From a virus (lineage: Duplodnaviria > Caudoviricetes), in IMG/VR virus record IMGVR_UViG_3300032330_001133, positions 1-29,144 of that record: a DNA stretch of 29,144 nucleotides; one strand, given 5' to 3'. The notes under the pieces are model-generated. The model was not told where the DNA came from, did not search any database, and saw only the letters and a program-made list of their open reading frames with translations. Below, one piece after another: positions 1-29,144 of the stretch. The first letter of the stretch is position 1. Each line of letters starts with the position of its first letter. The position numbers and the translations under genes are program-made.

Positions 1-646
1 CTACTACATCTTGAACATGTATGTATTCACGAATATCGTTTCCGCCGTTTCTTACCTCAAAAACTGAGTCGTCTATGTAGGACTTTATTATGCCAGGAAT
101 AAGTCTTTGAGCATTACTGTCTCCAACTCCGTACATATTGCATGCTCTGGTAGAAACTACTGGCATACCATATGTTCTCCTGTAAGACCTTGACAAAAGG
201 TCGGTGGCGGATTTAGATGCATCATAAGGATATACTCCATCTAGCCTGTGTGATTCTAAATATTCAAGGCCGTCTAACTCCCCATATGCCTTATCGCTGC
301 TTGCAACAACAATAGACCTACATTTTTTATATTCTCTAAGGGACTCAAGTACGTTTAGAGTTCCAACAAAATTGATATAAAACGTGTTGTAAGGATATTT
401 TAAAGAATCGTATGCCTGTGTCTGTGCAGCCAAATGTATAAAGTAGTCTGGCATAGATTTTTGAACAAAATAGTCTACGTCTGACTTTATAGAAACATTG
501 CCATAGACCTTGTTAAGGTTTTCATTTAAAGAAACAGAATAAAACTCATCTTTTACAAGTATGAATACGTCGTGCCCTCTATCAGAATAATAGTTTGCTA
601 GGTTAGAACCAAGTAAACCGCTTGCACCAGTTATGGCTATTCTCAT
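1..646 (-). CDS. NAD-dependent epimerase/dehydratase (NDP-sugar 4,6-dehydratase-like, extended SDR); runs off the window edge
   Basis: Manual translation from ATG at 646 (TAATG overlap with the RNR stop): MRIAITGASGLLGS (GxxGxxG), HLAAQ, ASSDKAYG, YDASK (YxxxK), NMYGVGD, REYIHVQDVV. Absent from the ORF track because it is partial. Confidence 0.9.
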   Translation of the reverse strand, partial: MRIAITGASGLLGSNLANYYSDRGHDVFILVKDEFYSVSLNENLNKVYGNVSIKSDVDYFVQKSMPDYFIHLAAQTQAYDSLKYPYNTFYINFVGTLNVLESLREYKKCRSIVVASSDKAYGELDGLEYLESHRLDGVYPYDASKSATDLLSRSYRRTYGMPVVSTRACNMYGVGDSNAQRLIPGIIKSYIDDSVFEVRNGGNDIREYIHVQDVV

Positions 647-2580
647 TATGCAGAAATATCTACTAGTTCACAATTACCATCAGAGCTGCATGCTAGAGTT
701 GCATTTGTAGATGTGCCATCTTCGGTTTCATAAAAAGATAAATCTTCCCATCGAATATTCTTTGGCATCTTTGCCAACAACGCATCATACTCTTCTTTTG
801 TAACTTCCTGATAAGGTGCTTGCTTGTATGTGTGATCTGAATGAGGAAGGAATGAAATTCCAGACACCTCATCAAAATGCTTGTACACCCATGCTCCAAC
901 TTCCATCCACTCTTCTTCTTTTACAGAAACTGTAATTGATGGCTTATGTTCACACCATGCACGTTGATAAATTAACCAAGTATTTAAGTGATCTAATGCT
1001 GTTAAATCATTTCTAACAATTGCGCCTTCTGGTGCTTTTACTGGAAATGAAAACACATAAGTATCATTTGGCTTCATGACATCATCTTCTACTGGAATAC
1101 CAACTTCTTTTAAGAAAGTTGAAATTGGATCTCCTTTTGAGCCACGAACTGTTCTAATGTAATACGGTGAATGCCATGGATGCATTCCTGAAGATACCCC
1201 GACCAATTGAGATACTGTTCCAGAAGGCTTTACACAAGTAATAGCTGCTGACTCAGGAATCCCAATTTTTCCAGCCTCTTCCGAGTTAATAGATCTTGCG
1301 TATTCACGAAGACCATTCAAAGTTGTTTCTAATTTATCCAAGCCCTGTTTGCCAGAAAAGAACTTGTGTCCAAACTGACCTGTCAGAGAAACTCCAAGAA
1401 GTCGTTCTTCTTCTGTATTATCTTTCCAAATTTTACGCAAATACTTAAAGTCTGTTAACGTTGATTGCCATGTCCCAAGAATTGTTGCAAGTCGGACTTT
1501 ATTTGAGACTTCTTCAACTGTATCTTTTTCACGTAATACGACTTCTGAAAGATTACAAAACTGATAGGGACGAAGAATAATCTCTGAGCATGGATTTGTT
1601 CCGTAGTGAACTTCTGGATCTCTTCTACCATATTTACCAGCTTGCGCTTGAGCTGCAGCAACATTGTAAATACCACGTTCTCCTGATTTTGAATCATATA
1701 AATTTTTCCATTCTGTTATAAACTGCTCCATTTGTGGCTTACGAGAATAAGCAACGGAGTTATTTGAAAGTGCACGTTGTGCATTGTTTTCCCACCAGTT
1801 GCCAGACTTTGCAGAAGCCATTTCAATGTCATTAATGTTTGACAAAGAAATCATTGCTGAGCGACGGACTCCACCAACAACAACTACCTCACCAATTTTA
1901 CACATAATGTCATGGGCTTCAATTGGCTTTAGTTGGCGGCCTGTGGCATTTTTAAATTTGGCAATTGTAAAATCAAAAAGGTTTACTAGTGGCTGTGGGC
2001 CAGAACTTCTCCCACCCATTGTCTTTAAACGAGCACCAGCTGGTCTTACCTTGCTTACATCTAATGCTGGAATATGTCCAGTCCATAAAAGTGCGAGCAA
2101 CTCACGATATGCTTTAGCCCAGCCTTGCTTTGAATCTTCTACAACAATAACAGTATCTGACTTTTCCAAAGTTTCTGGAACGGATGGAAGCTTATTTACA
2201 TACTTATATTCAACAGAAAATCCTACTCCAGTTCCGCACATTAAAATGTACATTGTTTCATCAAATGATCTTGGAGAATCTACTGGAATAAATGAACAAT
2301 TGTATCCTGCAACATTATCCCTTTCTAGTGCCACACCTGCTGTCATAACTGACCTCATAGATGGCATTACATTTCTATTAAAAACAGCTGTCTTTAGTTC
2401 TTCTACAAGTTTTGTATCTGGAATGTAATTATAATCATCTTTTAGGTGATTAATCATAAAGTCAAAATATCTATCTACTGTCTCTCCCCAAGTTTCTCTT
2501 CTTCCTTCGGATTCAACCCACTTTGCATATCTTGATAAAGCAATAAAGTTTTCGTATGGGTTTTCAATAGTTTTTGACAT
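646..2580 (-). CDS. nrdJ: Class II (adenosylcobalamin-dependent) ribonucleotide reductase
   Basis: GYNCSF, GTGVGFS, GGVRRSA, TNPCSEI active-site loop, VKPSGT, C-terminal redox Cys pair (ACSSDGNC); no beta subunit adjacent. Confidence 0.9.
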   Translation of the reverse strand: MSKTIENPYENFIALSRYAKWVESEGRRETWGETVDRYFDFMINHLKDDYNYIPDTKLVEELKTAVFNRNVMPSMRSVMTAGVALERDNVAGYNCSFIPVDSPRSFDETMYILMCGTGVGFSVEYKYVNKLPSVPETLEKSDTVIVVEDSKQGWAKAYRELLALLWTGHIPALDVSKVRPAGARLKTMGGRSSGPQPLVNLFDFTIAKFKNATGRQLKPIEAHDIMCKIGEVVVVGGVRRSAMISLSNINDIEMASAKSGNWWENNAQRALSNNSVAYSRKPQMEQFITEWKNLYDSKSGERGIYNVAAAQAQAGKYGRRDPEVHYGTNPCSEIILRPYQFCNLSEVVLREKDTVEEVSNKVRLATILGTWQSTLTDFKYLRKIWKDNTEEERLLGVSLTGQFGHKFFSGKQGLDKLETTLNGLREYARSINSEEAGKIGIPESAAITCVKPSGTVSQLVGVSSGMHPWHSPYYIRTVRGSKGDPISTFLKEVGIPVEDDVMKPNDTYVFSFPVKAPEGAIVRNDLTALDHLNTWLIYQRAWCEHKPSITVSVKEEEWMEVGAWVYKHFDEVSGISFLPHSDHTYKQAPYQEVTKEEYDALLAKMPKNIRWEDLSFYETEDGTSTNATLACSSDGNCELVDISA

Positions 2581-2670
2581 TTTTTAGTGACACCTTTTCT
2601 CCGCCTTGAGCAGTTAATTAAATTTTGAATGAAGTCTAAGTGTATCAAACTTTTTGTTAGCGGTCTAGGG

Positions 2671-3660
2671 TTAAGGAAACTTTTTTACAACATCTGAAAA
2701 AGCTTTATCAGTCAACTGCAACCAGTTATATTCTTCATGTATTTTTTTTGATTGAGCAAAATAATAGCCAGAGTATGCTTTAAAGTTATGGGCAACATCT
2801 CTCATAAGCTCAAGTAGATGTAGATAGTTTGGTTCGTAAACCATTCCTTCATGGGGGAATTGCCAGGGTGATTCAATGAGATCTGATTTTAATGAAAGTG
2901 GGCCAAGATATTTTTTGTAATGAGCCCAGTCATTAGTGCATATAGTTGGCATTCCAGTTGCAAGAGCTTGGAGCGGAATAAATCCAAAACCCTCTCCGTA
3001 GCTAGGATACACTAATACATCATGGTCGTGATAAAGTTTTACTAAATCTTCTTCAGGTATGTCTTTTGTTATTAACTTTATATTATTATAAACTTGGTGA
3101 GGCAAACCAATTATTTCTTTGTCTAAAAAGTTATTATAAATTCTTGTAGTATTATTTCCATAAGCTTTTATAGTTAAAGAGTATTTGGGATTATTTCCAT
3201 ACAAATGGGCAAAAGCATCTACAACCATTTGACCAGCTTTTCTTGGGGCTGGCTCTCCTATATGCAAAAATTTAATTACATCAGACTCTTGTCTTTTTTT
3301 AGGGGACCAAATTTCTTTAATGCCATGTGGATAAACTTTTATATTTTTAAATCCATTATCTTCAAAAACATTAGCACACCAGTCTGAAGTTGTCCAAATT
3401 TCATCACAATGATTTAACATGTCAGTCCATCTATCTGGAATTTTTGTTGACTCCCATGGAGTATAACCAATTTGATATTGATTTCTATGCATTTTAAAAT
3501 GCTCTGGTTGTGCAAAATTTAACTGTACTGGAGATTTTGGATCACCATATGGAACTGTGTGTCCCAGCGCCTGCAGGGACTCAACTATATTTAATCCAGC
3601 ATAACCGTATCCATTAGACCCTTTTAGGTTAATAGTTGGAGTGAAAAATGATATTTTCAT
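2671..3660 (-). CDS. GT-B glycosyltransferase (GT4 / Glycos_transf_1-like)
   Basis: YTPWES, RKAG and DVLVYPSYGEGFGFIPLQALATGMP motifs; start taken at MKISFF (ATG 3660). Confidence 0.88.
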   Translation of the reverse strand: MKISFFTPTINLKGSNGYGYAGLNIVESLQALGHTVPYGDPKSPVQLNFAQPEHFKMHRNQYQIGYTPWESTKIPDRWTDMLNHCDEIWTTSDWCANVFEDNGFKNIKVYPHGIKEIWSPKKRQESDVIKFLHIGEPAPRKAGQMVVDAFAHLYGNNPKYSLTIKAYGNNTTRIYNNFLDKEIIGLPHQVYNNIKLITKDIPEEDLVKLYHDHDVLVYPSYGEGFGFIPLQALATGMPTICTNDWAHYKKYLGPLSLKSDLIESPWQFPHEGMVYEPNYLHLLELMRDVAHNFKAYSGYYFAQSKKIHEEYNWLQLTDKAFSDVVKKFP

Positions 3661-3683
3661 AATTCTCTTTCTAGTTGACTGGC

Positions 3684-3713
3684 TTGACACCCTTTAAACA
3701 TCAATGCTATTAT
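3684..3713 (+). promoter_or_regulatory. sigma70/sigmaA-type promoter of the transglycosylase operon
   Basis: TTGACA-N18-TATTAT, followed by AAAGGAGG SD before ATG 3741. Confidence 0.65.
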
Positions 3714-3740
3714 TATAGTTCGTTATCTCTAAAGGAGGAA

Positions 3741-4292
3741 ATGCCAATGGAGAATATAAAACAAAAGCTTAGCGATTTTGTTCACAGTACGACTGCAATA
3801 GTAATGATAACATTATTTCTATTTGCAAACAATACAGTGGTACCAGCAAACGCTTTGTTAGTAAAACCAAAGACAGAAGTACAACTAAAGAAAGAAACCT
3901 TAGAAAAGTACAGCAATACTGTTTACAAGCCTTCCGAGGCGCTGGACGGAAAAGAGTTAAAAGCTCTTCTTTGGGCAGCAGGTTTTGAAGGTAGTGCCCT
4001 TAAAAAGGCATGGGCCATTGCTATGAGGGAGTCTCACGGACGACCAATGGCATATAATGGCAACAGGAAAACTGGAGACAGTTCCTATGGAATTTTTCAG
4101 ATCAACATGTTGGGTAATCTCGGCGATGTTCGTAAAGAAAAATTTAACTTAAAGTCGAATGTGCTATTATTCGACCCAACTATAAATGCAGAGATAACGT
4201 ACTATATGACTGATGGCGGAACCAATTGGTCAGCTTGGAAGGGTTTAAACCAACCAGCACAGAAATGGCTCAAGTCATTTCCTAACAGTTAG
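3741..4292 (+). CDS. Secreted lysozyme-fold / lytic transglycosylase (SLT-like) protein
   Basis: Hydrophobic N-terminus ending A-N-A, then AIAMRES (catalytic Glu), SYGIFQIN, NAEI..Y and NWSAW motifs. Confidence 0.8.
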   Translation: MPMENIKQKLSDFVHSTTAIVMITLFLFANNTVVPANALLVKPKTEVQLKKETLEKYSNTVYKPSEALDGKELKALLWAAGFEGSALKKAWAIAMRESHGRPMAYNGNRKTGDSSYGIFQINMLGNLGDVRKEKFNLKSNVLLFDPTINAEITYYMTDGGTNWSAWKGLNQPAQKWLKSFPNS

Positions 4293-4302
4293 AAGAGGAT
4301 AA

Positions 4303-4512
4303 ATGAGGATACAATACGTATCTAAATATATAGCATTATCAGAAGAAGGCCTTGTATCTAAAATGGCATGTCCAGTAGATCAGGGCCTTCTTTATCCTAA
4401 TTTGGATAATGAAGATAATATATTTTTATATTGCTCTACGTGTGACTATTCAAAAACACTTGGGCTTGCTTTATATGACAAAATAGTAAAGGCGGTAGAA
4501 AATAATGGATGA
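4303..4512 (+). CDS. Small Zn-ribbon-like hypothetical protein
   Basis: CPVD...CSTC; GAGG SD; coupled to the next ORF. Confidence 0.7.
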   Translation: MRIQYVSKYIALSEEGLVSKMACPVDQGLLYPNLDNEDNIFLYCSTCDYSKTLGLALYDKIVKAVENNG

Positions 4513-4720
4513 GAATAAAAGCGACAATTTAGAGGATAATTTGCCTATGGTAAATTACATCATGTTGCACAGAATTTACGACCTACTAACACTAATAGGA
4601 AATAAGTTAGTTGGAAGTGAAGATATTAGTAAAATGGTAGAATATCATGATAAGGGGTATTTATTAGGACCCCTCCCATCATACACAGCAAATGAAACAG
4701 GAGAAGAAAATGGTAACTAA
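4505..4720 (+). CDS. Hypothetical protein
   Basis: Overlapping ORF in the operon; AAGGCGGT upstream. Confidence 0.7.
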   Translation: MDENKSDNLEDNLPMVNYIMLHRIYDLLTLIGNKLVGSEDISKMVEYHDKGYLLGPLPSYTANETGEENGN

Positions 4721-4907
4721 AGAACAAGCAGTAGAAATTATGGTTGAATCATTAAATATTATGCAGCGTCAAACTGCAGTTGCTACTAAACAAGATTTGG
4801 TAGAGCTTGAAAAGTTTTTAATTCAGGTTGGGCCTCAATACAGACAAATGTGTGCAGGACTATATGATTCTTTGGTTCACAAAGGCGTAATTTTACCTAC
4901 AGCATAA
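4710..4907 (+). CDS. Hypothetical protein
   Basis: AGGAG SD before ATG 4710 (MVTKEQ). Confidence 0.65.
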   Translation: MVTKEQAVEIMVESLNIMQRQTAVATKQDLVELEKFLIQVGPQYRQMCAGLYDSLVHKGVILPTA

Positions 4908-4910
4908 CTA

Positions 4911-4939
4911 TTGACTTAATATAAACTTACACTTATACT
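4911..4939 (+). promoter_or_regulatory. Near-consensus promoter driving a non-coding transcript
   Basis: TTGACT-N17-TATACT. Confidence 0.75.
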
Positions 4940-4946
4940 AAGTATT

Positions 4947-5032
4947 ACATAAGTTGAGCAATTTATTGCTCCTTATGTTTTGCCTTTAATGGCAGCATAT
5001 CCCAATCAGATCCGCCTCTGGTTGGGATTTTT
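4947..5032 (+). ncRNA. Candidate small RNA with three hairpins; the last has loop UCCGCC
   Basis: ACATAAG-TT-GAGCAA-ttta-TTGCTC-CTTATGT; TGCC-tttaat-GGCA; ATCCCAATCAGA-tccgcc-TCTGGTTGGGAT-tttt. Begins 7-8 nt after the -10 element. Confidence 0.6.
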
Positions 5033-5046
5033 GCTATAATAGACAT

Positions 5047-5205
5047 ATGCCAAGAGATCATTTTTCACAACAAATGAGTAATCCCTACTTTCAAACAAAA
5101 CACTACAAGGAAGAAAGTGCTGCTGCTAAAATGGAAATGGGCATAGAAAATAAAATTAAATCATTTTTTAAAAAATTTAAAATACCTGGACTAAGAAGAA
5201 AGTAA
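5047..5205 (+). CDS. Small basic hypothetical protein (52 aa), probably leaderless
   Basis: MPRDHFSQQMSNPYFQ...GLRRK; TATAAT at 5035-5040, 6 nt before the ATG. Confidence 0.6.
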   Translation: MPRDHFSQQMSNPYFQTKHYKEESAAAKMEMGIENKIKSFFKKFKIPGLRRK

Positions 5206-5212
5206 GGAAATT

Positions 5213-6043
5213 ATGTTTACTGATAATAAAAACTTTGAGCAGGTTGCTGATCAAATCTGGATATGGAGAAACTTCATAACAGAAGAAGAAAATCAGCTAG
5301 TTATGAATCTTATGAAAGAGCATGAGGCAAGATTTGAAAATAAGCAGGAAGCTTTTAAGTTTGAGGACCAGGCAATTGACTGGTATAAAAATAAGACTAG
5401 CCCTTTAATTATTGAGCTAAAGCCTATATGGGACAGAATATCTGCCGCTCTATATCCAGAACATTATATTCATCCACAGCTATTTGTAAACGTAATGAGA
5501 CCTGGAGATGAAGGAATGTTTGTGCATGCAGACAGCCCAGGAATGAATATGGAACATAATCTTACTCAACTAGATAGATGGTCAACATGCTGCAGATTAA
5601 GCCATGGACTTGTTACTTATTTTGGTGACTACACAGACGGTCAAATATTTTATCCTAACATTGAAAAAGACGGTACTGTAAAAACAAGACCTGGGGACTT
5701 TGAAGATTGCCTAGAGATAGATGTCCGTCCAGGAGATCTTGCAATACACGGAGCAACTCATCCATGGGAACATGGAGTAAGAAAAATTACATCTGGTACA
5801 AGATATGCCTACTCAAATTTCTGCATGGAGTTAGAACATGCACCTGGAACATATGAGTTATTTAATCCAGAAAAACATCCTCATATAAAAGATAGAGAAG
5901 AAATTATTAGCTGGGTAAATACAGTATATCCAGAAACTACATTCTGCAAAAAGAAATGTATTTGTGGAGATTCTGCAGACTTTCCTTATTGCGACAATAC
6001 TCACAAAGCAGTAAATAAAAAGAAAGCAGAAGAAGGGCTATAA
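5213..6043 (+). CDS. 2OG-Fe(II) oxygenase with C-terminal CDGSH-type Fe-S domain
   Basis: HAD...HGV..ITSGTRY facial triad and 2OG-binding Arg; C-terminal CICGDSADFPYCDNTH. Confidence 0.85.
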   Translation: MFTDNKNFEQVADQIWIWRNFITEEENQLVMNLMKEHEARFENKQEAFKFEDQAIDWYKNKTSPLIIELKPIWDRISAALYPEHYIHPQLFVNVMRPGDEGMFVHADSPGMNMEHNLTQLDRWSTCCRLSHGLVTYFGDYTDGQIFYPNIEKDGTVKTRPGDFEDCLEIDVRPGDLAIHGATHPWEHGVRKITSGTRYAYSNFCMELEHAPGTYELFNPEKHPHIKDREEIISWVNTVYPETTFCKKKCICGDSADFPYCDNTHKAVNKKKAEEGL

Positions 6044-6307
6044 TTTAGCCTTATATTTCTCATTTCCTGTTAAATCGTACAATATGGACATTAGCTTTTC
6101 ACAGTGCTCATGACTTCCTGAGTACCATATGTTACATTGACCCTCAGAAACGTTCAAACATTGCTCTAAATAGCCCTCAAGCCGTTTTACGACCCATTCT
6201 AGGGCGGTGGTGGCAAGAAGAGTGTCTGCCATATAGTAGTTACATTCTCTATATCTGGCATCCTTAAATTCTTTGGTTAATTGATGCAATACGGATTTAT
6301 CGATCAT
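6038..6307 (-). CDS. Hypothetical protein
   Basis: 89-aa ORF with ATGA overlap to the upstream oxygenase. Confidence 0.65.
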   Translation of the reverse strand: MIDKSVLHQLTKEFKDARYRECNYYMADTLLATTALEWVVKRLEGYLEQCLNVSEGQCNIWYSGSHEHCEKLMSILYDLTGNEKYKAKL

Positions 6308-6828
6308 ATATTATTAAAGAACAATATAAAATTAGTTCTTTCCCCTGAAATAACTTTATTCACACCATGCTCAAATTCTTCAATTCCTGGAAAAAATACT
6401 AAAGTTCCTGGATCTGGCTTTAGTTCAATATCTAATTTAGAAAAATTAATTTCTCCGCCTTCATAATCATTGCTTAAATAAAGAATAGCGCTATAGACAT
6501 TTTGAGCTTTTCCTTCTTCTTCTTCTGCATAATAATCATCCCAGTGATGTCCAACTTCTCCGCCAGAGTATATGGTTTGAACTAAACATCTTTTTAACTT
6601 TAAGCTTAAATTAAAATGATCTTCCATTAACGACTGAATATCACGAATTGCTTTGTGCATACTTGCATGAATTATTGGTTGACTAAGATTTAATCTAGAC
6701 TCATCAGTTGTACCCCAGTGGAATCCAATATGATTTCTAATATCTGGTTCCATCTGTCTAAAATAGTTAGTTAAAAATATAGATCCATCAGTACTAATAA
6801 AATTTTCAACTATTGCTGGTTTAGACAT
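6304..6828 (-). CDS. 2OG-Fe(II) oxygenase (prolyl-4-hydroxylase-like)
   Basis: HWD, SAILYLSNDYEGGEI, HGVNKVISGER; start MSKPAI at 6828. Confidence 0.88.
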   Translation of the reverse strand: MSKPAIVENFISTDGSIFLTNYFRQMEPDIRNHIGFHWGTTDESRLNLSQPIIHASMHKAIRDIQSLMEDHFNLSLKLKRCLVQTIYSGGEVGHHWDDYYAEEEEGKAQNVYSAILYLSNDYEGGEINFSKLDIELKPDPGTLVFFPGIEEFEHGVNKVISGERTNFILFFNNI

Positions 6829-7417
6829 AAATGCTTCCTGCAGTGAATGCGAAAGTAGAGAGAGTATATCTATGTCCAGATGTAACTCTTTTAACACCAT
6901 GAGTAAATTGCTTGGCTCCGCCATGAACTATAAGAGTATTTGCCTTTGGTTTAAATGTAATGTCTTTTTCTGTGTAAACTAACTCGCCACCCTCATAATC
7001 ATCATTAATGTAGAAAAGAGCTCCGTGAGTAATTCTTGAATCATCATCTAGTGGTCCGTAGTCAGAATCATAATGTGGATACATTGACCACTCTTCATCA
7101 TCCCAAAAAGTAGATCCCTCTATTGGAGGATTAGATTCTGGAGTAAATCTATTGATAGTGTAGTTTGGTCGGTGGACAGAAGTTTCAGAGTTAACTAACT
7201 CTCCCATTGCAAGATTGACTTTATACAAAGCCATAGTAGCCTCTGAACTAGAAGCTACATGCTTGGTATTATTTTTCCAAAGGGACTCTGAGTCCCAACT
7301 TGGAATCGATCCCCATTCTGCTGGATCCTTACAGAAATCTTGAAGTGCTTTAATTTCGTCGGCTGACAAAAAGTCCTCAACATAGATAATTCCTTCTGCT
7401 AAGTTTCTTCTTATCAT
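6821..7417 (-). CDS. 2OG-Fe(II) oxygenase (prolyl-4-hydroxylase-like)
   Basis: HYD, YINDDYEGGEL, HGVKRVTSGHRY; AAGGAG SD. Confidence 0.88.
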   Translation of the reverse strand: MIRRNLAEGIIYVEDFLSADEIKALQDFCKDPAEWGSIPSWDSESLWKNNTKHVASSSEATMALYKVNLAMGELVNSETSVHRPNYTINRFTPESNPPIEGSTFWDDEEWSMYPHYDSDYGPLDDDSRITHGALFYINDDYEGGELVYTEKDITFKPKANTLIVHGGAKQFTHGVKRVTSGHRYTLSTFAFTAGSIYV

Positions 7418-7430
7418 TTTGACTCCTTTG

Positions 7431-7505
7431 TAGGGATACTCGGATTTGAACCGAGAATCTATTGTATATAAGACAAGTGCTTTAACCAGATTAAGCTATA
7501 TCCCC
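7431..7505 (-). tRNA. tRNA-Ile, anticodon UAU; CCA not encoded
   Basis: GGGGATA-TAGCTTAATCTGGTTAAAGC-A-CTTGT-CT-TAT-AT-ACAAT-AGATT-CTCGG-TTCAAAT-CCGAG-TATCCCT-A cloverleaf. Confidence 0.9.
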
Positions 7506-7511
7506 TTGGGA

Positions 7512-7631
7512 TTAGCGTATTCGGTTTCCAGCTATTAGTTTTTCGATGCATGCTACGCAAAAGTTTTCCAGTATGCCTTTGGCGTTAATACGCTCAACAT
7601 ACTTTGGCTTATTGCAGAAATCACATGTCAT
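7512..7631 (-). CDS. 39-aa Cys4 microprotein, probably leaderless
   Basis: MTCDFCNKPK...FCVACIEK; TATAAT 6 nt upstream of the ATG. Confidence 0.6.
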   Translation of the reverse strand: MTCDFCNKPKYVERINAKGILENFCVACIEKLIAGNRIR

Positions 7632-7715
7632 AAGAATATTATACTATAGATAAATATAGTTGACTAGGACCTATATACAGTGAAAGTGCGAAAAGTGCGT
7701 CGGCGAGAAGAACCA

Positions 7716-8609
7716 TCATTTTTTAATTATGCAGACTTTTCTTCTTTCGACGCTTTCCCAGTGTACCTGGGACAATTCGTCATGAAGAAGCATTTGGAAC
7801 GGGAATCCTTTAAGGCCTTCTTTATCAATTGCAGCTAAATGAGCTACCCAATCTTCCTCATTATCAAATTTCTTTCTTTCTTCAAAAAATTCTGGAGGAA
7901 ATGGAGCTGTAAGGAATTGACGTACATAGAACTTATTTCCAACAACGGGTTCTACAGAATGGAATACATCTGTTCTAAATAGCAGAGCATCTCCAGCTTC
8001 TGGTTTATATGTTATCGGTTTGTCGACTAAATAATACTCTCTACCTTCTCCATCAACTTTCTTTTCTGCATTCTCAATATCAATAAATGAGATTTCTCCA
8101 CCTTTGTAGTCGTCGTTAGGGTATAGGTTGAAAGTTAGCATATGCTTTTGTCCACCAAACCACGCTCTGCGATCAACATGCCATTCCATGGACAAGGGAC
8201 GTTCGGCGGGAGTATCAATAGACTCATATACAGCAACATCAGCATGGTGCCAATTCTGTGGATTAGTAACAAGACTCGCTTCTTCTTTACAGCTAATTGG
8301 AATTACTCTATTTGGACCCAAGAGATCTATATACTCTTGACTTAATGTATCAGTATTATAATGGGCCAAGGCATCCCAGAACTTATCTAGCGATTGTTCA
8401 ATTAGCCATTTGCCATCTCCAGAAGCTTCTGCAAATTCCGCCGTATGTGCAAAGACTTTACATCCTAATCCCCATGGAGGCCATATCTCCCAGTTACTTA
8501 GAACTTCATCGCCATTCTTAGATGCATTTATTATATCCATCCACTTCTGTGGATCTTCAATTGCATTCTTAAATAACAGAACGTCTTTAGTTAAAATCTG
8601 TGGTTTCAT
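7716..8609 (-). CDS. 2OG-Fe(II) oxygenase
   Basis: WHVD, YPNDDYKGGEI, HSVEPV; start at 8609 (MKPQ) or 8627. Confidence 0.85.
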   Translation of the reverse strand: MKPQILTKDVLLFKNAIEDPQKWMDIINASKNGDEVLSNWEIWPPWGLGCKVFAHTAEFAEASGDGKWLIEQSLDKFWDALAHYNTDTLSQEYIDLLGPNRVIPISCKEEASLVTNPQNWHHADVAVYESIDTPAERPLSMEWHVDRRAWFGGQKHMLTFNLYPNDDYKGGEISFIDIENAEKKVDGEGREYYLVDKPITYKPEAGDALLFRTDVFHSVEPVVGNKFYVRQFLTAPFPPEFFEERKKFDNEEDWVAHLAAIDKEGLKGFPFQMLLHDELSQVHWESVERRKVCIIKK

Positions 8610-8664
8610 TTTTTCGCCTTTCGACATAGTTATATCTTATATATATTATATACTATAGTGGATA

Positions 8665-8797
8665 CTTGGGCATTAGATTTTTTAGCAAACCCCCCCTACC
8701 CCCCAAATTTAAACTTTTTGGAAAGTAGAGGAGAGTCTGAAATCAAATCCCAAGAATGCTTGGTATATTGAGTTCCTTAGTGTAACCCCCCGAAACC
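8665..8797 (-). ncRNA. Candidate structured ncRNA or long leader (imperfect ~90-nt hairpin)
   Basis: Minus-strand TTGACT-N18-TACACT (8833-8804); CUUGGG/CCCAAG, GAUUU/AAAUC and CAGACUCUCCUCUAC/GUAGGGGGGGUUUG pairings with many G-U pairs. Confidence 0.45.
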
Positions 8798-8836
8798 GTT
8801 GCAAGTGTAACATTTATTATTTTCGAAAGTCAAGAC

Positions 8837-9934
8837 TTAGTCAAATGGTACTAATTCACCGTATGAGTACAAGAAATTTTGATCATTTCCAATTACGGTT
8901 TCTACCCTGTTGGCAAATTTCGAATTTGCTGGATAGCACATTATAGATCCACGTACTGGTTTCCAGCTTACATCGATCTCTGGGAAATATACATCTCCAC
9001 CCTCAAAATTGTCATTTAAAAATAATTTTATAATGATGTCTCCATCTTGGTCAACTAGATTATCATCATGCATATCAGAATTACTGCCATCAGATACTTT
9101 TTGAATATCGTAGAATCCTTTTAGGCTATATTTCAAATCAAATAAGCTGCCAACTTTTACCAAGATAGCTTCTCTTACAGCTAAATCTACTTCAGTTGAT
9201 CCTTCTGCAATCTGCTTATCAAAATACTCTAGGTCTTCTTCAGTTAGACATGAGTGAGCTAAAAATATATCCTTCTCCCATAGGTACTGTTTCTTTTGAA
9301 GAATTCCCCATCTGGACCACTGCTCAATCCAACGCTGTCCTACCTCAGAATCTAACCATTCTTTAGATTCTCTAATAGTGTCGTCTCTAAATTCTCTATG
9401 CCATTCTCTATCCATGTGTACAGATTCTTTTGTAGGATCGTATACAACAAATGTTATAGTTCTTTTATTATCTCCCGCAGCATGTTCTGCTCCATGCAAA
9501 ACCTTAGATGACTGTACAACTAAATCGCCTTTACGAGGTTGCATCCATGTATTAGATTCTGGATAATACAATATTCCGCCATCCATATCAGATAAATAAA
9601 TTACTCCGCCAAATGCTTTCTCATGTGGATTTGGATCATATGCTTCATCATCTCTATGTATGCCAAAAGGCTTTCCAGGGATTGAGTACCAGTGCAAAAA
9701 CTTATCTACATAGTACTTTGTTCCTTCAAAAATTTTTTCTACTGGCTTAATGATCTCTTCAAGCATTGGCTCGCTAATAAGCAAGATTCCTTTGTTATTT
9801 GAATTCTCTTGGAATTGACCCGCTTCTTGCGCTTGCTTAGAATGCTCAAATGCTATATCGCAAAGCTCGTCAGAGAAAAATCCTCTGAGCACATATGCGT
9901 CTTCGTTTGTTTTTTCCCAACCCGTAAAATCCAT
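8837..9934 (-). CDS. Tandem two-domain 2OG-Fe(II) oxygenase
   Basis: Domain 1: HRD...YLSDMDGG...HGA...KR. Domain 2: HDD...FLNDNFEGGDV...NRV. Confidence 0.85.
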   Translation of the reverse strand: MDFTGWEKTNEDAYVLRGFFSDELCDIAFEHSKQAQEAGQFQENSNNKGILLISEPMLEEIIKPVEKIFEGTKYYVDKFLHWYSIPGKPFGIHRDDEAYDPNPHEKAFGGVIYLSDMDGGILYYPESNTWMQPRKGDLVVQSSKVLHGAEHAAGDNKRTITFVVYDPTKESVHMDREWHREFRDDTIRESKEWLDSEVGQRWIEQWSRWGILQKKQYLWEKDIFLAHSCLTEEDLEYFDKQIAEGSTEVDLAVREAILVKVGSLFDLKYSLKGFYDIQKVSDGSNSDMHDDNLVDQDGDIIIKLFLNDNFEGGDVYFPEIDVSWKPVRGSIMCYPANSKFANRVETVIGNDQNFLYSYGELVPFD

Positions 9935-9980
9935 ATTAACACCTCTTAGCTTAATTATACCAGTATAATATTTTAGTCAA

Positions 9981-10673
9981 CTAGTTTAACTTTAGCTGTT
10001 CATCTCTAATATTGAAAGCTTTTCTCCAAGATCTTCCAATGTCAGTGTTTAGCCAATCATTCAAAGTAAAGATATAGTTATGAGTTTCTTCAGATCTCAT
10101 TGCAGCAGTGCTGGATATTTCTATACATGTATTACCCATACCTGTTGTATTTGTAGGTTCAACTGGTTTATCTAGATCGTATAAAGTAAAAGTGATAGTT
10201 CTCTTATTATTACCCATTACAGGTGTAGCTCCATGAGGACATGAGACATGATGAATAATCAAGTCTCCCTTTCCTGGCTTTACCGTCAAATTCTCTTCTG
10301 GATAAAAAAGTATTCCACCATCCATGTCTGCTAGGTATATTACACCAGACCACACTTTCTCAAAAGGAGTCTCATCGTCAGCTTCTTTATCTCGATGTAT
10401 GCCAAACCATGTATGTGCAGGAGTATACCAATGCAAAAAGTATTTTATCTCCCAATTAAGATCTTTAAAAATGTCACTTACCTTGGCCACCACTTTTTCA
10501 TTCATTGGTGCTCCAAGTAGCTGGATCTTGTCATAGGGCCTTACTTCACTTAATAAATTTTCAGATAAAAACTCTGATTCTTTAAATGCCTCATCAACAA
10601 TATCATCTTCTAAAAATCCCCGCCAAATATAGGAATGATCGCTTATTTTTTCAAAATTTGTAGTATTAAACAT
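9981..10673 (-). CDS. 2OG-Fe(II) oxygenase, paralogue of domain 1 of the adjacent gene
   Basis: FLHWY, FGIHRD, YLADMDGGIL, HGA, NKRTITF shared with 8837-9934. Confidence 0.87.
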   Translation of the reverse strand: MFNTTNFEKISDHSYIWRGFLEDDIVDEAFKESEFLSENLLSEVRPYDKIQLLGAPMNEKVVAKVSDIFKDLNWEIKYFLHWYTPAHTWFGIHRDKEADDETPFEKVWSGVIYLADMDGGILFYPEENLTVKPGKGDLIIHHVSCPHGATPVMGNNKRTITFTLYDLDKPVEPTNTTGMGNTCIEISSTAAMRSEETHNYIFTLNDWLNTDIGRSWRKAFNIRDEQLKLN

Positions 10674-10945
10674 TTAGCCCCCGTTAATAACTAATTATAC
10701 CAGTAATATATTCTGGTTGACTGCAATATCAGATTTCATAAAATGTTAATATATTTTTAATTTGTATCATACACAGATTCTGCATGTCCGTTTTGTCTAA
10801 ATAGTGCGACCATAATGAATGAATTGTGACCTATCTCACTAACTATTTTTAAATAATGTCCGAATTGACCCTTTTATCTGTTGCGACTTGTCAGTCCTAT
10901 CTGCTAGTCTTAAGACATAAGATAAACGAAAGAAAGGAGTTCTAA

Positions 10946-11086
10946 ATGAACTCAATACATGAAAATAGAAATAGCCTAGAGTCCTATGACTCTATCCGTA
11001 CCCGCCTTGCAGATAGCATCTGCGATGAGTGCCAGTATGCATGTTATGTGCATAAGGCAGAGTGTTCTAAATCACACTCTAAATAA
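10946..11086 (+). CDS. 46-aa hypothetical protein (CxxC...H...C)
   Basis: AAAGGAG SD downstream of the repeat promoter; manual translation MNSIHENRNSLES... Confidence 0.6.
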   Translation: MNSIHENRNSLESYDSIRTRLADSICDECQYACYVHKAECSKSHSK

Positions 11087-11161
11087 GGGCGTGTCGCTTG
11101 CAATTGTCAGACCTATCTGATACCTTAATCTTATTAACCAACTAACGAAAGAAGAACTTAA

Positions 11162-11311
11162 ATGACTATCACTTACTCACTATGGGACGGCTCTCAACTA
11201 CTAGGCGTTGATTTCAAGGCGTCTAGCGCAGATGAAATGAAAGAGGCTGTTGCAGAATTACAAAAGGTTTCTAAGAATGTAGTAGCACACATGCGAAAGG
11301 TGGAAATGTAA
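11162..11311 (+). CDS. 49-aa hypothetical protein
   Basis: MTITYSLWDGSQLLG...; first of four TAATG-coupled ORFs. Confidence 0.65.
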   Translation: MTITYSLWDGSQLLGVDFKASSADEMKEAVAELQKVSKNVVAHMRKVEM

Positions 11312-11487
11312 TGATGACTAAATGGGATACTATTCAAGAAGATGTAAAAGACGCTTATGTCTATCTAGATGAAGAGGTAGATGTAGAAGAGGACGAGGAC
11401 GGCGATGTCTTCGGTTTCTCTAAGGCTATACAGATTGACCACTTAACAGATGAACAACTAGACATGATAGGAGAGATGTTTAACTAA
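11311..11487 (+). CDS. 58-aa highly acidic protein
   Basis: ...LDEEVDVEEDEDGD...; TAATG coupling. Confidence 0.65.
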   Translation: MMTKWDTIQEDVKDAYVYLDEEVDVEEDEDGDVFGFSKAIQIDHLTDEQLDMIGEMFN

Positions 11488-11609
11488 TGGGATACATTGA
11501 ATTTGCTCGTATAGATAATGATGGTGTAGAGTGGGTGTCCTTAGATAAGGCAACACCTGATGAACTACTAGATTTTGAGATTGCACTACTACAAGAGGGA
11601 GCACTATAA
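11487..11609 (+). CDS. 40-aa acidic protein
   Basis: MGYIEFARIDNDGVEW...; GGAG SD, TAATG coupling. Confidence 0.6.
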   Translation: MGYIEFARIDNDGVEWVSLDKATPDELLDFEIALLQEGAL

Positions 11610-11731
11610 TGAATCGCCTACTAACTAGCCTAGCACAATTAGCTCTTGCTATTCCCGCCCTATACCTAGGGCGCATGATGTGGAGAGAGATCGTAGCGGA
11701 CATGCGTGACATGTGGCACGAATCACACTAG
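11609..11731 (+). CDS. 40-aa putative membrane peptide
   Basis: MNRLLTSLAQLALAIPALYLGRMMW...; GGGAG SD, TAATG coupling. Confidence 0.55.
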   Translation: MNRLLTSLAQLALAIPALYLGRMMWREIVADMRDMWHESH

Positions 11732-11773
11732 CCTAACGGCGTGTCGCCTTGACACGCCCCTATTGTTGGGAGG

Positions 11774-11806
11774 TTATCCACAGGGTTACGTGTTAGCTGT
11801 GGAAAA
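11774..11806. promoter_or_regulatory. Inverted pair of DnaA boxes
   Basis: TTATCCACA (11774) and TGTGGAAAA (11798). Confidence 0.65.
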
Positions 11807-11819
11807 CCCTGAAAATTCT

Positions 11820-11835
11820 TGTGATATTAATCACA
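11820..11835. promoter_or_regulatory. CRP/GlxR-type site
   Basis: TGTGA-tattaa-TCACA, perfect consensus. Confidence 0.65.
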
Positions 11836-11935
11836 TAGCCCACGCTCCACATATTGAGACAAACCATTGACGGATTAACACTATGTCAGTGCCTTACGCT
11901 ATAATATCCATATTCAACAACGAAAGGCGGACTCA

Positions 11936-12136
11936 ATGTCAGCAAATGTTTATTCAATCGAAAACCTACTTGTAGGAACTCGCTATGTTTCACAATCAGT
12001 TCGTGGAGAAATTATCTCTGCAGAACAACACCCAAAGGCTGTATGGTATGACGGGTGCGAGACTTATCTCGTAGAAATTAGCAAGCAATATGGCGGAACT
12101 ACTTACCGCACAGTTGCAGTAAAGGTAGGTGCATAA
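11936..12136 (+). CDS. Hypothetical protein
   Basis: Follows the repeat promoter and AACGAAAGGCGGA. Confidence 0.7.
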   Translation: MSANVYSIENLLVGTRYVSQSVRGEIISAEQHPKAVWYDGCETYLVEISKQYGGTTYRTVAVKVGA

Positions 12137-12264
12137 TGGGTAACCTTGCAGAAATCTTTCTTTGCGATGTATGTGATTGCCTTGCCACTGTGTCAGTGGC
12201 AGGTGCTACAATAACTGTTCAACCTTGTGCCTGTATCGAATTAGATTGGAATGAAAATGCATAA
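12136..12264 (+). CDS. 42-aa Cys-rich protein containing an internal promoter
   Basis: MGNLAEIFLCDVCDCLATVSVAGATI...; TAATG coupling. Confidence 0.5.
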   Translation: MGNLAEIFLCDVCDCLATVSVAGATITVQPCACIELDWNENA

Positions 12265-12463
12265 AATTACTTTAGCGTATGACGAAAATGCTCCACATTG
12301 GTCAAAAGAATACGAAGACGAATTCCAAGCATGGAATGACTTCTTTGAATTTATCGACTGGGGATTTGCAGATAAATACTCAACTGTAAATATGTCACTC
12401 CCTAGTGGTAAAATGTACACTCGCATATTCTATCGTGAAGGACGAAAGGTAGTAACAAAATGA
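12251..12463 (+). CDS. Hypothetical protein
   Basis: ORF track; same strand as the operon. Confidence 0.65.
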   Translation: MKMHKITLAYDENAPHWSKEYEDEFQAWNDFFEFIDWGFADKYSTVNMSLPSGKMYTRIFYREGRKVVTK

Positions 12464-12654
12464 CAATGACACGCAAACACTTCGAAGCAATTGCGGAGAT
12501 TCTTAACTACAACGCAAACAAAACACATCCCGCTGTTTTTTCTAAAATGGTTTTAGACTTTTCAGAATTGTGTGCAAAAGAAAATCCAAACTTTAACGTA
12601 ACAAAATTTCACGAGGCTTGCGGCTATGTTGTCCCGAACTTCTCTTCTCGATAA
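12460..12654 (+). CDS. Small phage protein (MTRKHF..IA...NPNF..F..AC type)
   Basis: GAAAGG SD, ATGA overlap. Confidence 0.7.
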   Translation: MTMTRKHFEAIAEILNYNANKTHPAVFSKMVLDFSELCAKENPNFNVTKFHEACGYVVPNFSSR

Positions 12655-12989
12655 AGTAAAACGTGTGCAGGAGTTGCGGAGATCTAATGCCGCAACACCT
12701 GTTCGCAATAAGAAAAAATATTCTAGAAAGGTTAAACATAAAAATGTTAGCAACGATCATAGCTGATATCATTGCGATTGGTTTAATTTCTTTTCTTGTT
12801 TCGCCTGTTGTATTAATTATTTACATGTGGAATAAAATGTAGTTGAAATTTTAACAAATGCCCCGCTATATTGCGGGGTCGGGCGTGTCCTTAAGGATGT
12901 GATGTAAATCACCCTGAAAATTTGCGTGTCGATTTGGAAATGTCAGACTGCTGTGGTATATTTCTCTTAAATCAAACGAAAGGTCTCAC

Positions 12990-13199
12990 ATGTCACTTTT
13001 TACAGTCGCTTGCCTCAACTACGAAATTTGTGGAGCAGAAGAAACTTTTGATTCTGTTGAAGAATATGAAATCTATGGCGATGATTATGTATGCGCTGAA
13101 TGCTATGCTGATGAAGAAATGACTTTCTTCGAAATTACTGGTTGGGCTGATTCAGATGCTCTTGCATCTGCTGGACATGGCATGGATGAAGATTATTAA
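12990..13199 (+). CDS. Acidic Zn-binding-like hypothetical protein
   Basis: CLNYEIC...CAEC, D/E rich; AACGAAAGG upstream. Confidence 0.7.
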   Translation: MSLFTVACLNYEICGAEETFDSVEEYEIYGDDYVCAECYADEEMTFFEITGWADSDALASAGHGMDEDY

Positions 13200-13253
13200 A
13201 TAATCGGCGTGTCCTCTTGACAAGATCAAGGGGATGCCCCCATTATTAGGGGG

Positions 13254-13285
13254 TTATCCACAGCTTTAAGGATGCCTGTGTATAA
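13254..13285. promoter_or_regulatory. Inverted pair of DnaA boxes
   Basis: TTATCCACA (13254) and TGTGTATAA (13277). Confidence 0.65.
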
Positions 13286-13297
13286 GTCCTGGAATTT

Positions 13298-13313
13298 TGT
13301 GAGATTAATCACA
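13298..13313. promoter_or_regulatory. CRP/GlxR-type site
   Basis: TGTGA-gattaa-TCACA. Confidence 0.65.
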
Positions 13314-13402
13314 TGAAAATAAATGCGACACGCCGAGGCTCGATTATGAAATGTCAGTAGCCTACGGTACAATACTCTTATTCCAACAACGAAAGGTAAA
13401 AA

Positions 13403-13657
13403 ATGTCAGACACACTTCAATTCTCTTTATTTCCGTTTACTTATCAGGGAGTTAATTTCGTATCCCGTATTTCTCAGGACTCCCGTTTCCTTCCACAAAT
13501 TATGTCTATGGGTCAAGCGTTTATCGATATGAATATCGCTGCAATTGATGAAATTATGCCCGACCTAGTATCACTTAACCTTGATGAACTTAATAAGCGA
13601 CTTGAGTTTATTAACGCAGGCGGAACACAAATGTTTCTAGAATTGGCAGGTAACTAA
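13403..13657 (+). CDS. Hypothetical protein
   Basis: Repeat promoter plus AACGAAAGG. Confidence 0.7.
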   Translation: MSDTLQFSLFPFTYQGVNFVSRISQDSRFLPQIMSMGQAFIDMNIAAIDEIMPDLVSLNLDELNKRLEFINAGGTQMFLELAGN

Positions 13658-13659
13658 TA

Positions 13660-13935
13660 ATGGGATACACAACAGCATTAGCACTTGAAGAAGATTTATC
13701 ACTAGAGGCAGGACTTGCTTATCACTTGCAGGGTAATCATTACCCACCCGTACCCGTCTCAATGGTGCAACCTTGCATAGATGCTATTGATGCATACTAT
13801 GAAGAAGATTACTCCCGTGAGATTAATTTACCTGAAGGTATCTCATGGCGTGGCAACACTTCATGCCCAGCATCGGCAATTGTAGAAGCGCACCACTTGG
13901 ACGCATGGCTACCACAGGAGGACTATGATGAATAA
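13660..13935 (+). CDS. Hypothetical phage protein (HLQGNHYPPVP motif)
   Basis: ORF track; operon context. Confidence 0.72.
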   Translation: MGYTTALALEEDLSLEAGLAYHLQGNHYPPVPVSMVQPCIDAIDAYYEEDYSREINLPEGISWRGNTSCPASAIVEAHHLDAWLPQEDYDE

Positions 13936-14068
13936 TCTTTATTCTATCTTATCGGAAAGGCACCCAGAAGGAGACTTCAACGAAATGGATCTATGGGAAG
14001 CTATCGCAGACTCAGAAGGCTTAGAGCTAAATGAAATAATGGACGGCGACCTAACAGAATACTTGTGA
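13928..14068 (+). CDS. 46-aa acidic protein
   Basis: MNNLYSILSERHPEGDFNEMDLWEAI...; AGGAGG SD. Confidence 0.65.
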   Translation: MNNLYSILSERHPEGDFNEMDLWEAIADSEGLELNEIMDGDLTEYL

Positions 14069-14079
14069 GGTAAATCACA
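14064..14079. promoter_or_regulatory. CRP/GlxR-type site
   Basis: TGTGA-ggtaaa-TCACA. Confidence 0.6.
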
Positions 14080-14157
14080 CGACACTCCCCCCAGAAATGG
14101 GGGGAAATGTCAGTACCCAATGCTACAATACTCTCATAACCAAACGAAAGGAAACAA

Positions 14158-14310
14158 ATGAACACAATCGAAATCGGTCAGACATACACCACTTCTAATA
14201 GCGGTGTAACAGGAACAGTAGTTGCGGTTGATAACCACCCTTCAGGTGTCAATCGTATTCTACTTGATGTAAATGGTAAGGAACGCTGGACTTCAGCACC
14301 TGCTATTTAA
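14158..14310 (+). CDS. 50-aa small beta-rich (SH3-like) protein
   Basis: MNTIEIGQTYTT...GTVVAVD...ERWTS; AACGAAAGGA upstream. Confidence 0.7.
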   Translation: MNTIEIGQTYTTSNSGVTGTVVAVDNHPSGVNRILLDVNGKERWTSAPAI

Positions 14311-14442
14311 TTAAATAATCGAAACAGGGACAGTTTAAGAGAGTGTTCTCGTCCAATGTCGTAAGTAAGAACTCTCTCCCTACGGGGACTTGTCAGACCC
14401 CTATGTTATACTAACCGAAACCAACCAACGAAAGGCTATAAA

Positions 14443-14859
14443 ATGTCAAGAGCAATCACAGTTAAGGTGGCAACACCAAAGGTAATCAAGGCTTTGGAAA
14501 CAAAGTTGGAAACTATCAAGAAGGAATACGCTTCACAAGAAGCAAACGAAGCAAAGTACGAAAAGGCTCGTAAGGCTTGGCAGAAAGAAATCCAAGACTA
14601 CGCTGTTGCCAACATTAAAAAGGCTGAGAACCTTCGTACAAACTATCGTTCTTGGAATAACCAACTTAACATTGACTTTGATTTGACAGTATCCGAAAAG
14701 GATTTGCCAAAAGAGCCACAGCGTGACTTTACAACAATGCACCAACACACATACAATGAAATTGTTGAGGACATCACAAATGCTCTCACAATTCTAAAGA
14801 TGACAGATGAGGAAACAGTAAATGCTTCTACAATGAAGCAAATTGCTCGTTATCTTTAA
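14443..14859 (+). CDS. Coiled-coil hypothetical protein
   Basis: 138-aa ORF behind the repeat promoter and AACGAAAGG. Confidence 0.78.
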   Translation: MSRAITVKVATPKVIKALETKLETIKKEYASQEANEAKYEKARKAWQKEIQDYAVANIKKAENLRTNYRSWNNQLNIDFDLTVSEKDLPKEPQRDFTTMHQHTYNEIVEDITNALTILKMTDEETVNASTMKQIARYL

Positions 14860-14869
14860 TTAAATAACA

Positions 14870-14894
14870 GGGGGCTGGACAAACTCCAGCCCCC
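14870..14894 (+). terminator. GC-rich hairpin overlapping the -35 of the next promoter
   Basis: GGGGGCTGGA-caaac-TCCAGCCCCC; TGGACA-N18-TATAAT. Confidence 0.55.
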
Positions 14895-14933
14895 AATGTT
14901 ATAATTTCTATCCCTACTATCAAAGGAAATAAA

Positions 14934-15182
14934 ATGCGTTATCGTGTAGAAATCTACGACGACATCAAATCAAATGATTTGACAATTGAATCACCAACAC
15001 TCGTTGATAAAGAATATTTAACTGAATTAGTATTCTCTAACTTAAATAAGTTTTCTGGCAACGTAAAAGCTTTTGTATATGACAATGTAAAGAAAAAGAA
15101 AGTAACTGCTCTAGTTCTTCCTTATGAAACTGTAAGCAAGATTAATAATAAGAGAGCTCAGCTTACTAGTTTGCTGGTATAA
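14934..15182 (+). CDS. Hypothetical protein
   Basis: AAAGGA SD. Confidence 0.7.
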   Translation: MRYRVEIYDDIKSNDLTIESPTLVDKEYLTELVFSNLNKFSGNVKAFVYDNVKKKKVTALVLPYETVSKINNKRAQLTSLLV

Positions 15183-15188
15183 AGTCTT

Positions 15189-15219
15189 GGGGCGGGATCC
15201 TTGGTCTCCCGCCCCTCTT
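15189..15219 (+). terminator. Intrinsic terminator-like hairpin
   Basis: GGGGCGGGA...TCCCGCCCC-tctt. Confidence 0.6.
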
Positions 15220-15250
15220 CCAGCGTAAATGGGGCCCCAATATTGAGGGG

Positions 15251-15310
15251 TTATCCACAGGCTTACGGCATGTTATCCACAGCTCCTGAAAATTTGTGAG
15301 ATTGATCACG
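15251..15310. promoter_or_regulatory. Two direct DnaA boxes plus a CRP-type site
   Basis: TTATCCACA at 15251 and 15273; TGTGA-gattga-TCACG at 15295. Confidence 0.65.
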
Positions 15311-15399
15311 CCGACAATTAGGACAAATGACTATCTAACCTTGTAAATGTCAGTGGCTCCTGTTATACTTGCAACTAATCAAACGAAAGGTAAAAAATA

Positions 15400-16404
15400 A
15401 TGGCTCATAATCTCGAAATCGAAAACGGCGAAGTTGCATTCGCTTTGCGTGGCGCTCCTGCTTGGCACAACCTTGCAAATCGCATCTTTACACAGGATGA
15501 AGAAGTTACAACTGCAACAATGCTTGAAGAGGCAAAGTTGGCAAATTGGAATGTTCGTCTTTCTCCAATCGCTGAGCACATTCCAGATACTTGGAATGAC
15601 GTTTCAACTGCATCACTCGTATTGCGTGATAATCCTTTCAATGGTGGAACTGATGTTCTTGCAACTGTTGGAAAGCGTTACAAGCCTGTACAGAATGAAG
15701 AATTGTTTGCATTTGCTGATGCAATTCATGATGCAGACCCTGCTTGCCGTTGGGAATCTGCTGGTTCTCTTCGTAGCGGTAAAGTTGTGTTTGGTACTGT
15801 TGACATTCCTCGCACAATGGTGCTTGACCCTCAAGGTGCAAACGATGAAACAAAATTGTATTTGATCGTTTGGACTTCACACGATGGCTCAGTTGCTGTT
15901 CAGGCTGCTGTTACTCCTGTTCGTGTTGTATGCCAAAACACTTTGAATCTTGCAATGCGTAATGCAAAGCAATCTTTCAAAATTCGCCATACACAATCTG
16001 TTGAAGGTCGCATTCAAGTTGCACGTGAGACTCTTGGACTTGCGCTTGGCTACTTTGACGAATTCGAAAAAGAAGCACAAGCAATGTTTAACCAGTCAAT
16101 TACTGATGCTGAATTTTCAAAGTTGATTCAGACAATCTACCCAAAGCCTGAAGCAGACAAAAAGGGTGCTCTCAAGAAGTGGGAAAACAAAGTTGTTCTC
16201 CTTGATGAGTTGTATCATAACTCACCAACCAATGCTACAATCAAGGGCACAAAGTGGGGTGCCTTCAATGCACTTACTGAGCGCCTCGATTACTATCGTT
16301 CAGGTCGTGGCAATGGTGAATCTCTTATGGCTGGCGCATCAGGGTTTGACCCAGTTCTAACCGCAGAAAAAAACAAAATCAAAAAGTTAATTTCTGCCTT
16401 TTAA
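15400..16404 (+). CDS. DUF932 family phage/plasmid protein
   Basis: MAHNLE...PAWH, YKPVQN, SAGSLRSG, TSHDGS, TPVRVVCQNT, IRHT and GTKWGAFNA motifs. Confidence 0.88.
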   Translation: MAHNLEIENGEVAFALRGAPAWHNLANRIFTQDEEVTTATMLEEAKLANWNVRLSPIAEHIPDTWNDVSTASLVLRDNPFNGGTDVLATVGKRYKPVQNEELFAFADAIHDADPACRWESAGSLRSGKVVFGTVDIPRTMVLDPQGANDETKLYLIVWTSHDGSVAVQAAVTPVRVVCQNTLNLAMRNAKQSFKIRHTQSVEGRIQVARETLGLALGYFDEFEKEAQAMFNQSITDAEFSKLIQTIYPKPEADKKGALKKWENKVVLLDELYHNSPTNATIKGTKWGAFNALTERLDYYRSGRGNGESLMAGASGFDPVLTAEKNKIKKLISAF

Positions 16405-16571
16405 TAATAAAATCCTGAGCATGATTTAAAACTGCTTACGCTTCGGCGTGTCGACTTGACAGCTGCTGATCGATGCGCCCAATGTTAAGGGTGTGATTAA
16501 CGTCATACGGACACGTAAAAATAGTTCCTGGAAATCCTAGGAAATGTCAGTGGGCTAGTGTACAATACTCG

Positions 16572-17184
16572 CATGACCAACTACCAGAAGTACACATGGA
16601 TTTGCCCATCAGATTGTGATGCATTAATTGAATACACATTTAAAGATGGATACGGATGGCCAGCAGGTGAGATGAACCTCACATGTCGATGCGGTGCAAG
16701 TTGCATCTTATTGTCAGTGGCAGATGCTACAATACTCTCAACAACAACGAAAGAGGAAAACATGGAAACAAATACACCACAGGTTATGACACTTGATTGG
16801 GTCGAGAACGATGTCGTTACCAACAAGACATATACTGAATCAGATATTCGTCAGATGGTTTGGGTTAATAAGAATTTAACTAATAAGCAGAACGAATGGT
16901 TCAAGAAGGAATCAGAACTTCGCACATTCATCCATGATAACTTTGAGAATTCAGATGACCAAGAATCATTGTCTGCCATTGCAGAGATGTTTGATATTCC
17001 TTTAACTAGAGAGATTGAATATACTGCATGGGTTCGTGTTGATATGACTGTCGAGGTTGAACTTGGCGGAGACCTTGAGGCAGTTGAAGATTTCATTTCA
17101 CAGAATTTAACTGTTGATTCATATGATTCATTGATGTCAGTTAATAACTTTGACATTGACCGAGTAGAGGAAGGTGCATACTAA
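16572..17184 (+). CDS. Hypothetical protein, leaderless start, with possible internal start at 16762
   Basis: TACAAT 6 nt before ATG 16573-region start (MTNYQKY); internal promoter plus AACGAAAGAGG before METNTPQ. Confidence 0.68.
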
Positions 17185-17387
17185 TGTACTTTGAACTCAC
17201 CGCTCCATCTCAGGTAGCCTTTGCGAGGGCTACCTGGGAAGCTGAGATGTTGGGATTAGACCCAGCACGTATTAATGCGTTGACTTTCAACATTGGAACT
17301 GGTAGTATTGAGAAAGTATCACGGCTGCGAGATAAGTATAATCTAACAGAGTCATACGTTTCAGAATACGAATCAACAGGTTACTAG
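17184..17387 (+). CDS. Hypothetical protein
   Basis: TAATG coupling. Confidence 0.68.
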   Translation: MYFELTAPSQVAFARATWEAEMLGLDPARINALTFNIGTGSIEKVSRLRDKYNLTESYVSEYESTGY

Positions 17388-17396
17388 GAGAATATA

Positions 17397-17543
17397 ATGT
17401 CAGATTATAAAGATGGTTTTGATGACGGGTATAAATTTGCTCGTGAAGAAATTATGGAAAAGCTTTCAGAGATTGACATCGCTGATATTGACTCATGGAT
17501 TCTTGACCGTCTTTCTGAGATGATTGAAGGCGGGGCACTGTGA
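17397..17543 (+). CDS. 48-aa acidic protein (YxDGFxDGY motif)
   Basis: AGGAG SD; MSDYKDGFDDGYKFARE... Confidence 0.65.
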   Translation: MSDYKDGFDDGYKFAREEIMEKLSEIDIADIDSWILDRLSEMIEGGAL

Positions 17544-17737
17544 GCGAATGGATCAGCTGTGATAAGTGTGGCCATGCAGTTCAAGCTTTATATTTAATTA
17601 AATTAGTAGACGGCGAGCTTTCTTTTTGCGGTCACCATTATAATAAATATAAAGAGGGCCTAGACAAAGTGGCCTATGAAGTGATAGAATTGAACAAGAC
17701 AGAAGATGTACCTCAACTAACAGAAATGGCGGAATAA
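17540..17737 (+). CDS. Small Zn-binding protein (CxxC...CxHH)
   Basis: CDKC...LSFCGHH; GTGA overlap. Confidence 0.7.
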   Translation: MSEWISCDKCGHAVQALYLIKLVDGELSFCGHHYNKYKEGLDKVAYEVIELNKTEDVPQLTEMAE

Positions 17738-17738
17738 A

Positions 17739-18143
17739 ATGGGAGACAGAGCAAACTTCGTATTCGTACAACCTAACGGGCATTCAATTGTGCTCTACGG
17801 TCATTGGGCTGGATATAACATGCTAGCAAATCTAGCAGAGGCCGCAATTAAAGCACAGGGGCGCTGGTCGGACCCTTCATATGCAACACGTATCACCATT
17901 AGCAATATGATTGGTGAAGGCTGGGCAATGGAGACAGGCTGGGGATTAAGTGTAGACCAAATTCAAGATAACGAACATAAGATTCCTGTTATCGATTTTG
18001 CTCAACAGACATTCAGTCTTCATGACGAGGCTCCATATGCAGATGCATCTTGTAAGGTTCGAGGGATGAGCAATGATGCTATCTTCACACAGGACCTATC
18101 AACGTTCTGCGAAAAATACTCGGATTCGTTGGTTCGAGTTTAA
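17739..18143 (+). CDS. Hypothetical phage protein (MGDRA...LYGHWAG)
   Basis: 134-aa ORF; GGCGGA upstream. Confidence 0.75.
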   Translation: MGDRANFVFVQPNGHSIVLYGHWAGYNMLANLAEAAIKAQGRWSDPSYATRITISNMIGEGWAMETGWGLSVDQIQDNEHKIPVIDFAQQTFSLHDEAPYADASCKVRGMSNDAIFTQDLSTFCEKYSDSLVRV

Positions 18144-18405
18144 ATAGTTAAACAAAGGTGCCCCTATAGTCTTCGCAGGCCAGGGGTTAAATAAAGCATC
18201 GGATTTTACTTTCGTTGGTTACCGATAGCAGCCTGTGTAAAGCTTGACAAAATGATCAATATGCCCCCAAAAGATTGAGGGTATCAAATCTCTTTTACGG
18301 AGTCAATATAAAAAGTCCTGAAAATTTGTGAGCTTTGCCACAATGTGGGCGGGATCACAGGGATTTTCTATTCCAAATGTCAGTGGTCTGATATATAATT
18401 ATCAC

Positions 18406-18546
18406 ATGAAAACAAGATGCAATATGTGTATGAATATCTATGATGAGATTGTCATTATGGAATGTTCTGAATGTTTAACTGATGATTACTTAATGGATTT
18501 GTCAGTGGTGCCTGCTACAATTACTTCAAACAACGAAAGGATATAA
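18406..18546 (+). CDS. 46-aa Cys4 microprotein, leaderless, with embedded promoter
   Basis: TATAAT 6 nt before ATG; CNMC...CSEC. Confidence 0.55.
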   Translation: MKTRCNMCMNIYDEIVIMECSECLTDDYLMDLSVVPATITSNNERI

Positions 18547-18547
18547 A

Positions 18548-19321
18548 ATGCCAAATTGGGTATATAACACCTTGACTATCCAAGGTCCAAAGTCTGAAAT
18601 AGATATGATTAAAGATAGATTAGGTAAGCCATTTACTATATCTGTAGAGAACTTTGGTATGGGTGATATTAGTGCCAATGGTTTTCCTATGAAGATTAAA
18701 GAGGTTACTTATTCTAACCCCGTTTTTGCTTTCCATAATATCCATTCATATAAGGATGACGGCATTACTGATGAGGAATATGCCTGCCAGCCAAATCATG
18801 GCGATATCGACATGAAGTCTCCTGATTGGTTTGCTAAATCTGTCGAATACGCCAAAACTCAAAAAGACTGGTATTCATGGAACAATTCTAATTGGGGAAC
18901 TAAATGGGATGTAGCCGTATCTGATGATGACAAATATCCAAACACAGAACTAATTGAATATAAATCAGACGGTGATGACAATTGGGTTGTATATAAGTAT
19001 GAGACTGCTTGGTCACCTGCGATTACTATTTTAACTAAACTAAGTAATCTTGTTCCTAACTCCCTGCTCACATTAGAGTATGAGGAGGAAACAGGTTGGG
19101 GTGGGGAGTATGAGATTGTCCGTGGTGATGTAAAAGAAATCATGGAATATGAAAATCGCTGCTATGCTTGCCAATCTTTAAATACATTAGAGTATTGTGA
19201 AGATGACTGCGGTGAATTTTGCTCTGAATGTAACCAAGGCTCTTGGCAAGATGAAGAGGCTATGAAAGAATGTCAGACCCACATGGTATTATTAGAATCT
19301 AAAGAAAAGGCGGATGCATAA
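18548..19321 (+). CDS. DUF1281/YubB-like ferredoxin-fold protein with Cys-rich tail
   Basis: MPNW.N.L, WYSWNNSNWGTKWD, YETAWSP, YEEETG; C-terminal CxxC repeats. Confidence 0.78.
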   Translation: MPNWVYNTLTIQGPKSEIDMIKDRLGKPFTISVENFGMGDISANGFPMKIKEVTYSNPVFAFHNIHSYKDDGITDEEYACQPNHGDIDMKSPDWFAKSVEYAKTQKDWYSWNNSNWGTKWDVAVSDDDKYPNTELIEYKSDGDDNWVVYKYETAWSPAITILTKLSNLVPNSLLTLEYEEETGWGGEYEIVRGDVKEIMEYENRCYACQSLNTLEYCEDDCGEFCSECNQGSWQDEEAMKECQTHMVLLESKEKADA

Positions 19322-19482
19322 TGGAAACAGACTACAAGCCATATACAATAGATGAATTAGTTACAGCAATCTATGAGGACAACTTTTCTCATTTTGATTT
19401 CATGGATAACATGAATGGTGGGGATTGCGATTGCAATCTCCATATGGCAATGGATTTAATTGTAAAGTATTGGGGGGAGTAA
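19321..19482 (+). CDS. 53-aa hypothetical protein
   Basis: METDYKPYTIDELV...DCDCNLH; AAGGCGGA upstream. Confidence 0.62.
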   Translation: METDYKPYTIDELVTAIYEDNFSHFDFMDNMNGGDCDCNLHMAMDLIVKYWGE

Positions 19483-19715
19483 TGACTCGATCATCTGCAT
19501 TCATGGAGTATATGAAACTACATGAAATTAGTCTATTACAAGATGCTGAAAAGCTTCAAGACCTTATGAGTAATTATGAATATAACTACGATTCAGATGA
19601 ATATACTGAATTAGAGATTGCTGACTATCATAATACTGGAGAACTTATCGCTACCCGCCACCTTTTGTCAGTGGCTACTGATATAATGAACAACTCTAAC
19701 GAAAGGTATGAATAA
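19482..19715 (+). CDS. Acidic hypothetical protein
   Basis: Start MTRSS with GGGGAG SD. Confidence 0.65.
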   Translation: MTRSSAFMEYMKLHEISLLQDAEKLQDLMSNYEYNYDSDEYTELEIADYHNTGELIATRHLLSVATDIMNNSNERYE

Positions 19716-20005
19716 TGAGCAAAGTCAATCTAGAGCCCCACCTCCTCCGCCAGGTAAACCTTGGTGTTGACGGGGCAGACATCATGCACGGGGAACTAAA
19801 GGTCCTCATGCTTGAAGCAGAACAGCAATTAGAGTATGCCCAGCAAGCCGAAGAGGATTCAGGCGAAGCAATGGATTCTATGGAACGGAAGTACTGGGAA
19901 GGTGTCCTTGATACATATGGCGAGTTATATCAACTTACATATGACATAGCATTTGCTAAGAATGATAAAGTAATTAAAGATATGAAGGAGCACATCAATG
20001 GCTGA
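19715..20005 (+). CDS. Hypothetical protein
   Basis: AACGAAAGG upstream; TAATG coupling. Confidence 0.72.
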   Translation: MSKVNLEPHLLRQVNLGVDGADIMHGELKVLMLEAEQQLEYAQQAEEDSGEAMDSMERKYWEGVLDTYGELYQLTYDIAFAKNDKVIKDMKEHING

Positions 20006-20345
20006 TATGGACCTACAAGACAAGACACGTATGCAGGATATCTATAAGGATATTAATCTAATTGTAGATAAGATTGGCGAACTACAGGTCTTCCCTCCCC
20101 TGGTTTGGGTGTGGACCTGGGATGTAGCAGCAACTATTCTAAAAGACATTCGTGAGGGCGGAGACCCTGATTACAATGTAACAATGGATGAAGAAGAAAT
20201 GTGGGCACTGTTCTACACACAGGCCGACAAGAATGGCTTCACACTGGAGTACGGCACAGAGGACCTATATGAAGCCGTACGGGACTGGATGATCGATGAA
20301 TCTATTATAAAAGAAATACTAGAGGAGGAGGAAGAAGATGAGTAG
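19998..20345 (+). CDS. Acidic hypothetical protein
   Basis: AAGGAG SD. Confidence 0.72.
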   Translation: MADMDLQDKTRMQDIYKDINLIVDKIGELQVFPPLVWVWTWDVAATILKDIREGGDPDYNVTMDEEEMWALFYTQADKNGFTLEYGTEDLYEAVRDWMIDESIIKEILEEEEEDE

Positions 20346-20446
20346 TGGAGAATGTATCTGCGAAGAAGGCAAGAAAGCACATCCTAAGTGCACTTACCCA
20401 CCTTGTATTGAGAATGGGTTGAATGAAGGGTATGGGGACTATGGAG

Positions 20447-20578
20447 ATGAGTGATGAGTACATCAATGATCAATTAAATAAAGCTCAAAAGCTTTTATGG
20501 GGTGGGTCCGAAACTGAAAACATCGAAGCCCATAACATCATTGCTAGATTAATTAAAGATCGAGTGGTAGAGGACTAA
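20447..20578 (+). CDS. 43-aa hypothetical protein
   Basis: MSDEYINDQLNKAQKLLWGGSETEN... Confidence 0.5.
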   Translation: MSDEYINDQLNKAQKLLWGGSETENIEAHNIIARLIKDRVVED

Positions 20579-20635
20579 TATTTCGTGGGCCTAAAAAATG
20601 GCTTACGAACACAATTAAATATAGCCTGGAAACTA

Positions 20636-20664
20636 TTGACCAAATCGGCAATAGTTGATATAAT
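20636..20664 (+). promoter_or_regulatory. sigmaA-type promoter with overlapping inverted repeat
   Basis: TTGACC-N17-TATAAT; AACTATTG...CAATAGTT. Confidence 0.7.
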
Positions 20665-20704
20665 CAATATAGAAAACTAATATCTCTTGAAAGGGGATTA
20701 TCAA

Positions 20705-20854
20705 ATGACAACAAAGCGTGAATATCTAAAGCAGCAGGGCATTACAGTTGGTGTACGTGGTCGCTTCTCAGGAGCAGCCAAGGTAGCCATTCAGGAAGCT
20801 ATCTCAAAGGGAGTTACCTTCACCGATCCACAGCCTGTCAAGAAGGCTAAGTAA
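20705..20854 (+). CDS. 49-aa Lsr2-like DNA-binding-domain protein
   Basis: KREYLKQQGITVGVRGRFS resembles the Lsr2 C-terminal REWA...G..V..RGRI AT-hook-like segment. Confidence 0.6.
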   Translation: MTTKREYLKQQGITVGVRGRFSGAAKVAIQEAISKGVTFTDPQPVKKAK

Positions 20855-20861
20855 TAGGGTT

Positions 20862-20896
20862 GGGGAGGGTCAGTACCAGGGGTGTTGACCTTCCCC
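20862..20896 (+). terminator. Hairpin overlapping the next promoter's -35
   Basis: GGGGAGGGTCAG...TTGACCTTCCCC followed by TACAAT. Confidence 0.5.
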
Positions 20897-20945
20897 ACAT
20901 ATTTTGATACAATCTAGGGTTACAACTTAAAAGGCGGAGGAACAA

Positions 20946-21218
20946 ATGGCTAAAGAAACTATCGAGAACAAAGTAATCAATGTCTTGTTGGAGGCATTAG
21001 ATAATCATTGGTTTAATCCAACACTTGTAGCACATGGTCTAGTATCAAACAATCCAATTTATACCCAAGACAAACTATCTGACCTCATTGTAGAAATAAT
21101 TAAACAGCAATCTCACCGTTATAATAACGAATGGGAATTGGGGCGGACATCAGAAGGTCTAATGATGAGTGCTAGACTAAATGATATGGTCGAAGCATTT
21201 GAACCAATACCAAGTTAA
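20946..21218 (+). CDS. Hypothetical protein
   Basis: AAGGCGGAGG upstream. Confidence 0.72.
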   Translation: MAKETIENKVINVLLEALDNHWFNPTLVAHGLVSNNPIYTQDKLSDLIVEIIKQQSHRYNNEWELGRTSEGLMMSARLNDMVEAFEPIPS

Positions 21219-21790
21219 TTAAATATAAAAGCTATAAGACCGAACAGATATAATTATCTAAGTATTACTCATATAGCCCAAATTATCCACAGGTTTATCC
21301 ACAGCCTGTGGATTTTTTGTGTGATCATTATGGGCCAAATTTGCGCTTTACGACGCATCTAAAAAATTCGCTGAAATCTGGGGAAATGTGTAGCAAATCT
21401 TCCAGAATCTGTCAATATATAGACAAAATAGATCAAAATGTCTAATATTTCTAATAGTTTAAATAGACATATTTAGATCAAAATTGGTCAATGTGGGCCA
21501 AATTGTCCATTTACGAAGGCATTGACAAAATCCCTGAAATATGTTCTATTGACAATATGGGGAGAATATGCCATTTAGACATTACGAGGGGATATGTATA
21601 AGGTTTGTCCCATTACACATATATCTAAATACATATATATAGATAGTAATTGGTAGCTAATTAATAGTATTTATTCTCCACTTTACTCCACAATACTCCC
21701 TTTTAGAAGCCTTCTAAGGGCTATATCAAGGGAGATAAATGGGAGGGGGATATAGGAGTTAGAGACCATATTGCTCTAATTTATAGAGCT
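21219..21790. other. Candidate replication origin
   Basis: ~570 bp non-coding at the strand convergence; three clustered DnaA boxes, short repeats and an AT-rich tract. Confidence 0.5.
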
Positions 21791-22258
21791 TTATCTTTGG
21801 TCTTGGAACTTAATTCCATGCCAATAGCCAGTATCTCTATTAAACCAATCCATCATAGATCCATCTTCTAGCATATCGATAGATTCTTTAGAATGTTCTT
21901 CTGGTCTTGTAGCATTGTATATATGTGGATACTTGCTGTCATCAGTTACAGTTACTCTTGTTATTAACCACATTGGATCATCATCTAGTGTGTCTCCTAG
22001 TGATTCAAATATAGGTTCGTACTCTACTTCTATTCTGCCTGTTGTATTTCCGCCAAATAATTCACCCCATGTAGTTGAGGCATGTCTGGATGATTTAGGT
22101 CCAGATTTAAGACCACCTTCTGAATATCCATAAATTGCCCATGCCTGCTCTTGCGCTGCATCAAGGCTGATTTCACCTGACTCTACCATAAACAATAAAC
22201 CCTCAATAGTATCTTTAGTGGCTTGTTTAATTAAATCAGCAATCATTACCTTTTTCAT
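21791..22258 (-). CDS. Hypothetical protein
   Basis: 155-aa ORF. Confidence 0.68.
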   Translation of the reverse strand: MKKVMIADLIKQATKDTIEGLLFMVESGEISLDAAQEQAWAIYGYSEGGLKSGPKSSRHASTTWGELFGGNTTGRIEVEYEPIFESLGDTLDDDPMWLITRVTVTDDSKYPHIYNATRPEEHSKESIDMLEDGSMMDWFNRDTGYWHGIKFQDQR

Positions 22259-22261
22259 GGC

Positions 22262-22453
22262 TTATTTGCAAGCCAAGCAGTAGAAAGGATTTCTCATATG
22301 CTCTTGTCCAATTACAATGAATTGAGAGCACTTGGCACATTTTGCAGTCATTAGACCATGATCCTCAAGCTCTGGTAAATGGATCAAAGGATCTCTTGTG
22401 TAATATAGTTTAGTTGCATACCATGTAATGGCTATTAGTAGTATAGTTATCAT
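22262..22453 (-). CDS. Small membrane-anchored Cys4 protein
   Basis: Hydrophobic N-terminus; CAKC...CLAC. Confidence 0.65.
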   Translation of the reverse strand: MITILLIAITWYATKLYYTRDPLIHLPELEDHGLMTAKCAKCSQFIVIGQEHMRNPFYCLACK

Positions 22454-22465
22454 TTTGGTCCCGCC

Positions 22466-22663
22466 CTATTTATTTCTAGGGATAAGGGTCTGTGGACCTT
22501 CTGTGCCAAACATAGACTTCTTGATAGGTACGCAATTAGGCACCATTCGTCCATCTTTCTCCTTCATGCCTTCCTGCTTATAGCCAGACCAGCATGCTTT
22601 CTGAATATTGTCCCATTTGTCTAGTTCTTCATCATCTGATAAGTAATCCATTGTATTGTCCAT
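22466..22663 (-). CDS. Small protein with CWxGY...VPNCVP motif, leaderless
   Basis: KACWSGYKQEGMKEKDGRMVPNCVP; TATAAT 6 nt before the ATG. Confidence 0.68.
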   Translation of the reverse strand: MDNTMDYLSDDEELDKWDNIQKACWSGYKQEGMKEKDGRMVPNCVPIKKSMFGTEGPQTLIPRNK

Positions 22664-22769
22664 AATCCTATTATATCATTTGTTGTCACGTAGTGACTGG
22701 ATGGTCTCTACCGCCGCCGATTTTCACTAATTGCGATCAATATAGTCTATATTATTCTAGTTGACTAGA

Positions 22770-23282
22770 TTAGTTAGGCATAGGCTTTAGCTTATCATAT
22801 GGGACAACCCATGTCTTATTATTATATTTAGATAGATATTCATCTTTCATACATTCATGTCCGTACATCCATCCTATAGCTTTATAGGGAGTACTTCTTC
22901 TCTTCTCATCCCGCCCAGTTCTATTCTTGATTGCCATACCATCGATCATCAAGACATATCTTAGTTCTGGGTTATCTCTGGTTGTAAATCTAAGTCCGCC
23001 CTGTGGATTAAATGAATATCTAATCTCACCTACACCTGGCACATCCAGCTCTGTCTTCCATTTGTTAAAGTGTGGCACAAACTCTGATTGTCCAAGCATC
23101 CTCGCAAATGCCAGCTCTGACCCTGCACATACGACATGCTGCCACATCTCCCAGAGATCGCCTTCAGCATAGTTGATATTTCGGCTAGGATCACCAAAGT
23201 ACGGCTTCTGGCGTTGATATCCTACCTCTACGCAAATGCCTTCTTCTTCAGCCGTTAGGCTATATTCCCATCTATTGCTCAC
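22770..23282 (-). CDS. Hypothetical phage protein, possibly PD-(D/E)xK-like fold
   Basis: 170-aa ORF; ELAFA...DV...EIRYS...GW pattern. The fold call is weak. Confidence 0.7.
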   Translation of the reverse strand: MSNRWEYSLTAEEEGICVEVGYQRQKPYFGDPSRNINYAEGDLWEMWQHVVCAGSELAFARMLGQSEFVPHFNKWKTELDVPGVGEIRYSFNPQGGLRFTTRDNPELRYVLMIDGMAIKNRTGRDEKRRSTPYKAIGWMYGHECMKDEYLSKYNNKTWVVPYDKLKPMPN

Positions 23283-23749
23283 ACTTTAATCATTTCATAT
23301 ACAAAATTGCCTATGCGTCTATCTAAGAATGTAACCTTGAAGTTGGGTATATGCTCCCAATATCCTCTAGAATACTTCTCATATAGCTCATGGGTATGGT
23401 CAAAGTAATACATGCTATCTTCGTGATAACCTCTTTTATCTACTGGATCCCGCCAAAGTTCTGGATTATCATATGCTGGTAGTCTCAATATCAAAATGCC
23501 TCCTGGTTTAAGGATTCTATGAATCTCTCTGATCCAGTCAATAATTGGTATATTTAGCATCTGCATCACATCAATTGAATATACTCTATCCCATGAGTTA
23601 TCTTCCCATGGCCAAGGTATCGTGTTTAAATCATGAGTAACATCTATGTGATCTGAATGCTTCCAGAATCCATGATGGGTGCATTCTTCAAGTCCTGGCC
23701 TAAGCCAGGTGCCTGAGCCAAGTTCCAGCATCTTCATTTTTTTATTCAT
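23279..23749 (-). CDS. Class I SAM-dependent methyltransferase
   Basis: LELGSG motif I; HDLN..PWP.EDNS.D; EIHRILKPGG. Confidence 0.85.
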   Translation of the reverse strand: MNKKMKMLELGSGTWLRPGLEECTHHGFWKHSDHIDVTHDLNTIPWPWEDNSWDRVYSIDVMQMLNIPIIDWIREIHRILKPGGILILRLPAYDNPELWRDPVDKRGYHEDSMYYFDHTHELYEKYSRGYWEHIPNFKVTFLDRRIGNFVYEMIKV

Positions 23750-23762
23750 TTCCGCCTCTATG

Positions 23763-23833
23763 CTTTGGGTGATGGTATCGAACCATCGTTTACAGGTTCG
23801 GAACCTGGTGTACTACCATTATACGAACCCAAA
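23763..23833 (-). tRNA. tRNA with anticodon CCG (nominally Arg), atypical body, CCA not encoded
   Basis: TTTGGGT-TC-GTAT-AATGGTA-GTAC-A-CCAGG-TT-CCG-AA-CCTGT-AAAC-GATGG-TTCGATA-CCATC-ACCCAAA-G. Confidence 0.82.
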
Positions 23834-23958
23834 ATGTTTATTCTTCTAGCAGGTGCTTATTCTCTTCAAATGCCTTTAGCATTGCTTCTCTTAGCTTTTC
23901 ATGCTTCAAAGCGCTGTGCATGCCGTCACACTCTGGATAGTTATTAGATAAACCACAC

Positions 23959-24237
23959 TTACATACTGCCATTTACTTCAGCCTCTCTAGCCCATTGATC
24001 TTCCCACAAACCCATGAGGGATTCATTTCCAATATCATCAAAATAATAGCGTTTATTGGTAGTATTATATGTCCAGCCATACCATCTGTCGCCTTCAGAC
24101 CATGTCAGATTAGTTGGGCTCTCATTTTCTGATTGCCACATAGCCTTATCTATAGATTGATATAATCTTACTTCATCAAAGATAGCATGCCTTAATGAGT
24201 CCCACCTAAATATTCTATTAACTAACCAATTAATCAT
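23959..24237 (-). CDS. Trp-rich hypothetical protein
   Basis: Start MINWLV with GAGGA SD. Confidence 0.68.
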   Translation of the reverse strand: MINWLVNRIFRWDSLRHAIFDEVRLYQSIDKAMWQSENESPTNLTWSEGDRWYGWTYNTTNKRYYFDDIGNESLMGLWEDQWAREAEVNGSM

Positions 24238-24676
24238 TATAGTAATCCTCTGTGTCAGTGTATTCGCCGTTCTTGTTCTGTCTCCAATAGGTACGATTCT
24301 TATGGCAATTAGAGCATACAATATCACATTTAGCTATCTCATCAATAAGCTGTTGAATCGTGAAGTCTCTTGCCCGTCTTCCGCCAATTGTAAATAGCTT
24401 TTCATACTCAGGCAAATGATCAAACTCTAGCATCCAATATGGATAGTCTTCTCTGCAATCGGCGCAACGCTTACCCTGCTTCTGTTCACGTATAAATGCA
24501 ATATTGCGATGCCTAGACTGCTTTTGCCTGTTCTTAGTCTTTTCTTTTTGGCCTTTACCGCAATGGTAAGATACATTGGATTTAGAGCATCCTAGTATCT
24601 CTACGATTTGCTTATATGACTTACCTTCTCCATATAGCTTTAAAATATTGTCTTTTAAAGTTGTATCAGCTTTCAT
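24230..24676 (-). CDS. HNH endonuclease with N-terminal helix-turn-helix
   Basis: GKSYKQIVEILGCSKSNVSYH; CADC...FDH...KCDIVCSNCH. Confidence 0.85.
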   Translation of the reverse strand: MKADTTLKDNILKLYGEGKSYKQIVEILGCSKSNVSYHCGKGQKEKTKNRQKQSRHRNIAFIREQKQGKRCADCREDYPYWMLEFDHLPEYEKLFTIGGRRARDFTIQQLIDEIAKCDIVCSNCHKNRTYWRQNKNGEYTDTEDYYND

Positions 24677-24770
24677 CAGGATCCTTTTCCCATGTCAACT
24701 TTCCATCTTTATATACTGGCCAATAGCCTAATGAACGCCAGTCCATCTTCATAATCTTAGGCTCTTTCAT
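24666..24770 (-). CDS. 34-aa microprotein
   Basis: MKEPKIMKMDWRSLGYWPVYKDGK...; GGCGGA upstream. Confidence 0.5.
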   Translation of the reverse strand: MKEPKIMKMDWRSLGYWPVYKDGKLTWEKDPDES

Positions 24771-24873
24771 TATCCGCCACCGAATAATATGACTCTAGAT
24801 CAAACTCTTTATCAAACTCAGCTTCATTCATATAGTAAATATACTATATGCGAGGAATTGTGTCAATAGGTAT

Positions 24874-25500
24874 TTATGCTATTCGTTTCATTTCTTTATG
24901 ACGAATATGTAAAACAATGCTGGCTCTTTCTCCAGAAACAACATTTTCAACTGAGTGTGAAGTATATCCATCAAAAAATATTAAAGATCCAGTTTTTGGA
25001 CTGTACGATATTGGATTGTCTAATTCTAGATTCTCATAAAAGGTGACCTTTCCACCTTCATACTGATCGTTTAAATATAAAACTGCTGTATAGATTTTGC
25101 CACCCTCGCCCCAATGGTCACAATGTGGATTTTGCCCATTTTCTCCAACTTTATCAGAGCCAAAGCCTGTGCCAATTTTTTCTACTCCAAAGCATTTATA
25201 ATGTGAGGTCTCATATATTATTTCTGAATCTCTAAAGCCAAATACATTACACATGCTCTTACCAATTAAATTAAATAAATCATATATTAAAGAGTCTTGC
25301 GTTCCTTCATTCTTAAAATAGTTTAATAGGGAAAAAATTTCTGGGGTCCAGCCCATACAAACAGCATTGGATCCGCTATCTTCGTTTACATGAATTATAC
25401 ATTTACCATCTGGATCTAGTAAATTAGATTCTTTCATATAAGTATTTATATATTCACAAGTTTCCTTGCTAATAAAATTTTCAATTATTTGTGGTTTCAT
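24874..25500 (-). CDS. 2OG-Fe(II) oxygenase
   Basis: HCD, YLNDQYEGG, HSVENVVSGER. Confidence 0.87.
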   Translation of the reverse strand: MKPQIIENFISKETCEYINTYMKESNLLDPDGKCIIHVNEDSGSNAVCMGWTPEIFSLLNYFKNEGTQDSLIYDLFNLIGKSMCNVFGFRDSEIIYETSHYKCFGVEKIGTGFGSDKVGENGQNPHCDHWGEGGKIYTAVLYLNDQYEGGKVTFYENLELDNPISYSPKTGSLIFFDGYTSHSVENVVSGERASIVLHIRHKEMKRIA

Positions 25501-26026
25501 TTATATCTCCTTTTACATCAAAAAATAGAATGATGTTGGCTCTTTCGCCAGATATTACTTTGTTGACTGAGTGTGGATAATTTTCATCACCCTTAAAATA
25601 GATTAACGTACCTAATTCTGGTTTATACGAGGTTGGGGTATTGTCATCATAGAATAATATTTCTCCGCCCTCATAATCATCTGTTAAATATAGCAAGGCT
25701 GAGTAGCCTATAACACCATAACCATCTACCCCGCCGTAGGCATCTGTATGGTATCCAAGCTCTTCACCCTCACGCAACACCTGATACAGCACTCTATTGA
25801 TAGATATCTGTTCTTTAGGAAAGCCAAACTGTTCTTGAATGGAATAAACTATCGACTCAATGCTACTATAAACTTCTTGTTCTGGCTCATATATAAATTG
25901 ATTAAAGGGATATAGCATTTTGCTAAGCACTCCCATAGGATTAACCTCAACCTTTGATCTTAAAAATGAATGAAGATCTTTAGCCAATTCTTTTGAAATA
26001 AATTCATTAATTGCCGTAGGTTGCAC
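25481..26026 (-). CDS. 2OG-Fe(II) oxygenase
   Basis: HTD, YLTDDYEGGEI, HSVNKVISGER; GTG start with AAGGAG SD. Confidence 0.87.
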   Translation of the reverse strand: MQPTAINEFISKELAKDLHSFLRSKVEVNPMGVLSKMLYPFNQFIYEPEQEVYSSIESIVYSIQEQFGFPKEQISINRVLYQVLREGEELGYHTDAYGGVDGYGVIGYSALLYLTDDYEGGEILFYDDNTPTSYKPELGTLIYFKGDENYPHSVNKVISGERANIILFFDVKGDINETTNN

Positions 26027-26040
26027 TTTATCTCCTTGTT

Positions 26041-26322
26041 TTAACTTACTTTAATAAATCTATGGTCTATATCACCATGTGTATTTATTGGACTGTATGA
26101 GTCATAGTCTATTTTATCATCTTTTCGCCAATGAATAAAGGACTTAATATATACTGCAGCATATGCTAAAGCCATAGCTATAAAGCCGTATTGCCCCGTA
26201 GCAAGGGCGTAGGCGATCCAGAGGCACTCGTTGACACATAGTATCAGCCAACCCCAGATAGTCTTTCTACCGACCAGGAATATACCAGTTACACCTATTA
26301 CAGCTAATACCCAAGACCACAT
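26041..26322 (-). CDS. Small 3-TM membrane protein (PnuC/SemiSWEET-like size and pattern)
   Basis: Three hydrophobic segments; GRKTIWGW, LWIAYA...QYGF. Confidence 0.65.
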   Translation of the reverse strand: MWSWVLAVIGVTGIFLVGRKTIWGWLILCVNECLWIAYALATGQYGFIAMALAYAAVYIKSFIHWRKDDKIDYDSYSPINTHGDIDHRFIKVS

Positions 26323-26444
26323 CAGCTGGCTGCATTCAGAGTAAAATGTTTTTGACAGACGCTTATGATGTTCCCAGTATCTTTATCTGGCTGATTATAC
26401 AAAGCTTTAGCATCACAATATTGACACTTAGTCTTCTCTATCAT
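26322..26444 (-). CDS. 40-aa CxxC...CxxH microprotein
   Basis: MIEKTKCQYC...VCQKHF; AAGGAGG SD. Confidence 0.55.
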   Translation of the reverse strand: MIEKTKCQYCDAKALYNQPDKDTGNIISVCQKHFTLNAAS

Positions 26445-26567
26445 CATCTATATCCTCCTTCAGCGTGAACATGCCATCATGCCACACCTTTTTAGCACGG
26501 TCAACAACCGTAAATATTCCAACCCATATGCATATAAAAGAAATAAATAGGAGAAATTCAGACATTA

Positions 26568-26864
26568 TTACCCCTTGATAGCCAATACATTCTTACTTGT
26601 GATAAGAATATACTTCTTGCTATTGTCATCCTCTATCTCGATCCCGCCGTGTTCTGGGAAGTAAACAACATCCCCAACTTTGATCTCAGGTACGGGAATA
26701 ATGTCGCCCTTGTAGTTTTGTTCTCCACCACCAATAGCAACGATAGTTCCTTGGTTTGGACCGTAATCACTAAAGTTTGCAGATATAACTAATCCAGTTG
26801 AAGTTGTTCTGTCTGTCTTTTCAATCTTTTCAATCAAAACCATATTTCCTAAAGGCTTAATCAT
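26568..26864 (-). CDS. groES: Co-chaperonin GroES (Cpn10)
   Basis: MIKPLGNMVLI, TSTGLVI mobile loop, GTIVAIGGG, IKVGDVV, GIEI, VLAI. Confidence 0.9.
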   Translation of the reverse strand: MIKPLGNMVLIEKIEKTDRTTSTGLVISANFSDYGPNQGTIVAIGGGEQNYKGDIIPVPEIKVGDVVYFPEHGGIEIEDDNSKKYILITSKNVLAIKG

Positions 26865-27016
26865 TAATCTATCCAATCAATAGGTATCATTGCGCCACAT
26901 TGTTCACAATAATCGTATCTCATGCCCGTGAATGGGCAGGAGCCAGCATGAGTTAAAACATGCCCTTTAAACTTACACTTAATTACATTAAACCAATTAG
27001 GTTTACTTTGTTCCAT
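26864..27016 (-). CDS. Small Cys-rich protein
   Basis: KCKFKGH...GSCPFTG...CEQC. Confidence 0.6.
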   Translation of the reverse strand: MEQSKPNWFNVIKCKFKGHVLTHAGSCPFTGMRYDYCEQCGAMIPIDWID

Positions 27017-27185
27017 CCTTAGTCCTGATCCATTTACCATATTCGTTAGGCTCATTTGAACCACGATACTCTTGGCCAGTCTCTAAATCAATTAGAAGCC
27101 ATTTGTGTGGAGCTTTAGTATGTATAGTCAAGTCTGTTGCAGACTCATACTCTGGTACTTCGCTACCATCAATTAATTTTCTCAT
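27003..27185 (-). CDS. Hypothetical protein, probably leaderless
   Basis: TATAAT 7 nt before the ATG. Confidence 0.65.
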   Translation of the reverse strand: MRKLIDGSEVPEYESATDLTIHTKAPHKWLLIDLETGQEYRGSNEPNEYGKWIRTKDGTK

Positions 27186-27356
27186 TTATACCATTATACA
27201 ATTTAATTTTAATATAGTCAATTAAAGAATAGGATTATCTAATACTGCATCCATATTATCATCTATATTAGAGTTATGTTCTTTTGAACAATCCCCGCAA
27301 ATTTTACACATATTATTAAATAAATATGGCCCCAATTTAATGAGGCCATATCTATG

Positions 27357-27563
27357 TTATACCTTTTTTGGCCTAGTTTTTTTCTGGCCCAGAGTTGTTT
27401 CTCTTCGAATGCCATGCTTGTTTGTATCGATCTTAGTTGGTGGTCTTACACCAGATCTAAATGTACTTTGAGTTGGCTTCTTTCTTGTTGCACTATTTGA
27501 ATTTACCGCACCTGATGGTTCCGAGTTTGGTGGTGGCGTCATGCCTGTTCCATCCATTGACAT
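27357..27563 (-). CDS. Basic low-complexity protein
   Basis: ORF track; TAATG coupling. Confidence 0.65.
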   Translation of the reverse strand: MSMDGTGMTPPPNSEPSGAVNSNSATRKKPTQSTFRSGVRPPTKIDTNKHGIRRETTLGQKKTRPKKV

Positions 27564-27772
27564 TAATCTATGTCCTCTCCCATTGGGCCTTTCGGCTCTG
27601 CATTTTCATGCATCATTCCTTCTTCTGTTTCTGATCCTAGCATGTTCATTGAATCTGTTCCAAACATATCTGGCTGTGATACAAGTCCTGTTGCTCCTAC
27701 ATCATAAACATTTTGGTTAGGTAGTGGGACTCCCATGAAGTCCTGTCCACCGCATCCACACATTAAGCACAT
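27563..27772 (-). CDS. Hypothetical protein (MCxxCGC start)
   Basis: ORF track. Confidence 0.62.
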   Translation of the reverse strand: MCLMCGCGGQDFMGVPLPNQNVYDVGATGLVSQPDMFGTDSMNMLGSETEEGMMHENAEPKGPMGEDID

Positions 27773-27773
27773 A

Positions 27774-27938
27774 TTACTTACCGTTTGCGCCTAGTCCTGA
27801 GCCATCTTGTGATGACTTGTCTGCAGCTGCTGGGAATGATCCTGTTGCAGGAGACCATGTTCCTGTTTCATTAATTGAGTTAGTTCCTGCTTCACGACGA
27901 TTTGCTGTGAAACCGTCTAAGTTGATACCATCTGTCAT
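27774..27938 (-). CDS. 54-aa Gly/Ala/Thr-rich protein
   Basis: AGGAG SD; MTDGINLDGF...GLGANGK. Confidence 0.62.
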   Translation of the reverse strand: MTDGINLDGFTANRREAGTNSINETGTWSPATGSFPAAADKSSQDGSGLGANGK

Positions 27939-28025
27939 TTTATTTCTCCTATAGGTTTGTTATTTAGATGGGTCTAGAATGCCATCTATGCATCTATTAT
28001 AGCATTTAGTTGATCAAGACTCAGG

Positions 28026-28268
28026 TTACTGGCCGTAGCCTTCAGTTTGCCATATAGAGCCTCTATGCATGGCAGAATACTTGCAAGGGCAGGCTATCCT
28101 AAATGGATGGATAAACTCTAAATTAGTTCTTATGACAATCTGAGTGGCACAGTCTGGGCAAACAAACATAGCGTGTTTCCATGGACCAGCTTGAGGGTTA
28201 TTCTCTTTTAGCTCAGCGTTATATTCGTCGCTAAGCTGTTTAGCTAATTTAAATATATCTTCGCTCAT
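28026..28268 (-). CDS. Hypothetical protein (CPDC...CPC)
   Basis: ORF track. Confidence 0.62.
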   Translation of the reverse strand: MSEDIFKLAKQLSDEYNAELKENNPQAGPWKHAMFVCPDCATQIVIRTNLEFIHPFRIACPCKYSAMHRGSIWQTEGYGQ

Positions 28269-28390
28269 GATTTATACAATCTATTATAACAATCAGCGCA
28301 CATATCTATTATTCCAGTTTCTGGTAAAGATCCAATGTGTTTGGCTGGTTTATTGCAATCTTTTACTTCACATCTGTCTGTTAGCATTAA

Positions 28391-28534
28391 TTACTTTGGG
28401 CCCTTTGCAACCTGGCCTCTGTAGCCAGTCTTCTTCTTATTCATTGATCCAGGCTTTTTATAACCAGCGCCATTTGGAGTTGCAGCAATTCTTTGCTCTA
28501 AAGCCTTTTTAATTTTATCGTTATGCTTTCCCAC
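28391..28534 (-). CDS. 47-aa Lys-rich basic protein
   Basis: GTG start; GKHNDKIKKALEQRIAATPNGAGYKKPGSMNKKKTGYRG... Confidence 0.55.
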   Translation of the reverse strand: MGKHNDKIKKALEQRIAATPNGAGYKKPGSMNKKKTGYRGQVAKGPK

Positions 28535-28633
28535 GCTTACTCTTTTCTTTTATAGTCCATACTGGAAGATTTAGATTATTTAGGCCCAATTCGTATCCAA
28601 GTACCTTGCAAACAAATGCAATAATTTTTATCT

Positions 28634-28852
28634 TCATTTAAGTTTTGATCCAAACTTTGCCCATGCTCTTTCATGCAAAAAGAATCCAACCATTTCGCAT
28701 GTTGTATAAATTAATGCAAACCCACCAGCGTATTCCCAATGGGCCTCGCCAGTAATTGCTTTTTCAAAAAAATAAACTAATGTTCCAACAAAGCTTATAT
28801 GTACTATAGGCCATGTAATAGACTTATACGCACTTCTCTTATTTGATTCCAT
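28634..28852 (-). CDS. DUF2061-like small membrane protein, leaderless
   Basis: MES.KRS..KSITW...FFLHERAW; TAGAAT 6 nt before the ATG. Confidence 0.72.
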   Translation of the reverse strand: MESNKRSAYKSITWPIVHISFVGTLVYFFEKAITGEAHWEYAGGFALIYTTCEMVGFFLHERAWAKFGSKLK

Positions 28853-28877
28853 ATACCTATTCTATCATTTAAATATT

Positions 28878-28908
28878 AAAGGGGCAAGGCCTAAGCCCTG
28901 CCCCTTTA
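28878..28908 (-). terminator. Intrinsic terminator
   Basis: AAAGGGGCA-aggcctaagccc-TGCCCCTTT just after the stop at 28920. Confidence 0.7.
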
Positions 28909-28919
28909 ATTGAAGTTAA

Positions 28920-29144
28920 TTACTTCTTAAGTGCAACCTTAGCTTTTGGATTAGCCTTATTCCACTTAGTTGCAAGAGCGTTGTACTCCGCCTTGTACTT
29001 TGCTGCTGCTGTTGCAATAGCAAGGTCTGATGCTGCCTTTGCAGTAACTGTTGCTGAGTCTGAAGCTGCCTTTGCATCTGCAAGAGCCTTGTCTGCTGCA
29101 ACCTTATCTGCTGCACGACCAGCCTTCTCTGCTGCAAGCTGTGC
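28920..29144 (-). CDS. C-terminus of an Ala/Lys-rich, probably surface-associated protein (partial)
   Basis: AQLAAEKAGRAADKVAADKALADAKAASD...YNALATKWNKANPKAKVALKK*. Confidence 0.75.
   Translation of the reverse strand, partial: AQLAAEKAGRAADKVAADKALADAKAASDSATVTAKAASDLAIATAAAKYKAEYNALATKWNKANPKAKVALKK

Follow-up and report, generated by a model that had tools for sequence, protein, structure and literature searches.

The window analyzed here, the whole 29,144-nt stretch of IMG/VR record IMGVR_UViG_3300032330_001133, encodes a ribonucleotide reductase, a glycosyltransferase, GroES, and an HNH protein, and carries a candidate small noncoding RNA. Carriers of this RNA are WhiB-encoding actinophages of 105–117 kb. 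WhiB, which the available text of PMC10202952 suggests as an indicator of actinophages, is encoded in 5/5 related near-complete records of 110–117 kb (relatives, not the window itself), and the nearest cultured relatives by nrdJ (66% identical), Streptomyces phages of the Stanwilliamsviridae, infect Actinobacteria; together these two features mark the family as actinophages. No tyrosine integrase was found in any of the five related genomes tested, and the family is apparently lytic. Its GC content of 36–39% points to a low-GC freshwater actinobacterium as the putative host. At the RNA locus the window is syntenic with Streptomyces phage Genie2 (MK359332.1), and the locus has no nucleotide match in cultured phages. 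Two matches in prokaryote genomes (L189 and L190) are contigs of the same phage family, found in bins labelled Saccharibacteria and Bacteroidia and probably mis-binned.

Elsewhere in the window lie a tRNA-Ile(TAT) at 7430–7505 and, on the minus strand, a tRNA-Arg(CCG) at 23762–23833 that stops just a few bases ahead of gene 23749's GGCGGA. Apart from these two tRNAs, no Rfam 15 model (6C, C4, and RsaE included) reached its gathering threshold in the window. Between 11000 and 21300, and in homologues, early-region genes are preceded by a promoter-like cassette, TGTCAG...TATAAT/TACAAT, followed by ACGAAAGG.

A structured RNA with an invariant loop

4911 to 4939, plus strand: predicted host-type promoter TTGACT-N17-TATACT, near consensus
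4945 to 5034, plus strand: small noncoding RNA of three hairpins, ends predicted
4947 to 4980, plus strand: P1 hairpin, with a conserved bulge in which G-U-Y-G-(U)-A-G faces Y-U-C-C
4983 to 4996, plus strand: P2 hairpin, variable and absent in four loci (L069, L111, L126, and L290)
4999 to 5033, plus strand: P3, a 12-bp terminator-type stem (pairs within 4999–5028) and U tail
5011 to 5016, plus strand: invariant loop UCCGCC, closed by an A-U pair, the predicted seed

The initial annotation had described a promoter reading into three hairpins, the last a 12-bp stem with a TCCGCC loop and a T tail, and all of these coordinates are correct. The promoter matches 10/12 consensus bases; the pattern alone is not significant (61 sites in the window vs. 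51.8 in shuffles), and a promoter-like pattern lies at most 135 nt upstream of the RNA in 74/112 distinct homologous contexts. The plus strand of 4945–5040 folds at −38.9 kcal/mol (z = −6.75; 0/200 shuffles equally good), with an unpaired probability of 1.0 for the UCCGCC loop. A covariance model scores the window copy, which is part of its training set, at 78.2 bits, and the best Rfam match around the locus has E = 0.08, far short of threshold. A conserved secondary structure with its own promoter and terminator, here all read as sequence patterns, is expected of a trans-acting base-pairing sRNA, and the unit shows it. An RNA on the minus strand was rejected: its fold is weaker (−35.5 vs. −38.6), and the G-U pairs point to the plus strand.

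The P1 bulge is a possible protein site. It spans 4953–4977, is missing in one subtype (L330 and L341), and consists of a U-Y bulge followed by GAG:CUC, with a possible resemblance to a TAR-type arginine-binding site. Right behind the terminator (5035–5047), a TATAAT stands 6 nt before the ATG of a 52-aa ORF; the spacing suggests a leaderless mRNA, and the layout recurs in homologues.

Stems of this RNA covary while its loop does not. Among 53 copies below 93% identity, chosen for loop and promoter pattern, 93.5% of cells are paired and 17/28 pairs show two-sided change (0/500 shuffles as high), including all seven pairs of the lower P1 stem; with the register of the same alignment slid, pairing drops to 33–45%. 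Distant copies have replaced the whole P3 stem, dropped P2, or altered P1 while keeping A-UCCGCC-U. An unbiased test of the loop used 207 loci chosen by neighboring proteins only, searched with a loop-masked profile. It matched 146 of them, of which 145 read ATCCGCCT and one was mis-picked, and in 35 further loci TCCGCC caps a stem of 8 bp or longer. The RNA is present in 181/207 loci; among the 26 without it, eight have a plain terminator instead and 18 are short or inconclusive. A loop-agnostic scan recovered TCCGCC in 120/129 short loci, the other nine resembling unrelated hairpins, and a search for loop variants across RNA copies found none. Covariation and the masked search thus bear out the proposal of a discrete RNA with a fixed loop on covarying stems.

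We estimate that about 630 IMG/VR stretches carry the RNA. It occupies one locus in 36/40 longer records, extra matches being a weak opposite-strand echo. It is also dispensable, since it is missing from three records that are 96–100% complete (G001, G011, and G015). Two loci have the P3 hairpin with the invariant loop and without the usual 5′ part, one as a second copy (L350:4428–4515) and one alone (L019:5149–5183). Genie2 gave no model match in its 41-kb syntenic part and has no such hairpin genome-wide. It does have an unannotated unit of its own (L352:18215–18315, minus strand), with a TTGACA promoter pattern and a terminator-type hairpin loop, GGGCCAGC, that is complementary to an 8-base stretch near the unit's own 5′ end. 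This unit sits between a lysozyme-like operon and a glycosyltransferase, is found only in Genie2, Yaboi, and Sollertia, and has no Rfam match.

GGCGGA at gene starts

The exact complement of the loop, GGCGGA, occurs before several genes of the window:

20933 to 20938, plus strand: start of gene 20946 (function not assigned), conserved predicted target
17728 to 17733, plus strand: start of gene 17739 (phrog_31860), conserved predicted target
2600 to 2605, minus strand: in the leader of nrdJ, forming the 3′ side of a small hairpin directly ahead of the SD, possible target
11926 to 11931, plus strand: start of gene 11936, sporadically kept
23751 to 23756, minus strand: 1 nt before methyltransferase gene 23749, with a 9-nt match to the loop region
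19309 to 19314, plus strand: ahead of gene 19321; the single homologue recovered lacks it
24773 to 24778, minus strand: ahead of an ORF of 34 aa at 24770, not conserved

The hexamer ends 4, 5, 6, 7, 1, and 2 nt before 11936, 17739, 19321, 20946, 23749, and 24770, respectively, and lies 19 nt upstream of the nrdJ start, in agreement with the initial annotation. Its further observations, a match extended to 9 nt at 23749 and GGCGG variants ahead of 4505, 17540, and 22453, were also confirmed.

Abundance of the hexamer is mostly a matter of composition and is equal in RNA-less phages, and hence is not evidence of a regulon. GGCGGA occurs 28 times in the window against 3.87 expected. Antisense TCCGCC is likewise enriched (61 vs. 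13.2 expected), and the Gly-Gly codon pair GGC-GGA is the top codon pair (201 vs. 72.5 expected). Observed/expected ratios of GGCGGA are 3.8, 4.1, and 4.7 in RNA-less genomes vs. 3.6, 4.9, 4.5, and 4.5 in their RNA-bearing sisters. With codon pair, antisense, and RNA-less genomes all enriched, we rejected the genome-wide count as evidence, and the idea that enrichment is tied to the RNA fails to that extent. Tandem Gly anticodons acting on codon pairs were also rejected as a role for the loop, the GGC-GGA excess being family composition. The family avoids internal GGAGG, and both strands show an excess of GGCGG and CCGCC. None of the 16 family genomes contains CCGG, and CGCG is nearly missing too; this scarcity, not seen in Genie2, suggests evasion of host restriction.

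At gene starts, GGCGGA precedes 49 first-ATG starts against 14.8 expected, about a threefold excess (3087 ORFs, 17 genomes), and only about 2–5% of starts bear it. Our site survey covered 16 records of 86–117 kb and the window, with gene starts taken from simple ORF rules. Among 95 families present in at least 7/11 diverse genomes, four keep GGCGGA (in at least 60% of genomes), one of them in 10/10 genomes at 40% mean identity. The only hexamers kept in at least four of the 95 families are SD pieces, TATAAT, and GGCGGA. At starts the motif is oriented, 69 forward vs. 5 reverse. The proposed regulon of many genes thus shrinks to a small set that keeps the hexamer: the sites at 19321 (one homologue found) and 17540 are not kept in homologues, and homologues of 24770 have GGCGGA in 0/11 and GGCGGT in four.

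Two genes of the window lead this set. The 20946 site reads GGCGGA in 11/11 RNA-bearing genomes and the 17739 site in 10/10 (window included in both), each against 1/3 RNA-less genomes. Allowing GGCGG(A/G) at most 9 nt from the start, a site is found in 12/14 genomes of the 20946 family, 11/13 of the 17739 family, 9/16 for a replication-cluster gene of 69 aa, and 7/14 for a DnaB-like helicase. Neither the 20946 nor the 17739 product has a Pfam or PDB sequence match (atlas best score 0.77); the predicted structure of the 17739 product has pLDDT 86.6. Start-anchored queries recovered the site of a further gene in 11/13 RNA-bearing and 1/3 RNA-less genomes. We take this gene to be DnaE-like from its length, an N-terminal motif, and synteny with Genie2 gp82. 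The site of nrdJ is present in 150/167 RNA-bearing loci (62/72 distinct contexts) and in 1/3 distinct RNA-less contexts. An earlier view of nrdJ as the only conserved site, drawn from a sample of homologues that was too small, did not survive comparison of whole genomes. At nrdJ the hexamer forms the 3′ arm of a replaceable leader hairpin, so its conservation may in part reflect nothing more than structure: other hairpins replace it in 17/167 RNA-bearing loci and an unrelated one does so in Genie2. A hairpin just upstream of the nrdJ SD (window 2600–2615, minus strand; L352:19440–19470) is kept as a structure in the family and Genie2, with differing sequences.

The remaining sites are less constant. 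That of 11936 is found in 5/13 genomes and 5/39 distinct leaders, and also in RNA-less G001 and G015; gene 23749 has no homologue among the 16 genomes; and the GGCGG variant at 4505 sits at a variable junction. Sites that are otherwise conserved are also absent in some RNA-bearing genomes (dnaE in 2/13, nrdJ in 17/167 loci, and the small replication gene in 4/13).

The 17739 site shares its bases with the final codons of the preceding gene, where 11/13 genomes spell it xxG GCG GAA, although just 4.9% of Ala codons are GCG. Synonymous AAA GCA stands there instead in RNA-less G001 and G011, two synonymous changes away from the nearest site-bearing genome, L512 (itself classed as neither RNA-bearing nor RNA-less).

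Site loss goes with loss of the RNA, incompletely. In one clade, RNA-bearing records have the 20946 site in 20/20 cases and the 17739 site in 19/19 visible, and among five plain-terminator records of the same clade both sites are lost in four and kept in one (G015), which has lost the dnaE and nrdJ sites. Across the four core sites (20946, 17739, dnaE, and nrdJ), 43/46 are present in RNA-bearing genomes vs. 5/12 in the three RNA-less genomes, each of which retains one or two. Control SD-like hexamers under matched selection are kept at 91/121 (75%) in the same three genomes (P = 0.037, with related genomes treated as independent and core families picked for conservation in RNA-bearing genomes). 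All three RNA-less genomes have the same replacement terminator and are related more closely to one another than to the rest, so a single loss of the RNA is probable. Because the loop never varies, the data hold no compensatory change of loop and site, only co-loss in this one RNA-less clade. In Genie2, GGCGGA precedes 0/5 homologous genes. Co-occurrence of RNA and sites, a check named in the initial annotation, therefore holds in part: genomes lacking the RNA have lost core sites more frequently than carriers have, but they keep some. We regard the co-loss as suggestive, not proof.

A candidate repressor and its alternatives

The structure is conserved and its loop invariant, the sites are conserved and oriented, and site loss is more frequent without the RNA. 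An exposed, conserved putative seed complementary to conserved sites at translation starts is what a trans-acting sRNA would be expected to show. Our preferred reading is that a structured phage sRNA with an exposed UCCGCC loop pairs in trans with GGCGGA at ribosome-binding sites, and that translation of a few mRNAs of the same phage would thereby be blocked. Predicted targets are the 20946 and 17739 families, the DnaE-like polymerase, two members of the replication cluster (a small gene and the DnaB-like helicase), and probably nrdJ. Early and replication genes would be damped while the RNA accumulates in lytic infection. We have moderate confidence in this account, in which the phage represses its early and replication genes by loop pairing, each of its steps (transcription, pairing, repressive sign, and purpose) being one that we infer.

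The predicted pairing is compact. A six-base loop/site duplex is worth about −11 kcal/mol, with the loop fully open; opening the target costs 0.5–7.6 kcal/mol, and a seed of 6–7 bp in a 6-nt loop is short. Complementarity is limited to the loop, often with one base more (A precedes the hexamer in 49/73 sites). If working, such an RNA would be a compact, chaperone-free translational switch for Actinobacteria.

We think it unlikely, if a serious contender, that GGCGGA is instead read by a phage or host protein, either a translational repressor or an endonuclease in the manner of T4 RegB, which cuts GGAG, or is a mere tolerated SD variant, with the loop serving another partner and the complementarity coincidental. 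Site spacing does peak at 5–6 nt, the SD position, sites persist in complete RNA-less genomes, and the hexamer is enriched genome-wide with or without the RNA. But the sole non-SD, non-promoter hexamer kept in four families is the exact complement of an invariant loop, and GGTGGA, about equally common in coding DNA, is rarer at starts (25 vs. 69). Site loss is also raised in RNA-less genomes, and in a presence/absence screen based on crude gene calls no protein family clearly tracks the RNA.

The initial annotation had left a repressor and an adaptor side by side. As a private anti-SD adaptor, the RNA would pair in trans with GGCGG-type sites and promote ribosome loading on marked phage mRNAs; if true, this would amount to a phage-specific translation initiation code in which replication and early genes are marked GGCGG. 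GGCGG is one mismatch off GGAGG and mostly at SD spacing, and in RNA-less G001 and G011 the 20946-family site has become the more canonical GAGGTGG. The loop context GGAUC-CG-CCUC also resembles the 16S tail. Against this, spacing ranges from 1 to 7 nt within the 20946 family, 10/73 sites lie 0–1 nt from the start, a canonical SD piece of at least 4 nt remains in −20..−3 at 59/73 sites, some sites are kept by complete RNA-less genomes, and a stem of 12 bp sitting on the SD would be expected to hinder the 30S subunit. Variable spacing and the remaining canonical pieces favor repression by occlusion, and we give the adaptor little chance.

A host 16S tail that itself reads CCGCC is disfavored as well. 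Phage starts use canonical SD pieces (GAAAGG 97 vs. 3.0 expected and AAGGAG 49 vs. 2.0 expected, 714 starts), which argues for a canonical tail, and matches to the variant-tail pattern in metagenomes fall in a 16S context in 0/66 cases (a search with no positive control and no host genome).

The RNA could also be aimed chiefly at co-infecting or superinfecting relatives, whose early and replication genes it would silence by way of the hexamer they share. Family phages with a mean protein identity of about 55–65% do not differ in loop or sites, and the lack of a tyrosine integrase in the five genomes tested fits as well, but selection should then favor site loss, yet RNA-bearing phages keep their sites; to us this is as remote a prospect as the adaptor. 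Least credible of all is that the unit does no more than terminate the upstream operon and has no function as an RNA. Although P3 is terminator-shaped and RNA-less phages carry a plain terminator there, the unit has its own promoter pattern and two more covarying hairpins, and its loop is invariant although the stem beneath gets replaced.

Relation to known RNAs and start-associated motifs

Repression by loop pairing, as preferred here, has relatives among bacterial sRNAs. Each of the two hairpin loops of the 6C sRNA displays about six consecutive C residues. In Mycobacterium and Streptomyces, its C-rich loops pair with several mRNAs, including dnaB, without Hfq or ProQ, according to the available text of PMC6486639. 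On that description the two are alike in their actinobacterial setting and in direct pairing of a C-rich loop with several mRNAs. They differ in that 6C is chromosomal with C-run loops, whereas the phage RNA has one invariant UCCGCC hexaloop on a terminator stem and its P1 loop is variable. RsaE and related UCCC-motif sRNAs of Staphylococcus aureus bind mRNAs through an unpaired C-rich motif and prevent formation of the initiation complex (PMC2790875, available text). The phage RNA likewise has a C-rich unpaired seed, CCGCC, which instead matches a variant SD, and both it and its predicted targets are viral. Because complementarity is confined to an open loop, as in the accounts of 6C and RsaE at hand, loop-seeded pairing fits the phage RNA.

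Phages have small RNAs of their own, among them C4 of bacteriophage P1 and CI of P4, which regulate phage development. So do lambda OOP, VpdS, PreS, and 24B_1, which in the available part of a review are mostly cis-antisense, Hfq-dependent, or from temperate phages (PMC12197685). As described there, they lack a counterpart of the family-wide invariant seed and several phage targets seen here, and "actinobact" has no occurrence in that part of the review. T4 RegB, a phage protein endonuclease acting on GGAG, shuts early mRNAs via an SD-region motif (PMC1702504, available text); both are phage factors at such a motif, the predicted reader here being an RNA and not a protein.

The literature searched and Rfam yielded no description of this RNA/motif pair. 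The comparison covered the supplement text of PMC10690425, without a match, and the RNA may be among the unnamed candidates of that study or of PMC5737381. The chemistry is known and the family appears to be new; what would be unusual is a phage-internal regulon built on a variant SD, in which the RNA of an apparently lytic family has its own multi-gene phage regulon. The closest parallel in layout is the SAS of Cluster K mycobacteriophages, a family-conserved, oriented motif a few bases before the starts of nonstructural genes, for which the authors left open, in the available text, whether RNA or protein binds it (PMC3203893). That motif is 13 bp long and contains AGGAG (consensus GGGATAGGAGCCC, PMC3203893), whereas the sites described here are 6 nt with free flanks and come with a complementary phage RNA. 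This RNA is thus a concrete candidate partner for a start-associated motif, the very question left open for the Cluster K SAS.
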